From a phage, in the sequence record PZ445450.1: a stretch of DNA of 64,000 bases; one strand, written 5' to 3'. Below are positions 1 to 64,000 of this stretch, in pieces; the first letter of the stretch is position 1; each line of letters opens with the position of its first letter. The notes under the pieces were generated by a model. That model was not told the DNA's origin and did not search any database. It saw only the letters and a list, made by a program, of their open reading frames with translations. The position numbers and the translations under genes were made by a program.

Positions 1-2206
1 CGATCTTCCGCTGTGGAAATATGTGGATCGTGTGTTCGAGGACGTTATCATCCAGGAGTTGCTCTGGAAAGAGTTGGTAGCGGAATCAAAAGGTGTATTC
101 TACGGCAAATCTGACATGCAGAACTTTATGTATGACCCTGCCAAAGAGAAGCCTAAAGGATTCAAGAAGATTACCTGGAAGAATGCATTACGCCGAGGCA
201 TGCTGCAGCATTTCCTGATGGAGTTGCAGGCTCGACAGGGTGTGTATTTCGACATAGATGGGGCTATTGCTTTACGTGACCGCTGCGATGCGTGGATGAA
301 AGAGATCGCTGATCGTGTTGAACCACAACTTCCTTTAAAAGAGTTATCAATGTCTCAGCGGCCTAAGTTCCCTGAAAAGCCGTTTAACCAGGATGGGACA
401 ATCTCCAATAATGGTTGGAAATGGTTAAAAGACAAGCTTGGCTACCCTGTGGACATGAGTGCTTTAGAATTCAAAGCTCCTCCTAAGCGAGCATTTACCT
501 CCACAGGAGATGTCAGTAAGATGGGGATAAAATGGTGTGAAGAGATGGGCTGTAAAGACCCTGATAAGATGGCGGATTTCTTGAGGGGCTATATCAAGGG
601 CACCTCCACACCACAACCTTTACCTAAAGAGCTAATGGATCAGGCAATAAGCGATCTACAGCAGAAGCGAATGCCTGACTGCAAGATACCTATGAAAATC
701 AGCAATCAGGACGATATTAAGCGATACCTGATCAGTGCTGGTTGGCTTCCGACAATGTGGAGAACTAAGGATGTAACTAAAGACAGCAAGAAGAAAGCTC
801 TACCTGATGCAGATGTTGATGCACGAGTGTATGCATATATGGACGAGCTTTTAGAGTCAGAGTATTGTGACCTAATTATCAACTTCTGGAACAAAACTGA
901 TGCTAAGTTCCAGACAACCGTGCACAAGTTCCGAAGCTTTCCTAACTCCGAAAGGATTAAAAAGGAAGTATTCGGGAAAATACGTAGAAAAGCTAGGGCA
1001 CTTATTACTTCTCCGCAACTGAAAGATACGTTTGGACACCTATGCCCGAATCTTGAAAAATTGAACGGAGAGATGGCTAAAGATATCGTCTTGTGGTTAT
1101 CATTGCGAAACCGCAGATCGGTCCTTGATCCAATCAAGGAGGATAAGGTTGATACTGGTCTTCTTAATCACCCACGTTTGAAGATTGACCATAAGCTTCC
1201 TGCTAAAAGTTCTGGATTAACAAACACTTCCCGACAGAAACACAGTATTTGTGCAAACATGCCTAAACCATCTCCTAAAGTGGTTATGGGTAAAGAGATG
1301 CGTAGTCTGTGGGGTGTTCCTCCAGGATACTTTGAGATCGGTATTGACGGGTCCAACTTAGAGCAGCTTATCGGGGCTTGGGGTGCCTTTGAGTTCGACA
1401 ACGGCTTGTACTATGATGTTGTAAGTAACGGAGACGCACACCAAAACAATGCTGAGGCATATACAAAAGTAGCAGGCAAAGAGGTGTCTCGTAACGACGG
1501 TAAACCTATCACGTATGGGGTTATGTACGGGGCACAAAAAGATAAAGTTGCAGATATGCTGGATATCTCCCCAGAGTTGGGGCAAAGGGTGATCGATGCA
1601 CTTTGGGATGCCAACCCCGGTCTTAAGGGGCGCAAAGAGGATCTGGAGAAATTCTGGGAAGCAACAGGTAAGAAGTTTATCTACTCTTTTGATGGTCATG
1701 CTATCTGGACCCGATCTAAACACTCTTTACTTAATGCATACCAACAAAATGGTGGTGCATCGCTGTGTGACTTAGTTGGGATACTCATGCACCACCAAAT
1801 GGTGAAGCGTGGGTGGTACGATGAAGGTGTCCGTCGTATTATTTATTACCATGATGAGTACCAACTTCAGGTCCCTGACACACCTAAGTATAAGACTGTG
1901 TACACCTTCGACACAATTGAAGAATTGGAAGCATTTAAGGCAGAGCAGGAGGCCAAACTTCATGTGTTCGACGGTCATAAGTACAAAAAGGCACGCAAGG
2001 ATGAAAACGGAAACGAAGTGGTTGACAGAGACGGAAACACGGTGTACGATCCTATCCTGAACGATGACGGAAAGCTTGAACTTATCTGGAGCCCTGTGGG
2101 TGAAATGGTGGTGCATTGCTTCTGGCAAGCTTCTAAAATGATGGGCGTTCCATTCCAGATCACAGGTGAATACTTGTGCGGTCGTAACTGGGGTGATTGT
2201 CACTAA
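1..2206 (+). CDS. DNA polymerase, family A (Pol I-like), C-terminal part; 5' end lies outside the window
   Basis: ORF open from window start in frame 2. Motif A-like DGSNLEQL, motif B K...YGVMYG, motif C YYHDEYQ. Confidence 0.9.
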   Translation, partial: DLPLWKYVDRVFEDVIIQELLWKELVAESKGVFYGKSDMQNFMYDPAKEKPKGFKKITWKNALRRGMLQHFLMELQARQGVYFDIDGAIALRDRCDAWMKEIADRVEPQLPLKELSMSQRPKFPEKPFNQDGTISNNGWKWLKDKLGYPVDMSALEFKAPPKRAFTSTGDVSKMGIKWCEEMGCKDPDKMADFLRGYIKGTSTPQPLPKELMDQAISDLQQKRMPDCKIPMKISNQDDIKRYLISAGWLPTMWRTKDVTKDSKKKALPDADVDARVYAYMDELLESEYCDLIINFWNKTDAKFQTTVHKFRSFPNSERIKKEVFGKIRRKARALITSPQLKDTFGHLCPNLEKLNGEMAKDIVLWLSLRNRRSVLDPIKEDKVDTGLLNHPRLKIDHKLPAKSSGLTNTSRQKHSICANMPKPSPKVVMGKEMRSLWGVPPGYFEIGIDGSNLEQLIGAWGAFEFDNGLYYDVVSNGDAHQNNAEAYTKVAGKEVSRNDGKPITYGVMYGAQKDKVADMLDISPELGQRVIDALWDANPGLKGRKEDLEKFWEATGKKFIYSFDGHAIWTRSKHSLLNAYQQNGGASLCDLVGILMHHQMVKRGWYDEGVRRIIYYHDEYQLQVPDTPKYKTVYTFDTIEELEAFKAEQEAKLHVFDGHKYKKARKDENGNEVVDRDGNTVYDPILNDDGKLELIWSPVGEMVVHCFWQASKMMGVPFQITGEYLCGRNWGDCH

Positions 2207-2255
2207 TGTAAACTATCAGCACAGGGAGGTGCTGTTGAGCAAAGAGGAGACTTTT

Positions 2256-2540
2256 ATGGTAGTAGAGCCAACAAAAACATTTACATCCATGACCATTCCT
2301 GTTATTATGCAGGTGGAGTGTGTTCAGGTATCTCAAGTGTGGCCTGGCACCAAAATCCCAACAGGGCCTGATTTCTTTCAGGTTGGGAAAGTGTACAATG
2401 TCTGGAAGGCACCAGATTGTTACCCTTTCATTAAAGATGACCGTGGGATGCTGTGGTATCTTGGAAATGACTTGACACTGCACCTTGGGAATGCTATTAT
2501 TGCAGTATTCAGACTTAACAAGAAGGAGACCGATCAATGA
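2256..2540 (+). CDS. hypothetical protein
   Basis: ATG preceded by agaggag RBS; track ORF 2166..2540 trimmed to the RBS-supported internal start. Confidence 0.5.
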   Translation: MVVEPTKTFTSMTIPVIMQVECVQVSQVWPGTKIPTGPDFFQVGKVYNVWKAPDCYPFIKDDRGMLWYLGNDLTLHLGNAIIAVFRLNKKETDQ

Positions 2541-2764
2541 CGACTTTGGTTAAAGCTACCTTTGTAGAAGAAAAGATGACAGACCTGTCATTCTTTAAAG
2601 AAGGAAAGACCTACGAGGTTTATTACGATAAAGCTCGTGCAAACAAAATGATTAAAGACGAGGAAGGGGTTGCCTGGTATATCTCTCACCTGGCAAACGG
2701 TGAGTATCATATCTACGGAACCACTTTGCTTGCCAAGTTTGTAGTTGTTGAAGAGGACCTATGA
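2537..2764 (+). CDS. hypothetical protein
   Basis: ATGA stop/start overlap with upstream gene; aaggagacc RBS. Confidence 0.5.
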   Translation: MTTLVKATFVEEKMTDLSFFKEGKTYEVYYDKARANKMIKDEEGVAWYISHLANGEYHIYGTTLLAKFVVVEEDL

Positions 2765-2955
2765 AAGTAAAGTATCTTGCTGAAGGTATGAATAGGTATT
2801 TTACCCTTGGTGAAGAATATTGGCCCTTTACAAACAACGGTGATGTCTACGTGAAAGATAATTTCGGCACGCCGTGGTTTCTGCACTCTAATGGGCTGGG
2901 ATACTCCATTTACTGCGGTGCAGTGAACAACACAACTCTTGCAGAGTTCGTTTAG
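2761..2955 (+). CDS. hypothetical protein
   Basis: Start overlaps upstream stop (ATGA); operon context. Confidence 0.45.
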   Translation: MKVKYLAEGMNRYFTLGEEYWPFTNNGDVYVKDNFGTPWFLHSNGLGYSIYCGAVNNTTLAEFV

Positions 2956-2965
2956 AGGAGGTAGG

Positions 2966-3337
2966 ATGTTAGTAAAAGGTACCCACACAGTCAAACAACG
3001 TATTGAAGTTGAGATTGATGATTGTGAGCTGAAGCATATTTTACGGTCATGCTCCAACGTTTTGCTCCTTAGTATTCTCCAGGAGCGAGCGGAGAACGAG
3101 TTCTTAAATGCACTGGCAGGCCGCCCTGGTGATTTCTGTGTGCGTAAGCGTGGTGACAACAAGTCATGGCTGTGGGAGATAGACGCAGAATGGGATTACC
3201 ATAAAAATGAGGGTATAGATGAACCTATTCGTGAATTGACGGACAACGAGGTTCAGATGTACAATGAAGTTTGTCAGTGGGCAAAAAGTCAACAAACTTA
3301 TCTTGATCCTTGGTGGATGATCGAAAATAGTCGTTGA
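2966..3337 (+). CDS. hypothetical protein
   Basis: gaggagg RBS before internal ATG of track ORF 2939..3337. Confidence 0.5.
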   Translation: MLVKGTHTVKQRIEVEIDDCELKHILRSCSNVLLLSILQERAENEFLNALAGRPGDFCVRKRGDNKSWLWEIDAEWDYHKNEGIDEPIRELTDNEVQMYNEVCQWAKSQQTYLDPWWMIENSR

Positions 3338-3362
3338 CAGGAAGTAAGATTAGATATAAGAT
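3334..3362 (+). promoter_or_regulatory. sigma70-like promoter (TTGACA-N17-TAAGAT)
   Basis: -35 TTGACA at 3334-3339, -10 TAAGAT at 3357-3362; upstream of gene 3414. Confidence 0.5.
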
Positions 3363-3413
3363 GCTTCACACAAACAGAGCGTTGATTGTTTAACACTTAA
3401 GGAGACCGCTAAG

Positions 3414-3668
3414 ATGAAAATTACTCTGAAGCCAGAATGCGTTGAAAATGACCGAGCTTTTAAAGATTGCACAATCGGTGCAATTTATGAAGCAGAGTTT
3501 TGTGAGAACCCTTTGGTAAAAGCCCTTCTGGAAGAAGGAGCTCCTCTATCACAGGAAGAGCTTGATGAGTTGGAAAACTCAGCACAGTGCCTTACCTTTA
3601 AAGATGATGAAGGAGACTCTGTCTGGTGCACTGTTAATGAAGTAGTTTTTGTAAAACCTGAACATTAA
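3414..3668 (+). CDS. hypothetical protein, paralogue of 3732..4004
   Basis: RBS taaggagacc; shares KP(E/D)..E.D.AF(K/R)DCT and KDD(E/Q)GD motifs with the next gene. Confidence 0.55.
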   Translation: MKITLKPECVENDRAFKDCTIGAIYEAEFCENPLVKALLEEGAPLSQEELDELENSAQCLTFKDDEGDSVWCTVNEVVFVKPEH

Positions 3669-3671
3669 TGC

Positions 3672-3700
3672 TTGACAACAGTCATAGGGCTTACTATAAT
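3672..3700 (+). promoter_or_regulatory. consensus sigma70 promoter (TTGACA-N17-TATAAT)
   Basis: -35 TTGACA 3672-3677, 17-nt spacer, -10 TATAAT 3695-3700. Confidence 0.6.
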
Positions 3701-3731
3701 GGCCCTATCAAAACGAAAGGGGACCACAGCA

Positions 3732-4004
3732 ATGACCAAACAATATCAACGAATTAAAGCCAAGGTTAAGCCAGACTATCTGGAGAAGGACTCTGCTTTT
3801 CGGGACTGCACAGCTGACAAAGTTTACACAGGGGCCGTCCTGTTGAACGATGAACTTGAAGTAGATATTCTGGGTAAAGAGGCCACTATTAAGGACGACC
3901 AAGGCGATTATGTTTGCTGCACCACACGTGAGCTAGAAATCTTAGAATACTTCGGTGAAATCTTCACCTCTCTTGATGATTACTTAGATGATGAGGAAGC
4001 GTGA
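3732..4004 (+). CDS. hypothetical protein, paralogue of 3414..3668
   Basis: aaagggga RBS before internal ATG; the longer track ORF start lies inside the promoter. Confidence 0.55.
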   Translation: MTKQYQRIKAKVKPDYLEKDSAFRDCTADKVYTGAVLLNDELEVDILGKEATIKDDQGDYVCCTTRELEILEYFGEIFTSLDDYLDDEEA

Positions 4005-4393
4005 TGAAAAATATTTGGGATATCGATATCTTTGAAGCCTCTAAGCTTGATGGTGCTGATGGAGTGATTATGGTGTCTGATGGCAAGGCAACACTAACTT
4101 CCGGAGATATCATCTATGCCTTGGACGAGCTGGCGCTTCTGAAATCTACCGGTAACACTTTAGAGGAGCGTCTTCAAGGCTTCGCCTTCAAAGAAGGCAC
4201 AAATACCGCCATGATGTGCACCACACGGACAGTTCAAGTTGGTAACGGTGTCTATATGATCATTGCTGTGTGTCCTAAATTCAGCAACGTCAACAAAGAT
4301 GATGCTGACGCTGTCAACGATGTGGTTGTTCTCTTCGTGGGTGACGCTATGGCAGATCTGATGAATGCAGGAGAAGCAGCAAATGAAGACTGA
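4001..4393 (+). CDS. hypothetical protein
   Basis: ATGA overlap with upstream stop; 130-aa ORF. Confidence 0.5.
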   Translation: MMKNIWDIDIFEASKLDGADGVIMVSDGKATLTSGDIIYALDELALLKSTGNTLEERLQGFAFKEGTNTAMMCTTRTVQVGNGVYMIIAVCPKFSNVNKDDADAVNDVVVLFVGDAMADLMNAGEAANED

Positions 4394-4685
4394 AAACATC
4401 ACCCCCGCAGGGTTCTTAAAAGTATACCGTGAACTGCTATATACTACAGAGGACAGTGTTCTAGAGTATCCAGAATATCTTTTGCTGTATAAGTATCTGC
4501 AGGAGGCTGGTGAAAATCTGCCAGTTAGTGCAGAAGGTGGTCCGAACTGGATATACAGCGCATGGAGAAAGGTTGACATTCTCCCCGACCCAGGTAAAGA
4601 TATGGTAGTTTGGCAGCTTATTAACAACATCGGGATTCCAATCTTTGATGAAGCTGTTAAAATCTATTTTGAACTTGACGATTAA
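4383..4685 (+). CDS. hypothetical protein
   Basis: caggagaag RBS lies between first and second ATG, so the second ATG is taken as start. Confidence 0.5.
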   Translation: MKTENITPAGFLKVYRELLYTTEDSVLEYPEYLLLYKYLQEAGENLPVSAEGGPNWIYSAWRKVDILPDPGKDMVVWQLINNIGIPIFDEAVKIYFELDD

Positions 4686-4702
4686 TATCAGGAGACCTTA
4701 AG

Positions 4703-4948
4703 ATGACTGAAGTAGTTGCTCGCGCAGGACAGAAAGTACGTTGTGTTGAAGTAGGTTTTGGTGGCAAAGGGTGTCAAAACTTGACTCAAGGTAAGGAATA
4801 CGCTGTTATTTCTGGTGGTGGCGACGAAAGTATTGTGTTCGAGGGCCACATCCTGGATGCTGAAAACTTTGAAATCTTTGACGACGATGGGGATCCGATC
4901 ACCTGCCTGCTGGACGGGAATTGGGGAACTTTCGAAGTGATTGGCTAA
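4703..4948 (+). CDS. hypothetical protein
   Basis: caggagacc RBS; Gly-rich acidic 81-aa ORF. Confidence 0.5.
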   Translation: MTEVVARAGQKVRCVEVGFGGKGCQNLTQGKEYAVISGGGDESIVFEGHILDAENFEIFDDDGDPITCLLDGNWGTFEVIG

Positions 4949-5031
4949 CAAATACCTATTGTAATTTACAGAAGGAGATGCTAAAATAGTGTCTCCTTCT
5001 ATGTTGTTCAAATAAAATCGGAGATTCCATA

Positions 5032-5397
5032 ATGGAACAAATGAACGATCAAGCGTCGGTTGCGATGAACGAGCAAGAACAACCTCAAGAATTTTTCTTA
5101 GGGTTAAGTAAAGATCAAGTGTCTCTTTTGCTAGTGCTTTCTTCTTTCATGGGAAGACTTCAGGAGCTCACACAACAACCGGAGGCTGAACAATTATTTC
5201 AGGCTCTGCGTGAAGAAGAAAAATATCGTCGTTTGGACTATGCCTTAGGTTGGGTAGCTCAACAACGAGATATGCTGATGGCCCTCTCTGGGACCACAAG
5301 TTTTGCAATGGGCCTGTTGGCTCAAGTTCAGGACAAATTAATTCAAGCAGGGTTTGCACACACGGCAAACACTAACGAAGAACAAGGAGACAAATAA
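5032..5397 (+). CDS. hypothetical Gln/Glu-rich protein
   Basis: RBS ggaga; 121-aa ORF. Confidence 0.5.
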   Translation: MEQMNDQASVAMNEQEQPQEFFLGLSKDQVSLLLVLSSFMGRLQELTQQPEAEQLFQALREEEKYRRLDYALGWVAQQRDMLMALSGTTSFAMGLLAQVQDKLIQAGFAHTANTNEEQGDK

Positions 5398-6626
5398 TGA
5401 GCGTTATTCAACAATTCGCTAACCCGATGAATCCGCGTGAAACTGTTTTACTGGCTCACGGCATGATTAAACGCGTCAGCATCAAGCCTATCAAAGGTGC
5501 TGATCCTACAACAGGTATTAAAACCACTGTGTGGCAAGGTAAGAAAATTGAGTCCAGCCACACCATCTCTTTACTGATTTCTGAACTGGATTCCTCTGAT
5601 AACCTGCTTCAAGGTGGTGAAGAAGTCTGGATCAGCATGGGTGATAAACTGCTTAAACCGGGTCATCAAGACTCTGTCTCTGTTAAGATTGATGACAAGT
5701 GGGAAACCGTAACGCCAGGATGGATCGTAAATATCCCTTTGAAGGCAAACGAGCATAACGGTAAGACCTACTACAAAGGCTCACTGGCTAAGATGGTTAA
5801 GCTGGGCGCAGGAGAGGCTCCAGCAGCGACTCAGCAGCAAAAACAGCAACAAGGTGCACAATCACAAGGCCAGAAGCAGAAACCTCAGCAGAATGCCAAT
5901 CAGGACGTTTTACGCATCTATGGTGATGTGACTCAGATTGTTGGCAACGTGGTTACTGTAAATGACCACAAGATTGGCGAAGGTGCTATGGTTGTAACTG
6001 ATGAGCAGCTTAAAGACCTGGTGGTAGGCGGTCGTGTTGCAGCCATTGTGGACAAAGACACCGGAAACATTATCAGTGGTTTCAAAGCCTACCCACCTAA
6101 GGCAGAGAACGGCACTCAAGGCCCTGGTGGCAAGCGTAAATCCTCTTACGACCCTATTGGTGTGGAGACGGGGCATAGCATCAATGCGTTGCAGATCATC
6201 CTGGATCGTGGGTTTAAGGTAGACGACCCACTAGGCGTGGCTAAAACACTGCACGTAGTCACCATCGAGCTTAAGAAAGAGTATGCTCAAGCCACCAACC
6301 GAACTGAAGATGAAGTAGGTGCCAGTGTCGGTAATGCGGTGTTGAACGCTTGTCGCCGTATTGACAAGAAAACGAAAGTTGATGATTTTGCAGCGGCAAT
6401 TACTGCAGAAGCAAAAGATGTTTTGACTAATCTGGCTGAGCCGTTGTACGATTGGATCAAGAACGGTGCTGAGTCCACTGACCATCAAGAACCTCAAGCT
6501 GCCAAACAGGAAGAAGCCGCTCCACAGCAAAACACTGTAGACGCCCCTCCTGTAAATGATGAGGAAGATGACCCGATGGATCAGAATCCAGCACAGTACG
6601 CCTTTGATGATGACATCCCTTTTTAA
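5397..6626 (+). CDS. ssDNA-binding-like protein with bacterial SSB-type C-terminal acidic tip
   Basis: Ends AFDDDIPF, as E. coli SSB ends DFDDDIPF; Gln-rich linker QQQKQQQGAQSQGQKQKPQQ; RBS aaggagac; start overlaps upstream stop. Confidence 0.6.
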   Translation: MSVIQQFANPMNPRETVLLAHGMIKRVSIKPIKGADPTTGIKTTVWQGKKIESSHTISLLISELDSSDNLLQGGEEVWISMGDKLLKPGHQDSVSVKIDDKWETVTPGWIVNIPLKANEHNGKTYYKGSLAKMVKLGAGEAPAATQQQKQQQGAQSQGQKQKPQQNANQDVLRIYGDVTQIVGNVVTVNDHKIGEGAMVVTDEQLKDLVVGGRVAAIVDKDTGNIISGFKAYPPKAENGTQGPGGKRKSSYDPIGVETGHSINALQIILDRGFKVDDPLGVAKTLHVVTIELKKEYAQATNRTEDEVGASVGNAVLNACRRIDKKTKVDDFAAAITAEAKDVLTNLAEPLYDWIKNGAESTDHQEPQAAKQEEAAPQQNTVDAPPVNDEEDDPMDQNPAQYAFDDDIPF

Positions 6627-6642
6627 CATCTAGTCAACATGG

Positions 6643-6669
6643 CCCTGCCCGAAAGGGTGGGGCATTTTT
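6643..6669 (+). terminator. rho-independent terminator
   Basis: ccctgccc-GAAA-gggtgggg hairpin followed by cattttt. Confidence 0.55.
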
Positions 6670-6688
6670 GTATAAGGAGATCTGAAAA

Positions 6689-7105
6689 ATGACATTAGAA
6701 GATATCATTGTTAAGCCTGAGAACTATGACCAATACAACCTGTCAACTCAATCTGTAGACCTTGGATGCGCCACGGTCAGTGCGTGGCTGGTTAACGGAA
6801 AAGAGTTGGATAAATGCTTGGAAGCCCACATGTCTGTTAACAAGTTCCTGGATGAAAACACTCACTGGCTTGAGGGTGCAGGCGTATATGCTTCATGGTT
6901 GGAGAGTATGGGATTCGACTACCAATCTGAAGAGGGGTGGTGGAGCTATTTAGCTATCTGCCCAGAGACGCTACAATGCTTCATGAAATATTCTGAAGAT
7001 TTGGAGTACCGTGCGGTGGTTGATAGTGCTATTGCCCGTTATAGCCGTAAACCTTTTTCCCACGACATTAAAACTGTGGAAGAATTTGTTGAAGTTTTCT
7101 GTTGA
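6689..7105 (+). CDS. hypothetical protein
   Basis: aaggaga RBS; 138-aa ORF. Confidence 0.5.
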   Translation: MTLEDIIVKPENYDQYNLSTQSVDLGCATVSAWLVNGKELDKCLEAHMSVNKFLDENTHWLEGAGVYASWLESMGFDYQSEEGWWSYLAICPETLQCFMKYSEDLEYRAVVDSAIARYSRKPFSHDIKTVEEFVEVFC

Positions 7106-7130
7106 CACGGATTGAAAGGTGTGCAATTAT
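7102..7130 (+). promoter_or_regulatory. sigma70-like promoter
   Basis: -35 TTGACA 7102-7107, about 17-nt spacer, A/T-rich -10. Confidence 0.4.
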
Positions 7131-7201
7131 AACTTCATAGAACGGGAGGACGTGATGAACGAAGAAAACTGGGATGTATAACTAACAGGAGGCCACTGCC
7201 C

Positions 7202-7399
7202 ATGATTTATCGAATCCGTGTAAGAGAAGATGCACCAGGCTGTTACTTTGACTGGCGTGGGTGGTGGTTTCTCCACCCGATGGATGGACTCACAGATAGA
7301 ATGCTGGATGCTGCCCTTTATACAGATACCGATATAGAATATAATCTCTATCTGAAGGACGGTATAGATAACGGTCTATTTGAAGCAATTCCTGTGTAA
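7202..7399 (+). CDS. hypothetical protein
   Basis: aggagg RBS; 65-aa ORF. Confidence 0.45.
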   Translation: MIYRIRVREDAPGCYFDWRGWWFLHPMDGLTDRMLDAALYTDTDIEYNLYLKDGIDNGLFEAIPV

Positions 7400-7467
7400 G
7401 AGACTGTGATAGCCATGTTTTATGATCTTCCTGTAGCACCACCACCTGTTGAACCCGGAGAACTAAG

Positions 7468-7893
7468 ATGATCTATGAAATGCCAAAACTGATTCGTGAC
7501 GATGCCCAAAACGCTCACACCATTATTATGGGCAAACGCATGGATATTATTTGTCATAAAGATTTCTGGGAAGGAAGTTACTTCACAGAGTATTTTGGTA
7601 AACTGGACAATGGTCTGCTGATCCAGTTCTACACCGATGCGGAAAACAACATTCACTGGGAGTTCGAAACTGAAGATATCCATAAACTTTTCACCTTCCT
7701 CGGTATTAAGGTTGAGGCCAAGTTTGAAGAAGGTGAGTGCGACGATTGTGGATTCTATGAGGTAACAGATTTCTACCTTCCAAGTGGTAAAAATCTCTAC
7801 TACGAAAGCCACTTCGGCAACTCAAATATGCCACAGGGTTGGGATGAGTTTTTGGAAATTGCAGAAGAGGAGCTGGAATACCGTGATTATTGA
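7468..7893 (+). CDS. hypothetical acidic protein
   Basis: ggaga RBS; 141-aa ORF. Confidence 0.5.
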   Translation: MIYEMPKLIRDDAQNAHTIIMGKRMDIICHKDFWEGSYFTEYFGKLDNGLLIQFYTDAENNIHWEFETEDIHKLFTFLGIKVEAKFEEGECDDCGFYEVTDFYLPSGKNLYYESHFGNSNMPQGWDEFLEIAEEELEYRDY

Positions 7894-8341
7894 TACTGTA
7901 AAGGGAGATCTAATCTCCATTTTCAAGAAAGGGTCAGGCCACATGATCCACGGTTGTAACTGCTTTCACACAATGGGTGCAGGTATAGCGAAAGATATTG
8001 CCCGTGAGTTCCCTCAAGCACTGGCAGCCGACAAAGAGACTGCTTATGGTAATCTAGACAAGCTGGGTATGTTTTCTTGTTGGGAGCATTTTGCCAAGGC
8101 CAGGGTCGTATATGGAATCAACCTGTATACCCAGTTCTACCCAGGGCCCAATGCTGAATACTTCTCAATCATGAAAGGTTTTGAGCGAGTCAACGAGGTA
8201 TTCAAAGGTATGTCATTGCCGTTCTACATTCCTAAAATCGGATGCGGTATTGGAGGTCTAAAGTGGGAACATGTAGAAGATGTAATTAATCTTGCAACCA
8301 CAGATATTGATGTGGTTGTAGTAGAGTACAAAAAGTGTTGA
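7883..8341 (+). CDS. macro domain protein, TARG1/OARD1-like (ADP-ribose hydrolase/deacylase family)
   Basis: VKGDLISIF...HGCNCFHTMGAGIA...PKIGCGIGGLKWEHV resembles the TARG1/OARD1 signature. GTG at 7883 chosen as start; the longer track ORF from 7784 lies inside the upstream gene. Confidence 0.7.
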   Translation: MIIDTVKGDLISIFKKGSGHMIHGCNCFHTMGAGIAKDIAREFPQALAADKETAYGNLDKLGMFSCWEHFAKARVVYGINLYTQFYPGPNAEYFSIMKGFERVNEVFKGMSLPFYIPKIGCGIGGLKWEHVEDVINLATTDIDVVVVEYKKC

Positions 8342-8366
8342 CGACCATCTTCTGAGGTGATATAGT
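8338..8366 (+). promoter_or_regulatory. sigma70-like promoter (TTGACG-N17-TATAGT)
   Basis: -35 8338-8343, -10 8361-8366. Confidence 0.45.
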
Positions 8367-8395
8367 TTCCACAACAACTAAGAGAGGAGAGCACT

Positions 8396-8566
8396 GTGGA
8401 GACTAAAATCTTAATTCTTGCTGTGGTAGATACAACCGAAGGAGCTATATTCGAATCTGCAGGAGGGTATTTCTACCTACCATACGGAAAAAGAACTTCC
8501 GAGCCAAGTAAAGATTCAATCCTCAAAGTGTTCCCGTGTGCTTTCTGGCTGGAGATTTTGGTATAA
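8396..8566 (+). CDS. small hypothetical protein (56 aa, GTG start)
   Basis: agagaggagag RBS 6 nt upstream of GTG; below the ORF-track size cut-off. Confidence 0.35.
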   Translation: METKILILAVVDTTEGAIFESAGGYFYLPYGKRTSEPSKDSILKVFPCAFWLEILV

Positions 8567-8592
8567 GATTGCAGATGATTTGGGAGAGAATT

Positions 8593-8787
8593 ATGAGAAA
8601 CAAGAAAGAACTTTACTCTGGTGAGTGGATCAACGATCAACAGGTGGGAGAGGTAACCTGCTTCCGATGTTTTACCAGGTACAATCTTAAAACTGCACCA
8701 AAAAGTGTTCCAAAGACTGATGGTTATTATATAAAAGAACCCCATTGCCCAAAATGTAAATGCCGATTGTACTGGAGCAATCTGTAA
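8593..8787 (+). CDS. zinc-ribbon protein (CxxC...CxxC)
   Basis: CFRCF...CPKCKC; ggagag RBS before internal ATG of track ORF 8536..8787. Confidence 0.45.
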   Translation: MRNKKELYSGEWINDQQVGEVTCFRCFTRYNLKTAPKSVPKTDGYYIKEPHCPKCKCRLYWSNL

Positions 8788-8791
8788 GAGG

Positions 8792-8819
8792 TTGACATCT
8801 GAAAACTGCAGTGTATAAT
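8792..8819 (+). promoter_or_regulatory. consensus sigma70 promoter (TTGACA-N16-TATAAT)
   Basis: -35 8792-8797, -10 8814-8819. Confidence 0.6.
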
Positions 8820-8850
8820 ATACGCATAAACTAACAGAGAGCGATGTATT

Positions 8851-9042
8851 ATGGTAATTTTTAACCGAGATGGTATCATAGTTAGACAGCACCCGTTCCT
8901 TGAATACTATCAAATTGAGCAATGGTGCTACGGGGATTGCAGTCACTCCTATGGGCAAAGTTGGGGATACCGTACAGTTTTTGAATCCACAGACCTTGAC
9001 AAAGTAAGACAGAAAGTTTTAGAACTTATTAACAACAAGTGA
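8851..9042 (+). CDS. hypothetical protein
   Basis: Downstream of consensus promoter; 63-aa ORF. Confidence 0.45.
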   Translation: MVIFNRDGIIVRQHPFLEYYQIEQWCYGDCSHSYGQSWGYRTVFESTDLDKVRQKVLELINNK

Positions 9043-9049
9043 GTATGAT

Positions 9050-9382
9050 ATGGTAACATTGGAAAGACGTAAAGCTATCGCCGCCACACTGGCAGACATC
9101 TTTTGGGATTGCAACTTAAAAGATACCAGAAATTGTGGCGCATCTGTAGATGTATTATTCTCACGGCCCACCATTGTTGCAATGGGAAACCTGTTAAACG
9201 TAGTGTACGGAGCATGGGATAAAGAGGGTGGATTTTACATCTGGCAACCTGACTACGGGACCTGGAAAGAGGTAAGGGGTGCGGATGACTTTGGGCCTGC
9301 AGCTGCTAAGATGGATGGCTGGCAAATTTATGTTGGAAACGACATGAAGCTGAAAGGCGAGATTGTTTACTGGTTACCTTAA
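9050..9382 (+). CDS. hypothetical protein
   Basis: 110-aa ORF in operon context. Confidence 0.45.
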   Translation: MVTLERRKAIAATLADIFWDCNLKDTRNCGASVDVLFSRPTIVAMGNLLNVVYGAWDKEGGFYIWQPDYGTWKEVRGADDFGPAAAKMDGWQIYVGNDMKLKGEIVYWLP

Positions 9383-9402
9383 GAGAATGCAGGAGATAAA
9401 GT

Positions 9403-9648
9403 ATGAACAAAGGGTGGACATTTGTAGACGGCGTTAAAAACATGCCTCTAGGGAAGTATATTGTAGCCATGGCAGATGAGAATGGCAAGGTGGATTTCGG
9501 AGTTTGCGAGGTTGTTCTTGCAGGATCTGGTGACTATGCTCACAAAACTGGGATAATTAACGGTCATTTCTACTTTGATTACAACCCTGTTGTGGCGTAT
9601 ATGGCTATGCCAGAGTTAGAGCTCCCAAAGGAGGGTGCAGATGTTTAA
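9403..9648 (+). CDS. hypothetical protein
   Basis: gcaggagataaag RBS. Confidence 0.45.
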   Translation: MNKGWTFVDGVKNMPLGKYIVAMADENGKVDFGVCEVVLAGSGDYAHKTGIINGHFYFDYNPVVAYMAMPELELPKEGADV

Positions 9649-9838
9649 GCTTAAATCTGCATGGAACATCGCTGTGGGGGACGAGATCCGCATCCCAGGT
9701 GGAAAGACCATTATGAAGATATCACGTATCGAGTATGAAGGTGATCGTGTATTTCATATCTTTGCAGAAGATGGTCGAGAAATTTATATACAGGCAGGCT
9801 CTCACATCTATATCCGTAAGAAAGGGGACGACAAATGA
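9635..9838 (+). CDS. hypothetical protein
   Basis: ggaggg RBS; short overlap with upstream gene. Confidence 0.45.
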   Translation: MQMFKLKSAWNIAVGDEIRIPGGKTIMKISRIEYEGDRVFHIFAEDGREIYIQAGSHIYIRKKGDDK

Positions 9839-10167
9839 CAGAGATCATCGTTTCAACTGCAGGGTATGTATTCCTGACAATCATTGCGTTGGCTATTCTG
9901 GTGGCGGTGTATGGATTTGTTATCCTGCCTATTCTTGAGACATTTAGTTTGTGTCGGTGTTGGAGAAAAGCTTACGGACCACAACCGTGGAAAGACTGGT
10001 TCCATTTGGTGCGTATAGCGTTCTCTTATGCCTATGACCACTCTAGCAGTGCATGCGTAACCGGGTACCATGCCTACAACTGGAACTGGGAAGGGCTGGG
10101 GAGATGGACTGTTACAAAAACTATACCCTTACGGTTGTATAAAGGAAAGAACAAACTGGGCACCTGA
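9835..10167 (+). CDS. hypothetical membrane protein
   Basis: ATGA overlap; hydrophobic helix VFLTIIALAILVAVYGFVILPIL. Confidence 0.45.
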   Translation: MTEIIVSTAGYVFLTIIALAILVAVYGFVILPILETFSLCRCWRKAYGPQPWKDWFHLVRIAFSYAYDHSSSACVTGYHAYNWNWEGLGRWTVTKTIPLRLYKGKNKLGT

Positions 10168-10197
10168 TATTTTTAAGTTATCAGGTTGCTAGAGATC

Positions 10198-10229
10198 AGG
10201 AGGATTTCTAAAATGGATTTCCTCCTTTT
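10198..10229 (+). terminator. rho-independent terminator
   Basis: aggagga ... tcctcct stem followed by ttt; ends plus-strand block 1. Confidence 0.5.
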
Positions 10230-10478
10230 GATATTTCACCGGACCAGATATTTTAAAATTCTTAGAAAATCAGAAAATGGATCGAAAACTAAAATGGATT
10301 TTTCAGAGTAGGCGCGACAAGCTGAATCGCTCATCCTATCGTTTGCACCATATTCTAGACCACCATTACAGATTTCCCGCACATGCTCACATCCTTCTAC
10401 TAGAACTTCCTCCACTTACCCTTGACTTTTTATGGTAATAGTCTAACCACTATCTTGAGGTTGCGGTACAGCTTTCCG

Positions 10479-10640
10479 GGTACTCGATCTGTTTTTCGTT
10501 TCAAAGATTGAATTTTCTGAAAATTTTTCTCGATAAATTTCTCAGTACTCGATCTGTTTTTCGTTTTCTGAATCGGATTTTCTGGAAATCGTTCCGGAGC
10601 TCGACCTGAAATTTTTGGGGACGAAATCGATTTTTCGTTT
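10479..10640. repeat. AT-rich tandem direct repeats
   Basis: gtactcgatctgtttttcgttt occurs identically at 10479 and 10548; flanking gattttctg(a/g)aaat and aaatggat(t) motifs recur 3-4 times between 10200 and 10680. Confidence 0.6.
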
Positions 10641-10772
10641 TCAGAAATGGATTTTTAAAATTTCTATATGGGAATATTTTATAGGATACTGTTTTATAGG
10701 AAATTGTTACGGAGGGTAATTAGCATGCTAATTAAATTTATTAAATGCGAGGAGTTCTCATTTAGAATTTTG

Positions 10773-10927
10773 AATGATAATCATTCTCGTTTGCAGAATA
10801 ACGGGCAGGCCCGGTGATTGTCTCCCGGCCCCTGTTGCCCCGGCTTGTTATTATAGTATCACACAGGACAAAGAAAGCAAGGACTTTTTGCATAAATTTT
10901 TAAATGATAATGATAACCGTTCTCATT
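10773..10927. promoter_or_regulatory. Fur-box-like palindromes next to a GC-rich hairpin element
   Basis: aatgataatcatt (10773-10785) and aatgataatgataaccgttctcatt (10903-10927) resemble the Fur box GATAATGATAATCATTATC; GC-rich elements at 10806-10846 and 10941-10980. Confidence 0.4.
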
Positions 10928-11149
10928 TTATGCAGCGCCCATCCCCGGTGGTTGTCTCCCCCGTCACCGGTGCCTGCCGTCCTTTCGATAGGTATATTGT
11001 GCCACCTGGCGGGGCCGCTGTCAACACTTTTCAAAAAATTTTTCTAACCTGATGCGCTAACCGTTGCAACCTGGCGGGGCCAGCCTGGCAGGGGGGTGAA
11101 AGCTTGCAAACCTGGTAGTAGGGTAAACAATTGAAGAGGAGGTACAAAA

Positions 11150-11323
11150 ATGAAAGGTAATGCTACTCACCTGGAGAATGTAGCGATTAATGACGCTGAG
11201 GCTATCGCCCTGGTTGAAAAGGCTATGGCGGGAGCGTTGGAACATAAAGAAGAGTACGAAAAAATGGTGGTTAACCTAGCGGGGGCGGCAGGTGGATTCT
11301 ATCATAAAAATAATTTAAAATAG
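11150..11323 (+). CDS. small hypothetical protein (57 aa)
   Basis: Strong RBS gaagaggagg 7 nt upstream; not in ORF track (under 60 aa). Confidence 0.45.
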   Translation: MKGNATHLENVAINDAEAIALVEKAMAGALEHKEEYEKMVVNLAGAAGGFYHKNNLK

Positions 11324-11326
11324 TCG

Positions 11327-11354
11327 TTGACAACAAGGTTAATCATGGTATTAT
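11327..11354 (+). promoter_or_regulatory. sigma70-like promoter (TTGACA-N16-TATTAT)
   Basis: -35 11327-11332, -10 11349-11354. Confidence 0.5.
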
Positions 11355-11404
11355 TACCCTACAAGGTGAACAACACCGCACTAACCAGTAAAGAGGATAA
11401 ATTT

Positions 11405-11602
11405 ATGAACGCATACGGGATCAAAGTACGTTGCAACACTCGCCAGGTGGTCACCAATCAAGTGATTTGCCGGGTGGATGTAACCATCAACAACGGGCAA
11501 GGCCTTTATAAATTTCGTCGCGGTCATAGCTATACCCTGCAACAGCTTAATCGTTGCGCCCTGACAAAAGGTCAGATCAACCACTGGTTTAATAAAAAAT
11601 AA
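11405..11602 (+). CDS. hypothetical protein
   Basis: aagagga RBS before internal ATG; the longer track ORF overlaps the promoter. Confidence 0.5.
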   Translation: MNAYGIKVRCNTRQVVTNQVICRVDVTINNGQGLYKFRRGHSYTLQQLNRCALTKGQINHWFNKK

Positions 11603-11605
11603 ATA

Positions 11606-11634
11606 TTGACATGTAGTCTGAAACAAAATATACT
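11606..11634 (+). promoter_or_regulatory. sigma70 promoter (TTGACA-N17-TATACT)
   Basis: -35 11606-11611, -10 11629-11634. Confidence 0.6.
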
Positions 11635-11666
11635 GAAAGCACAAAAGACACTAAGAGGATAAAATC

Positions 11667-12065
11667 ATGAAAACCACAACCTTTAATTTTGACAATGCTG
11701 ACTTCTCTTTTTCTGATGTTAAAAGCTGCCGCCGTGATCGCGGATTCTACAAGGCCTATAATCTGGTTGGCCTGGACGATGATAATAATTTGCACGAAGT
11801 AGCGGAGATCCGGTACTATGCCGCCGCCAGCGGTAACACTCACTACTGTGTATTTTGGATTCACGACAACAAGAACAATAAGTACGGTTATACTGGCGGC
11901 AAGGCGAGCGGTCACGGTTATGATAAAGCCAACGCTGCACTTGAAAGCGCATTAAGTGCCATGGGAATCACTGCCGACGGCTGGATCTATGAAGAAGAGT
12001 TTTTGGCGGCACTTGCTAACCACCTGGGCTATAAAAAGCACATTGTAACATGTGCCCACGAATAA
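11667..12065 (+). CDS. hypothetical protein
   Basis: aagaggataaaa RBS; 132-aa ORF. Confidence 0.55.
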   Translation: MKTTTFNFDNADFSFSDVKSCRRDRGFYKAYNLVGLDDDNNLHEVAEIRYYAAASGNTHYCVFWIHDNKNNKYGYTGGKASGHGYDKANAALESALSAMGITADGWIYEEEFLAALANHLGYKKHIVTCAHE

Positions 12066-12073
12066 AAAAATTA

Positions 12074-12102
12074 TTGACACGCTGCAAAATTCAAGTAAAC
12101 TA
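12074..12102 (+). promoter_or_regulatory. sigma70-like promoter (TTGACA, -10 TAAACT)
   Basis: -35 12074-12079; followed by 5' hairpin ggcggga-atgt-ttcccgcc at 12112-12130. Confidence 0.5.
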
Positions 12103-12149
12103 TACACAAAAGGCGGGAATGTTTCCCGCCAACACAAAGGAAAAAGATC

Positions 12150-12545
12150 ATGAATAAGAACGTACGCCGCATCATGAACGAACTGGCAAACGATGAAAAA
12201 ATTATTGACATGCATTTAGTCAACATTTGCCGCCGTTGTGTAACATATAACAACCGCGCCGCAAAAGCGCGTGAGATGAACGCAAAAGGCACCTTAAAGC
12301 CTTTTCAGGTGGTTGTAAAATCTATAACTAATGCAGCAGGCCAGGCGCATGACCACAACAACGAGAGCACTAATATTGATCCGTCTTACGTAATGAAACG
12401 GATCCGGACTTGCAAGAATAAAGAGCAGGTGTATAACGTCATAGATTGGCTGGACTCCCTGGGCGATGTGGTTTACAATAGGTTTTCTGCAGCCATCGAG
12501 ATCCAGCTTGACAGATTGGACGGGAAAGTACTAAAAACTTATTGA
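12150..12545 (+). CDS. hypothetical protein
   Basis: Leader caacacaaaggaaaaag then ATG; 131-aa ORF. Confidence 0.55.
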   Translation: MNKNVRRIMNELANDEKIIDMHLVNICRRCVTYNNRAAKAREMNAKGTLKPFQVVVKSITNAAGQAHDHNNESTNIDPSYVMKRIRTCKNKEQVYNVIDWLDSLGDVVYNRFSAAIEIQLDRLDGKVLKTY

Positions 12546-12547
12546 GT

Positions 12548-12591
12548 TTATTTTTAGATGGCCTTGACTCCAGGGCCATCAATAAAGTAAA
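12548..12591 (+). repeat. 44-nt intergenic element, copy 1 of 3 identical
   Basis: ttatttttagatggccttgactccagggccatcaataaagtaaa; hairpin GATGGCC/GGCCATC with TTGACT in the loop; begins 3 nt after the stop codon. Confidence 0.8.
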
Positions 12592-12625
12592 CTAACCACA
12601 ATTAAGCGGAAAAGGAGGCTTAAAG

Positions 12626-12745
12626 ATGAGCACTACACGCCAGCACACAAAGGTAACTATTATCGTTTGCATCATTGGTTACATCCTGGCGCAAATGTTG
12701 ATGGGTAGCGCCAACGGTGTAGCAAAATTTTTCTTAAACTTTTAA
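12626..12745 (+). CDS. small hydrophobic peptide (39 aa)
   Basis: aaaaggaggc RBS; sequence VTIIVCIIGYILAQMLMG. Confidence 0.4.
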   Translation: MSTTRQHTKVTIIVCIIGYILAQMLMGSANGVAKFFLNF

Positions 12746-12773
12746 TTGACAAGCTAACTTAGATCAGTATACT
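12746..12773 (+). promoter_or_regulatory. sigma70 promoter (TTGACA-N16-TATACT)
   Basis: -35 12746-12751, -10 12768-12773; 5' hairpin gggaa-aac-ttccc follows. Confidence 0.6.
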
Positions 12774-12824
12774 AAGCACATAGACGGGAAAACTTCCCCA
12801 GACACACGAAAGGAGAAAAACACC

Positions 12825-13166
12825 ATGACTACTATGACCGCCGAAGAAAAAGCCCTGCAGATCGCCGCTCTGAAAAAACAGATCGCAGACCTTGAGAATA
12901 AGATCGATAACTTTGAAATCGACGAGGACAAGTACGACGAAAACTATGATGAATGGCTAGACGAGGTTTATGGCGAAATTATGATCGGAAACATTTCTTT
13001 TCTTCCGTCGCGTATCCTCAAGGAGTTAGATCCTATCGCTTACCGCTGCGGATTTAGCGACTACATCGACAGCCTGGATATTGAGGACGATGAAGAATAC
13101 CGGGAATTACAGACAGAGTTGGAAGAAGCAAAAGAAGAGCTTGCGGAGCTGGAAGAAAACGAGTAA
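12825..13166 (+). CDS. hypothetical acidic coiled-coil protein
   Basis: aaaggagaaaaa RBS; very acidic 113-aa protein. Confidence 0.55.
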   Translation: MTTMTAEEKALQIAALKKQIADLENKIDNFEIDEDKYDENYDEWLDEVYGEIMIGNISFLPSRILKELDPIAYRCGFSDYIDSLDIEDDEEYRELQTELEEAKEELAELEENE

Positions 13167-13168
13167 GA

Positions 13169-13212
13169 TTATTTTTAGATGGCCTTGACTCCAGGGCCAT
13201 CAATAAAGTAAA
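13169..13212 (+). repeat. 44-nt intergenic element, copy 2 of 3 identical
   Basis: Identical 44-mer to 12548..12591; begins 3 nt after the stop codon. Confidence 0.8.
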
Positions 13213-13255
13213 CTTTATACTGTTAACACTGAACTAATGCATAGGAGTTAAAACC

Positions 13256-13501
13256 ATGGCAGCACTAATCACTAAATATTACGCCCCTACCAACACCAAA
13301 AGCGCCCGTATCATGGTAAAAGGCTTCGGACGTAAAAAGGTTTACACCTGGGATTATGCCTTAGACACGGAAGACAACTACACCAACGCGATGACAGATT
13401 TTATTAATGAGCTGAACACGCGGATCTTGACAAATTATAAAATTACCGATATTGCCTATATAGGGGAAGGCGGGATCTGTTTTGTCGGTATCGTCAAATA
13501 A
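13256..13501 (+). CDS. hypothetical protein
   Basis: aggag RBS; 81-aa ORF. Confidence 0.5.
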   Translation: MAALITKYYAPTNTKSARIMVKGFGRKKVYTWDYALDTEDNYTNAMTDFINELNTRILTNYKITDIAYIGEGGICFVGIVK

Positions 13502-13577
13502 ACTGTTTTTTCGGTGGTCCTGGTAGCAGGGCCATCTATAAAGATAGTTTATCAATACAATGAAAGGAGAAAGTAAC

Positions 13578-13925
13578 ATGATCAGTGGGGCAAGTTTTAT
13601 TATTGGCGCTATTGCTACGGCTTTAATTGTAAACAAGATCCAATCTAAAAACGAAAAAGAGAGCAACGCGCTCACAGAATACCCATTTTGGATATTCAAC
13701 GACAATGAAGACTACATTATCAAGTACAAGAATGAGAAGGGCGACCAGGTAACACCGCGACCGATCCCGGCCTACAAGATGCAAGAAACACTATACCGCC
13801 TAAAGGCTGGAGGCGCAAAAATCGTAGACTTTTGGGGATATGATTGCAAGGATCAGGAGGTTATAAAACGGCGTATCCGGGCTATTCAGGCCAATATTGA
13901 AGTTAGCAAGGGGGGGAATATATGA
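13578..13925 (+). CDS. hypothetical membrane-anchored protein
   Basis: aaaggagaaag RBS before second ATG; N-terminal helix ISGASFIIGAIATALIV. Confidence 0.5.
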   Translation: MISGASFIIGAIATALIVNKIQSKNEKESNALTEYPFWIFNDNEDYIIKYKNEKGDQVTPRPIPAYKMQETLYRLKAGGAKIVDFWGYDCKDQEVIKRRIRAIQANIEVSKGGNI

Positions 13926-14119
13926 AGATTAATTTTGAGAAGATTGTAAAGCGATCTCATGTTTCCGAAGAGCTGCCGGAACGACGCCAGCGTAACAATA
14001 AACTGAATAAGCCAAAAAGATTTGGAAAGATCTGGCGAAATCATTATGATCGTAAATTGCCTGGCCTACTTTTGGAACGTGAACGACAGGCAGAACGATA
14101 CCGCCATAAAGACAAATAA
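13922..14119 (+). CDS. hypothetical basic protein
   Basis: ATGA overlap; Arg/Lys-rich 65-aa ORF. Confidence 0.45.
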   Translation: MKINFEKIVKRSHVSEELPERRQRNNKLNKPKRFGKIWRNHYDRKLPGLLLERERQAERYRHKDK

Positions 14120-14127
14120 CAACCAAC

Positions 14128-14153
14128 GCCCCGCCATTGTGCGGGGCTTTTTA
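14128..14153 (+). terminator. rho-independent terminator
   Basis: gccccgc-cattgt-gcggggc then ttttta. Confidence 0.7.
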
Positions 14154-14300
14154 TTTCTATCCTACGAATAGCGCCCCTGGTTGGCCCTGTAAGCGCCAAA
14201 AAGGCCCCACCTATGCAATCGCCCCCCTTTAACCTGAAAACATCGCTTAGGGCCGTTTTATGGCGTTAAAAATATCATTGACAGTGATTTTATTTAAAGC

Positions 14301-14328
14301 TTGACATCTTAAACAGGTTAGCTATACT
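14301..14328 (+). promoter_or_regulatory. sigma70 promoter (TTGACA-N16-TATACT)
   Basis: -35 14301-14306, -10 14323-14328. Confidence 0.6.
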
Positions 14329-14360
14329 AACCACATCAAAGAGAGAAAGGAGTAAACGCC

Positions 14361-14621
14361 ATGCGTAAATTAAAAAATTTTGATAAAGTTGATGTTGTCC
14401 TGAATAATTTTTACTACTGCAACAACAAGGCCATTTGGTGGCGTGATAGTTCCACCGATAAAGTCAAGGCGCGCTTTCTCCAGGGGCACTGGCAAGGCCG
14501 CCCAGTGATTAAAATCATGGGGCAATTGGTAGCGTTTAAAAATTGCCGCCGTGTTGATGACGTTGAGGAGATTTTAAACATTTTGCGCCACAATAATTTA
14601 AAAAATAGTGTTGACAAGTAA
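14361..14621 (+). CDS. hypothetical protein
   Basis: aaggag RBS; 86-aa ORF. Confidence 0.5.
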   Translation: MRKLKNFDKVDVVLNNFYYCNNKAIWWRDSSTDKVKARFLQGHWQGRPVIKIMGQLVAFKNCRRVDDVEEILNILRHNNLKNSVDK

Positions 14622-14638
14622 ATCTCAATAAGTATAAT
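14611..14638 (+). promoter_or_regulatory. consensus sigma70 promoter (TTGACA-N16-TATAAT)
   Basis: -35 14611-14616, -10 14633-14638; 5' hairpin ggcgg-gaaaactta-ccgcc at 14649-14667. Confidence 0.65.
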
Positions 14639-14695
14639 TAAACACACAGGCGGGAAAACTTACCGCCACTAACAAAGAAAACAGGAGAAAATATC

Positions 14696-15319
14696 ATGAC
14701 CACCGTTAACATTACCACAGGTTACAATTTATCTTTCGACGTGCTGACCGACGAACAAAAAGAAAAAGCCATTGAAATGGTACGCGAAAGAGAAGAACAC
14801 AGCGGGGATGACTTTTTTGCAGAAAGTGTAATTGAACACTACAAAGAATATATCTTTCCAGAGTACGGCCTTGAAGATACCGAAGTACATTGGTCCGGCT
14901 TTTGGTGCCAGGGTGACGGCGCGTCAATCAGTGCTGAAAACGTGGATTTAGAAAAATTTTTGCGTAAAGTAAAGGCCCTGACCAAGTTCCGATCAATTCG
15001 TCACTTGTTCGGCACAATGCACGATGGCGAGTTATCAGCCAGTGTTGAACGCGACAAGTACAGCCATTACAGCCATGAAAACACTGTAAGCGGATACATT
15101 GATACCACCTGGCTAGATCTGACCGCCAAACAAGAAAACAAAGTGGAAGACCTGGAAGAGCTGATCACCGAGACGGTACGGGAGCTATCCCGCAAGGTTT
15201 ACGTAGACCTGGAGGAGGCCTATCTAGAACAGTTCACTACCGAAAACCTGATCGGCCTTATTGAGGCCAATGATTGGCGGTTTGATGTGGATGAATATGG
15301 AGAGATGAGTTTTTCATAA
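14696..15319 (+). CDS. hypothetical acidic protein (207 aa)
   Basis: Leader ctaacaaagaaaacaggagaaaat then ATG; largest protein of the cassette array. Confidence 0.55.
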   Translation: MTTVNITTGYNLSFDVLTDEQKEKAIEMVREREEHSGDDFFAESVIEHYKEYIFPEYGLEDTEVHWSGFWCQGDGASISAENVDLEKFLRKVKALTKFRSIRHLFGTMHDGELSASVERDKYSHYSHENTVSGYIDTTWLDLTAKQENKVEDLEELITETVRELSRKVYVDLEEAYLEQFTTENLIGLIEANDWRFDVDEYGEMSFS

Positions 15320-15327
15320 ATAAAGTG

Positions 15328-15355
15328 TTGCAATAATCTAAAAACCTGCTATATT
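15328..15355 (+). promoter_or_regulatory. sigma70-like promoter (TTGCAA-N16-TATATT)
   Basis: 5' hairpin ggggcaa-gacg-tttgcccc at 15365-15384 follows. Confidence 0.5.
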
Positions 15356-15408
15356 AAAACTCAAGGGGGCAAGACGTTTGCCCCACACAAAACAAAGAGG
15401 AAAACATT

Positions 15409-15789
15409 ATGAAAAACACTACTAAAGCTATTGACACCGTTATGTTTAACCTGGTTACCTTTCGCGAGGATATGAAAGATCTTCCACGTGAAACAGTGTG
15501 CGATCACATTGAAAACTATCGCAAACTAATCAAAGAGTTGCCTTTAAAACGTGACCAGTATGCGGCTAACGCTATGCTCAACGCCATGATCAAAAAGATG
15601 ATTCAGTGTGATTTAACCCTGGCCTATGATTATGCAGGTGGTCGTTTTGCAGTATACAATCAGCCCGTGCCTGGTATGGGCACCACTGAAGAATTGCACG
15701 CGCTCAATCTAAAACAAGACGTGTGGGATAGTATGCCCCGCGTGGTGGTGTGGGCAGAAAGCGGAAAGATTTACGGCGATAATTTTTAA
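15409..15789 (+). CDS. hypothetical protein
   Basis: cacaaaacaaagaggaaaac leader; 126-aa ORF. Confidence 0.55.
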   Translation: MKNTTKAIDTVMFNLVTFREDMKDLPRETVCDHIENYRKLIKELPLKRDQYAANAMLNAMIKKMIQCDLTLAYDYAGGRFAVYNQPVPGMGTTEELHALNLKQDVWDSMPRVVVWAESGKIYGDNF

Positions 15790-15853
15790 TCAGGTAACAG
15801 GCGGCATATTTGCCGCCTTATTGTTAAACAGAACTGCAAAAGAGGTACATAGA

Positions 15854-16225
15854 ATGGAATTTATTATTTTGGCCGTATTAGTTGCCTTGTTTAACGCCTG
15901 GATCGCTGGCAAGATGGGTAGATCCGCCTTTTTATGGTTTATTATATCTATTTTCCTGGGGGTGGTTGCAACTATTGTACTTGTTATCCTTGCAATTGTT
16001 GACAAAGGCGATAATAGAAAGGGTAAAGTATTTTCCGACCTGTATGACGCGCAAACATTTGTCAACGCCTATTATAGTGATCTTCCAGTCTCCCTACGCT
16101 GCAGCCTTGCACAACAGGTTTTCGATGAAGCTAAAACCAGAGATCACGCCCATGAGATTTGTTTAACTGAGGCGGATCGCCTATTTGAGAGGAATAGAAA
16201 ATATGTGGGCCAGCCGTTTAAATAA
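15854..16225 (+). CDS. hypothetical membrane protein (2 predicted TM helices)
   Basis: aaagaggtac RBS before internal ATG; IILAVLVALFNAWIAG and FLWFIISIFLGVVATIVLVILAIV. Confidence 0.5.
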   Translation: MEFIILAVLVALFNAWIAGKMGRSAFLWFIISIFLGVVATIVLVILAIVDKGDNRKGKVFSDLYDAQTFVNAYYSDLPVSLRCSLAQQVFDEAKTRDHAHEICLTEADRLFERNRKYVGQPFK

Positions 16226-16448
16226 TACCACGTTAATTAATCCCTTTGATGAAGATTTGAAGCCAGCCGCCTGGCGTGATGGATTCAATAACGAACGCTT
16301 TATTTTCAGGCCTGATCTTAAGGAATTTTATAACAATGGATCGAACAACGACAGAGATAATTTTTCTTGTGATGTGCGTGGTGATGGTACTCCTGGGGGC
16401 CATTGTAAACCACGTCACTACTACCAGGATGAAAGGGGGAGACGATGA
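16203..16448 (+). CDS. hypothetical protein
   Basis: gagagg RBS; its stop forms an ATGA overlap with the next ORF, supporting this frame. Confidence 0.4.
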   Translation: MWASRLNNTTLINPFDEDLKPAAWRDGFNNERFIFRPDLKEFYNNGSNNDRDNFSCDVRGDGTPGGHCKPRHYYQDERGRR

Positions 16449-16564
16449 CAACCAAGGATAAGCCCCGCACCGATAAGGTGCGCCGGGTTATGGTATGGCT
16501 TGAGATCATCGCCCTTGAAATATTGTTAGGCGTAGGGATGTATTTTATCGCTGTAAGTAACTGA
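16445..16564 (+). CDS. small membrane peptide (39 aa)
   Basis: aagggggagacg RBS; WLEIIALEILLGVGMYFIAV. Confidence 0.4.
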   Translation: MTTKDKPRTDKVRRVMVWLEIIALEILLGVGMYFIAVSN

Positions 16565-16568
16565 TAAC

Positions 16569-16598
16569 GGCCCCCGATCCCTGGGGGCCTAACTTTTT
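16569..16598 (+). terminator. rho-independent terminator
   Basis: ggccccc-gatccct-gggggcc followed by taacttttt. Confidence 0.65.
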
Positions 16599-16621
16599 CA
16601 AAAAATTTTTCTTCCGGGGTG

Positions 16622-16650
16622 TTGCAATCCGGTCCGAAATATGGATAATA
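16622..16650 (+). promoter_or_regulatory. sigma70-like promoter (TTGCAA-N17-ATAATA)
   Basis: Followed by 5' hairpin gggga-gctaa-tcccc at 16663-16677. Confidence 0.5.
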
Positions 16651-16708
16651 ATAATAATCAACGGGGAGCTAATCCCCACCAACACAAAAACCAGAAAGGA
16701 GAAACAAA

Positions 16709-16909
16709 ATGAGCAACAATATCCGCGTTATTAACTTCAAAAAAGAAGAAAAAATTGCCGTGCTGATTGACGGTCAAGAAATCTTCAAGGGCGACTATGA
16801 AGATCATCAAACGGCGATTAGTATCACTCGCGTGATTGGTTACCATAATTTTTACCCCCAAGGCGCTGAGGCAGCTGTTAAACGAATCAAAGAGATTGTA
16901 GGCCTGTAA
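16709..16909 (+). CDS. hypothetical protein
   Basis: Leader ccaacacaaaaaccagaaaggagaaac then ATG. Confidence 0.55.
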   Translation: MSNNIRVINFKKEEKIAVLIDGQEIFKGDYEDHQTAISITRVIGYHNFYPQGAEAAVKRIKEIVGL

Positions 16910-16912
16910 AAT

Positions 16913-16956
16913 TTATTTTTAGATGGCCTTGACTCCAGGGCCATCAATAAAGTAAA
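16913..16956 (+). repeat. 44-nt intergenic element, copy 3 of 3 identical
   Basis: Identical 44-mer to copies at 12548 and 13169; begins 4 nt after the stop codon. Confidence 0.8.
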
Positions 16957-16993
16957 TTTAAACCCTGTTAAAATACCACGCAGTTAACAAGGA

Positions 16994-17302
16994 GTGATAG
17001 ACATGTTTATCCAGGCTAATAATCTTTATTTCTTTGATGGTCAGATCGTAGACGGCGTGGAAGTAGAGATCACCGGGTGCCCTGGCGGTCAGGTTATGAC
17101 TTTTCGGAATAATGCCTTTGATGATTCTCATATCGTTATGAGAATGGAAGTTAGTAAGCTGGACGATAAGAAAACACTCATTGATTATTCCGTGAAAGAT
17201 CATCCAGACTACCACATGATCTATGGCGATTTGTGCATTGTTGACCGTGACAAGGTGAACGGCATTGTGATCGCTATTGTGAACGATGTTTTCTCAAACT
17301 AG
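16994..17302 (+). CDS. hypothetical protein
   Basis: aacaaggagtgatagac RBS. Confidence 0.55.
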   Translation: MIDMFIQANNLYFFDGQIVDGVEVEITGCPGGQVMTFRNNAFDDSHIVMRMEVSKLDDKKTLIDYSVKDHPDYHMIYGDLCIVDRDKVNGIVIAIVNDVFSN

Positions 17303-17319
17303 TTTCAGCAGGTTATTTT

Positions 17320-17670
17320 ATGAAAGTAAAACTATATTACCTTAATGAGCTTAACCCCCTTGCCCAGGTCCGCGCCCTGGCTAATACCTTGATTTGTGAG
17401 AAATCTGTATATTGTGTTGAGATTAACGCCATGCGTGAACGTCTCAAAGGTGGTTACTTTGACATCCATGCTGCAATCAACGGCCTGAATATGGAATTTA
17501 TCCGCTTACGTAACAGCCGCCAGAGTCTGGCAAGAATGGAACAAGATCCGGCCCACCTTCGTAAGCTGGTTATTGAAAACCATCTGATGTTCAATGCCGA
17601 TGGCGATTATTACCATTTTCACCGTAAACGCTGGTACCGTAGCGGCAATATAGGAAATAATGCAAAATAA
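17320..17670 (+). CDS. hypothetical protein
   Basis: 116-aa ORF; weak RBS. Confidence 0.45.
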   Translation: MKVKLYYLNELNPLAQVRALANTLICEKSVYCVEINAMRERLKGGYFDIHAAINGLNMEFIRLRNSRQSLARMEQDPAHLRKLVIENHLMFNADGDYYHFHRKRWYRSGNIGNNAK

Positions 17671-17707
17671 GGCCCCCGGCAGGGCCTACAGCGATATAAT
17701 CATCTAA

Positions 17708-17739
17708 AGGCTATGCAACCGCATGGCCTTTATTATTTT
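17708..17739 (+). terminator. rho-independent terminator
   Basis: aggctatgc-aacc-gcatggcct then ttattatttt. Confidence 0.6.
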
Positions 17740-17871
17740 GGCGTTACAGCGGCCCCAAGGCGCTTAAAAATTTTTTTAAAGAAGTGCTTGCATCAAGTCC
17801 TACAATATGGATAATAGGACGTGTCAGGGGGCGGCCCCCAATCATTAACCGGATAGATAGGAGTTAAAACT

Positions 17872-18156
17872 ATGGCTATTGTTACCGTTGGCGATGTAGT
17901 AGAAATGGAAGCCAAATACTTAAAAGCGGGTATGCATATCCTACGCAACGATCTTGAGCTAGTCCTGACAATGGTCGACTATAATCCCGGCCAGGATTAT
18001 CCAAGCATCGACTACTTTTTTGAGTATGTTGATGAAGAGCTAAAAGAAGACGAAGCCTATTGCGGTGAATTTTGCAACTTCTTTTGCCCTGATGAGGTTG
18101 TAAAAGTTATCTATCAACCTGGCGTACCTTTCCCGTTGCACGCCATCAATAAATAA
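17872..18156 (+). CDS. hypothetical acidic protein
   Basis: Promoter-like TTGCAT with 5' hairpin ggggg-cgg-ccccc at 17827-17839; aggag RBS. Confidence 0.5.
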   Translation: MAIVTVGDVVEMEAKYLKAGMHILRNDLELVLTMVDYNPGQDYPSIDYFFEYVDEELKEDEAYCGEFCNFFCPDEVVKVIYQPGVPFPLHAINK

Positions 18157-18218
18157 GCCTAGCGGGGCCGAAAAGGCCCCTCCTGAAATTATGAAAAAAT
18201 AAAGAGGGGTAAATCATC

Positions 18219-18455
18219 ATGATTGAACAAATTAAAAGCACTAAACCGAACGTTAACGGCAATGTTTCTCACTTTATTGGTGATAATGAAAGAGGGACAC
18301 CGTACGCTGCGGTAACAGTTCAACCGAACGGGGATTATTGGTTTACTGTATACGGATCTTATTCTTTTGGGCGTCCGGTGCATGATAGAATTTTAAAAGT
18401 AGCTAATCCGACCGGGAAGAATATCACAGCAGAAAAATTTTTTGAAAATAGTTGA
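18219..18455 (+). CDS. hypothetical protein
   Basis: aaagagggg RBS. Confidence 0.5.
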   Translation: MIEQIKSTKPNVNGNVSHFIGDNERGTPYAAVTVQPNGDYWFTVYGSYSFGRPVHDRILKVANPTGKNITAEKFFENS

Positions 18456-18479
18456 CATGACCGTATAAGACTGTAGTAT
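18452..18479 (+). promoter_or_regulatory. sigma70 promoter (TTGACA-N16-TAGTAT)
   Basis: 5' hairpin ggggc-aa-gcccc at 18490-18502, then ccaaccacaaagaggataaaaatc. Confidence 0.55.
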
Positions 18480-18527
18480 ATAAATCAAAGGGGGCAAGCC
18501 CCACCAACCACAAAGAGGATAAAAATC

Positions 18528-18707
18528 ATGGCTATTATTGCAAAGACCGAGATTGTAGGGTTAGATTCTATTCTCCTGGCATATGAGGAAGCTATAGAAA
18601 TGTATGTGGTTTCCTACGGTGAGTATATCCGTGAATATAAATCTGTTGATCTAGCTTTTGAATGTTATATTCGCCAGGTCAATAAAGCATATGATGATTA
18701 TCGTTAA
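18528..18707 (+). CDS. small hypothetical protein (59 aa)
   Basis: Full promoter-hairpin-RBS cassette upstream; below ORF-track size cut-off. Confidence 0.5.
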   Translation: MAIIAKTEIVGLDSILLAYEEAIEMYVVSYGEYIREYKSVDLAFECYIRQVNKAYDDYR

Positions 18708-18713
18708 AATAGT

Positions 18714-18741
18714 TTGACAACAATTATAAATCGGGTAGAAT
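18714..18741 (+). promoter_or_regulatory. sigma70 promoter (TTGACA-N16-TAGAAT)
   Basis: -35 18714-18719; 5' hairpin ggcggca-atga-tgccgct follows. Confidence 0.55.
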
Positions 18742-18792
18742 GTATTTCGTAGGGCGGCAATGATGCCGCTCACAACTAGAAGAGGGGTCATC

Positions 18793-18987
18793 ATGGCGCT
18801 TAAAAAACTAACAAGCAATACTCGTTGGGATGAAATCGACGGGGAAGTTTACATTTTCGCCCGTAAACCAGGGGATCAAAAATGGTCAAAGGCTTTTACT
18901 TGCCACCCTGCAACAATAGACCTGATAAAAAGGGAAGGTCTACGTGAAGCAGTATCAAGAAGCCTACTGATCCCTTGTAAAAAATAG
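18793..18987 (+). CDS. hypothetical protein
   Basis: agaagagggg RBS before internal ATG. Confidence 0.5.
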   Translation: MALKKLTSNTRWDEIDGEVYIFARKPGDQKWSKAFTCHPATIDLIKREGLREAVSRSLLIPCKK

Positions 18988-19068
18988 TTGGACAATACGC
19001 GGTTACCTGGTAAAGTGTACGACATAGGGCGGGGCAATAAGGCAACGCCCATTAATGAGGGTGGAATC

Positions 19069-19173
19069 ATGTTAGAGAAAATTTTCACGGTTGTAGTAGT
19101 GGGCCTGGCGTTATCGGTTGGAGTAGTTGCAACTATGGCTAACATGATCCTATCTTCCCACGGTATTGGATAA
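19069..19173 (+). CDS. small membrane peptide (34 aa)
   Basis: aatgagggtgg RBS; IFTVVVVGLALSVGVVATMANMIL. Confidence 0.4.
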   Translation: MLEKIFTVVVVGLALSVGVVATMANMILSSHGIG

Positions 19174-19183
19174 GGTGAATCAA

Positions 19184-19399
19184 ATGATCACGAATAAAAC
19201 AGGTAAAACAGAATTTTTACGCGGCTTGCAGATCGGCAAGCCTGAGATCTGGTATTGCACTAAAACACCACGTGACGAAATGAAAGACTTCACCGCCACG
19301 CTACAACGGGTAAAGATATCCATCACACAGAAAAAGGCCTTGATAGTGGTGGAAGGTGAGATCCCCCAAGCCGTTGTTATAGTTGAGCGTACAGCATAG
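19184..19399 (+). CDS. hypothetical protein
   Basis: aaggtg RBS before second ATG. Confidence 0.45.
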   Translation: MITNKTGKTEFLRGLQIGKPEIWYCTKTPRDEMKDFTATLQRVKISITQKKALIVVEGEIPQAVVIVERTA

Positions 19400-19488
19400 T
19401 TTAATCTATACCGTACACCCCATTAACTAACAAAGCATAAACAGGCGGCGGTGACCGCCTTAAACGCAACAGAAAGAGGATAGACACA

Positions 19489-19773
19489 ATGAAAAAGATG
19501 ATCGCAGTGGTTGCCCTGGTTGTTGGACTTAATGCGCCTGCAATGGCTAAAGAGCTGGCAAAAGAGGTAGATCTAACTGATATCCATGCCGTCAATCAAA
19601 TCGGGGTTACTTATCGCTTATGCCTTGCCGCTAAAACTTTTAAGGACGGCACTACAGAGTACTACGGATTCGAGGGCGTCCGGTGCGGTGAACTTGCTCG
19701 CGACCTTAAAGAAGATCCAGACCTGGAGGATCTGCCGATAACCGTAAACGGGAAAACTTACGTGAACCGTTAA
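19489..19773 (+). CDS. hypothetical secreted/periplasmic protein with signal peptide
   Basis: MKKMIAVVALVVGLNAPAMA then K; aaagagga RBS; 5' hairpin ggcgg-cggtga-ccgcc at 19444-19459. Confidence 0.55.
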   Translation: MKKMIAVVALVVGLNAPAMAKELAKEVDLTDIHAVNQIGVTYRLCLAAKTFKDGTTEYYGFEGVRCGELARDLKEDPDLEDLPITVNGKTYVNR

Positions 19774-19775
19774 CC

Positions 19776-19910
19776 ATGAGAAAGATAATTATTACCATAG
19801 GGATCGTGGCGGCAATGTTGGCGATCTTTCCCCTTATGGTTAGGTATGTGCTGATCAGTGTTGTCCTGGTAGTCAGCGATCTAATGTTATATATTAACTC
19901 ATTGTTTTAG
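19776..19910 (+). CDS. small membrane peptide (44 aa)
   Basis: Hydrophobic ORF IIITIGIVAAMLAIFPL...VLISVVLVV; weak RBS. Confidence 0.3.
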   Translation: MRKIIITIGIVAAMLAIFPLMVRYVLISVVLVVSDLMLYINSLF

Positions 19911-19918
19911 GTGGAATA

Positions 19919-20110
19919 ATGACAGCAGAAGAAGTTAAAAAAGTACTGGCAGTACTACGTTACCATAATCATTGCAAGGTGAAGAATGATCCTGATTATC
20001 TCGATTCATCCCTTGAAGAGGATACACTGCAAGCCATAAGCAACATGCAAGAATTGCTTAAGCGTATGACAGAGAAAAACCGACCGGACTATATAGGCGA
20101 AAAAATATAA
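19919..20110 (+). CDS. hypothetical protein
   Basis: aggtgg RBS; 63-aa ORF. Confidence 0.45.
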   Translation: MTAEEVKKVLAVLRYHNHCKVKNDPDYLDSSLEEDTLQAISNMQELLKRMTEKNRPDYIGEKI

Positions 20111-20126
20111 TCTTTATAAACCATAA

Positions 20127-20156
20127 AACAGGGCTTGTAATGGTCCTGTTTTTTGT
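20127..20156 (+). terminator. rho-independent terminator
   Basis: aacagggc ... gtcctgtt stem followed by ttttttg. Confidence 0.55.
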
Positions 20157-20170
20157 TATACTTATTTCAC

Positions 20171-20217
20171 GGCAGGCACCTGGCGACGGGGGGAGACAAT
20201 CACCGGGGGTGCCTGTC
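20171..20217. repeat. GC-rich element, inverted copy of the element at 10941..10980
   Basis: Reverse complement reads ccccggtgattgtctcccccc...ggtgcctgcc, matching 10941-10980 and, partly, 10806-10846. Confidence 0.7.
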
Positions 20218-20239
20218 ATATAAAAAACTATAAAAACCG

Positions 20240-20268
20240 TTGACACCTGCCAGGCGGTGGGGTAACAT
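20240..20268 (+). promoter_or_regulatory. sigma70-like promoter (TTGACA-N17-TAACAT)
   Basis: -35 20240-20245, -10 20263-20268. Confidence 0.5.
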
Positions 20269-20322
20269 TTATCTTGAAGGGGCAAAAGTGCTCACACAAC
20301 AACCAGAAGAGAGGAAAACGCC

Positions 20323-20595
20323 ATGTTAAGCTGGATTAACCAAGAAGTCGAATCACGTTTTAATACTATTTAGGATCTCATCGAAAAAGAGGACGGAACA
20401 TCAAGCCCTTATCTCAATAATCTTGAATTCCATTTCGTGGAAGCGATGAACGCAGAACATGATCACGAAGGTGGTGCGGACGAGTTCGCTAAAGGGTATG
20501 GCTTCAACAATGCCAACGAAATGATCGAGGCGGTTGTACTCCAGGCTGAGGAAGATTATCAATTAAAAACGCTTGAATTCTGCCGCCGTAAGTAA
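20323..20595 (+). pseudogene. cassette gene interrupted by an in-frame amber (TAG) codon at 20371-20373
   Basis: Promoter, CA-rich leader and agaagagaggaaaacgcc RBS precede ATG 20323; codon 17 is TAG, after which the same frame stays open for 73 more codons to TAA at 20593-20595. Confidence 0.45.
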
Positions 20596-20657
20596 TAAGA
20601 TAATGACACGGGCCAAAAGGCCCACTAATCAGAACCGCACAAAAAGAGAGAAAGAAA

Positions 20658-20876
20658 ATGGCAACCCGTAAAATTAAAGTTGTTTGCATTGAATCAACTG
20701 GTAGCGCTTTTGTAGTTGGTCAGAAATATAATGCGGTTTTAATGGGTACGGATTGGAAGGTTAAAGGCCTTGATGGTTACGAATACGGCACTACTCGGGG
20801 ATTGCGTGGTCGAATCGGATACGTGAGTTTTGACAACAAAGAAAAATTTGTTTTCGATATTGTTGTGAGTAAATAG
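20658..20876 (+). CDS. hypothetical protein
   Basis: 5' hairpin gggcc-aaaa-ggccc, leader cacaaaaagagagaaagaaa then ATG. Confidence 0.5.
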   Translation: MATRKIKVVCIESTGSAFVVGQKYNAVLMGTDWKVKGLDGYEYGTTRGLRGRIGYVSFDNKEKFVFDIVVSK

Positions 20877-20932
20877 CAATTCATGCTATATTATCAACTA
20901 ATCAAAACGAACCGCATAAAGAGGAAAACATC

Positions 20933-21196
20933 ATGAAACGTCTTGACCAGCTCAAACTAGTTCAGTACATGGCTTACAGAATTCTTGAAGTCCAAAAAGG
21001 TAGCAAAAAAGAAGTTTGCGAGAAAGCGTACAAGATCTTTACTCGCAAAAAAGACGATTGGATGTTACGCCAGACCAAAAAAGCCGATATCTTGGGGTAC
21101 CTGGAAGAAGAGATCCGGCTTGAAGAACAAGAAGAGATCCGCCGTAGTGAGGCAGATTATCAGGCAGCTTGGGAAAACTGGATGAGCAACAAATAA
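20933..21196 (+). CDS. hypothetical charged protein
   Basis: aaagaggaaaac RBS. Confidence 0.5.
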   Translation: MKRLDQLKLVQYMAYRILEVQKGSKKEVCEKAYKIFTRKKDDWMLRQTKKADILGYLEEEIRLEEQEEIRRSEADYQAAWENWMSNK

Positions 21197-21262
21197 TACA
21201 ACAGGTTGCATGGTCAGGGGCGATAAAGCCCCTTGATCACATAAAAATTATGCTATCCCTTG

Positions 21263-21291
21263 TTGACAGGGATCGGCAGTTTTGCTATATT
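21263..21291 (+). promoter_or_regulatory. sigma70 promoter (TTGACA-N17-TATATT)
   Basis: -35 21263-21268, -10 21286-21291. Confidence 0.55.
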
Positions 21292-21340
21292 CTTTTTTGA
21301 AGGGAAGTTGTAAGAAAATTAACTAAGAGGTAAAAACACC

Positions 21341-21760
21341 ATGAACATTAAATCTGATAATCCGGCATATAGCTTTGATAACGCTTTTTGTCACGGTCCG
21401 GCGGCGAAAGGATTCGAAATCGATGGTAAACTAATTATTGTCAATGTTGACGGGGAAGAGGTTGCAGTATATCCGGTGGCAGACGTTAAAAGCCGTCTAC
21501 AATGCCGCATAGATGTTACCGCCTATCAGCTTGATCCGGTCCGGGTAGTTGCCCTGGTCCTGGAAGAAGAAATTAAAGCAATGCACCACAGCAACAAGTT
21601 TATTGGTGACGCTCAAGATAATATGCAGGTATGCCGCTATAAAGTTAATGAAGTGCTTAAAGAGTACGGCTATAAGGATTTAATGATCAAGCGCGATGAA
21701 AAATTCCGCTACCGTAACAACCTGGCAAATCGGATTTTTGAAATATACGAATCATTATAA
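21341..21760 (+). CDS. hypothetical protein
   Basis: aagaggtaaaaac RBS; last gene of plus-strand block. Confidence 0.55.
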   Translation: MNIKSDNPAYSFDNAFCHGPAAKGFEIDGKLIIVNVDGEEVAVYPVADVKSRLQCRIDVTAYQLDPVRVVALVLEEEIKAMHHSNKFIGDAQDNMQVCRYKVNEVLKEYGYKDLMIKRDEKFRYRNNLANRIFEIYESL

Positions 21761-21780
21761 TTTCTTAACTGAATTATCAA

Positions 21781-21806
21781 GGGGCTTAAAGGCCCCTTTC
21801 TTTTTG
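21781..21806 (+). terminator. rho-independent terminator
   Basis: ggggc-ttaaag-gcccc followed by tttctttttg. Confidence 0.7.
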
Positions 21807-22421
21807 TCTGCTCTTCTCCTACCATAAACGGCCCTACCTGGCAAGTGGAATAATTGACTAGCCATCAATCCCACATACTGTACAAATATACATGGAAAAT
21901 AACTATTGCATAATCTTTCATTGTGCGGTAGCAGGGCCATTTTTACCCGTTTTCTCTCCCAAAAGTGCACGTAATGCCGCTATTGCACAAATTTTAACCT
22001 GATGCACATATCCAATATCTTGTCAACAACTAAAAATCTTTATAAGTCATACACTTATACAGCATCGAAAGCGTGTTCTACGTGAAAAATCGAGTATAAC
22101 TATAGCCGCCAGATCTCAGAATTCACGTACGCACGCCATTCTATAGCCTGCAAAGTATTTATTCCAACCACAGAATAACGGAATAGTCAATACCTGCATA
22201 AAATAATTATTCGTGTAAACTGCATAACATAAATCAGCTCAGGTGTCAACATTTTTCGTAAACAGTCCGAAATTATCACGATGAGTTATCATAAACAGAG
22301 AAATCTTTAGTCGTCTAATGTTTACTGTACATTACTATACTGACTGGAATCATTAGATGACTAAGAAAAAGATAAGAAATAATTAATAATGTAATTGTTT
22401 TATCTGTAACAATAAGGCAAC

Positions 22422-22700
22422 CATGCAAACGAATGTCATGGCGCGACGGAGTCGCGACATAATATAAAAGCAGTAACCATCACCCCCGTGATAGTTTGTC
22501 TGCAATCTATTATTCAGATCATAGTTGCCTTGTATTTAGTTAATCATGACATAACAAGCAAGGCAACTATAGCTCTGATAATAGTTGCCCTGCTTTTATA
22601 TTATGTCATAGATTGTTAGCTTGTTAACTGTCAGCCTGTTGGCTGTTAGCTTGTCAATTATTAAATTGCTAATCTTTATCATGCAAACGAATGTCATGGC
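22422..22700. repeat. Composite repeat locus: 21-bp direct repeats flanking nested inverted repeats
   Basis: catgcaaacgaatgtcatggc at 22422-22442 and 22680-22700; 18-bp inverted repeat gacataatataaaagcag (22456-22473) / ctgcttttatattatgtc (22580-22597); inner palindromes cgcgac/gtcgcg and atagttgccttg/caaggcaactat. Confidence 0.8.
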
Positions 22701-22711
22701 TTATCATCTCT

Positions 22712-22767
22712 GTGTAAACAGTTTGGGCGTAAACTATTCAGGCGTAAACAGTCTATGCGTAAACAGT
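22712..22767. repeat. Four tandem iterons with 15-bp period (G[CT]GTAAAC[AT][AG]T)
   Basis: gtgtaaacagt, gcgtaaactat, gcgtaaacagt, gcgtaaacagt at 15-bp spacing; tgttagcttgt/tgtcagcctgt repeats sit just upstream and tgtgtc repeats downstream. Confidence 0.8.
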
Positions 22768-23141
22768 GAGATATGGAATAGTAACAGCCGTTATTGTGTC
22801 ATATTGTGTGACATTGTGTCCGGTGTCTGGTGTCCAGTGTGTCAGACAAGTTTTTCTCCTCTTTGTCAAGTGCTGCATGAAAAATTTACAAACTGGTATG
22901 GTAGCATTTTTGCGGCCCTGTTTACATTCAGTTGTGTATGTATAACCCTTGTTGTGTGGGCGTTTAGACGTCTAGACGGTTGGAAGTCTGCAGGTCAATA
23001 TCTAATCTATCGGCTGCTAACTATATCCCACACAAATAGTAAGAAATATAATTGTTATGTGCGTAAACAGTAACTCATGTTATCAATCCCTGTATGTATC
23101 GCCAGTGGTGCGCATAATGGGTATTATGTTAAATTGCCCGT

Positions 23142-23178
23142 AATGATAATGGTTCTCACAATGATAGGTATTCTCATT
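23142..23178. promoter_or_regulatory. Fur-box-like palindromic motifs
   Basis: aatgataatggttctcacaatgataggtattctcatt; same motif family as 10773 and 10903. Confidence 0.35.
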
Positions 23179-23420
23179 CATCCACACAAAATAGGTTGCA
23201 AATGTTGTGCCACTGTGTGAACGGCCTGGCCTATTAATTTCCCTCACTGCCTCGATATTTGAGAATTGTTATAAGAATGAGAAGTATTCCCATTTCGTCC
23301 GCCTGGCAGCACTCCTGTAGTCCTACAAGGACTCTAGCTGAAAGCTAGACCCTTCGGGCCTCCCTGCAGGTCAGGTCAAAATCGTGGTAGAATTGGGCTT
23401 ATTCAGATATTTCTGGCCGA

Positions 23421-23961
23421 CTCTTCAGGTCTGTGTGGGAAAAGCCAACCTCTCCGGCGGGGCAGGGGGAGGTCAATTAAAAAATTTACGTGGTGTATGA
23501 AGCGCTCTTCAGGTAAGGCAGGTATTATGGGATGAAACCCTCTTCAGGCAATGATATTTGTGGGTGTGATATTTGCTGGAAAGCCAGATATGACGGGACT
23601 CCCGGCGGGGATGGGGCAGTACAGACAGGGAAAATATGGGGATGTAGTTGGGTAAATTGATCAGACAGGTAGAGTATGGAATATGTTACAAGTATGTTAA
23701 ATATGGAGGGTGAATATCTGTAGGATTTGTGTGTAAAATCAAAGACTTAAGCGGTGTTGTGGTATTTTCTATAAATAATTCAAGTTTAATAGGTAATATT
23801 TGTCTCTATCCACTCTGTGTGGTAAACAGATTCAGATGATATTGGTTTGCAAGTGTATACATAATATACAAATTAAAGATACAAGAAACCCCCCTCCCCC
23901 TTCGGCTACCATTCACCTTTTCCTCTGACTGGTACTTAAACACTTATTCAGACTCTTCAGG
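23421..23961. repeat. Dispersed direct repeats of CTCTTCAGG with degenerate ~110-bp units
   Basis: CTCTTCAGG at 23421, 23505, 23540 and 23953; ctccggcggggcaggggg and ctcccggcggggatgggg recur; no supported ORF. Confidence 0.7.
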
Positions 23962-24311
23962 TTATCACCCATATATCATATGGCAGTGACTGGTGTCCTC
24001 CGGCCCCTCTTTCGTCACCCGTCCGCTTCGCCATGCTAATGCCATAGCCAAATGTTCGGTTGTTCACCCTGTTCACTCAGGTGTATCTCCATACCCCTTC
24101 AAACCGAAGAGAACAGAAAACCCGAATTACTCGGTAAAAGAAAAGAGAAGAACTTAATTTTATCATGATAGGCAAGAATGTCAAGGCATGACTGCTCACT
24201 AAACAAGCAAACAGTCATGTGTGGAAGGTAAGTGATTGTGGTGGTAGGAAATTTAGTTGAAAGATGTGTTATAGGTGCTCCCAGCACTTTAGCCGGGTAG
24301 CTAATTGTGTG

Positions 24312-24527
24312 TCAGTCCAGTGGTTCATCACCTACTTCACTGAAATCAATGTTCATGGTCTCCTCCCAACCATCAATCTCAGCACCAGAGTAGAGATCTT
24401 TAGGACTTACTCCCAAAGCCTCAGCAACAGAGTCTATATTTAACACCTCTGGCAGGTATGATTCATCGAATTCAAGGTAAATCAGGCCACGAGTGTTGTC
24501 AGCTCCACCAAATATTTCTATCTTCAT
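24312..24527 (-). CDS. hypothetical acidic protein
   Basis: cagaggagat RBS before internal ATG of track ORF 24312..24593; last gene of minus-strand block. Confidence 0.5.
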   Translation of the reverse strand: MKIEIFGGADNTRGLIYLEFDESYLPEVLNIDSVAEALGVSPKDLYSGAEIDGWEETMNIDFSEVGDEPLD

Positions 24528-24647
24528 GAAATCTCCTCTGGAAATGAGAATGTGAACAGGGTTTATATGTTCCAATGCACTGGAATTATGCACGTTTGCC
24601 TCTTCAGGCCATGCTTTAGCATGAGGAACCTGTGTGGGCTCGGTGCT

Positions 24648-24860
24648 TCATAGTCTACCACCTCTGAACTCTTCGTGCTCAGGCATAATAGAGAACCAGA
24701 TATCTACGATGTCTTCCCACGTTAGGTCATCAGCCTCAGGATCTACCTGGAGCGAAGATGGAGAATCTTCAGAATTGAAGTTTTCCTCTTGCACTGGCTC
24801 AGTCAAGGGACATATAGTCACTCCTTTGGATGTCTCTTCAGACGCATGTGTGGTAGTCAT
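24648..24860 (-). CDS. hypothetical acidic protein
   Basis: 70-aa ORF; start overlaps stop of upstream small ORF. Confidence 0.45.
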   Translation of the reverse strand: MTTTHASEETSKGVTICPLTEPVQEENFNSEDSPSSLQVDPEADDLTWEDIVDIWFSIMPEHEEFRGGRL

Positions 24861-24946
24861 GTTCCACCCGTGAGTATTCCGGCAACAGCCGCTATGGAAG
24901 TAATGATCATCAGGATCACCACTAAAACTTCAGACAATGTTCTCAT
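24857..24946 (-). CDS. small membrane peptide (29 aa)
   Basis: ggaga RBS; LVVILMIITSIAAVAGIL; its TGA overlaps the ATG of the downstream gene. Confidence 0.3.
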   Translation of the reverse strand: MRTLSEVLVVILMIITSIAAVAGILTGGT

Positions 24947-25226
24947 TGTGTATTCCATATTCTCCAAACTGTGTGTGGATACTATCACGGGAGCGGTAAT
25001 GTGTCAACAGCAACGCCGCGAGGGTTTGGTTAAAATCCGAGCGTATGGTGATTTGGGTCAAAACGGACGTGCGTTCTCGCTACGCTCGAAAGAGAGGTTT
25101 GTTTATAGACCGTCCTTAAACGCTCTGTAACGAGATTATCTGTCCAAGGTATGCAATCGTGCACCAGATAAAGAAAAGGACGCCATAGAGCGTCCTAGGT
25201 GTCTTAAATTTGATATTTTGCTATAC

Positions 25227-25532
25227 CTATGAGGGCTTATCAAGGTTGGAGTAGCTGAAAGGTGTCAAAAGGTGATTGTCAAAATCTCTCAAACTGTCCA
25301 GATCTTTTTCCTCGTCCTGACACCATCTGTGCCTACATTTATTGTTGTAGTGCATAGAATGCATAGCGTTCTGCAACTTAACAGGCACAAGTGATTCAGG
25401 AGTGGATAGTATTGTTGGGTATGCCAGAACCACCTCAAATAGTGGGAACACATCGAAACTAAAGTCTACCTCTGCAGAGGTTGATGGCATGTAGGAGTAT
25501 TTAGCCGCCTTTGTAGACATAATCCACCTCAC
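25227..25532 (-). CDS. hypothetical protein
   Basis: 101-aa ORF; 4-nt overlap with upstream gene. Confidence 0.45.
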   Translation of the reverse strand: MRWIMSTKAAKYSYMPSTSAEVDFSFDVFPLFEVVLAYPTILSTPESLVPVKLQNAMHSMHYNNKCRHRWCQDEEKDLDSLRDFDNHLLTPFSYSNLDKPS

Positions 25533-25855
25533 ACAGGTTTGATAATACCTTTACCGAATAATTCTTCGTATCTAATCTTATCCGGATCCCACTCCTGGAT
25601 AATTTCGAAGACAATATCCAACCCAGGGATAATCACTTCTCCAGTGTCAAGTTTGGCAAGAACAAAACCAGAAGGCTGAATGGTTTCCCAGTTGCGACGA
25701 TTGGAATAGAAGACCTCGAAAATATCACCGACCTTGATCTGTTGATCAAGATGTTCAAGATTCTCTTTCATATAGATGCAGCGGATTTTTCGTGCAGGCC
25801 ATAGACCGCCTGCATCACGTTCATTTAGTTCTTTTACAGTAATCGGTATACCCAT
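25529..25855 (-). CDS. hypothetical protein
   Basis: 108-aa ORF in operon. Confidence 0.5.
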   Translation of the reverse strand: MGIPITVKELNERDAGGLWPARKIRCIYMKENLEHLDQQIKVGDIFEVFYSNRRNWETIQPSGFVLAKLDTGEVIIPGLDIVFEIIQEWDPDKIRYEELFGKGIIKPV

Positions 25856-25907
25856 CTCAAATCTCCTTCATGGATAGTAAAAGAGGGGCTTGGGCCCCTC
25901 TTTGTCA

Positions 25908-26213
25908 TTATTCTACAGAGCGTTTGAACAGAATGTCTGCCTCAGACATGTGCTCAACCTCTTCTTCGATTTTAGCTCGACGTTTTTCAGCCTCATAGCG
26001 AATATCGAACTCGGTAGCCACCAGAGATTTGATGAATTTAGGAGAATACAGATGATCCTGCTTCTCAACAAGAATGATATCCTTGATGGCATCTTTCAGA
26101 TCTTTAATCTGAAGCTGGAGTTCCACCAGTTCTTCGATTGTTTTGCGAAGGCGATCACGTTCTGCAGTGTCAGAAGGAAGAGAGGTGAACAGTTCAACTT
26201 TAGATTTAGCCAT
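25908..26213 (-). CDS. hypothetical charged helical protein
   Basis: 101-aa ORF. Confidence 0.5.
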   Translation of the reverse strand: MAKSKVELFTSLPSDTAERDRLRKTIEELVELQLQIKDLKDAIKDIILVEKQDHLYSPKFIKSLVATEFDIRYEAEKRRAKIEEEVEHMSEADILFKRSVE

Positions 26214-26241
26214 AGTAGGAGTCTCCTTATGTTGTTTTAAA

Positions 26242-26493
26242 TTAACGTTCTACAAAAATACCATTCAGTTCAATAACCAGGAATTTCTGGTCTTCACTAT
26301 CGTCTCGTGCCAGTACCTCACAGACGTATCGGTCATCCCCATCATCATCGCAGTCAAATACAAGACTGAGGACTTTATCATGGTAAACCTTCGCCACTAC
26401 CGCCTCGTAAGTATTGCCGATTGTGAATCCAAGATAATCTCCGATGCATTTGACAACAACATGGTCTCCAGCATTTAAGTCAATCTTTGTCAT
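26242..26493 (-). CDS. hypothetical protein
   Basis: aaggagcgcag RBS before internal ATG of track ORF 26242..26559. Confidence 0.5.
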   Translation of the reverse strand: MTKIDLNAGDHVVVKCIGDYLGFTIGNTYEAVVAKVYHDKVLSLVFDCDDDGDDRYVCEVLARDDSEDQKFLVIELNGIFVER

Positions 26494-26648
26494 TACTGCG
26501 CTCCTTGGGTAATAATACTGTATGTAAAACTTTAACCAGAGATGTGAATAACGCCCCAAAACACACCGATAGCACTAAAACAGACAAGGCCATCATTAAA
26601 GCTTCAGTAAAATCAGTCACTCCTCACCTCTTGTTAGTCACTATACTG

Positions 26649-26912
26649 TCATTTATCCTTGCCGTCAAGAACTTTTTTAAATCTTTCAGGGATATCTCCT
26701 GTTCTTAGATAGTTCATGACCTCGCAAGGTTCCCACTTGAATTTCTTACAGAGCAGGACGGCTGAGATTGTTTCATTGCGAAAAGAAAGGATATTAATAT
26801 CCCACTCTGAGAACCCCAACTTCCGAAGGGTAGCTATAGAAATCCTCACCGCAACCCAGCAGCAAAAACATGCAACAAACGCCACTGCTACAACCCACAT
26901 CAGGATGTTCAT
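26649..26912 (-). CDS. hypothetical membrane protein
   Basis: N-terminal helix ILMWVVAVAFVACFCCWVAV. Confidence 0.45.
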   Translation of the reverse strand: MNILMWVVAVAFVACFCCWVAVRISIATLRKLGFSEWDINILSFRNETISAVLLCKKFKWEPCEVMNYLRTGDIPERFKKVLDGKDK

Positions 26913-27001
26913 ACAAGCACCTTACTGAAATACAAGACACAGTGTTAAGGTTACTGACCAGCAAATAATTAACAGAACTGTTGCAACCTTGGCAAGATTT
27001 A

Positions 27002-27289
27002 TCATAGTGCCTCTAAGATTTCATATCCATCTGGTCGGAATACAAGCCACTCCGTGGCTCCGTTTGGTCGATACGCTTTATACAGAACAACCTGATCTCG
27101 GCACATGCACATAGCTACATAGTTTTCATCCACACCTGCAGCCTGCATTGCAGCTTCTTCTCCGGCAACTGCTTTGCTTACAACCTCCTTGGTAGGCAGG
27201 TGTGCGATCAGTTCGTCACCATCATTAACTCCAAAATGGCTGAGCTCCCCATTGGTATCTTTAATCTTAATCTTAACCAGATCTTTCAT
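27002..27289 (-). CDS. small acidic protein, possible member of the MK(I/V)K...EVVEE family
   Basis: Starts MKDLVKIKIK; acidic; contiguous with family members. Confidence 0.45.
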   Translation of the reverse strand: MKDLVKIKIKDTNGELSHFGVNDGDELIAHLPTKEVVSKAVAGEEAAMQAAGVDENYVAMCMCRDQVVLYKAYRPNGATEWLVFRPDGYEILEAL

Positions 27290-27618
27290 TAGTCTTCCTC
27301 CAGGTTCAAAGGCCCTAAGATTTCATATGCCAGATTAGAAGTTACCAGAGGGTCTTCTGCATCTTTAGTATTATACCACCCGTGAATAACCAGAGTCCCA
27401 CTCTGTTTCATATCCAACTGGAACTGTTCTGCAGTTTCCTCCTCCATCTCTAAGATTTCCATAAGGTATTTGATGTTAGGAAGGTATGCAGCTGTTACAG
27501 TCCCCTCTACCAGACCTTCAGGCCAACCTACATCTGGATGACAAGTAGGAACCAGGTTGGTCAGCTTAATGGTGTACGCTTTTTCTGCACGAGCCTTCAG
27601 TAACGGGTCAATCTTCAT
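27289..27618 (-). CDS. hypothetical acidic protein
   Basis: 109-aa ORF; starts 1 nt after the upstream stop. Confidence 0.5.
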   Translation of the reverse strand: MKIDPLLKARAEKAYTIKLTNLVPTCHPDVGWPEGLVEGTVTAAYLPNIKYLMEILEMEEETAEQFQLDMKQSGTLVIHGWYNTKDAEDPLVTSNLAYEILGPLNLEED

Positions 27619-27968
27619 TATTCGTCCTCCTCTTCGGTGCCTGCTTCCAGTAATAAGTTAAGAATATCTTCTGCACAAGGCTCATAGAACTCTTGGCCTT
27701 CATTATCGATGATTTTGTAGTCATCTCCACGAATAATCAGGGGATCACTCTCAAAATTATCGAGACCTTTAACAACGACAACACGATCGATTGCCATCAT
27801 TGTAAGAACTTTATCGACATCTTCCTCTGCTACACCATACTGCAGCAGAATGTCCTTGGTAGGAGGAACAGCATCCACCACAACACCGTTACCAAAACCT
27901 TCCGGCAAGTTAGCTAAAATATCTTCCGGAACCACATTAGTATCAAAACCGGTAATTTCTACTTTCAT
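27618..27968 (-). CDS. small acidic protein, family member
   Basis: Starts MKVEITG; acidic C-terminus EAGTEEEDE. Confidence 0.5.
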   Translation of the reverse strand: MKVEITGFDTNVVPEDILANLPEGFGNGVVVDAVPPTKDILLQYGVAEEDVDKVLTMMAIDRVVVVKGLDNFESDPLIIRGDDYKIIDNEGQEFYEPCAEDILNLLLEAGTEEEDE

Positions 27969-28229
27969 TTACAGCACCTCTTCGTCAACTACTTCATAAA
28001 AATGGCCTGGGATTGCAATAGCGTTCTCACCTTCACCTACAAACACAGTTCCATCAAGAATCAACATCATAAGAATTTCTGTAATATCCTCTTCCGGAAC
28101 GTTGCCAAAACCTTTAATCAGCTCGTAGGTTGGGAGATTTACCTCTAAGATGTCACCATCTTTAGAACGGAAATCAACACCGTCCTGAATCTCTGCCGTT
28201 TCAAGGTTTTTCAATTTAATCTTCATCAA
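27969..28229 (-). CDS. small acidic protein, family member
   Basis: MMKIKLKNLE ... FYEVVDEEVL. Confidence 0.55.
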   Translation of the reverse strand: MMKIKLKNLETAEIQDGVDFRSKDGDILEVNLPTYELIKGFGNVPEEDITEILMMLILDGTVFVGEGENAIAIPGHFYEVVDEEVL

Positions 28230-28305
28230 TCAGTCTCCTGTCTTGTTAAGATGAAGGTATTATTTCACACAGGGTTGGCGTTGTCAACACCTGTGTGCAA
28301 GAAAA

Positions 28306-28701
28306 TTACTGAAACAGTGTGAATAAATTACCTTCCGGTGGGAACTTATCTGCCAAAAACGGTGTTAGCACAGTAGCCTTCTGAAGATCTGGGGTCCACT
28401 CGTTGTTCAGAACATCCCAATAGTACGCAATGTTGCTGTGTGGGTGCCGCATTACGAACTTTTTCCCTTCGTAGTCAGTTGAAACCTCTACAGAAGAAAT
28501 AACAACAGAATCTTCAAGAGTTTCTTCATAGAAAGATCCGCCCTCGAATTTCCAACGAGATGCAAGAGCTCCTGCCTTAAACGCTGCAGATAACGGACTG
28601 TCTGCAAGAACATACATTTCTTGCACTCTGTCACTGCGATCTTTGCTTCTTACGTTGTATACAGTGTCTGAGCTATACTCAACACGGTATAGACTTACCA
28701 T
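28306..28701 (-). CDS. hypothetical protein
   Basis: 131-aa ORF. Confidence 0.5.
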   Translation of the reverse strand: MVSLYRVEYSSDTVYNVRSKDRSDRVQEMYVLADSPLSAAFKAGALASRWKFEGGSFYEETLEDSVVISSVEVSTDYEGKKFVMRHPHSNIAYYWDVLNNEWTPDLQKATVLTPFLADKFPPEGNLFTLFQ

Positions 28702-29033
28702 TACCGAACCTCCTCAATAACTTCCACATCTGAACCTACTATAAATGCAAAAGGACAGGTTTCAGGAAAGACATCCGGATCGCCGCCAAGCTTGCTAACA
28801 ATTTCTCCACCACTAATAAACACAAGCTCACCGATATTCATCAGGTTGCTGAAATAGTACCCATAATGATTAAAGAATGCAGCAGGGTCAGGTAGACTAG
28901 TGGCCTCAAGCTCTACATCGGTTGAGGTTACTTTCTTATCATAACCTCTCGCCTTTTGAGATGCAAGATCTGCAGAATCCTCAGGCGACCGGAGATGCAC
29001 AGGAATTGTTTCACCAATAAAACGTACTTTCAT
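28701..29033 (-). CDS. small acidic protein, family member
   Basis: Internal ATG (MKVRFIG) chosen; track start is TTG inside the upstream gene; ends DVEVIEEVR. Confidence 0.45.
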   Translation of the reverse strand: MKVRFIGETIPVHLRSPEDSADLASQKARGYDKKVTSTDVELEATSLPDPAAFFNHYGYYFSNLMNIGELVFISGGEIVSKLGGDPDVFPETCPFAFIVGSDVEVIEEVR

Positions 29034-29037
29034 ATTA

Positions 29038-29301
29038 TCACCCAACAACCATAGCTTCAAAAGGAGTCATGAACGAATAAACGGCATCATCATCTGCTTC
29101 AGGGAATGCTCCCAATGACTTCAGGTCTAAGCCCTTGACAAATACAAGGTTTTGATCAAAAGCTTCTTGCGGATCAATCCGATACATATCCCGTAGGATA
29201 TCGCTTACCTCCTCATCAAGAGGTGAGTATGCTGTGCACGTTTTTCCGATCAAGCTTTGAGAATCAGGGTATCCACCTGAAGTTTTAAAATAAACAATCA
29301 T
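29038..29301 (-). CDS. small acidic protein, family member
   Basis: LVFVKGLDLKSLGAFPE core shared with paralogues. Confidence 0.5.
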   Translation of the reverse strand: MIVYFKTSGGYPDSQSLIGKTCTAYSPLDEEVSDILRDMYRIDPQEAFDQNLVFVKGLDLKSLGAFPEADDDAVYSFMTPFEAMVVG

Positions 29302-29394
29302 ATAGTATCACCTCTGGCAAGAATGGGGATTCCTTTCCCACAAGTAATTACAAACTTTTCTTCTTATTGAGGCAGTATGCTAATCCAAGCAGGA

Positions 29395-29664
29395 TTATTC
29401 CTCTACAACCTCATACACATCAGGAGTTACAATCAACTCTTCTCCGTTACCCGGTGCAACAAACACCACCAAACCTTCAGGTGTGTGCTTTTTAGCCATC
29501 TCGATAACATCTTCTCGCAGAGCTGGCTCCATCAGATCAAAACCTTCACCCAGGGCATCACGAACCACCTTCATGTAGTCTACTGGTTGTGCTTCAACGA
29601 TCATGCCTTCAACCAGTCCACAGTTTTTGTCTGCCAGCTCAGTTTTGAATAATTTAATTTTCAT
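29395..29664 (-). CDS. small acidic protein, family member
   Basis: MKIKLFKTEL ... DVYEVVEE. Confidence 0.55.
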   Translation of the reverse strand: MKIKLFKTELADKNCGLVEGMIVEAQPVDYMKVVRDALGEGFDLMEPALREDVIEMAKKHTPEGLVVFVAPGNGEELIVTPDVYEVVEE

Positions 29665-29801
29665 TTAGAGGTCTCCTCAATTATTTGATATTAATAGCCG
29701 TAACCTAACACATTAACTACAACTGCGATTGCAAACATAATTTCAAAGCATGCAATCTCTACATTTGGGACTAGTTTCTTAATCACGCCCATTGTAGCAC
29801 C

Positions 29802-30119
29802 TCATTCTCCAAAGTCAATCTTTACTTTGCCTTTCCCCTTACCTTTCTTTCCACCACATTTAGCCAACTGACGTGCTGCAACATCTACCATACGGTCAGT
29901 TGCCTCGTAAGCATCACTGCCTTTAGCTTTGGCAATAACTTCTTTTCCGGAAGTGTCAAAAATGAACGCCATAACTTCCTGGTGATCATTTTCAACTTTT
30001 ACACTCACACGTGCATAGTTGGCAGAGGGGTGCAAACGCTCCAGCTTAGACATTTTGTGGGAAATGAAAGACACCATACCTTCAGTGATTTCTACGTTGC
30101 CAGTGATTTCAATTTGCAT
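29802..30119 (-). CDS. hpf: ribosome hibernation promoting factor / RaiA (YfiA) family homologue
   Basis: MQIEITGNVEITEGM...KLE...VKVE...AKAKGSDAYEATDRMVDVAARQLAK parallels E. coli HPF MQLNITGNNVEITEAL...KLE...LKVE...ASAEGQDMYAAIDGLIDKLARQLTK; Lys/Gly-rich tail. Confidence 0.75.
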   Translation of the reverse strand: MQIEITGNVEITEGMVSFISHKMSKLERLHPSANYARVSVKVENDHQEVMAFIFDTSGKEVIAKAKGSDAYEATDRMVDVAARQLAKCGGKKGKGKGKVKIDFGE

Positions 30120-30201
30120 AACGTGTTCCTTTTAAAGAAGAGGGAACCAAACCCTCTTTGAAAACAATGATACTAAATCTGAAGCGTTGTGTCAACAGTT
30201 T

Positions 30202-30492
30202 TTACAGCTTGTTGTCGATAGTTTTTAAAATATCTACAGCAAGATCTGCCATTTTTCGAACATACTCTGCAAACTCAACAGGATCCTTGATCAAAGAATT
30301 CACAGGGTCGTACCCTAGAGCGTTCAAAATGGCTGCAGCATCTACAACCTTCTCATCATTTGCGAAGATCTCTCCGTCAAACTTGTAGGTCCATTTTGAG
30401 TCAACCTTAGCAGAGCAGGGTTTGTCCATGCTTGTTACACCATCGTCTTTAAACTCTCCTGCGTTATCCATATTCAGAACTAAATCCATCAT
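30202..30492 (-). CDS. hypothetical acidic protein
   Basis: 96-aa ORF. Confidence 0.5.
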   Translation of the reverse strand: MMDLVLNMDNAGEFKDDGVTSMDKPCSAKVDSKWTYKFDGEIFANDEKVVDAAAILNALGYDPVNSLIKDPVEFAEYVRKMADLAVDILKTIDNKL

Positions 30493-30509
30493 AGTGGCAC
30501 CTCACTGTT

Positions 30510-30986
30510 TCAGTTTAGCTTTTCTTCAACAACCCCATAGCTTGGGACAGAGTCAAGAGCTTTCTGGTTTAAAAGTGGTGTAGCAGGATCTGCAATGACA
30601 TCCCAAGTCTCATACAGACCGCACTCATGATACCCCCAACGCTGCTCAATTGTCAAGCTGAGTGGCAAATCTTTACCGTCACAAACAACCTTCCATCTAC
30701 AAATGCTGGTATCTGGGCGTATCTGTGCACGGTATATCTGTACAAAATCCAATTTGAATTTGAGGTACTCGTCATACAATTTAAGCACAAAGCTCTCGAT
30801 TTGTGGAGACACTTTTGCAGCAAACTGTGCGTATTTGTACTTGCACTGGATGATCTTTCTGCGTTTTGCAGTTAAATTTTTTGCCGCCAGTTGTTCTTCA
30901 GTGTATCTCCACCTACGATCAACAAACGCAACAGGGTCTTTGTCCCCATAGAGGTCTTCCCAGTTAATCAGAAGCATACCTGTCAC
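30510..30986 (-). CDS. hypothetical protein
   Basis: 158-aa ORF. Confidence 0.5.
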   Translation of the reverse strand: MTGMLLINWEDLYGDKDPVAFVDRRWRYTEEQLAAKNLTAKRRKIIQCKYKYAQFAAKVSPQIESFVLKLYDEYLKFKLDFVQIYRAQIRPDTSICRWKVVCDGKDLPLSLTIEQRWGYHECGLYETWDVIADPATPLLNQKALDSVPSYGVVEEKLN

Positions 30987-31216
30987 TCCTCCACAACTTC
31001 AAGGCCTTTACCGCCTCGCTCTGGCAGATTACTTAAAGATAGGTAATACATATAATCAGGAGAGATCCTGCCAGACTCTGCACCTGCAGCTAGTAAATCC
31101 TTCCCTTTAACCAGGACAACATTCTCGTTTGCAGATAGCCGTTTTGCTTCCACAATTTTACCAACACAGTCAACCAAGGAAGGGTACCCTAAATCTGTAA
31201 GAAATTTAACTTTCAT
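30983..31216 (-). CDS. small acidic protein, family member
   Basis: MKVKFLTDLGYPSLVD ... GLEVVEE. Confidence 0.55.
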   Translation of the reverse strand: MKVKFLTDLGYPSLVDCVGKIVEAKRLSANENVVLVKGKDLLAAGAESGRISPDYMYYLSLSNLPERGGKGLEVVEE

Positions 31217-31255
31217 GCTACCTCCTGCTTCTACCGTCCCTGGTAAGATAAATTA

Positions 31256-31657
31256 TTACTGAACAGAGCGCGGGGCTGGGAAGGATAACTCTTCTAAAGA
31301 GAAGATTTCATTTCCTACCACCCAAGTTGCTGGATCATCTGGGTCAACAGGCTGGATAATCATTACCTCATCCGCCTCGCACACACGTTTCCCACCTATA
31401 GTAGCGGAGTCAGCCACTAGCATACGAGGCTCTTCAGAAATGCACAGGTAACCTCCTCGGCCCACTGTTCCTTCCACAGGATCCTGCCCTTTGACCACAA
31501 TGAATACCTTCTCTCCTGTGGCGATATTACTTTGCACACTAACAGTTTGACCAACTTTAGATGTACCGATCTTAGTGGCTTCAAACATTAAATCCCGAAT
31601 TACTGTTGCATAGTTGCCGGACACTTTCTTACCTTCTTTAGTAATCTCAATCTTCAT
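31256..31657 (-). CDS. hypothetical protein, possibly a distant family member
   Basis: Starts MKIEITKEG, same N-terminal pattern. Confidence 0.45.
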   Translation of the reverse strand: MKIEITKEGKKVSGNYATVIRDLMFEATKIGTSKVGQTVSVQSNIATGEKVFIVVKGQDPVEGTVGRGGYLCISEEPRMLVADSATIGGKRVCEADEVMIIQPVDPDDPATWVVGNEIFSLEELSFPAPRSVQ

Positions 31658-31929
31658 AATCTAGGCTCCTTAAATGAATCTATGTAATCAATTAAATCCC
31701 AAACATCGCGATGGGCTGTCAGAGGGTATACTTCTCCGAGAGGGATCATAGCAATAAGTCTATCAAAAACCCAGTCTGGACGCAACATTTTATGGTGATA
31801 TTCCCACTCACCTTCCACAGATTTTTTCTGAGTGATCAGGATCTCTGTGTAGTGTTTCGCCTGTCTTGAGTAGATTGAAAATGACTTGTACATAAATGAC
31901 CCCCTCTTGTTGAAAACAACAATACACAA
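31654..31929 (-). CDS. hypothetical protein
   Basis: 91-aa ORF; overlaps neighbour by 4 nt. Confidence 0.45.
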   Translation of the reverse strand: MCIVVFNKRGSFMYKSFSIYSRQAKHYTEILITQKKSVEGEWEYHHKMLRPDWVFDRLIAMIPLGEVYPLTAHRDVWDLIDYIDSFKEPRL

Positions 31930-32244
31930 CTACCAGGTTACTGTCAAGTAGGCAACCGTATTATTTTTCTCTGGGGAGATGCCAACAACATCTACCTGCA
32001 GACCTCCTGCCCTTAAATCTCCAACAATGTGCGGGAAGTAATCTGAGAGATGCGAGGGTAGATTTATCGAAAATCCGCACCCCAGAAAGCCTGCTAACGC
32101 TTTATTTTGTATCTCTCCTACAATCGCATCATAAATGGAGTTAAGCTCGTCAGGAAGCGTTACAGGACGTTTTAGCGCTAACTGGTGTAATTTGTCCTTA
32201 GCACTCATTTTCATTTCAGGTCTACCTCTGGGGGTGCCAACCAC
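31930..32244 (-). CDS. hypothetical protein
   Basis: 104-aa ORF. Confidence 0.45.
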   Translation of the reverse strand: MVGTPRGRPEMKMSAKDKLHQLALKRPVTLPDELNSIYDAIVGEIQNKALAGFLGCGFSINLPSHLSDYFPHIVGDLRAGGLQVDVVGISPEKNNTVAYLTVTW

Positions 32245-32744
32245 ATAAACGGCGGCAAGTCTAAACGGTTTTTCTTATCCCACACAAAATATGCATATGC
32301 TTGCCCGTCAGTTCTGCCGTTTGATTGAAATGATGGACGCTTAGATATTGTGATCACAGTAGTAGGTGCATTATCAAGCCACCATTCAAATCTGGCTTTG
32401 CTTTCCAGAAAATTAAGACGCAAAAGCATAATAACTACGTCAGCATCTTTCAACGCCTTGTCTACAAACTCACGAGCCAGGCTGTATGGTGGGTTGGTGA
32501 TAATACAGTCAACATGGTTGTATTCTGTATTCAGATAGTCAACACCTTCTTGGATTTCTCCCCATGCAGATCCTAACGGCATACGGGAGTAGAACACACC
32601 TGAGGCACTATTCCTGCAAGGCTCTAAGTAGGTCCAGTCTTCTGGGAACGGAATAAGGTCATACAGCCCTTCTGCACACCACTCCGGTGTCACATACTCA
32701 TCGTAGGCGTTACGTTGTTCATCAGGTTTTCGAGCACAAGTCAT
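32211..32744 (-). CDS. DNA methyltransferase (amino-methyltransferase, NPPY motif)
   Basis: VDCIITNPPYSLAREF catalytic motif; Dam-like size. Confidence 0.7.
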   Translation of the reverse strand: MTCARKPDEQRNAYDEYVTPEWCAEGLYDLIPFPEDWTYLEPCRNSASGVFYSRMPLGSAWGEIQEGVDYLNTEYNHVDCIITNPPYSLAREFVDKALKDADVVIMLLRLNFLESKARFEWWLDNAPTTVITISKRPSFQSNGRTDGQAYAYFVWDKKNRLDLPPFMWLAPPEVDLK

Positions 32745-32795
32745 GCAAATCTCCAGATCATAAAAGCCCTCCGAAGAGGGCTTTAGAATTAATGT

Positions 32796-33845
32796 TTAAG
32801 CTTCTTCGATAATTCCTGCACCCAGGATTTTTTCATTGAGCTCTTTTGCTGTTTTAATAATATTGTCCACCAGACGCTTGCGAGTCTTATCTTTTACCTT
32901 AACCTCTTCACCGCCGTTCAGGGTTGTCTTCAATTGGGACAGAATGTCTTGAAGTTCAACGACAGAGAATCGCTGCAGATCTTCTGAGGTAATCTCGCCT
33001 AAGGCAATCTTAACGGTCTCACCACTTTCCATCTGCAGGTTCAGGAACACAGTGTGAACATCACCTTTCGAACCACCCGCTTTTGCAGATTCAACAGCAT
33101 GAACTAGCTCATCTAAAGAGGTGCACTGGTGAATCTCCGGAAGACCTGCTTCACCTAGCACACCTTCTTCATCACCTTTTGCCAAAAGCTTTTTAGGTTT
33201 TTGTCCGTTCTGGATGCGTTGTATGTTGCCTTCATCCAGAATAATAGCTCCAGTACGTGCTGCCAGCTCTTCTCCGTCCAACCACACTTCGCCACCAGCT
33301 GTGATGGATGCGATCTCATCTTCTGTCAGCACTCCACCGTAGTATTTTTCAATCAGGCGTTCAAAACGTTTTTTCCAGTAGCTGACCTGAGTATTCATGT
33401 TCACACCGTTACCATAAGTGCCACCTTGATAGTAGTGGAACATAAATTCTGTGTCCGGAGCCACAGTGCGTTCTTTGCAACCCAGCCATAAGATTGTTCC
33501 CGCAGAGCAGCACATCCCTTCAGCATGTGCAACAACGCTTGCCTGAGACTCGCGGAATGCCTGTAGATAAGCCATTGCAATGTGCACGCAACCCCCAGGG
33601 CTATTGATGATCACCCGAATGCTTTCTTCCGGCTGAGCCATACGGATCGTCTGCAGACGAGACATATGATCCTGCAGGTCTTCCAAATCGTCGATATAAA
33701 GAACGTGGTCAACAACAGGTGTTGGGTAGCTGTATGTTTCCATGATACCGCCCGGCATACCAAACATTTTATTACTCATAGGTTCGAAACCGTTCTGTTT
33801 TTCTTTCATGCCGTGTACCATGGTGCTGCGAGGTGTTAAATTCAT
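32796..33845 (-). CDS. ClpP/S14-like serine peptidase with C-terminal extension
   Basis: INSPGGCVHIAMAYL and GMCCSAGTILWLG resemble the ClpP oxyanion and active-site Ser regions. Confidence 0.6.
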   Translation of the reverse strand: MNLTPRSTMVHGMKEKQNGFEPMSNKMFGMPGGIMETYSYPTPVVDHVLYIDDLEDLQDHMSRLQTIRMAQPEESIRVIINSPGGCVHIAMAYLQAFRESQASVVAHAEGMCCSAGTILWLGCKERTVAPDTEFMFHYYQGGTYGNGVNMNTQVSYWKKRFERLIEKYYGGVLTEDEIASITAGGEVWLDGEELAARTGAIILDEGNIQRIQNGQKPKKLLAKGDEEGVLGEAGLPEIHQCTSLDELVHAVESAKAGGSKGDVHTVFLNLQMESGETVKIALGEITSEDLQRFSVVELQDILSQLKTTLNGGEEVKVKDKTRKRLVDNIIKTAKELNEKILGAGIIEEA

Positions 33846-33905
33846 GAGAAATCCTTAATATTGGAAGTTGAAAGCTATTTATTTAAACCTGATTCACATT
33901 TACCT

Positions 33906-34340
33906 TTATTTAGCAATCACTATAGAATACTTACGATTGTCAGAAGCATCACAACTCAATGATTGCCAGTCTACCACATACCACGTATCATTGTCAACAA
34001 TTACTTTATCGCCTGTTCTGTAGCAAGTGCTGCTTTCAATAATGCGAGACTCGATAAAGAATCTGTGTCGGCGCTCACGTAGCAACGCTAAGTTGATTAT
34101 ATTACCACCGCTGTCCTTGGTCCACACATTCTTGGATCCTTTATTTGCCAAAATTGTCTCGCCGTTATAGACAAACAGGCAGTATATTTTATTCAGTTTC
34201 TCTTGTATTGTAGCCATACTGTCCTTCTCCTTGTTTTGTCCGATAATAATATCTAAAGCTTGCCTATTTGTCAACAACTGTTTTAGATATTTAAGGGTGG
34301 AATAACCACCCTTCTGTATTACTCGGAAACAGGGGTCCAA
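33906..34340 (-). CDS. hypothetical protein
   Basis: 144-aa ORF. Confidence 0.45.
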   Translation of the reverse strand: MDPCFRVIQKGGYSTLKYLKQLLTNRQALDIIIGQNKEKDSMATIQEKLNKIYCLFVYNGETILANKGSKNVWTKDSGGNIINLALLRERRHRFFIESRIIESSTCYRTGDKVIVDNDTWYVVDWQSLSCDASDNRKYSIVIAK

Positions 34341-35107
34341 ATATGATTTGCACGATCCTCGATAAGATTGAGTGCGATCTGACGACCCAACCCGGAACGA
34401 ACGACATCGTCTGGACTATCAAAGCTGATCATTCCAACCTCAGGATCTGGATGGCGAGTAAAGAAATCCGTCACCCATGCAAGGCCAGATTTGCCAGGGA
34501 TGTCACGTTGGCTATTATCACCCATAATTACAAGAGTGGCCTGATCAGAGATCCTTGTGATAATTGACAACATTTCTTCAGGGTTAGTTTGCTGTGCCTC
34601 GTCAATCAGAACAAAGCATCGCTCATCGAAACTACGACCACGAATGCTTTCAACTTCACAAATCTCGATACGACTGTTCTGACCGTCTCCCAGCATTGCG
34701 GCAAAAGCACCTTTGCCAACACGACGACAAATCGTGTCCATCATGCTTCGAAGATAGGGCCACAGTTTCTGCATTGCATTCCCTGGTTTAAATCCTGAAG
34801 TTTTTCCTGTCTGGACGTAAGGACGTGCAACAATAATCTTATCAATCTCGTTCTTACGCAGAAGATCACCTGCATATGCAGATGCCATGAATGTCTTACC
34901 GGATCCAAACACACCGTTTACAATAATAATCTTACGTGACCCTAGATAATCAAGATACTTTTGCTGCTTCTTATTCATTGGTCGGAGAGCTGGAGCGGTG
35001 TGCTCTCTTTCGTCAGCAAATTTCTCAGCAGCCTTACGCAGGCGATCAGATTTGCGAGCCTCTCTAGCTTCATCACGCATGCGTTTTGTTTCTTTAGCTC
35101 GACCCAT
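34319..35107 (-). CDS. phoH: PhoH-like ATPase
   Basis: Walker A GVFGSGKTFMA; PhoH-like length and layout. Confidence 0.75.
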   Translation of the reverse strand: MGRAKETKRMRDEAREARKSDRLRKAAEKFADEREHTAPALRPMNKKQQKYLDYLGSRKIIIVNGVFGSGKTFMASAYAGDLLRKNEIDKIIVARPYVQTGKTSGFKPGNAMQKLWPYLRSMMDTICRRVGKGAFAAMLGDGQNSRIEICEVESIRGRSFDERCFVLIDEAQQTNPEEMLSIITRISDQATLVIMGDNSQRDIPGKSGLAWVTDFFTRHPDPEVGMISFDSPDDVVRSGLGRQIALNLIEDRANHIWTPVSE

Positions 35108-35145
35108 GTTGGGACTCCTTTCAGATTGAGATGTGCCAAGTACTT

Positions 35146-35496
35146 TTACTGCAACAGTTTTTCAATAGCCGCTTCCATGCTGCTTGCAACAGCCTGAACT
35201 CGGATATTCATCTCTTCTTGGTGGATCAGCTCCTTAAGCTCTTTAATGGTAAATTCTTTAGAGAAACCTTCCACCATAATCTTGTGCAAGGCTTCTTGCG
35301 TGTCTACTTGCAAGAACTTTTCCAGTTTGTTGGCAGAGGCTTCTAAATCAGCCCGAATACGAGGGTCATCTGTGCGATTCAGCATTAGGCGTAAGCCATC
35401 AAGATTAGTAGAAATAGCATCTGCATGTTGAGTAACTAACCGTGGCAAAATGAGATCTACAAACTTATTAGCCAAATCGATACGTTCTTGTGTCAC
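35146..35496 (-). CDS. hypothetical protein (GTG start)
   Basis: 116-aa ORF; GTG start overlaps stop of upstream small ORF. Confidence 0.45.
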   Translation of the reverse strand: MTQERIDLANKFVDLILPRLVTQHADAISTNLDGLRLMLNRTDDPRIRADLEASANKLEKFLQVDTQEALHKIMVEGFSKEFTIKELKELIHQEEMNIRVQAVASSMEAAIEKLLQ

Positions 35497-35606
35497 TGTT
35501 GCACCCCCTCTTCATCTTCATGATGTTTCTTTTCACGCTTGTGTTTTTTCTTAAGCTCAAGCGCAATCTCTTTCTTGTACGCCTTCTTCAAGGCTTTTTT
35601 AGCCAT
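35493..35606 (-). CDS. small highly basic protein (37 aa)
   Basis: Strong RBS cagaggaggtg; MAKKALKKAYKKEIALELKKKHKREKKHH; not in ORF track. Confidence 0.4.
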   Translation of the reverse strand: MAKKALKKAYKKEIALELKKKHKREKKHHEDEEGVQQ

Positions 35607-35668
35607 TTGGCACCTCCTCTGCTTTCATTACGACAATTATAACCAACTTAACAAAGATTTGTCAACAA

Positions 35669-36142
35669 CTAGTCTACCTGAACCCAACCGCCTGATACTT
35701 TTTTAAACATTCTTTGGTTATCACTACCTCGGAACGGTTTCTTGGTTGGTAAATCTTTTACATACTTACCGTCAATGATGATATCAGCCAGTTTAAGAAC
35801 ATCACTAGAGATATGGTCAAATGTGAACCCAGTATATACAAGAATAGTTTTCTTGTCACCAAATTTTTCCTTAATTTTCTCCATCAGGCTAATAATATCT
35901 GGCTCATTATAGTATGCTAAGGGTTCTCCACCCAGCAGAGAGATACCGCACACAGACGGGTTATCTAAATCTGACAAGATTTTTTGCAAGTCTTCTTCAG
36001 TGAACTCCCTCCCCTTATCTTTTGACCAAAATGCCTGATTAAAGCAACCATGGCAAGCGTGTGGGCACCCAGATACCCACAAGGCAGTTCTAATACCTGG
36101 CCCTTCGGTGTAAGATATTTCTGTGTATCCGACAATGTTCAT
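35669..36142 (-). CDS. nrdG: anaerobic ribonucleotide reductase activating protein (radical SAM)
   Basis: CPHACHGCFN radical-SAM cysteine motif; directly downstream of nrdD. Confidence 0.85.
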   Translation of the reverse strand: MNIVGYTEISYTEGPGIRTALWVSGCPHACHGCFNQAFWSKDKGREFTEEDLQKILSDLDNPSVCGISLLGGEPLAYYNEPDIISLMEKIKEKFGDKKTILVYTGFTFDHISSDVLKLADIIIDGKYVKDLPTKKPFRGSDNQRMFKKVSGGWVQVD

Positions 36143-36255
36143 AGATACTCCGCATCACATTTAGGGCAATGCCAAATAAAATCGTCTAGTGCCTTGCACC
36201 AACGAAGATTGCAACTACAGCCGCACTTGCAAATTTTATAAATACCTGATGACAT
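36139..36255 (-). CDS. small Cys-rich protein (38 aa, 8 Cys), translationally coupled to nrdG
   Basis: RBS gctaggaggtg; MSSGIYKICKCGCSCNLRWCKALDDFIWHCPKCDAEYL; its TGA overlaps the nrdG ATG. Confidence 0.45.
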   Translation of the reverse strand: MSSGIYKICKCGCSCNLRWCKALDDFIWHCPKCDAEYL

Positions 36256-36318
36256 ACTGCACCTCCTAGCTCACTGTGTGTCAATAATATGCCACATCCT
36301 TGTGGCTTTTGTCAAGTA

Positions 36319-38442
36319 TCAGCAACTACAACTTCCATAGTGCTTAACTCGCTCGATAACTTCCGCTTGCTTACCTTTATTGTAAGGACGGGAGTTAGGA
36401 CTGGAAAGGTATCCAGACACACGTCGAATTACACTGATCGTTCCCTCTTCATGGTTTCCACACTCTGGGCACACAAAGCCTTTAGCTGTTGCACTGAACT
36501 CACCAGAGAAACCACACTTAAGACATTTATCCACAGGTTGGTTAATACCAAAATACATAATGTGTTTATACCCGAAGTCAACAAGAGCCTCTAAAGCATC
36601 AAGGTTGTTTTTCAGGTTAGGTGTCTCTACGTATCCGATGTTGCCACCGGAGGAGATCATAGCAAAACCTTCCTCATACTCCCACTTATCAAAAGGAGAG
36701 CTATTGATCCATACTGGCTGATGGAAACTGTTGGTGAGATATTCATGCTCGTGCTTTAACACTTCTGGATATTCACGATCCAGACAGGTTGCAGCTTTAT
36801 AGCATAGACTCTCAGAAGGAGTGCCGTACAAGCTAAATGCTAGTCTACTTTCCTTCTTGTATCGCTCACAAGCATCTCTCATGTGCTGAAGGATTCCAAG
36901 AGCTAAAGCCTTGTCACCCTCTCTACCCAAAATCTGACAGGTTTCATACACACCGATATACCCAATACTAATGGAAGCGTACCCGTCATAGAAGAGTTTA
37001 TCAATACTCTCTTCAGGATCCAGGCGAGCAAGAGCGCCTTCACACCACATGATGGGATTCTGCCCTGCCTTTGTTCCTTTTAGACGATTAACCCTTACAA
37101 GGTGAGCCTCGTATGCAAGATCCAAGTATTCGTCAAGAACTGCAAAGAAATCAACACCTTCCGTCTTGGCTTTTGCCGCAATCATTGGCAGGTTAAGGCT
37201 AACAACGCCTAAGTTAAATCTGCCAAGGTATTTCTCCTCACCTGTTTCCAAGTCATTGTATTTGCTAAGAAAACTCCGGCAACCCATGCTCGTTACTTTG
37301 CCATCTGTCGAGCCTGTCACTTTTCTATTTAGTGGTACAGATACGAAGTCAGGGTAGATACGTTCTGCACAGCATTCCAGAGCTAATCGTTTCAAATCAT
37401 AGTTAGGATCCCCAGGGTTCATGTTGACACCCTCTTCTAGGAAGAACAGCACTTTAGGGAACACAGGTGTAATACGTTCTTCACCAAGACCCATTTTGTG
37501 GACTTTCAGGTAGTTTTTGGTAATCATTCTACCAAAGACCGAGGTATCCAGTCCTAAACTTAATGTGATAAATGGAGTTTGCCCGTTGACAGAAGTTAAC
37601 GTATTGATTTGATAGAGCAAAGTCTGCATGCTGTCAAATACGTCTTTATCTGTCATTTGCATTGCAACAGTCTCAGCATCCGGCAACCAATGTTCCTGGC
37701 AAAATTTAAGGTTCTTCTCATAGGTTGCTTCAGCATACTGTGCCAGATAATGATCAATATGGCTCATAGTCTGACCACCATATTGAGCACTAGCTACCGC
37801 ACTAGAGATTTGGCTAAGGATTGTTGTTGCAACCCCTATTGACTTCGGCTTACTGACATGGGCGTTACCAATGTTGAATCCGTTTTCCAACATATCTGGA
37901 TAATTTACCAAACAACAGTTTGTTAACGGACTGATCAAGTAGTCAAGATCATGCACATGGATGAAGCCTTTATTGTGCTCTTCGGAGACACGGTCTGGCA
38001 GGATCTGTGTTGATGCAAGGTGTTTGCTAAGAATACCTGCAAGCAGGTCGCGATGAGTGTGTACATGATTAGTAGGCTTATTTGCGTTTTCTTTTGTAAA
38101 TTCATCACAAGTTCGATCCAAGAAGCCACTAATATCTGCAAGCAGTTTTCCACCTGCCTCTCTGTTATTATCTCTTGTCTGTCTATACTGGATGTATTCT
38201 CTGGCTGCACATTTTAAACCCATATCCATAAGAGCATCTTCAACAAGGATATGGATATTTTTTACAGAGATCGTGCACTGGTCGGTTGGTAGATTGTTAG
38301 CCACAACTTCATTAACCGCGCAGGCGATCCGGTAAGCTTCTTCTTCAGTATGTCCAGACTCAAGTAAGGCGGACTCTGCCGCCTTGATCACCTTAATTCC
38401 GTTATAGAACTCTTCTCTACCGTCCCGTTTTACAACTTTCAC
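36319..38442 (-). CDS. nrdD: anaerobic (class III) ribonucleoside-triphosphate reductase
   Basis: 707 aa; C-terminal glycyl-radical region RRVSGYLS and Cys-rich zinc site CLKCGF...CPECG. Confidence 0.85.
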   Translation of the reverse strand: MKVVKRDGREEFYNGIKVIKAAESALLESGHTEEEAYRIACAVNEVVANNLPTDQCTISVKNIHILVEDALMDMGLKCAAREYIQYRQTRDNNREAGGKLLADISGFLDRTCDEFTKENANKPTNHVHTHRDLLAGILSKHLASTQILPDRVSEEHNKGFIHVHDLDYLISPLTNCCLVNYPDMLENGFNIGNAHVSKPKSIGVATTILSQISSAVASAQYGGQTMSHIDHYLAQYAEATYEKNLKFCQEHWLPDAETVAMQMTDKDVFDSMQTLLYQINTLTSVNGQTPFITLSLGLDTSVFGRMITKNYLKVHKMGLGEERITPVFPKVLFFLEEGVNMNPGDPNYDLKRLALECCAERIYPDFVSVPLNRKVTGSTDGKVTSMGCRSFLSKYNDLETGEEKYLGRFNLGVVSLNLPMIAAKAKTEGVDFFAVLDEYLDLAYEAHLVRVNRLKGTKAGQNPIMWCEGALARLDPEESIDKLFYDGYASISIGYIGVYETCQILGREGDKALALGILQHMRDACERYKKESRLAFSLYGTPSESLCYKAATCLDREYPEVLKHEHEYLTNSFHQPVWINSSPFDKWEYEEGFAMISSGGNIGYVETPNLKNNLDALEALVDFGYKHIMYFGINQPVDKCLKCGFSGEFSATAKGFVCPECGNHEEGTISVIRRVSGYLSSPNSRPYNKGKQAEVIERVKHYGSCSC

Positions 38443-38717
38443 TTTTTCTCTCCAAAACCATTCTTAACAAAAGAGATGAAATCGTCGGCACCGCCTATAT
38501 GGACACTGTCAAGATCGCTTTCTAAGAAGATCTGCGGCAACGTTCTGGGGACAATTGGACTGCACTTCTCAATAAGCTCTTCTTTTGTGTAGCCCTCGCC
38601 AAGTGTCTTATATACAAAAGGCAGACCTTTGCTGATTGCAAATTCTTTTGCTCTGACACAATGTGGGCAGTTATCCTTACCGTAAATGATGATGAAAAAA
38701 GATTTTTCGCAGCTCAT
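38439..38717 (-). CDS. glutaredoxin/NrdH-like redoxin
   Basis: CPHC active site in GKDNCPHCVRAKEF. Confidence 0.7.
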   Translation of the reverse strand: MSCEKSFFIIIYGKDNCPHCVRAKEFAISKGLPFVYKTLGEGYTKEELIEKCSPIVPRTLPQIFLESDLDSVHIGGADDFISFVKNGFGEKK

Positions 38718-38720
38718 ATA

Positions 38721-39809
38721 TTAAAACTCCCAAATTTCTTCTTCAGCGTCGTTAACAGTTGTGTTGACGCGGTAGTCAGTGTTCGACATTTCTTGGTTCG
38801 CCGTCTGTTGCAATGAAGGTTTCATCCACACCTGCATAAACGGTAGCGGGTCCTTTGTTGGCGGCACAAAGTCTTTGTCGATGTCGTAGTAATCATAAAT
38901 CGGTGAGCAGTTATAGTCAACCCACTCTTTAAGCAACGGTGAGTTAAGACCTATAATCGCTCTTCCTTCGCTGAAAATATAGTCACTCCAACCGTACTCT
39001 TTGGTTCGTACTTCATCAAGAATCTCTTTTAACTCCCCCTTTATCTCAAGGAAGCTTTTCTCCCATGCGGGATCATTAAGCAGGATATCAATGATGGCAA
39101 AATCACCTTTCGAATGTAGCATTTCGTCAAGCATGATTTTTTGAACAAGCTGCGCCACCTGAACAAAGATACCCTGTTCAGCTACTGCGAAAGTGCATGC
39201 AAAACTTGCAATAAACTCAATACTTTCCAGAGCTAAAAGTGCAAAAAGCGCTCTAAGAATGCATTTCCGCACAACATCTTCTTCAACACTAGAAGGATCC
39301 AGTCGATATTTTGCACCAATAACCTCAAGCTCTTGCATGTATTTAACAATAACGCCGGATCTGCTCAGAACGTTTTGGTTTTCCTGAATCTCTTCTATAA
39401 TCTCACGGGCATTGGGGAGGCATTGTCTAACAATCTCTGAGTAAGTTAGTGCGTGAAGAACTTCAATCTCTGACTGTTTCATCAATAGAGTGAAAAGCTC
39501 ACTATTAGTGATGAATGGTGAAAAGAGGCAGATGATCGATCTTGCCGCAACGCTATCAGCCTCCCATTGCCACATCAAGGTCTGCACCATTACATCATAA
39601 GTTGACTTGGAGCATGTTACAAAATCTGAAATAGATTGCGACAAATCCACTTCATCCTCTGCCCAGTCTTGTTCTTTTTGTTTTTTGTACAGTTCGAACA
39701 GTTGTGGATATTTTTTGTTGATAGAGTCGTACATACCCATTTGCTGTCCCAGAAACAGCGGATAGTCACCAGTTTTATGAGCGGTGTTCTCAGCATTAAA
39801 TACAGCCAT
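38721..39809 (-). CDS. nrdB: ribonucleotide reductase class I beta subunit
   Basis: Follows nrdA; gaggtag RBS before internal ATG (MAVFNAEN); di-iron helix region E..H motifs; UUCG-loop hairpin ggggc-ttcg-gcccc between nrdA and nrdB. Confidence 0.8.
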   Translation of the reverse strand: MAVFNAENTAHKTGDYPLFLGQQMGMYDSINKKYPQLFELYKKQKEQDWAEDEVDLSQSISDFVTCSKSTYDVMVQTLMWQWEADSVAARSIICLFSPFITNSELFTLLMKQSEIEVLHALTYSEIVRQCLPNAREIIEEIQENQNVLSRSGVIVKYMQELEVIGAKYRLDPSSVEEDVVRKCILRALFALLALESIEFIASFACTFAVAEQGIFVQVAQLVQKIMLDEMLHSKGDFAIIDILLNDPAWEKSFLEIKGELKEILDEVRTKEYGWSDYIFSEGRAIIGLNSPLLKEWVDYNCSPIYDYYDIDKDFVPPTKDPLPFMQVWMKPSLQQTANQEMSNTDYRVNTTVNDAEEEIWEF

Positions 39810-39847
39810 TATTCTACCTCTAAAATGGGGCCGAAGCCCCTTTAAAA

Positions 39848-42163
39848 TTATAGTGCACAGCTTTCGCAATACGGATCTTCAACTGAACTATCTGCAATCA
39901 AAGGATAGTTCTTTCTGGTTTCATCTTCAGCCTGTTTCTTGGCATGAAGTTCCTCTGCCAAGGAGTCACCCGCACCAACCCTAGAGTTTAAATAATACCA
40001 TGTCTTCATTCCGAATTTAGTGGCACGGATAAGGTACCCTAGCTGCTCCTTCATTGAAATTTTACCATCTTTCAACTTGGTGTAGTCTATGTATAAATCC
40101 GCGCTGATTGCCTGACCTGTGAATTTTTGAATCACAGCATACATATCGATCATGTCGTTAGTATCAACGTCCCAAGCCGAAGTGTAATACTCTTTCAACT
40201 CATCATAGTCAGGAACGATAAACAGCACCTGCCCTTGTGGCGACTTTTTAAAGATAATGTGCTCACGGACAGGATAAACCCCGTTAGTGGTGTTTGTTGC
40301 CAGCGAAGAGCTTTCATTAGGCATGTATGCTTCAAGAACGCTATTACGTAGCCCACCATTTTCAACGATTTCTTTACGTAACCCTTCCCAATCCTGCTTA
40401 AGAGAAGGATCTTTCACCACACTATCGACCTCTTTGTTATAAGTATCGATTGGTAACCAACCCTCTGGGTATTTTGTTTTATGCATCCACTCGCAGACAC
40501 CACGCTCTTTTGCCAATCGTAAACTTGCCTTATGCAAGCTGTAGCTGTGGAGCTCTGCAAGATCGTGAACAAGCTGTTTACTTTCAGGAGACCCGTAAGC
40601 AACCTTGTGGCTGGCAATAAAATGTGCAACATTGGTAAGGCCAACCCCGATGGATCTGCGTTTTTTAACAGTGCTCTCCATATTTTCATACGGATATGTC
40701 ATGATTTCCATAACATTGTCAATCATAAGCACAGTGTAGTATGCAACATCCTCATACTCCTCTGGAGTAACCCTTCCAGCTACAAGAGATGACAGGAAGC
40801 ACAATGCAACTTCGCCATCATCAACATCGTACTTGAAGATATTACGCATATCTGAATAGCCTTTTGTCGGGAGGGCTATTTCTGCACACAGGTTACTTGA
40901 ATAGATCACATCTTTAAAAGGTGTATGTCTATTCATCTCATCTGTCCAGTACACATACAGCCTGCCAACCTCGGTACGCTGAGTGATCAGCTCAACAGCA
41001 AGATCTCTAGCTCGGATCCATGTTTTAGGAATACTGTCATCTTTAGCGATACGATCAACCTCTGCATCGAACTCCTCCATAGACATGGTGAAGATACCCT
41101 CATGCAGTTGAGGCGCGTGCTTATAAGAAACAAGCATCCAATCCAAATTCTTAGCCACACGGTTGATAAACGACCTATTAATACCTATAGAGTAGTCCAT
41201 GGTGTTGATTCTTTTTGAAGCAACAGTCATAGGGTTTCTCAAACGGATTAGCTCATCAATCTGCGGGTCCAGTGCAAGGAATGATACTGTTGCAGAACCG
41301 CCACGTGATTGTTGTCTGTTCTCCTTAACCCCAGCATCAATACCTCGATAATATGGAATCTTGCCCATATGTTTAATAGTGTTACCACGAACACCATCAC
41401 CTGCAGATCTTGATGATAAATAGTAGCCAATACCTGCTTGGTTAACCGTCATTGTGTATGCAACTTCACGTGCCACACCAATAGATTTTGCTGTATCGTC
41501 AGCTTTTATTACACAACAAGATGCATACCCTGTCTTGCCTGTGCGTAGACCGTTTAAGTACGGTGTCGGGGCATTGATCTTTAAGTCTGACAGATAAGTG
41601 TATAATTTTACAACATCTTCAATACGGCGTTCTTTCGGCATATTTTTCATGACAGCCATCGCTATCCCCATAAACATCATCTGTGGAGATTCGAACAGGG
41701 TGTCTTTAAGAGTATCCTTGATCCCGTATTTGTCTCGAAACTGTTTAAGGACTGCATAGCCATAACCAAGGTCTTTACTGTGATCAATAACAGTGTCTAA
41801 AGTGTTTAACTCGGTAAAGCTATATCCCATATCCTCCCAATACCCTTTATCAACCATGGTATTGTAAAATGATGGTAAGGAAGGGATCTTTGTGAATCCT
41901 CCAAAAGCCTCTTTATAAATCTGACCGATAAGAACACGACCAGCCATACGAGAATGTGCTTCGTCCTTACGGCTAACACAGGAGTCTATAATAGCTTGGT
42001 TAACTTCTTTGGTTGTGCATCCATCATACAGCCGTTTGTATGCATCAAGTGCAATATGTGACCAATTGCCGTTACCGTCGTCACCGAAAATAGCTGCCTT
42101 ATTTAAACGTTCCGGATCGAATGCTACTTCACATCCGTTGCTTTTAATTACCTTGGTGATCAA
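39848..42163 (-). CDS. nrdA: ribonucleotide reductase class I alpha subunit
   Basis: 771 aa; N-terminal ATP-cone-like VIKSNGCEVAFDPERL; active-site SNLCAEIALPT. Confidence 0.9.
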   Translation of the reverse strand: MITKVIKSNGCEVAFDPERLNKAAIFGDDGNGNWSHIALDAYKRLYDGCTTKEVNQAIIDSCVSRKDEAHSRMAGRVLIGQIYKEAFGGFTKIPSLPSFYNTMVDKGYWEDMGYSFTELNTLDTVIDHSKDLGYGYAVLKQFRDKYGIKDTLKDTLFESPQMMFMGIAMAVMKNMPKERRIEDVVKLYTYLSDLKINAPTPYLNGLRTGKTGYASCCVIKADDTAKSIGVAREVAYTMTVNQAGIGYYLSSRSAGDGVRGNTIKHMGKIPYYRGIDAGVKENRQQSRGGSATVSFLALDPQIDELIRLRNPMTVASKRINTMDYSIGINRSFINRVAKNLDWMLVSYKHAPQLHEGIFTMSMEEFDAEVDRIAKDDSIPKTWIRARDLAVELITQRTEVGRLYVYWTDEMNRHTPFKDVIYSSNLCAEIALPTKGYSDMRNIFKYDVDDGEVALCFLSSLVAGRVTPEEYEDVAYYTVLMIDNVMEIMTYPYENMESTVKKRRSIGVGLTNVAHFIASHKVAYGSPESKQLVHDLAELHSYSLHKASLRLAKERGVCEWMHKTKYPEGWLPIDTYNKEVDSVVKDPSLKQDWEGLRKEIVENGGLRNSVLEAYMPNESSSLATNTTNGVYPVREHIIFKKSPQGQVLFIVPDYDELKEYYTSAWDVDTNDMIDMYAVIQKFTGQAISADLYIDYTKLKDGKISMKEQLGYLIRATKFGMKTWYYLNSRVGAGDSLAEELHAKKQAEDETRKNYPLIADSSVEDPYCESCAL

Positions 42164-42390
42164 TTTGCTTCCTCCACTTCATCAACGTATTTATCAAGGC
42201 AGGTATCAGTATCTTGTTGGGTAAAGGTATCCTCTTCTACAGAGATATTTATAATTTTACCTGTATACTCGTCATAATAAACATCATCATACATTTTAAT
42301 ATCGTTTGTCAGGCCATTGAACCAAAGCCAACCAACATATTCTGCCCGACTTGCAAAACCAAGATCCTTCCACTTGGAGTTATGACTCAT
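42160..42390 (-). CDS. hypothetical acidic protein
   Basis: aaggtgg RBS before internal ATG (MSHNSKW). Confidence 0.45.
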   Translation of the reverse strand: MSHNSKWKDLGFASRAEYVGWLWFNGLTNDIKMYDDVYYDEYTGKIINISVEEDTFTQQDTDTCLDKYVDEVEEAN

Positions 42391-42400
42391 CTTCACCACC

Positions 42401-42862
42401 TTAGCTTTCAATACCGAATAATTTTTCCAGGCGATGCAGATCTTCAAAATTGAAAGGTTCATCAACAATATGAATATCTTCAGCCTTTTCAGATTGTTTT
42501 GTATACTTTCTTACATTGACACGATCCTCTACGGGGATATCATACGGAAGATCTTGAACAAGCATTGTCTCACCGGGTGCTTTATCTACATCTAGAATAT
42601 CTACACCATTATACATTTGTGGGTATCTAAAGTCTGCACGCATGACACCAGCAAATACATCGGCCTTTCGATAATGAGTTGGTTTATTTTTGCATCTAAC
42701 GTTTTTTCCACGAAGAACATCAATATTTTTTAAATCAAACCCTACGGCAAAGAGTGCAGCTCGAAGACCGTTTCGTGTGCGAACGTTAAACCCAGGAACG
42801 GTAGATAGGAAATCTAAAGTAACTGAAATAAATGTCTTTTTAGGAATCATAACATCACTCAT
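42401..42862 (-). CDS. hypothetical protein in nucleotide-metabolism operon
   Basis: aagggagacag RBS before internal ATG (MSDVMIPKK); no recognisable motif. Confidence 0.45.
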   Translation of the reverse strand: MSDVMIPKKTFISVTLDFLSTVPGFNVRTRNGLRAALFAVGFDLKNIDVLRGKNVRCKNKPTHYRKADVFAGVMRADFRYPQMYNGVDILDVDKAPGETMLVQDLPYDIPVEDRVNVRKYTKQSEKAEDIHIVDEPFNFEDLHRLEKLFGIES

Positions 42863-42960
42863 ATCTGTCTCCCTTTCTGGCTCACCAACAAAGTGAGCCA
42901 CTATTATAGATTATCTAATGCTATTAGTCAACACAAAAATTACCTATCGCTGTGATAGGC

Positions 42961-43944
42961 TTACCCTTTCATGAAGTGGTTATTAAGCAACTGTCTGTGC
43001 TGAACCCACCCACAAAAGTTGGCAGACCAGAATTTACCATCACGGTCTTGATGGGTTACACCTTCCTGCCAAACACAACTATCTTGTGTGATTTCACATG
43101 AAGACAGGTAGTAGTTTAAACGTTCCATTGCATTATCGTGATCCATAGGTGTCGCCTGGTGCTCGTAAGGGCTTGCATGAATACGATCCCCACCAATCAA
43201 TTTTTTAGCCACACTATCTGCTTTTTCAAACGTGCTGTCAATATTGCGATAAGATACTTGTGCACAGCAGCTCGCACTAATAGATAGAGCTTCTCCAGTA
43301 TCGAGAATGCATAGCTTCCCTTCTGTGTCACGCACGGCATAGTTAAACTCACCGTCCAAATAAACGTGCTCTACATATGGGGTGTGCCATTGGCCTGGTT
43401 TAAGGGTTTCAGGAGTGCTATTCATAAGAGCATCCCACATACAATTAGCCAGCATCTGAATCGTAGGATCAGCATCGTGCCAGCAACGCAGATGGAAAAA
43501 ATTATTCCACTCGGTGCTTGTTACAACTGTTTTCATGCGCTGAAACGGCTCCACTAAGCGATTACATACTTGCTTATGGTAACCAGCAAGGGCGAACTTC
43601 TCTGCATGCCACGCGGCGTTTTTTGCAGCTTCTTTCCAAAACTCTTCAGGAGTTAACTCCATGTCGGTATACTCTACACGGATCTTTTGATCGTGTTCCC
43701 CACCATCTTCCATCCCTCGCTTATTTACACCGAAGCGAACTGGCATTGCCGGATTCTCCACGATCTGCTGCAGCATCTTACCGACAGGAACTGCACGAGA
43801 AGACATGGCGTTTCGGCTGAACACTCGATGTGTCATAAGCTCTGAGTGAATAATTCGAGGATACTCTAGCTCAAAAGTGGTGATACGCTTACCTTTCTCG
43901 GAAATGCTGTCGGCAATAATCTTTGCAGTGCACAGTTTTAGCAT
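42961..43944 (-). CDS. thyX: flavin-dependent thymidylate synthase
   Basis: ThyX-type signature HRVFSRNAMSSR (RHR...S.N..S.R pattern). Confidence 0.75.
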   Translation of the reverse strand: MLKLCTAKIIADSISEKGKRITTFELEYPRIIHSELMTHRVFSRNAMSSRAVPVGKMLQQIVENPAMPVRFGVNKRGMEDGGEHDQKIRVEYTDMELTPEEFWKEAAKNAAWHAEKFALAGYHKQVCNRLVEPFQRMKTVVTSTEWNNFFHLRCWHDADPTIQMLANCMWDALMNSTPETLKPGQWHTPYVEHVYLDGEFNYAVRDTEGKLCILDTGEALSISASCCAQVSYRNIDSTFEKADSVAKKLIGGDRIHASPYEHQATPMDHDNAMERLNYYLSSCEITQDSCVWQEGVTHQDRDGKFWSANFCGWVQHRQLLNNHFMKG

Positions 43945-44144
43945 TATTTAGCTCTCCTTGTTTTAATTTTGGAAATTTCGTCTGGGTTTATGTTGGCCTT
44001 AAATGCAAGGTATCTGTTAAACATATCAGAGCACATGTCTTGGGTGATCCTGGAGGCATACACTAGCTTACCTCCAAGATCATATACCTCTAGCCAGTCA
44101 CCGTATCTGACTACAGGATCGCCACCTTTAGAACATCTGCCCAT
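43944..44144 (-). CDS. hypothetical protein
   Basis: 66-aa ORF; start overlaps the upstream stop by 1 nt. Confidence 0.4.
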   Translation of the reverse strand: MGRCSKGGDPVVRYGDWLEVYDLGGKLVYASRITQDMCSDMFNRYLAFKANINPDEISKIKTRRAK

Positions 44145-44145
44145 T

Positions 44146-44739
44146 TCAAATACCTTCTAAAAACTTTCCTATTTTATACCAACTATTGGTGGTATAGTCA
44201 ACACTGACCTTCAACTCCTCGAATTGCTCATAAGGAGTGTCTTTTAAGATTTTAATAACTTCAGGGCGTGAAGCGAATTGGTTCAGGTATTCATGCCTGT
44301 CGTCAATTATAACATCTACAGCCACATTCCCTTTGAAATGTGTGGCGTAGAAGCCGTGGCCCTGGGTGTGATCGTCCAGATCCATAAAATCGCTGGTCCA
44401 ACGCTTTAAGAACCTTGATTTAGATGCAAGGTGACCTTTCTTGCATACCGAGATAAATGCAAGCTTGTGACCACGAGCAACCAAATCTTTCATAACCTCA
44501 ATAGCCCCCTCTTCAGGCTTAAGAAAGTCGTAGAGGAACGGATCACTCCAGAAATCAAAAGGTCCTATGATGTTTTCTTTGGGGCGATCAGGCCAATACT
44601 TTGACAGATCGTAATACATCAGTCCGTTAGAAGGTTTAGCGACTGTCTTACTGGCTGGACCATACAAACGCTCCAACCACTCCCACCATGCTGTTCCTGA
44701 ATCTACCAGTGTCAAATCTACATCAATTCCGATTAACAT
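44146..44739 (-). CDS. HAD-family phosphatase, likely 5'(3')-deoxyribonucleotidase
   Basis: N-terminal IGIDVDLTLVD (DxDxT nucleophile motif). Confidence 0.6.
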   Translation of the reverse strand: MLIGIDVDLTLVDSGTAWWEWLERLYGPASKTVAKPSNGLMYYDLSKYWPDRPKENIIGPFDFWSDPFLYDFLKPEEGAIEVMKDLVARGHKLAFISVCKKGHLASKSRFLKRWTSDFMDLDDHTQGHGFYATHFKGNVAVDVIIDDRHEYLNQFASRPEVIKILKDTPYEQFEELKVSVDYTTNSWYKIGKFLEGI

Positions 44740-45347
44740 TCTTCTTGGGCCTCTTTAGCATCAATATACTTGCACACAATCTCCGATGCACATTCCCAAG
44801 GTGCACCTTCAGGGTTTACAACATCGAACTCAATTCCTTTTATTCCGTTCTTTTCCAGGCTTAGATAGGTTCTGGAATCATTTCCCCAGTCATATCCGGC
44901 CCGGTGAATACGGAACAACAACAGATCTCCACCTGTGCTGTATGCGTACTCGCTAAGGCATGCCAGCTCCTCTTTGAAGCCACCATCGGAGTAAACAACA
45001 ACCCCTTTACCTTCTGGGAAATCTTTCTCCAGAGAAGCAACACTGGCCTTTCCGAAGGCATCACTGCCGAATACAGGTTTAATCAGGGCCTCGCTACAAT
45101 GGATCATCCACTCACGAGGAGAAACGTGCTTGCCATCGATCATCAAGAACGGGCACGGCTCTTCTTTATAGCGGCGATCATAGAATGCATTCCACAACTG
45201 TGGTGAAATACCTGCTGCCTTAATTGCCACGCTGAATAGCATTTCCTTTACCTCGCGGTGATGCGAGTTTGGAATAGCTTCCAACAAAAGATCTGCGATA
45301 TGGTCTTTTCCAGAACTTGGTGGAGCATTAAGAACAATAATATCCAT
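44733..45347 (-). CDS. deoxynucleoside monophosphate kinase-like P-loop protein
   Basis: LNAPPSSGKDHIADL P-loop at N-terminus; T4 gp1-like length. Confidence 0.55.
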   Translation of the reverse strand: MDIIVLNAPPSSGKDHIADLLLEAIPNSHHREVKEMLFSVAIKAAGISPQLWNAFYDRRYKEEPCPFLMIDGKHVSPREWMIHCSEALIKPVFGSDAFGKASVASLEKDFPEGKGVVVYSDGGFKEELACLSEYAYSTGGDLLLFRIHRAGYDWGNDSRTYLSLEKNGIKGIEFDVVNPEGAPWECASEIVCKYIDAKEAQEEC

Positions 45348-45550
45348 TAAAAACCTCCGTGATATTCTTCGACTGCATCAATAATACTTTTACACTTATC
45401 TACCAGCTCGTTAGCCACTACAGCATCATCTTCCCAAACAGCCTCCTCAATCTGATCAAGCAGTGATCGCATCTTCCCCATCATCTCTGGAACAAAGTCT
45501 TCTGAAAAGCTGTCTGGAATTGTTAACTCTGGTGTCATTGCGGTCTCCAA
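45347..45550 (-). CDS. hypothetical acidic protein
   Basis: 67-aa ORF. Confidence 0.4.
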   Translation of the reverse strand: METAMTPELTIPDSFSEDFVPEMMGKMRSLLDQIEEAVWEDDAVVANELVDKCKSIIDAVEEYHGGF

Positions 45551-45565
45551 TCATACTGTGCGTTA

Positions 45566-46024
45566 TTAGAAGTTTGTTTTTACACGTCCCTTTTCATCTA
45601 CTTCGTTGTTAGCTAAAAGCGTTACAAAGTCTGTAAAACGAACATGAAGAACTCTTTTCTTATCTAGATATCCTAAAGCCACACCTGAGAAATTTATCAT
45701 CAAAGGGGCTAAAGAAGCTCTAGCATTAAAATGCTGCTGCTCCACTCTCCCAACACCCTTAGTATAAGAAGGGTTGAGATTGTAAGTTCTGAATCCAAGT
45801 TTTGTTGGAGCTTTAGAATTAAAAACAACTTTATAACGTTTCTTACTCAGCTTATGTTCCAGAATAAGCATACCCTTTTCACCTCGGATAAGCTGAAAAT
45901 CTGTAAAATGCTCTTTTAAGACAAAAGGTAGTGCCAGCCCCATAGCCTGCCCCCTTTGCACGGCTGTCTCACCAAAAGCTTTTGCATCGGTAAGCTCTTT
46001 AGTCAAGTCTATGCTTTTGATCAT
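45566..46024 (-). CDS. hypothetical protein
   Basis: 152-aa ORF. Confidence 0.45.
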   Translation of the reverse strand: MIKSIDLTKELTDAKAFGETAVQRGQAMGLALPFVLKEHFTDFQLIRGEKGMLILEHKLSKKRYKVVFNSKAPTKLGFRTYNLNPSYTKGVGRVEQQHFNARASLAPLMINFSGVALGYLDKKRVLHVRFTDFVTLLANNEVDEKGRVKTNF

Positions 46025-46835
46025 ACCTGGTCTCCAAAATGTATTGTAGTTCTTTCTTGCCTATACTCTTCATTCCAGCAGTCTTACCTGCTTCTTCTTG
46101 AAAAGAAGAATAGCACTCAACAAACACTCTGTCAACACCATCAACTAAAGATTTTATGAAATATGTTGATTCTTCAGATTTTGGGTCATCATCTCCCAAT
46201 ACTTTCCCAGCATTATACCCAACACGTCTTATACAGAAGTCGTAATCGTCCGGTGTGCTAAAAGAAAATAACTTATTCTCCCCGATCTCTACAGGGTCCC
46301 TATTGCACACCTTTTTCTCCCAAATTTGGAAAACACATGGCACGTCATAAGGTTTGCCGTTAAGTAAAAACGAGTTCTTGGGGCACCTTTCGCTGTAAAT
46401 AAGGTGCATCGACATGTCCAGTTTGTTTGCAAAAAATATTTTTTCAAAAGTTCGTGGCAAGATGAAGGCTATAGCTCCACCAGGCTCTAGCAATGATGCA
46501 CAGTGGTTAAAGAACTTGCAAGCTAAAGACGAATTTTTGCCGAATGGAGGATTACCTATGAATACATCAGCCTTGGGATACACCTCTAAGAAGTTTGCCT
46601 TAATACACGGGGTTGGGCCTTCAAATTCAGGATCTGGTACCAAATCATACGACAGTATCTCTGAAAATAGTTTTGAAAAAGAACCCTTTCCAGCAGAAGG
46701 CTCAACGTATGCACAATTCCCATACTTACCTTTTACTTTACCAACAAGATATTCTGCATACTCGGGGTCTGTGTAATATTTGTCGTTGGACTCTTTCTTG
46801 CTCAAAGTACCTCCAAAAGGAAAAGGGAGGCGCAA
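45999..46835 (-). CDS. DNA N6-adenine methyltransferase (NPPF motif)
   Basis: EPSAGKGSF (AdoMet motif I) and DVFIGNPPFG (motif IV). Confidence 0.7.
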   Translation of the reverse strand: MRLPFPFGGTLSKKESNDKYYTDPEYAEYLVGKVKGKYGNCAYVEPSAGKGSFSKLFSEILSYDLVPDPEFEGPTPCIKANFLEVYPKADVFIGNPPFGKNSSLACKFFNHCASLLEPGGAIAFILPRTFEKIFFANKLDMSMHLIYSERCPKNSFLLNGKPYDVPCVFQIWEKKVCNRDPVEIGENKLFSFSTPDDYDFCIRRVGYNAGKVLGDDDPKSEESTYFIKSLVDGVDRVFVECYSSFQEEAGKTAGMKSIGKKELQYILETRYDQKHRLD

Positions 46836-46850
46836 GCCTCCCTCTATTTG

Positions 46851-47834
46851 TTAGATTATCTGAATAAGGGTGTTTTTCATCTCTTCCCTAGTACGGATGT
46901 TGTTACGATCACGAACAACAGATCCACAACCTTCGCAGCGGTATGTTTTAAATGCACTCAGCTGAGTATACGCCAAAGCTTCTTCCTCGTGAAGGTGTTC
47001 TCCACCACAACGTGGGCAACGAACTTTTGACTCCTCATCTTGGTAGTACAACGACATGTTAGGGTGCTGCTTAGCAAACGGACGCGCCAGCAAATACAGG
47101 CCTTCAAGAGACAAGATGTCCCCAACATTATACTCCCGCATCTGTTTAAACGCATCAAGATCACCATGAACACACTTGATCCACATTTCAAATGTGTGGT
47201 CAATCAGCTTCTGTCGGGCCAGTTGGAAGTATTTACATGCATACTCTAACGTGTTTGCATTCAAACGGAATGCCTTTTTAATCATCTTGAGGGTGTCAAC
47301 CTCTTTGTATGGACTTGTTGGCGGTAAGCCGTGAAATGCAAATCGTTGGTTGGCCCATCCACAGTCAAAACCAGAGTTGTGCGCTACTGCAACATCACAT
47401 TTATCCAGATAATACCACAAATCTTGAATCAGTTCAAGATCGTTGTGGATATCCTCGCCCCACATTTTGTAATCAGGAAGAGCACAGTCAACCACGCTAG
47501 GGCTGTCTAACCATTTACCTGCGAAAGTTAGCATATAAGGCATAATTTCAATACCGCAGGTTTGAATGTTGGTCTTATAGTGCCCAAAGAACCAGCCGTT
47601 TGTTGGGGATGTCTCTGTATCATACACCCAAACTTTAGCGCCTTTGTGTTCTTCAAGGAAGCGCTCCGTTGCCTCTCCTACAATCTCTGACATATTCTCT
47701 TGTGCACGTTTAAGCTGTAGTCGGATCCAGCTCTCACGCGACTCACGCCCTAAAAATTCACGAGCAATTTGTCTATTAGTGTATCCCTGTTGCTTTAGTG
47801 TTAAAATTTGCTCAAGAGTTAACTTTGTCATCAT
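46851..47834 (-). CDS. DEDD-family 3'-5' exonuclease with N-terminal HTH and C-terminal zinc ribbon
   Basis: VWVYDTETS (Exo I), AVAHNSGFD (Exo II), YNVGD (Exo III); CPRCGG...CEGCGS. Confidence 0.7.
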   Translation of the reverse strand: MMTKLTLEQILTLKQQGYTNRQIAREFLGRESRESWIRLQLKRAQENMSEIVGEATERFLEEHKGAKVWVYDTETSPTNGWFFGHYKTNIQTCGIEIMPYMLTFAGKWLDSPSVVDCALPDYKMWGEDIHNDLELIQDLWYYLDKCDVAVAHNSGFDCGWANQRFAFHGLPPTSPYKEVDTLKMIKKAFRLNANTLEYACKYFQLARQKLIDHTFEMWIKCVHGDLDAFKQMREYNVGDILSLEGLYLLARPFAKQHPNMSLYYQDEESKVRCPRCGGEHLHEEEALAYTQLSAFKTYRCEGCGSVVRDRNNIRTREEMKNTLIQII

Positions 47835-47846
47835 CGTTAAGATTCC

Positions 47847-48068
47847 TTAGTAAAACTGAAGAATGTCTTTTAAAGCGAAGTCACGGTATTCGCCCTTATC
47901 TACGTCAAATGCATGCATCAACCACTGCTCTTCTTTATGATACTCTGTAGAGCCAAACCATAAATTAGGCTCAGTAACGCAGCGATCTGCAACAACACCT
48001 TTCCAGTTACGGTATTTCATCCTGATCAGAACTGAATAGCAAGGATTGAATACCTTTTTCGTCCCCAT
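47847..48068 (-). CDS. hypothetical protein
   Basis: 73-aa ORF; 3' end overlaps next gene. Confidence 0.4.
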   Translation of the reverse strand: MGTKKVFNPCYSVLIRMKYRNWKGVVADRCVTEPNLWFGSTEYHKEEQWLMHAFDVDKGEYRDFALKDILQFY

Positions 48069-48486
48069 AGAAATCTCTCTCCTCAGTTTTCTTTATAAAC
48101 TCCTGCATGTAGGCCTCAATAGCCTCATGCTTGGTATACTCTGAATTAATGACAAGACCGAGATCCGATTCTGCACGTGCAATAATCGTAGCTTTAGAGC
48201 ATCTCCTCAAGAACTTTGTCATATCATCTCTGTAATTTTTGTGGAGCGGGAAGTCGCTGTAGTCTTTCTCCAGATAGTCAGCCATCCGGCGTAACGCCTC
48301 TGATAAACTGCAATCTGTATACTCGTTACAGTATTTCATCCAGTATTTAAGCACATACCCCTCAAAGGTATTAGTGCATTGGGACAAAACACCCCTGCAA
48401 CGACCAGTCAGATGATCATGATCTAAACAAGGCTTACGAAGTGGTTCGCACAAGATTGGATCAAGACCATCCTGCTCTTCTGACAA
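48007..48486 (-). CDS. recombination endonuclease VII (T4 gp49-like Holliday junction resolvase)
   Basis: CLDHDHLTGRCRGVLSQCTN matches the endo VII HLDHDH..G..RG.LC..CN zinc/catalytic motif. Confidence 0.75.
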   Translation of the reverse strand: MSEEQDGLDPILCEPLRKPCLDHDHLTGRCRGVLSQCTNTFEGYVLKYWMKYCNEYTDCSLSEALRRMADYLEKDYSDFPLHKNYRDDMTKFLRRCSKATIIARAESDLGLVINSEYTKHEAIEAYMQEFIKKTEERDFYGDEKGIQSLLFSSDQDEIP

Positions 48487-48563
48487 TTCTTTCCGAAAGT
48501 CGGCTATGTCCTTAGAATCTTTTAGCCACCCGCTATGGACGGGGGCTTTGACAGCTTTCTTTC

Positions 48564-49193
48564 TTATTTTACGCTTTGCGATAATCCCTCCAGATGCGCC
48601 CTACCTATCCAATAAGCATCTGCGAGATCGGCCTTACCTTGTACCAAGTTGATCCCATCCAGGAACCCAGGTTCAGATACTTCGCAGGCCTTAACCATCA
48701 ACTTTTTATCCATCGTAACAGGTTTCTTCACAGTATGCTCTTTACCTGTCCTTTTGTCAAGCTTTTTCTTCTCCTCAAAAGCAAGTTCTTCAGGAAGATG
48801 ACTACGAGCAAACTTTTTGGCAGTTGTTGGTGTCACTGTGTGAACCTTAAACAGGCCGTCATTTTCACAATCTGCTAAAGCATCCCAAAGCATAACTTCA
48901 AGACCGTAAAACAACCCAGCCAGCTCACGTGTGGCATCACCTCGCGATCCAAAGGAAAGCCCTTCCATAACCACAGTATCGACTCCGTGCGTGTGGATAT
49001 AATATCTAACCTGTTTGCAGATCCAGTCAATACGCTCAGCAGCTGTTGCAAAAGAAACCGTCCCTGGTTTCTTCTCTTTTGCAGATGAGCTTTGTGTGCG
49101 TAACACAACCTTATGAACAGGCCTACCATCGTCCCATACAACACAGGCTGTGTGGGTAAGAGACTGGTCTATAGACAGCAGTCTTTCTCTCAT
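48564..49193 (-). CDS. RuvC/RNase-H-fold nuclease-like protein
   Basis: SIDQSLTHTACVV and DTVVMEGLSFG resemble RuvC-family acidic motifs; weak. Confidence 0.45.
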   Translation of the reverse strand: MRERLLSIDQSLTHTACVVWDDGRPVHKVVLRTQSSSAKEKKPGTVSFATAAERIDWICKQVRYYIHTHGVDTVVMEGLSFGSRGDATRELAGLFYGLEVMLWDALADCENDGLFKVHTVTPTTAKKFARSHLPEELAFEEKKKLDKRTGKEHTVKKPVTMDKKLMVKACEVSEPGFLDGINLVQGKADLADAYWIGRAHLEGLSQSVK

Positions 49194-49516
49194 GCTGTTT
49201 CCTCTTCATCTGGAGAATAAGCTTTGTCTTTGAATAGCACAAGAGAGCAAAGCTTAACGTCTGTTTCCACGCTGGTAAACATGCATAACCGCTCGCCCTC
49301 AATCAGCTCGCAATCCTCTTTTAAAACAGCAGACCATACACGATCATCTGCGTAATCATCAGTATACAGGATGTATGCAATAGTGTCATCTTCATACAAC
49401 CGCCACATACCTGTGGCAACAATAAATGTATTTTTTGTTTTAAGGGTCCCTGTTGTATGATCATCCTCAAAAACAGCTTCCATAATTGCATTATCTACAG
49501 AATTTTTAGTCATCAA
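49190..49516 (-). CDS. hypothetical protein
   Basis: 108-aa ORF; 4-nt overlaps both sides. Confidence 0.45.
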   Translation of the reverse strand: MMTKNSVDNAIMEAVFEDDHTTGTLKTKNTFIVATGMWRLYEDDTIAYILYTDDYADDRVWSAVLKEDCELIEGERLCMFTSVETDVKLCSLVLFKDKAYSPDEEETA

Positions 49517-50652
49517 ATTGCTCCAACATTTCTAAGAACGTTAACAAGTTTTGTTTGATCATTGAATGTTCGCTTCATATACAAACAGTCAAAAATTATA
49601 CTCATCCACTGACCTACGGAAATCCTACGGTCGATACCATTGAAATCAGTATACTTAACAGCACCTTTCGGAAACCATTTTTTATACTGATCAATGATTG
49701 TTAACCACATCTCTTTCGGTGTGCTGCACTGGGACAGCAAGGAGAATGCAGATGCATCTCCAAACTTCCCTTTACCAATAAGACCTTGGTAAGGCTTAAT
49801 ATTGTCAGCTGAGTCACCACATAGCATTTGATAACCGAAGAACAACATTCCATACCCACCAACATCGCCGTTTGGTTTCATGAATATGTTACCCATACCG
49901 TTATCAATGAGCATAGGTGTCTCTCTTACAAAATCACCTTTATCGTTCCTCATCGGATCGAATACAAGCCCAGGAAGTGTTCGCTGGTCCTTATCTATAG
50001 AGATAATAAACTTGTTGAACTTGCCTGTTTTCTGGTAGTGGTTCCAACCTTCAAATTGCTGGATAGCTAACCAGTCGTCAGCTTCAATACCGTTGATCAC
50101 TTGAGCGTTATATTGCTTTTGGAGATACTGTCTTGCATCTTCAAGCAATAGTGGTCGAAGAGTATTGTTACGGTTGGCTTTATATCGTTCCGGCATGGGA
50201 AGATCTAGTCTGAAATTACCAGTACCCCCAAGCACTCCTACGCACCGATCTTCAGGAATACCGAGATAGTTAAGGACTGCATTAGCTTTACACTTAATTG
50301 TGTGCAAGCAGTTCTCTACAGGATCAGGGGTTTGGATATCCAAGACATCGAAATCTTCTCGTGTCCACGGAATAAACTCCTTGCCAGCTTTTTTACATGC
50401 AGCTTCACGGTTGGTGTTCTCAGCCTTTAACCAACCACCAACTGCGTTCTTCTGCCTCCCCCAAAACTCTGTTCGTGTTTTAAACACCTTCTTACGTCCT
50501 GAGGCTTTATGTGTTACCTCAATTGTCCTTTTTTCACAACTTGCTGCAGCTTGGTATGCAACCTGATCGAAGTCATAATAAACTATAGCGTCAGGTTCAA
50601 GAAGATCAGCTAGACAATCTATGGACTCAATAAGCGGATATTCTCTACTCAA
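49513..50652 (-). CDS. 5'-3' exonuclease / flap endonuclease (FEN family)
   Basis: GIEADDWLA and LCGDSADNIKPYQGLIGKGK (H3TH-like) motifs. Confidence 0.75.
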   Translation of the reverse strand: MSREYPLIESIDCLADLLEPDAIVYYDFDQVAYQAAASCEKRTIEVTHKASGRKKVFKTRTEFWGRQKNAVGGWLKAENTNREAACKKAGKEFIPWTREDFDVLDIQTPDPVENCLHTIKCKANAVLNYLGIPEDRCVGVLGGTGNFRLDLPMPERYKANRNNTLRPLLLEDARQYLQKQYNAQVINGIEADDWLAIQQFEGWNHYQKTGKFNKFIISIDKDQRTLPGLVFDPMRNDKGDFVRETPMLIDNGMGNIFMKPNGDVGGYGMLFFGYQMLCGDSADNIKPYQGLIGKGKFGDASAFSLLSQCSTPKEMWLTIIDQYKKWFPKGAVKYTDFNGIDRRISVGQWMSIIFDCLYMKRTFNDQTKLVNVLRNVGAI

Positions 50653-50953
50653 AGACCCTCCTGTTAGTTATTCTGCAAGATGGTTGGATGCTGTAATGGA
50701 ATGCATCATCACTCTCTGCAATAAGCGACTCAACATCCCAATATTTTTCAAAAAGGAACGGATTAGACCCCCAGTGGTGGGTTATTTTCATCAAGGAGTC
50801 TGGTATCAGATAGCCACAGATCTTAATTACATCGCCAGGTTGAATTGTGTTTTCATGAAGGTTGCTTGCCTTCTTCAGAATCATACCTTTATGATTCTCG
50901 TTTGCATACAACTGGACAATATCTTTATCTTCAACAATAAAAATTTTAAGCAT
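50645..50953 (-). CDS. hypothetical protein
   Basis: 102-aa ORF. Confidence 0.45.
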   Translation of the reverse strand: MLKIFIVEDKDIVQLYANENHKGMILKKASNLHENTIQPGDVIKICGYLIPDSLMKITHHWGSNPFLFEKYWDVESLIAESDDAFHYSIQPSCRITNRRVFE

Positions 50954-51012
50954 ATCTAGTTCTCCTAGTTTATAGATATCTGACCGATAATATCAGATTA
51001 ATAACACTTTTG

Positions 51013-51306
51013 TCAAGACTTTTTAGTCTTTCTTGGAGAGCTTTTTGTTGATCTTTTCCTTTTGTGGTAGATTCCAAGTGCAGCATTTTCTTGGGCGCAC
51101 GTTTTAACAGTTCTCAGACAAGAACTTTCAGCTTTAGGCAGGTTTAACTCCCACCAACCAAGCCAGTAAAGTTCTGATTCAGACAACTGCTCAGATTCAG
51201 CCTTCCGATACAAGGCTTGCATACCTCTGATGATATCGTCCAGAGGTGTATCGAATACAAAAGCTGTCTTATCGAATTTCTCTTTTACAGGTCTCTTAGC
51301 CATCAA
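51013..51306 (-). CDS. hypothetical protein with basic C-terminus
   Basis: 97-aa ORF. Confidence 0.45.
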   Translation of the reverse strand: MMAKRPVKEKFDKTAFVFDTPLDDIIRGMQALYRKAESEQLSESELYWLGWWELNLPKAESSCLRTVKTCAQENAALGIYHKRKRSTKSSPRKTKKS

Positions 51307-51760
51307 GGTAACCCTCTATCCACGAAAAGTCAGTCTTCCATTCTGGAACTTTACTAAGCTCACGCCATTCTGCAAAGCAGTCTCGGTAATACGCCTCTGC
51401 CATACCCTTGGTGATCTTATTCACCTTAGCCAACTGATTAACTGCCTGAGCATACTTTCCACGAATATTTGCTAACCCAGGATGCACCGATGTGTGACAA
51501 TCTGGGCACAACGCTATCAGTCCGACAAGCCGGATCACTCCCTCTTCGAAAGTGTAAAGTTCATGACACTCCACTGGATGTTTGCTGCCTTTACCTCCGC
51601 ACACCTCACAAGTGTAGTTGGCTTCTCTATAGCACTTCTTTCGGATCTTATCCCACTCGCTCTTCTTCACAGCGTTCCGGAGGTTATTATACCAAGCTGT
51701 TTCTGGGATCAGCTGCACAATAAGCCTGCGTTCAGACTTCATTAAACGTCCGTCTTCCAC
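51296..51760 (-). CDS. zinc-finger HNH-like nuclease (putative)
   Basis: CEVCGG...HPVECHELY...CPDCH...H arrangement. Confidence 0.45.
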   Translation of the reverse strand: MEDGRLMKSERRLIVQLIPETAWYNNLRNAVKKSEWDKIRKKCYREANYTCEVCGGKGSKHPVECHELYTFEEGVIRLVGLIALCPDCHTSVHPGLANIRGKYAQAVNQLAKVNKITKGMAEAYYRDCFAEWRELSKVPEWKTDFSWIEGYLDG

Positions 51761-51769
51761 GTATCCCCC

Positions 51770-51976
51770 TTATTCAAAGAAATGGGTGCGAGGGCAGGAA
51801 CCTGCCTCGCCTTGTTTCACAAGCTCGTAGAGCTCACCTTGGCTTGTCTCATAAAGGCAAATACGTTTACCATTGTCCCGATATACATCGACAAGATACG
51901 CTGTTTCACCTGCAAACACGACACCACAGGCCAGACATGCTACCATGAACAAAATTGCCAACAGAAAATCTTTCAT
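51770..51976 (-). CDS. small lipoprotein (signal peptide with lipobox)
   Basis: MKDFLLAILFMVACLACGVVFAG; just downstream of the endolysin. Confidence 0.5.
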   Translation of the reverse strand: MKDFLLAILFMVACLACGVVFAGETAYLVDVYRDNGKRICLYETSQGELYELVKQGEAGSCPRTHFFE

Positions 51977-52039
51977 GGTTAAACCCTCCCAAACATTTTA
52001 TGAGGTGACAATACCACGTCCGTGTGGTTATGTCAACCA

Positions 52040-52519
52040 TTAATCCAGTACTGTGCCTCCGGCTTTTCGGAAGACGTCCAGCATCTTCTCTATGTTTTCT
52101 ACACGCTGATCATACAGTTTACCAGCCCCCGGTGGTGGTGGGAAACTTGCCCAACGGCTACGGCATTTATAGATAGCTGAACGGATCCTTCCTTCATAAA
52201 TGTCATCAAGGGCTTTACATTCGCGGATCAACTGTTTTGCTATGGCATCCTGACTTGCCGGACCAAAATCTCTTAAGCCAAGCTGCTTCATGTAATGCTT
52301 AGCGTATTTCTCCAGAATTTGGTATCTGCCAAATGCTGAAGAGGTAAGGCCTGGTCTTAATTTGACATAAATACCGGGATGCCTGCTGAGATCCTCTATG
52401 TATTTTCCACCAACAAGGATGTGGTACGAAGCATCTTCGCCACCATACCTGTCAGTACCTTCTGAATGTGAAATCATCGAAAAAAATGCTCTCAATTGTA
52501 CATTTTTATCTAGCTTCAT
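52040..52519 (-). CDS. endolysin, lambda R-like lytic transglycosylase
   Basis: LRAFFSMISHSEGTD...ILVGG...GRYQIL...KQLGL...GGTV closely parallels lambda R (AFLDMLAWSEGTD...VIVGG...GRYQLL...KQLGL). Confidence 0.9.
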   Translation of the reverse strand: MKLDKNVQLRAFFSMISHSEGTDRYGGEDASYHILVGGKYIEDLSRHPGIYVKLRPGLTSSAFGRYQILEKYAKHYMKQLGLRDFGPASQDAIAKQLIRECKALDDIYEGRIRSAIYKCRSRWASFPPPPGAGKLYDQRVENIEKMLDVFRKAGGTVLD

Positions 52520-53232
52520 TTAAACCTCCGATTAAACCACTCTTCCAACGAATCATCATGTTTTGCATATTCTGCGGATTTTCTGACGCATACAGCATCC
52601 CACCACTCCGTGTATTGCCCCAAATGATACCTTTTGCTGTTTTCAGCAATCTGAACTTGCCACTTGTCAGTATCGTGTCTCCATTTAACACCTGTACACC
52701 CAGATGTGTTATTAAGTTTTAGTATTTTGCCTTTATAAGTACCTGAAACTAGCTGTTTTCTTGCCTCTACAGCCTCATCTTTGGTCTTAAAGTACCCAGC
52801 AAACCTATCTCCTTCGAGGGTGTTATATACTGCATACCATAAACCACATTTCTTATAAACGCCTAAGTTACCGTGCGGGTTATTTTTCGGGAGTAAATTA
52901 TTTCTTATGCGGTCCTTGTTGTTATCACTGTAGGTGCCCATAGAAAGATTTTCTATATTATCCTGGCCTTTTATATCATTTAAATGCCTGACAAGAAAGT
53001 TTTTTGTTAAAGAGTTATAAAACATGTCGTAAATAATTCTATGACGCTTCTTATCACCACCTTTATGAGAGTTGATTATAACATACCCTTGTGCATCATT
53101 ACAACCAGCTTTTGTGCCAGCTTTTATGAAGAGTTGATTTTTACCTCGGCCTCTATAATGATTCTTTGTCCAAACTAGCTCCCCATCTTTGTACCAAAAT
53201 GCAAAATTATCATTGAAGAAGAAATTAATCAT
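52516..53232 (-). CDS. HNH-AP2 homing endonuclease (free-standing)
   Basis: HNH core HRIIYDMF...VRHLNDIKGQDNIENLSMGTYSDNN plus two AP2-like repeats (GVYKK..GLWYAV...F.TKDEA; TGVKWRHDTDKWQVQI...LGQYTEWWDA). Confidence 0.75.
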   Translation of the reverse strand: MINFFFNDNFAFWYKDGELVWTKNHYRGRGKNQLFIKAGTKAGCNDAQGYVIINSHKGGDKKRHRIIYDMFYNSLTKNFLVRHLNDIKGQDNIENLSMGTYSDNNKDRIRNNLLPKNNPHGNLGVYKKCGLWYAVYNTLEGDRFAGYFKTKDEAVEARKQLVSGTYKGKILKLNNTSGCTGVKWRHDTDKWQVQIAENSKRYHLGQYTEWWDAVCVRKSAEYAKHDDSLEEWFNRRFK

Positions 53233-53385
53233 TTTTTTTACTCTCCAATCTACTTATAGCATATCCGATCAACAACACTGTACAGCATGGTTATATTGCA
53301 CAGTGCGAATATCAAGGCATATGCAGGTGCCAATTGAAAAAACCCTCATTCAATTGGCTACCGTTACCTACTGAACCTTCCTACA

Positions 53386-54669
53386 TCATTCCAGCACCTC
53401 CCAAGTGTCTGGGTCAACATTTCGGACGCAGATACCGACAGGGAATTGGTAGTTGTTGTCTTCTGTCCTTGATTGATATTTGAAGGTGACAAACTTGCCG
53501 ATCATTTCCTGCATCCTGTCATAGCTACGCTCCTCGTGCGTGCCTTTCATCTTCATTTTAACAACTATACCTTCCTTGTCAACGCAGATAAGAACACCTT
53601 CATCATTCTTATCTTTCTCAACGTCAATAACTTTCACCTCAGCATCGTTGAACTTTTTCCATTTCAATGCTTCAGATGTTCGCTGACCATATTCATATTT
53701 ACCACAGAAGTTACGCATGATAGTACCTTCATATCCTTCGGACATGAATACACCAACAGATTCTTCGCAATGATCAACTGTGTACGCAAGCTCTGCGTCA
53801 ACAACCTTGATATGGTCAAGCATCAGGGTGGTAATGGTATCTTCTGCATCCATAAGATCCTTGCATCGTCCAGATTCTGTTTCCGGATCCCACCATACCT
53901 TGTCACTAGGAATGTCGAAAATATGATACTCTAAGTCATAGCTACAGTACCCTCCGTAACGCAAATCATCACGAACAGGCTCAACATCAACAGGAATATC
54001 TACCTTATTGAAGTTTTTGTATGTTGATAAGCCTGCCTTAATTGCGGCATGACGGCGTTTTTTATCTGCCTCGTAGTCTTTATCGATCTCGGCCTGAATC
54101 TCTTCCTGTGTGCGCCAACGTTTAGCAAGAGACACTATTTTCTGCAGAGGCAGACCATGAATATAGATCTCTCCGTCGAGCTGTTTAATCCCGGTGGTGA
54201 AGTGGAAAGAACGAAGTTGCTCCAGAAGCTTTCCTTGAATAGGGTAGGACTTATTACCACGGGAAATAAATTTAGGCTCACCGTTTTGGAAAACAACCAG
54301 TAGACGAAGGCCATCTAACTTACGCAAGATCCAGCAGGGTAATTTAAGTGCCTTTCCACGCTTCAGGTAGTCATGCACCAGCATGGGTAAAAGGTCAACA
54401 CCCTGCTCGCAATCTTCCATATTTTCAACATACCCCAGACGGACTTGTTTTTCCCACTTACTGATCGCTTCCAGCTCAGCCTGTTGCTCAGCTGTAGTTT
54501 CATTGGCACGGCCCACGTTCTTAGGTGTGCAGATCGTCTCTTTGTATTGCAGTTTACCATCAAGCTTGCCAAACTCTACGATAACCTTATCACCATCCGT
54601 GAATACTTTCCACTGTTGGTAGCTGCCATCTTTGTTCAGTGCGTACAGTGTTGTTTTGATCTGATGCAT
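53386..54669 (-). CDS. DNA ligase (nucleotidyltransferase superfamily)
   Basis: Motif I KLDGLR, motif IV-like EGYEGTIMRN, motif V-like KMKMKG. Confidence 0.7.
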   Translation of the reverse strand: MHQIKTTLYALNKDGSYQQWKVFTDGDKVIVEFGKLDGKLQYKETICTPKNVGRANETTAEQQAELEAISKWEKQVRLGYVENMEDCEQGVDLLPMLVHDYLKRGKALKLPCWILRKLDGLRLLVVFQNGEPKFISRGNKSYPIQGKLLEQLRSFHFTTGIKQLDGEIYIHGLPLQKIVSLAKRWRTQEEIQAEIDKDYEADKKRRHAAIKAGLSTYKNFNKVDIPVDVEPVRDDLRYGGYCSYDLEYHIFDIPSDKVWWDPETESGRCKDLMDAEDTITTLMLDHIKVVDAELAYTVDHCEESVGVFMSEGYEGTIMRNFCGKYEYGQRTSEALKWKKFNDAEVKVIDVEKDKNDEGVLICVDKEGIVVKMKMKGTHEERSYDRMQEMIGKFVTFKYQSRTEDNNYQFPVGICVRNVDPDTWEVLE

Positions 54670-54938
54670 TACTCGGCCTCTTCCTTAAAAATTTTAAACA
54701 TCTCTTCTTTGCTCATTACCAACCAGTCTCCCATAAAGTCAACTAGCCAATCTCCCTGGTACAAGACAAGGTTACCAAAAGGCTCGACAAGCTCACACAT
54801 GCGACGAAGATCTCTGGTCCGAACAGGTGACGATGTAAACACACCTGTATCAATCCACCGTTGCAGATCAGATACTGATGAAGAGCTTCCGTCAAACTGA
54901 TGTGCTTCTACAGGTTTAGCAAGATTAAATAACGGCAT
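54669..54938 (-). CDS. hypothetical protein
   Basis: 89-aa ORF. Confidence 0.45.
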   Translation of the reverse strand: MPLFNLAKPVEAHQFDGSSSSVSDLQRWIDTGVFTSSPVRTRDLRRMCELVEPFGNLVLYQGDWLVDFMGDWLVMSKEEMFKIFKEEAE

Positions 54939-55233
54939 TGCAGTCCTCCTTCTGTAGTAGGTCTTTTATAGGATAAACAAGTAAGTGTGGGTCGTAATAA
55001 CGTATAGTCCTATTCTGCCACACTATGAACTTTATTACAACCAAATTTACAATATCTTTATCACCATGTAGCCCAACACACACATTTGTCCATATTTTGT
55101 GGTTGAAGACCTTGCTATCGATGTAGATTTTAGTGTCAAACTTATCTTCCATTCTACCAATAAGTTTGATCAGCTCCTTCATCTGGTCGCCAAACACAGC
55201 ATCTTTTTCAAGATCTCTGGAATGCTTGTACAT
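54925..55233 (-). CDS. hypothetical protein
   Basis: 102-aa ORF. Confidence 0.45.
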   Translation of the reverse strand: MYKHSRDLEKDAVFGDQMKELIKLIGRMEDKFDTKIYIDSKVFNHKIWTNVCVGLHGDKDIVNLVVIKFIVWQNRTIRYYDPHLLVYPIKDLLQKEDCNAVI

Positions 55234-55295
55234 AACTGACTACCTCACTGCATACTTTCCATAATAAGTAAAGCCGGGTAATCCCGGCTATGTTG

Positions 55296-56009
55296 TTAAA
55301 TATACTCTGTTACATCCTTGAAGCTCGAAGGCTTCATAATCTTACCTTTACTGTCAAGGAATATAATAACTTTATTGCCGTTGTAGAACTCCTCTTTAGC
55401 AACGAAACCTTCGTAGCGACCACCAAAACGACGCTCAAGATCTTTAATCTCCAACTCGATGAGTTGTTCAGCAGGCATATCTGCACTGGCACCGTGTGAA
55501 TGCCGTAGATGGTTGATCCGTGCAAACTTACTGTCATTAGATTTTAGAACCTTCCGCATCATCCCACACACATCCCCGCTAAGCTGGAACAGTAAAGCTG
55601 TTGATAACTCCGCTAGTCGGTAAGCTGACGCTCTTTGCTTGGATGTGTTTTTCGCAGCGATCAGTGTATCATAGAACTCACCGATCTTGAACTTAAGACC
55701 TCGCGGATTATCAAACAGGTTTGACCACTTTTCGTGGTTATCATTAACAAGATAAGCTGCATAACTTGTGACAACGTGAAGATCGCAGGCCTCTTTTAGC
55801 AGGTGATCTCCACCATCACCTTTCTCCAGCTCTTCCAAAACCTCATTGAACTCTTCCTCAATGAAGCTAAGCTGTAATTCGAATGGTGTGTATGATTTTT
55901 TCACTTTAGCTGCCACACGGTTCCAGTTTTCCACCCAGTTGGCAGACCAAAGGTAGTTTTCAGGCTGGGACAGTTTTTCCAGGTTGTCGATCAGTTTAGT
56001 ATTCAGCAT
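55296..56009 (-). CDS. MazG-like nucleotide pyrophosphohydrolase (putative)
   Basis: FIEEEFNEVLEELEKGDGGDHLLKEACDLHVV resembles the MazG EExxE...D metal-binding helix pair. Confidence 0.5.
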   Translation of the reverse strand: MLNTKLIDNLEKLSQPENYLWSANWVENWNRVAAKVKKSYTPFELQLSFIEEEFNEVLEELEKGDGGDHLLKEACDLHVVTSYAAYLVNDNHEKWSNLFDNPRGLKFKIGEFYDTLIAAKNTSKQRASAYRLAELSTALLFQLSGDVCGMMRKVLKSNDSKFARINHLRHSHGASADMPAEQLIELEIKDLERRFGGRYEGFVAKEEFYNGNKVIIFLDSKGKIMKPSSFKDVTEYI

Positions 56010-56022
56010 TAAAGGTCTCCTT

Positions 56023-56784
56023 TTAAAGTTCCATAAAGTTTTCTACAGTTTCAATAAATGCTTTATCAGAGAAAGCGTCAACAGCACCGTTAAACCATAC
56101 AGGGATCCCGCGATCCTCATATTGATAAAGGTCGCTACGTGAAATGCCACTTCCATCTGCACTCTGCGAATCATACTTGTTTACAATCAGCAGTTTTGTG
56201 CCTTTACAAGTAGCAGGAAACAATTCCCAGTTAAAATTAATAACTGTGTTAGAACAACCTACCAGGATCACCATATCATTGCTTGTGAGAGATGTCAACA
56301 GGTCATACATGTCTGTATACTTAGGAGCAACCTCACCGAAGAACACTACATTGGGCTTAACCCAGGTATACTTGCCTGTATCTACCTCCGTGTATCCGAT
56401 ATTTTTAATTACATCATTACCTTCAGCATCTTCGTAGGTGATTTCAGGCAAATACCCGTGGACATGTAAAATATCTTCATGTTTTACACCAGCACGCTCC
56501 AGCAAATCATCTACATTGGTAGTAAGGTTGATCACACGACCAGACCAGCGGGAATACCACTCAGCGATCCGAAGATGTGCAAGGTTAGGATCAACACTGC
56601 CCAGAGCTACACGACGTGCATTGTAAAAGTCATGCACCTTATAGTAGTTCTTGGCAAAGGTGTGGATGTTGCACACCTCATCGATGCTGAAATTCTCCCA
56701 CATTGCAGTGCTACCAGATCGGAAAGTGGGAATACCAGATTCAGCGCTCAAACCAGCACCGGAGATAATAATCAGTCGTCGCAT
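56023..56784 (-). CDS. Sir2 (sirtuin) family NAD-dependent protein
   Basis: GAGLSAESGIPTFRSG, TTNVDDLLERAG, HVHGYL, PNVVFFGE sirtuin motifs; no obvious CxxC zinc ribbon. Confidence 0.8.
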   Translation of the reverse strand: MRRLIIISGAGLSAESGIPTFRSGSTAMWENFSIDEVCNIHTFAKNYYKVHDFYNARRVALGSVDPNLAHLRIAEWYSRWSGRVINLTTNVDDLLERAGVKHEDILHVHGYLPEITYEDAEGNDVIKNIGYTEVDTGKYTWVKPNVVFFGEVAPKYTDMYDLLTSLTSNDMVILVGCSNTVINFNWELFPATCKGTKLLIVNKYDSQSADGSGISRSDLYQYEDRGIPVWFNGAVDAFSDKAFIETVENFMEL

Positions 56785-56792
56785 AAGTGTCC

Positions 56793-57143
56793 TCAGTAGA
56801 TGTTTTGTTTAATCTCTATTCCAAACTTCTTGAATGAGTCAGCAGCAAGCATAAATTTACGAGCTGCCGATGGATTAGAAGTATGCACGAAAATAATCAC
56901 GTTGTCAATAAGTGGTGGCTTTCCGAATACAAGTTTCTCCTCTAGCGCAGAGAAGCAGTCGTACCCTTCAAGCACTTCACCTAGATCATTGTCAAAATGC
57001 CACTCAGAAACGCTCCTGTAGAGCTTTCTATTATCGTTAATAAAATCCATGAACTCAGAAGAGTTCTTCAGCCAAAGAGCATCTTGGATTCCGTAATTTG
57101 ACGGATCTCTCAAGTCATCTAGCCACACAATCAACTTCTTCAT
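56793..57143 (-). CDS. hypothetical protein
   Basis: Internal ATG (MKKLIVWLDD) forms ATGA overlap with the RNA ligase stop. Confidence 0.45.
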   Translation of the reverse strand: MKKLIVWLDDLRDPSNYGIQDALWLKNSSEFMDFINDNRKLYRSVSEWHFDNDLGEVLEGYDCFSALEEKLVFGKPPLIDNVIIFVHTSNPSAARKFMLAADSFKKFGIEIKQNIY

Positions 57144-58075
57144 TGCATATAGTCCTCGTTGTGAAAATAGCAATCAAGTATCTCACGGCGTTCCTGCTCC
57201 AGGAGGCAGTTCCACACATCTTCTGTGTAATTGCTACGAATGAAGTTTACCATGCCATAAAACTCTTCGTCAATACGTTTAAAGATATCATCATCCCAAA
57301 TCTTCCAAGCTTTACCCCTCATTACGGCCTTCCGTGCCAAATAGTATGGAGACTTGATCTTCAGCTGCAGGTCATAAGGGTAGTAAGGCTTACGGATCAT
57401 ATACCCTTCGCCCCTTGTTTCTGCAGCTAATTCTTTTGCATAGCTGAACGGGATTTCACGCACAGTGTGAGGACGTTTTGCACCAAGGTATTTGGCAATT
57501 CCATCTAAAGCTGCTTCTGGTAGCATTATTCCAGAATCATTATATCTGCAACCTATCAAATATGCGCCATGGTCTTCTTGAACAATATGCGGATCTGAAG
57601 GGTGACAAATTTCAAACATGAATGTCATGTTTTCATTGCCCATAACCTTCTTGATAAGATCTAAATTACCACATTGCTCTTGGATGGTTTCCTTTGCAAG
57701 GTTACAATATGGAGAATCAAGAGACCCGGTTGTTGAGAACAATAGGTCACCTTTATGAGATGATACCACACCAAGGAATCCGTTCTTTTTCTCTACCGCA
57801 GTCACAAGCTTATTGTCAGGCAGGTTGGTGGAGTTTTCTCCCAAGTTAAACACTTTTGTGAAGGGCCATGCCACAACATTTCCTTCATTACCTACAACAA
57901 TGCCTCGGCACTCCAGTAAACGAGGGGACAAATGCCATAAATTGTTGTAAAATACTTTTCTAGCATATTTATAGATCTTTAACCCGAGATCTGGGTAATA
58001 CCTACTGGTTACAAGACCTTTGTCAACTAGGTCGTCTGCATTAAAATACTTCATCATACGTTCCTCATTTGTCAT
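57140..58075 (-). CDS. RNA ligase-like nucleotidyltransferase (Rnl family, putative)
   Basis: Motif I EKKNGF, motif IV EGYMIRK, motif V LKIKSPYY; divergent from kinase/phosphoesterase genes. Confidence 0.6.
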   Translation of the reverse strand: MTNEERMMKYFNADDLVDKGLVTSRYYPDLGLKIYKYARKVFYNNLWHLSPRLLECRGIVVGNEGNVVAWPFTKVFNLGENSTNLPDNKLVTAVEKKNGFLGVVSSHKGDLLFSTTGSLDSPYCNLAKETIQEQCGNLDLIKKVMGNENMTFMFEICHPSDPHIVQEDHGAYLIGCRYNDSGIMLPEAALDGIAKYLGAKRPHTVREIPFSYAKELAAETRGEGYMIRKPYYPYDLQLKIKSPYYLARKAVMRGKAWKIWDDDIFKRIDEEFYGMVNFIRSNYTEDVWNCLLEQERREILDCYFHNEDYMQ

Positions 58076-58118
58076 TTTGTCAGTCTATCCTGTCACACAA
58101 ATAACCTAGTGTCAACAC

Positions 58119-58147
58119 TTGAAATTAACAAAACAGTTAGATATACT
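58119..58147 (+). promoter_or_regulatory. sigma70-like promoter (TTGAAA-N17-TATACT) in divergent intergenic region
   Basis: -35 58119-58124, -10 58142-58147. Confidence 0.5.
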
Positions 58148-58175
58148 ATCGTTGAAATTAAAACGGAGGGTCACT

Positions 58176-58586
58176 ATGTCTAAAATGCTATATATCGTGC
58201 GTGGTCTACCAGGGTCTGGCAAATCAACACTGGCAAATGCGCTATCTTTAGAGGGTCTGTATCCACATTTTGAGAAAGACATGTTCTGGTATGACGATGA
58301 CGGCAATTACAACTGGGATGCAAGTAAAGTAACACTCGCAGCGAAATGGTGCAAAGATAACGTAGAAGATATGATGCGTATGGGATACGACCGTATCGTG
58401 GTAAGTAATACGTTTACAAAAGAAAAACATGTGCAGGAATATGTTGACATGGCAATCAGTCATGGGTATAGTTATACCGTGATCGTGGTTGAAAACCGCC
58501 ACGGTAATAAAAGCATTCATGATGTTCCAGACAAGGTTGTGGATCGTATGGAACGCCAGCTTAAAAACTGCATTAAACTTAAATGA
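58176..58586 (+). CDS. polynucleotide kinase-like P-loop kinase
   Basis: ggaggg RBS; MLYIVRGLPGSGKSTLA Walker A at extreme N-terminus, as in Pnk kinase domains. Confidence 0.65.
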   Translation: MSKMLYIVRGLPGSGKSTLANALSLEGLYPHFEKDMFWYDDDGNYNWDASKVTLAAKWCKDNVEDMMRMGYDRIVVSNTFTKEKHVQEYVDMAISHGYSYTVIVVENRHGNKSIHDVPDKVVDRMERQLKNCIKLK

Positions 58587-58593
58587 GGAATGT

Positions 58594-59148
58594 ATGAAAT
58601 ACTTTGTAACAAGCGACACACACTTTCTCCACCAGCGGGTCATGGAGTTTGATTCATGTCAAAAACACAGATCTCAGTATGATCACAATCTTGACAGTAT
58701 GAATGCGGGAATCATCGCCGAATGGAACTCTGTTGTGTCACCTGCAGACACTGTGTTCCACTTGGGAGATATTGCGTGCACTAATGATAAGAATATCAAC
58801 AACTTACTTCCAGATATTCTAAATATGTTGAACGGACATATTATTCTTGTTCGTGGCAACCATGACACAAGGACGACTGTCAGAATTATGAAAGAGTTCG
58901 GTCATGAGGTTGTAGATTATTACGAGCTTCGCCACAACAAGAATTTGATCTGTATGAGCCATTACCAATTTGCAAAGTGGAACAGAAAGCCTCACGGATC
59001 AGTCCAACTGTTCGGTCATGCTCACGGAACCACACAACAGTTGTTTGGCAGGCAGCTTGATGTCGGTTGGGATGTGTGGGGGAGACTCTTACCATTAGAA
59101 GAGGCATACCGTATTGCAATGAGTTTTGCTATTGACAGCGGGGAGTAA
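58594..59148 (+). CDS. calcineurin-like metallophosphoesterase
   Basis: SDTHF, GDI, VRGNHD, GHAH motifs; gagg RBS before internal ATG. Confidence 0.7.
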   Translation: MKYFVTSDTHFLHQRVMEFDSCQKHRSQYDHNLDSMNAGIIAEWNSVVSPADTVFHLGDIACTNDKNINNLLPDILNMLNGHIILVRGNHDTRTTVRIMKEFGHEVVDYYELRHNKNLICMSHYQFAKWNRKPHGSVQLFGHAHGTTQQLFGRQLDVGWDVWGRLLPLEEAYRIAMSFAIDSGE

Positions 59149-59195
59149 TCCCTGCTATTTTAAAGAAAATTGCCACACAAGGAGAATCAGGAGAT

Positions 59196-59546
59196 ATGAA
59201 AGATGGGGATAAGCTGCTATATCTTAAAGTCCCCCTTGAAATACTGTCTATGTCAAAAGTTTTGAATGACACAACTGGAGAGGTTGTTGTTCTTGACTTA
59301 TATGACAAGATCGTATACTGCTACCTGCACAACTGGTACAAGCTTGGAGGAAATTCACGCTTCACACCCAGCACAAGGAAAATTGCAGCAGATGTTGGGA
59401 TAAAGAAAACAAAAGCAGCAGCGTGCGTTAAAACTTTAGAATGTGCAGGAGTGGTTGAAATATCCACACAAGGGAGAGGTAAAAGATGCACATTTTCCAA
59501 AGTTTTGCCACCAGAAGAGGTTATTCGAATGTCAACAACTGGTTAG
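59196..59546 (+). CDS. winged-helix/HTH DNA-binding protein (putative initiator or repressor)
   Basis: aaggagaatcaggag RBS; HTH-like TRKIAADVGIKKTKAAACVKTLECAGVVEI; immediately upstream of iterons. Confidence 0.5.
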   Translation: MKDGDKLLYLKVPLEILSMSKVLNDTTGEVVVLDLYDKIVYCYLHNWYKLGGNSRFTPSTRKIAADVGIKKTKAAACVKTLECAGVVEISTQGRGKRCTFSKVLPPEEVIRMSTTG

Positions 59547-59620
59547 ACCAGTAAAAACTTAAATATCTGTACTATAAGGATTCGTATGTTTTATGTCCAC
59601 CCCAGAGCAGAGGATAGTAA

Positions 59621-59705
59621 CTGTCCGTGATACGGACACTACTGTCCGTCACGCGGACACATCTGTCCGTAATACGGACACTAACTGTCCGTGATACGGA
59701 CACAT
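59621..59705. repeat. Four tandem palindromic iterons CTGTCCGT-N4-CGGACAC
   Basis: Units at 59621, 59642, 59663 and 59686 at 21-23 bp spacing; each contains inverted half-sites GTCCGT/ACGGAC. Confidence 0.85.
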
Positions 59706-59893
59706 AAAGAATATAACTAAAATAACTAAATAATAAAAAAATAAAAGATCTAGTACTTATGGTACTAAAGTGCATATACTTAACTTATGTAGAATATACT
59801 AGATCCTAAGTACCATGTTTTAAATTTATTACTTATTGTTGGTAGTGTCGGCCCTTCATTGGCACTCGCCTACGAGGGGCGAGATGCCGGGCC
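59706..59893. other. AT-rich tract with nested palindromes followed by a long GC-rich hairpin
   Basis: 59706-59845 is strongly AT-rich with agtac-ttatg-gtact and agatctagta/tactagatc inverted repeats; hairpin 59850-59893 with ggccc/gggcc outer stem and ggca+ctcgcc / ggcgag+tgcc inner stem. Confidence 0.6.
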
Positions 59894-60208
59894 TCCATAG
59901 TGCACACAATGACAGAAGTGCATACATGCAGGACTGTTAACATGTGTGGGAGCGAAGCGATAGCGCAGGCCAAAGGCAGAGCACTAATGTTGACCACCGA
60001 CGAAAGCTTGCCAGCGCCGGAAGGAGTCGGTTGAGAGACTCCCGCGCGAGTTCTGATAAAGTTTATGTGTGGAAACTGACAAGAAGGCTCCTAAATCGCT
60101 CCACAGCTATATAAACTATACCAAGTAAGGCAATCGCACCAGTTTGATAGAAAAGCTCGTTACAAAGCGATACAGTGAGTTTTTCTATAACTTGAAGAGG
60201 AGGCTGCT

Positions 60209-60787
60209 ATGAGTTCACGCAAAGATGCCCGTGAAAAGATTGCAAAACGTTATCAGGATGAAGAACAGATGGAGAAAACTTTCAAGTGGAAGCCAGGTTT
60301 CCAGCGTAATCATTCTAACGCCCGTGATCGTAAGCATCCTGATAAGTGGCTAACACCGCCAAATGATGGCATGCAGGTTGGTGATGAGAAGGAGCTATCA
60401 CCTGGAAAAGATGGCAACTACATTCGCACTAAGGACGCCAGTCCAAAGGATGACAGCTATCTTGTAGATAAGGTTCTTGATGGTATTGATGTAGATGTTG
60501 ACACTGCACGAAACCTTTTTCTTGGTTGGTATCGTACAGGTTTTTTCGACATCGAGGCTATTCGTCGTGTTTGTGATATTAAAAAGTCTGCATATGATGA
60601 CGACTCGTTACATCGCACCCTGAGACAATATTCAGAAAGATATGGTCATCCGGTTATCACTCTTGACGATGTTAACGAAGTGATGTATCATGCAGAGGTT
60701 GTTGCAGGCAGATTTGGTGATGCATATCTTGATATCCTTTCTGCAAACGATGAGGTAATGTTGAATAAGATTTACTATGAACGTTGA
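60209..60787 (+). CDS. hypothetical protein
   Basis: gaagaggagg RBS; 192-aa ORF. Confidence 0.55.
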   Translation: MSSRKDAREKIAKRYQDEEQMEKTFKWKPGFQRNHSNARDRKHPDKWLTPPNDGMQVGDEKELSPGKDGNYIRTKDASPKDDSYLVDKVLDGIDVDVDTARNLFLGWYRTGFFDIEAIRRVCDIKKSAYDDDSLHRTLRQYSERYGHPVITLDDVNEVMYHAEVVAGRFGDAYLDILSANDEVMLNKIYYER

Positions 60788-60797
60788 GGAGAGCTTA

Positions 60798-60986
60798 ATG
60801 AACAATCCGGTAGCAAAGAACTGTAATAAGTTCAACAAGTCTGCAATTCACACCGACAGGAAAAAGAGCTGGTCACCGGACATTGACGAGGAGCTTGAGA
60901 ATTACTTTGAAGATCTAGTCACCAATGCAGGTGAGGTTGCGATTAAAGAATACGCAGACAGGAAGGATAAGGCCGGAATCTGTTGA
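60798..60986 (+). CDS. hypothetical protein
   Basis: gaggagag RBS before internal ATG. Confidence 0.45.
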   Translation: MNNPVAKNCNKFNKSAIHTDRKKSWSPDIDEELENYFEDLVTNAGEVAIKEYADRKDKAGIC

Positions 60987-61011
60987 CAAAAATAATGTTA
61001 CCTGATAAGAT
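60983..61011 (+). promoter_or_regulatory. sigma70 promoter (TTGACA-N17-TAAGAT)
   Basis: -35 60983-60988, -10 61006-61011. Confidence 0.55.
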
Positions 61012-61062
61012 CTGCAATATGATGTGATACAATTTTAACTTACGAGGTCTACAGGTAATGCT

Positions 61063-61305
61063 ATGTTTAAGGTTAAGCTCGTTTTCCGTTCCATGAATGA
61101 GGATTATTTAGAAGATGAAGGTGAATTTCGTGCACTAGATGATGCAATAGATTTTGCCAACGACTTAGCTTGTATGAATACTGGTTATGGTTTATGTTGT
61201 TGGGATGGTGGTGTTCAGATTGGTGATAGCAAGATCTTCTACTTCTACCCTGAGCCCGATAACAAACAAATTAAGTATGTTTTATTTATTTGTGCTTTAC
61301 AATGA
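61063..61305 (+). CDS. hypothetical protein
   Basis: 80-aa ORF downstream of promoter. Confidence 0.5.
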   Translation: MFKVKLVFRSMNEDYLEDEGEFRALDDAIDFANDLACMNTGYGLCCWDGGVQIGDSKIFYFYPEPDNKQIKYVLFICALQ

Positions 61306-61593
61306 GGTTGTTTTCGTGTATCATGATGAATATCCAATTTAAAGATGAGTTTGATGGCTTTATCTCCGGATGCTTTGAAACAGGGTTCGGAGAAGGCTGA
61401 GTTCCCCTTAGAGGGCTTGATAGTGCACCACACTTAAAATGGTAGGGGCAGCCAGCACATGACGATGTGACCCCAGCCAACCTGTAATAAGGTCGAGCCA
61501 GAGCGCGGTAATGGGTATCTGGTAACCCACTTGTTGGGTCTTGCTGGTCCAGGACGCTGGGCAAGTCGCAGGGAATACCACCCTGCGGCGAAC

Positions 61594-61640
61594 TTGACAA
61601 TCAGTATTTGCCGTGATAAAATCCACCTATCACGTGATAA
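61594..61640 (+). promoter_or_regulatory. sigma70 promoter (TTGACA-N17-TAAAAT) overlapped by operator-like repeats
   Basis: -35 61594-61599, -10 61617-61622; CGTGATAA direct repeat at 61612 and 61633 and GTGATA...TATCAC inverted repeat spanning the -10. Confidence 0.55.
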
Positions 61641-61650
61641 TGGAGGAAAC

Positions 61651-61989
61651 ATGGCGGATACAACTAAAAAGCGTCGCCGTAGAGGCAGACCTCTGAAAGA
61701 GGAGTCCAACGCCATTCAGCTAGAGAAGAACATTCTTGATATGAAGGAATCTTTTATAGCGATGGTTCCAGAAGCTCACAAAGTTTTAAGAGAGCTGATG
61801 TTGGACCCGAAAACCAAACAAAATATTCGTCAAAGCATTGCAGAGTATGTTCTTGATAAGGCAGACCGAATGCAGGAAGAATATGATGAGATGTTTGGTG
61901 AAGAGGAAGAGGTGGTAGTAGAAGAGGCTGAAAAACCAGCACCTTTTATGCCATTTACCACAGAAATACAGCCTGTTGGCAATAGTTAA
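61651..61989 (+). CDS. hypothetical protein, basic N-terminus and acidic C-terminus
   Basis: ggaggaaac RBS before internal ATG; MADTTKKRRRRGRPLKEE. Confidence 0.5.
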   Translation: MADTTKKRRRRGRPLKEESNAIQLEKNILDMKESFIAMVPEAHKVLRELMLDPKTKQNIRQSIAEYVLDKADRMQEEYDEMFGEEEEVVVEEAEKPAPFMPFTTEIQPVGNS

Positions 61990-62085
61990 AATATTTTCTT
62001 GACAAACTTTGCCTAACAGTGTAATATTATAAACATGGTCTCCCACCTTTTCTGGCGGCTCAGGTGTAAAAGAAAGCCACCCAGT

Positions 62086-62160
62086 GCCCTGTTAGCTTAG
62101 TGGATAAAGCAGCGGCCTTCTAAGCCGTTGACACTGGTTCGAGTCCAGTACGGGGTGCCA
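62086..62160 (+). tRNA. tRNA-Arg (anticodon UCU)
   Basis: Cloverleaf folded by hand: acceptor gccctgt/acggggt (one G-U), anticodon loop CUUCUAA, T-loop TTCGAGT, CCA encoded. Confidence 0.8.
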
Positions 62161-62164
62161 AATT

Positions 62165-62251
62165 GGGGAGTTATCCCGTAGAGGTAGCGGTGTAGACTGT
62201 AAATCTATTGTCATTGCGACTCGGGTGGTTCGACTCCACCACTCCCCACCA
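62165..62251 (+). tRNA. tRNA-Tyr (anticodon GUA), class II
   Basis: Acceptor ggggagt/actcccc, anticodon loop CUGUAAA, long variable arm, T-loop TTCGACT, CCA encoded. Confidence 0.75.
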
Positions 62252-62365
62252 AATTTATATTTTTAAATGCATAAATCATACAGATAATGACATTGATATT
62301 TATCGTCGTTTATACTAGTCACTAACTGCTCGAAAATCAGTGTCATTATCAGTGTAATTTATAAA

Positions 62366-62456
62366 GGAGGGTAGGGAGCAATGGTGCTCAAGCGGTCTTG
62401 AAAACCGTCCCGTTGAGGATGACTCGATGATGGTTCGATTCCATTACTCTCCGCCA
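62366..62456 (+). tRNA. tRNA-Ser (anticodon UGA), class II
   Basis: Acceptor ggagggt/actctcc, anticodon loop CUUGAAA, long variable arm, T-loop TTCGATT, CCA encoded. Confidence 0.75.
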
Positions 62457-62554
62457 CATTGTTGACCTTGTAATTAAGCGAAAGCCGGAAGCAGAACCGG
62501 ATTATCAAATGTTACAGTCGTCATCGCCGACTAGCCACATGGTCAACATATTGC

Positions 62555-62653
62555 GCTAGGTAAGCCCTTTGGCAAGGGCGAGGATTTTTAATCCTGAAAA
62601 TAGACGAGGTAGTCGTTGAATACATAGGTGGTTCGATTCCATCACCTAGCACC
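62555..62653 (+). tRNA. aberrant tRNA-like gene (candidate Lys-UUU-like anticodon loop; ~30-nt insertion before T-arm)
   Basis: Acceptor gctaggt/acctagc, D-arm gccc-tttggcaa-gggc, T-arm ggtgg-ttcgatt-ccatc. Anticodon region aggatttttaatcct gives UUUUUAA loop only with a 4-bp stem; ~30 nt lie between it and the T-arm; 3' CC only. Confidence 0.45.
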
Positions 62654-62657
62654 TTTT

Positions 62658-62733
62658 GCTGATGTAGCACAATTGGCAGTGCAATTGATTTGTAATCAAT
62701 AGGTTGCAGGTTCAAGTCCTGCCATCAGCACCA
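62658..62733 (+). tRNA. tRNA-Thr (anticodon UGU)
   Basis: Acceptor gctgatg/catcagc, D-stem gcac/gtgc, anticodon loop UUUGUAA, T-loop TTCAAGT, CCA encoded. Confidence 0.8.
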
Positions 62734-62734
62734 T

Positions 62735-62809
62735 GGCCCTGTAGCTGGAAGGTTCAAGCAAGCGACTCATAATCGCCAGACGGTGGTTCAATTCCACCCA
62801 GGGCCACCA
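62735..62809 (+). tRNA. tRNA-Met (anticodon CAU; elongator Met or Ile2 lysidine type)
   Basis: Acceptor ggccctg/cagggcc with G1-C72, anticodon loop CUCAUAA, T-loop TTCAATT, CCA encoded. Confidence 0.7.
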
Positions 62810-62820
62810 AATAATAAATA

Positions 62821-62897
62821 CTCCGCGTAGCTCAGCTTGGTAGAGCGCCTGATTTGGGATCAGGAGGTCGAGTGTTCGAATCACTCCGTGGAGACCA
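62821..62897 (+). tRNA. tRNA-Pro (anticodon UGG)
   Basis: C1-G72 acceptor typical of tRNA-Pro, anticodon loop UUUGGGA, T-loop TTCGAAT, CCA encoded. Confidence 0.8.
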
Positions 62898-62943
62898 CCT
62901 TTAGTTATACTTTAAATATATACACACAAAAGGAACCTTTAAA

Positions 62944-63213
62944 ATGTATACACTTAAAATTGTAGAACGTGTAAATCCAACCCATACTGTAGATTTTCGT
63001 GAAGATTTCAACCCTCTTGCTGTAAATCTTCGAGAGTCGTATCATGAACTAAGCTGCGATGCAGTTGTGGTCTTCTTTGAAGACAACTCTGAAGGGGCAG
63101 TAGCTTGTGTTGTTGATAGCGAGCAGAAGTTTTATATTTACAGAGATGTGGATGCTTACTTGATGAATGAGAATGCGGTTACTGTCAGAATCATCCACCG
63201 AGTGCCTCGATAA
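62944..63213 (+). CDS. hypothetical protein
   Basis: aaaggaacc RBS; 89-aa ORF followed by terminator. Confidence 0.5.
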   Translation: MYTLKIVERVNPTHTVDFREDFNPLAVNLRESYHELSCDAVVVFFEDNSEGAVACVVDSEQKFYIYRDVDAYLMNENAVTVRIIHRVPR

Positions 63214-63269
63214 GTATTAGTCTCCTTTTAGTTAGTTTCGATCTATTTAGGTTACTCAATTTTAACCCG

Positions 63270-63300
63270 CCCCGTTAGCTGTATAGCTGCGGGGTTTTTT
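63270..63300 (+). terminator. rho-independent terminator
   Basis: ccccg-ttagctgtatagctg-cgggg stem-loop followed by tttttt. Confidence 0.7.
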
Positions 63301-63318
63301 CGTTTCTGGAGCCTTAAA

Positions 63319-63717
63319 ATGATTTCAGTCTTAACATTGATGAGTAAATACAGAGGGATCATAAAAGGTTTAGTTTTTGCAGCGGCTATAGGCATGGCTT
63401 ATCTTGGGGCCGTGTATTGGTTTAACTCTAAGCTCAATGATGCTTATCAGGAAGGTGTGTCAGCAACAGAGTTGAAGTGGGAACGGATCCTTGACCAACA
63501 ACAAAAGCAAGCCGACAAAATTAAAATGGGCCACGCAGAGGAGGTTAAAAACCTTGAAAAATCTCTTTCTGATCTACAGGATAAATTAAATATGGCTGAG
63601 AAGGCAGGTAAAGAAAAGCAGATTATCTACCTCCAATCTCCTGAAGGTAAGAAGTCAACACTTCCTGATCAGCTAATAGATATTTATAATGAGAGTATCA
63701 ATCAGGAGGTTCGATGA
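63319..63717 (+). CDS. i-spanin-like protein (N-terminal TM helix plus coiled coil)
   Basis: TM segment GLVFAAAIGMAYLGAVYWF then charged helical region; stop overlaps next ATG (ATGA). Confidence 0.5.
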   Translation: MISVLTLMSKYRGIIKGLVFAAAIGMAYLGAVYWFNSKLNDAYQEGVSATELKWERILDQQQKQADKIKMGHAEEVKNLEKSLSDLQDKLNMAEKAGKEKQIIYLQSPEGKKSTLPDQLIDIYNESINQEVR

Positions 63718-64000
63718 GAGTTACTGCACTGGTTGTTTTGTGCTTGTTATTGTGTGGGTGTGCAACCAGCGTTGAGAGAGAATACAAGATTGACCCTCCG
63801 GATGTAGGAAGGTTGATTGTTAAACCTCCCGAGGGTGCTATGAAACCACCTGCTAAAGCTATCCCTTTGAAGAAAGGTGCGCCAGATGCGGTGAATTCTG
63901 GCATTATGAGGGATAATAACCTGTCTTGTAGTAATGATAGAGCTAAATTGATCATTTTGCAAGACTATATAAGAACACTGTTTCCAAAGGAGAGAGGTTA
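63714..64000 (+). CDS. o-spanin-like lipoprotein (proline-rich), 3' end outside the window
   Basis: caggagg RBS; MRVTALVVLCLLLCGC signal/lipobox-like; Pro-rich DPPDVGRLIVKPPEGAMKPPAKAIP. Confidence 0.45.
   Translation, partial: MRVTALVVLCLLLCGCATSVEREYKIDPPDVGRLIVKPPEGAMKPPAKAIPLKKGAPDAVNSGIMRDNNLSCSNDRAKLIILQDYIRTLFPKERG

Follow-up and report, generated by a model that had tools for sequence, protein, structure and literature searches.

The tRNA cluster in the stretch of phage DNA analyzed here (64,000 nucleotides [nt], termed the window) contains one gene that resembles a tRNA in some of its parts and not in others, which raises the question of what kind of RNA it encodes. An initial annotation, made from the letters of the sequence, considered a divergent tRNA-Lys, a tRNA with an insertion, and a non-decoding tRNA-like RNA, with a sequencing error as a further explanation. 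The element is neither a sequencing artifact nor an ordinary tRNA-Lys. It is a member of a conserved, phage-only, previously undescribed family of tRNA-shaped RNAs, and we see very little room for doubt about either the structure or the family. With a probability of roughly 45%, we favor the view that it is a functional, phage-specific, non-canonical tRNA-like RNA that acts as a non-decoding tRNA mimic, engaging a tRNA-binding factor and presenting an arm that resembles that of the host tRNA-Lys.

A tRNA-like gene within a Vequintavirus tRNA cluster

The window belongs to a Vequintavirus (an rV5-like coliphage), and its cluster region is 100% identical to that of several Vequintavirus coliphages, including ECP32 and the BASEL phage EmilHeitz (Bas49; for this phage, the figure refers to the 601-nt cluster segment at 62300-62900). 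The cluster comprises Arg(UCU), Tyr(GUA), Ser(UGA), the tRNA-like RNA, Thr(UGU), Met/Ile2(CAU), and Pro(UGG) (Table 1). All six canonical tRNA genes encode CCA, and five of these six other tRNAs have U34, with A-ending codons being read. A sigma-70-type promoter-like site is located 59 nt 5' of tRNA-Arg, upstream of the whole cluster, which is presumably transcribed from there. Two more conserved structured spacers are present in the same operon.

The element is always packed closely against a canonical tRNA, at a distance of at most 2 to 6 nt. Its annotation in GenBank varies between tRNA-Lys, tRNA-OTHER, tRNA-TERM, "tRNA-???(atcc)", no annotation, and an overlaid hypothetical protein. It is labeled tRNA-Lys in the BASEL phages and by annotations based on tRNAscan-SE, and the rV5 genome paper, with its list of six tRNAs, does not include the element (PMC3606486). 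Since it is mislabeled as tRNA-Lys, tRNA-OTHER, or a suppressor tRNA, or is not labeled at all, tRNA counts and conclusions about codon supply or suppressor use are unreliable for these phages. This matters because phage therapy, biocontrol, and defense-system screens make wide use of rV5-like, PVP-SE1-like, and BASEL phages.

TABLE 1 Positions of the cluster, the parts of the tRNA-like element, and the RNA-repair genes in the window
Feature	Position	Strand	Remarks
Rnl1-type RNA ligase	57143-58075	-	Annotated as RNA ligase in Bas49
P-loop kinase	58176-58583	+	Annotated as polynucleotide kinase in Bas49
Metallophosphoesterase	58594-59145	+	Annotated as phosphoesterase in Bas49
Sigma-70-type promoter-like site TTGACA-17-TAATAT	61999-62027	+	10 of 12 consensus matches
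tRNA cluster with element	62086-62897	+	ARAGORN and Rfam
tRNA-Ser(UGA)	62366-62456		5' neighbor of element
tRNA-like element	62555-62653	+	99-nt cloverleaf
Acceptor stem, 5' strand GCTAGGT	62555-62561	+	7 bp with 62644-62650 (ACCTAGC)
Linker A8-A9	62562-62563	+	A8 instead of the near-universal U8
D arm GCCC-UU-UGGC-AA-GGGC	62564-62579	+	Four outer pairs plus invariant UU/AA
Elbow pair 19:56	62572:62634		D loop with T loop
G26 (position 26 or 27)	62580	+	Between D stem and anticodon stem; invariant column
Short "anticodon" arm AGGA-UUUUUAA-UCCU	62581-62595	+	15 nt, 4 Watson-Crick pairs, 7-nt loop
G44 and 5' linker AAAAUAG of variable region	62596-62603	+	Unpaired in all folds; RNA position G42 (62596) at least 90% conserved, A43-A46 (62597-62600) invariant
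Variable region	62597-62626		30 nt, between G 62596 and T stem
Variable-arm hairpin ACGA-GGUAG-UCGU	62604-62616	+	Hairpin in every homologue
3' linker UGAAUACAUA	62617-62626	+	AUACAUA (A66-A72 of the first sequence) invariant in 28/28
T arm GGUGG-UUCGAUU-CCAUC	62627-62643	+	5 pairs, 100% paired
Acceptor stem, 3' strand ACCTAGC, discriminator A73, and CC	62644-62653	+	A76 not encoded; TTTT next
tRNA-Thr(UGU)	62658-62733		3' neighbor of element

Structure of the tRNA-like element

All parts of the 99-nt gene that the initial annotation had described are present. The full RNA reads GCUAGGU-AA-GCCCUUUGGCAAGGGC-G-AGGAUUUUUAAUCCU-G-AAAAUAG-ACGAGGUAGUCGU-UGAAUACAUA-GGUGGUUCGAUUCCAUC-ACCUAGC-A-CC, and ARAGORN called exactly this interval, as "tRNA-??? 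(atcc)". Covariance-model scanning, which the initial annotation had proposed as a check, gave a match of 35.5 bits to the Rfam tRNA model RF00005 at 62555-62651 (gathering score, 29; four neighboring tRNAs matched by the same model scored 60 to 77 bits) and 104.6 bits with the family model described below. In the RF00005 alignment, the element has a 26-nt insertion in the variable region and a deletion of one anticodon-stem position (27). Its minimum-energy fold is a cloverleaf with an extra hairpin inside the variable region (−34.2 kcal/mol; z = −3.66), and none of 200 shuffled sequences folded as well.

The acceptor, D, and T arms were judged to be good from the outset, and they are: the acceptor stem has 7 bp, with compensatory changes at five of the seven pairs and 100% of cells paired among 28 homologues; the D arm, GCCC(TT)-TGGC-(AA)GGGC, covaries at three of its four outer pairs; and the T arm, GGTGG-TTCGATT-CCATC, includes one compensatory pair (U-A/C-G) and one G-U/G-C exchange. 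Both U-A pairs of the D arm never vary, so that the case for a 6-bp D stem with a 4-nt loop is one of folding energy. The UU/AA could be a 6-bp stem extension, as in tRNA-Sec, or could form the swapped tertiary pairs A8-U14 and U15-A48. A8 is invariant in 28/28 sequences, and position 9 is A or G.

The anticodon region (AGGATTTTTAATCCT) had been expected to close to 5 to 6 bp with a 3- to 5-nt loop, and in the minimum-energy fold it forms 6 bp with a 3-nt loop. The 7-nt UUUUUAA loop, foreseen only with a 4-bp stem, uses the stem AGGA/UCCU, which covaries (A-U/G-C, and U-A/C-G at the fourth pair). The ARAGORN fold (stem AUUUU/AAAAU, 8-nt loop, four-base anticodon AUCC) was rejected, because a T-to-A change in phage Av-05 breaks its stem and other genera cannot form it, whereas AGGA/UCCU does covary. 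The distance to the T arm, estimated earlier at about 30 nt, is 30 nt. At the 3' end, where only CC had been read, discriminator A and CC are followed directly by TTTT. We know of no canonical tRNA with a 9- to 10-nt single strand at the position of the 3' linker.

Compared with a canonical elongator tRNA, the element has the RF00005 score, the 7-bp acceptor, the 5-bp T stem, the 7-nt T loop, and the elbow, and it departs from the canon in the 17-nt anticodon arm, in U8, and in the size of the variable region (canonically 4 to 5 nt in class I, with an arm of ∼10 to 24 nt in class II). With canonical tRNA-Lys(UUU) in particular it shares the T-psi-C-type loop, G18/G19 with C56, UUU with U33, A37, A38, and A73, and the location in a phage cluster; it differs in having four base pairs instead of five in the anticodon stem, A8 in place of U8, a variable region of 30 nt rather than 5, a CCA that is not encoded, and orthologues in other genera without UUU or without a 7-nt U33 loop.

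A phage-only RNA family under structural selection

BLAST and motif scans recovered 28 distinct homologous sequences, from five Vequintavirinae genera and from metagenomes. Besides Vequintavirus, the sources are Avunavirus (Av-05), Seunavirus (PVP-SE1, SSE121, KE22, GAP31, 4MG, and Cronobacter phages), Mydovirus (BIS47, NDO71, VLCpiM5b, and others), and Henunavirus (Hena1 and pEp_SNUABM_01), together with several metagenomic contigs, and each phage has one copy. An extra copy lies, with different neighbors, in the tRNA cluster of the N4-like Schitoviridae Salmonella phage vB_SenP_UTK0002, indicating that the element moved between unrelated phage families. Two Vequintaviruses, V18 and O157 typing phage 4, carry natural deletions of the element, in which its T arm recombined with that of tRNA-Tyr.

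A family covariance model (R1) built from the alignment scored members at 90 to 117 bits and ordinary tRNAs of the same loci, including those adjacent to the window element, at 29 bits or less; the N4-like copy was left out of the training and yet scored in the member range. In an Rfam scan of seven loci with six family members, four members were not reported at an E value of ≤0.01, and two type-B members (those with a UCA-containing loop) obtained only sub-threshold tRNA-Sec scores of 37.6 to 41.9 bits. A conserved 21-nt motif had no match in 185,579 bacterial and archaeal genomes (one per species), which argues against a bacterial ancestor or prophage copies. The family is described neither in Rfam nor in the literature searched (on the rV5 genome, BASEL, PARIS, Schlafen, non-canonical tRNAs, and viral structured RNAs). 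It is best classed with the non-canonical tRNA-like RNAs of phage tRNA operons, a kind that is already known, and as a defined, mobile family confined to phages it offers a handle on the role of non-tRNA RNAs in these operons.

The element is a real, selected RNA structure. Of the cells in the alignment of 28 sequences, 99.8% hold standard pairs, and compensatory changes on both sides occur at 12 of 23 pairs (78 cells); none of 500 shuffles reached the observed pairing and covariation, and slid partners paired at 36 to 49%. The elbow pair 19:56 is G:C in 18 sequences, U:A in 10, and unpaired in none, and the loops change together without exception (D loop UGGC or UGGU with T loop UUCGAUU; UGUC with UUAGAUU). 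This perfect covariation indicates that the tRNA elbow is maintained. The plan of the variable region is likewise constant: a G, an A-rich linker (AAAA...), a hairpin, and a linker ending in AUACAUA. The region reaches up to 40 nt in relatives, with unpaired conserved linkers of 7 and 9 to 10 nt, and the hairpin differs in sequence and length between lineages and always pairs (ACGG-GCUAG-CCGU in Av-05; CCCUCC...GGGAGG in PVP-SE1; GCC or GUC around the loop GAACUAACAGUAC in Mydovirus and Henunavirus).

The same picture emerges at short range. Mydovirus copies differ at 1 to 4 of 108 positions, with flanks that are 8 to 50% different. Comparison of the window with Av-05 shows compensatory double changes in the variable stem as well as at pair 4:69 of the acceptor, and all within-genus variants preserve the structure (A9G, U-A to U-G, and G-U to G-C). 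BLAST comparison of the window with Av-05 or 24-2-1 aligned only the tRNA-like core (query positions 16 to 111, ∼93% identity), and the flanks gave no alignment. A pseudogene or relic free of structural selection, with stem-breaking changes and no compensatory ones, would not show what is seen here: the 99.8% pairing, the 12 double-change pairs, and a core far better kept than its flanks. Two of the earlier suggestions also fell away. A sequencing error is refuted by the same architecture in homologues from independent isolates and metagenomes, and a tRNA with an insertion is contradicted by the long variable region and short arm in all 28 homologues, the variable region having conserved linkers and a hairpin of changing sequence that always pairs.

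The anticodon arm and 3' end differ between phage lineages

The anticodon arm measures 14 to 16 nt in all 28 homologues (canonical length, 17 nt). Every member has a 4-bp stem with a G on its 5' side, nearly all have a G on the 3' side, and with this stem the loops are of 6, 7, or 8 nt. The loop is UUUUUAA in Vequintavirus (the window), UUUAUAA in Avunavirus, C-CNNCCA-G in Seunavirus and Mydovirus (8 nt, or 6 nt with the C-G pair closed), YAUCAAA in Henunavirus, the N4-like phage, and several metagenomic phages (with A33; tRNA-Sup(tca) to annotators), and GUGAUA in a single contig, L032. With loops that are specific to lineages, the family has no constant anticodon, and judging from the loop sequences, most genera appear to lack a decoding-competent loop.

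Mydovirus copies of the CNNCCA type are otherwise almost identical and differ mainly at the two N positions, with the variants AU, AG, CA, CG, CU, and UU. Given the 8 to 50% divergence of the flanks, the N bases look unconstrained, unlike what would be expected of a wobble or position-33 base in a decoding tRNA; positive selection on them was not supported, the compared phages being already 8 to 50% diverged in their flanks. The loop types track phage lineage and not host: the CNNCCA type is found in E. coli phage 4MG, and Salmonella phages have both CNNCCA and YAUCAAA. This weakens host-specific mimicry by loop type and, with it, a simple reading of the element as the mimic of a host tRNA.

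At the 3' end, A73 is present only in Vequintavirus, with A-CC or A-CA as variants, and other genera encode U73-CCA. The sister genus Avunavirus combines a UAU anticodon with U73 or C73 and lacks CCA (U-ACA or C-ACA). For the CNNCCA type, GlyRS identity (U73, G1:C72, C2:G71, and C35/C36) was pursued as a lead only and dropped, since G3:C70 is never present; this lead has no bearing on the window copy.

Lys-like features and tRNA-directed defense

The window loop carries the hallmarks of a decoding tRNA-Lys (7 nt, U33, UUU, A37, and A38), along with A73. UUU and A73 are identity elements for E. coli LysRS; the window copy has both, and its orthologues do not conserve the set. The arm equals that of E. 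coli tRNA-Lys(UUU) from A31 to C40, position 32 excepted (the reference sequence was checked against 5,426 genomes), and is identical in all six distinct Vequintavirus variants recovered.

Host tRNA-Lys(UUU) is a reported target of the PARIS nuclease AriB and of PrrC (PMC12409363), as well as of bacterial Schlafen (PMC13056530). AriB cuts host tRNA-Lys at UAAUC|A, A41C "substantially inhibits" this cleavage, and the enzyme also reads the D loop at U16-U17 (PMC12409363). Compared with the host sequence, the element has UAAUC|C 3' of the anticodon, and its D loop is quite unlike that of host tRNA-Lys. Phage T5 tRNA-Lys neutralizes PARIS (PMC11464382, PMC12409363), and it has been suggested that viral tRNAs might be competitive inhibitors of AriB (PMC12409363). 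The adjacent phage tRNA-Thr retains the host-type UAAUCA site; hardening against AriB is therefore not a general property of the cluster.

Three RNA-repair genes, for a ligase, a kinase, and a phosphoesterase, are located 3.4 to 5.4 kb upstream of the element (Table 1), and tRNA breakage is a relevant pressure for this phage. A specific coupling of the element to this cassette is not supported: ligases of the Rnl1 type are also found in many other groups of phages, and V18 lost the element but not its ligase.

Possible functions of the element

In the reading that we favor, the element would be co-transcribed with the phage tRNAs from an early sigma-70-type promoter, excised like its neighbors by RNase P and 3' trimming, and folded into the L shape of a tRNA with an intact D-loop/T-loop elbow. 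It would carry an anticodon arm that is one pair short and a family-specific variable domain made of a hairpin between two conserved single-stranded linkers. The factor that it would occupy is one that binds tRNAs; a defense nuclease or toxin of the host that is directed at tRNA is the most plausible candidate. In Vequintavirus, the arm would be a copy of the distal portion of that in host tRNA-Lys(UUU), mounted on a body that does not allow productive processing by the enzyme. We infer the transcription, the processing, the absence of decoding, and the protein partner. What points to an anti-defense role is circumstantial, namely, the likeness to the host Lys arm, the RNA-repair genes nearby, and the published logic of the AriB site. 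For the family as a whole, the non-decoding tRNA-like RNA appears to have the best support among the three readings of the initial annotation. The shared function is unlikely to be decoding, considering the 14- to 16-nt arms, the variable loops, and the free N positions, and also the discriminator (A, U, or C) and 3' end (CC, CA, or ACA), which are unconserved in Vequintavirus and Avunavirus. A decoy would have to outcompete the product of about six host tRNA-Lys gene copies. If the mimic is real, it adds RNA-based counter-defense to the tRNA arms race. The more far-reaching proposal that the family is a mobile, RNA-only anti-defense module, whose invariant body and linkers dock on tRNA-targeting nucleases or toxins and whose lineage-specific arm sets the enzyme, is in our estimate unlikely; if true, rV5-like myoviruses and N4-like podoviruses would share the first non-coding RNA that serves as a dedicated decoy against tRNA-directed bacterial immunity.

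The main alternative to the non-decoding mimic, though a rather unlikely one, is that the Vequintavirus copy is an unorthodox working tRNA-Lys(UUU), charged by LysRS and reading AAA/AAG. It would sustain translation when anticodon nucleases cut host tRNA-Lys and would escape these enzymes because they do not recognize a tRNA with so unusual a D arm, so short an anticodon stem, and so large a variable domain. The earlier suggestion of a divergent tRNA-Lys survives in this form and in part. The 7-nt UUUUUAA loop with U33, UUU, A37, and A38, the A73 found only in this genus, and the host-like arm, constant in all Vequintavirus variants, make a nuclease-evading tRNA-Lys possible in Vequintavirus. 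The score above the Rfam tRNA threshold, the BASEL annotation, and a UUU that suits a cluster rich in U34 point the same way, as do UAAUC|C at the AriB site with an altered D loop, given the inhibition by A41C (PMC12409363), and the precedent of T5 tRNA-Lys (PMC11464382). Against it stand an anticodon stem with only four Watson-Crick pairs (or, drawn otherwise, the absence of nucleotide 26), A8 instead of U8, and the lack of an encoded CCA next to six of six neighbors that have one. To our knowledge, no tRNA-Lys has a 30-nt variable region. Avunavirus places UAU with U73 or C73 on the same scaffold and other genera a non-decoding loop geometry (6- or 8-nt loops, or A33), so that Lys decoding cannot be the conserved function; furthermore, the gene is lost in V18 and O157 typing phage 4, and the tRNA-Thr next door is left unhardened. 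A true decoder would widen the range of structures that a working bacterial tRNA can take.

It is quite improbable that the element is a cis-acting module of the polycistronic tRNA precursor. It would then be a tRNA-shaped handle that attracts RNase P and 3' exonucleases, or shields the transcript, to ensure the correct maturation of its neighbors, and it would have no function of its own after release. Its constant position beside a canonical tRNA, the company of two further structured spacers, and a function that in the Vequintavirus/Avunavirus clade seems independent of loop, discriminator, and CCA would suit such a module, but the neighboring tRNAs bring RNase P determinants themselves, a processing handle would need less constraint than is seen in the invariant linkers and in the covariation of 19:56, and the element moved to a different cluster with different neighbors in the N4-like phage. 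Slightly less probable still is that the Vequintavirus copy derives from an ancestral tRNA-like gene and is now a decaying relic without function. It has lost CCA and U73, its variable hairpin is shortened, its loop is as A/U rich as drift would make it in a region of 43 to 46% G+C, and deletion variants occur naturally; against decay speak the compensatory double changes that separate Vequintavirus from Avunavirus in the variable stem and at 4:69, the structure kept by every within-genus variant, and the alignment of the core, at ∼93%, without its flanks. We consider it very improbable that the element is a recoding tRNA whose abnormal arm promotes frameshifting or stop-codon suppression, here by slippage on A-AAA-AAG-type sites and in other genera by the suppression of UGA with a UCA loop or the reading of quadruplets with an 8-nt loop. 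Annotators do call type-B members tRNA-Sup(tca), and an 8-nt loop, as in the frameshift suppressors sufD and SufJ, is one way to draw the type-A members; however, a C-G pair can equally close that loop to 6 nt, position 33 is A or variable, the two central type-A loop positions appear unconstrained, and no recoding site was identified.

Comparison with other tRNA-like RNAs

With class II tRNAs and tRNA-Sec (RF01852), the family shares the long variable arm with a hairpin, and with tRNA-Sec also a D arm for which a 6-bp stem and a 4-nt loop are a possible drawing and, in type-B relatives, a UCA-containing loop. It differs from both in a variable hairpin set off by 7- and 9- to 10-nt linkers, and from tRNA-Sec in its 7/5 rather than 8/5 arrangement, its shorter anticodon stem, and U73 or A73 rather than G73. 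Membership in tRNA-Sec was rejected for the window copy (7/5, UUU, A73, and the tRNA model as the best match) and for type-B members, whose 37.6 to 41.9 bits are below the gathering score of 47.

Phage T4 encodes two stable RNAs, C and D ("species 1 and 2"), which are small non-tRNA RNAs of the T4 tRNA cluster that are co-transcribed and co-processed with the phage tRNAs, and it also encodes the tRNA-repair genes Pnkp and Rnl1. Unlike the element, RNAs C and D are not known to be full cloverleaves with a covarying elbow. The Y-RNA YrlA has a tRNA-like domain in which a Ro-binding helix replaces the anticodon arm, and it is located beside the Salmonella rtcBA RNA-repair operon; the element is likewise encoded near RNA-repair genes. 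The tRNA-Other of B. cereus is a non-translating, chromosomal tRNA-like RNA (PMC3399842). Common to these two and the element are the mimicry of the cloverleaf and L shape, the retention of the T arm and elbow, and, for the element presumably, the absence of decoding, but tRNA-Other and YrlA are chromosomal and of other architectures, whereas the element is phage borne. The only match to the Rfam model of YrlA in the window was a spurious one of 25 bits over tRNA-Met/Pro.

Structured spacers in the tRNA cluster

The tRNA-like gene, a 99-nt gene for a noncanonical cloverleaf RNA, is separated from tRNA-Ser by a spacer of 98 nt, which is a conserved structured RNA in its own right (RNAalifold, -24.2). 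The closing helix of this RNA in the window is UGUUGACC/GGUCAACA, which in other Vequintaviruses is replaced by GAGGAUC/GAUCCUU or GUGGAUC/GAUUCGC, a compensatory replacement. Two invariant hairpins, CCGG-AAGCAGAA-CCGG and AGUCG-UCAUCGC-CGACU, lie inside the closing helix. The Tyr-Ser spacer, with a promoter-like ATGACA-18-TATACT, forms a long hairpin. At locus L044 this hairpin has compensatory changes, in which GGUA stands in place of GACA and its partner UGUC has become UACC.

Natural variants and related clusters

Phages V18 and O157 typing phage 4 are natural deletion variants that carry a fusion gene, with its 5' part from tRNA-Tyr and its 3' part from the tRNA-like gene. tRNA-Ser and both structured spacers are lost, and the acceptor stem of the fusion is mismatched. 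In phage YP-6, tRNA-Pro is interrupted in the D-stem/anticodon-stem region by a 342-nt ORF, annotated as hypothetical, whose Cys/His-rich product appears HNH-like on inspection by eye. At this insertion site, V18 (L004, ~1735-1750) carries a scar-like change in which ATAAACCA replaces CGCCTGAT.

Further tRNAs and tRNA-like sequences were observed in other phages. Seunaviruses have another aberrant tRNA, labeled Ile or Arg in databases. Its loop in KE22 is ACGAUUC, which includes C33, and its EspYZU15 counterpart has a loop of 8 nt, called "???(agat)"; the conserved region of ~170 to 190 nt in Seunavirus resembles a tRNA with a large D-loop insertion. The remnant in the N4-like phage UTK0002, which received no ARAGORN call, has a good T arm, and its acceptor is UGAUGAG/CUCAUCA. 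The metagenomic phage with the CUA-anticodon tRNA also has a tRNA-like gene of the YAUCAAA loop type.

Features identified in the window and in loci of other phages or metagenomes (L numbers)
Feature	Location	Strand	Remarks
Structured RNA, tRNA-Ser/tRNA-like gene spacer	Window 62459-62548	+	RNAalifold, helix changes
Long hairpin, Tyr-Ser spacer	Window ~62281-62355	+	GAUAAUGACAUUGAU...AUCAGUGUCAUUAUC pairing
CAU-anticodon tRNA	Window 62735-62809	+	ARAGORN, Met; BASEL annotation, tRNA-Ile (AUA)
RNA-repair gene set	Window 57143-59145	- (ligase)	Ligase, kinase, phosphoesterase
Sir2-domain protein	Window 56026-56784	-	
Deletion variant, V18	L004 1452-1543		tRNA-Tyr/tRNA-like gene fusion
Deletion variant, O157 typing phage 4	L051 ~640-727		tRNA-Tyr/tRNA-like gene fusion
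ORF inside tRNA-Pro, YP-6	L052 ~645-1000		Corresponds to window ~62838-62845
Aberrant Seunavirus tRNA	L001 1419-1494; L002 1418-1494		Directly upstream of tRNA-like gene
Conserved region, Seunavirus	L001 ~1620-1790		Downstream
tRNA-like remnant, UTK0002	L049 ~1240-1322		In tRNA cluster
CUA-anticodon tRNA, metagenomic phage	L035 7862-7934		ARAGORN "tRNA-Pyl"

Canonical tRNAs and RNA-repair genes

All but one of the six canonical tRNAs in the window cluster have U34, and these five read A-ending codons. The BASEL label of the CAU tRNA implies lysidine modification. In the RNA-repair set, the RNA ligase is of the Rnl1 type and matches PF09511 (E = 1e-14), the kinase is a P-loop enzyme (AAA_33), and the phosphoesterase is calcineurin-like; relatives of the ligase were found across Vequintavirinae, phi92-like phages, and many other phages.
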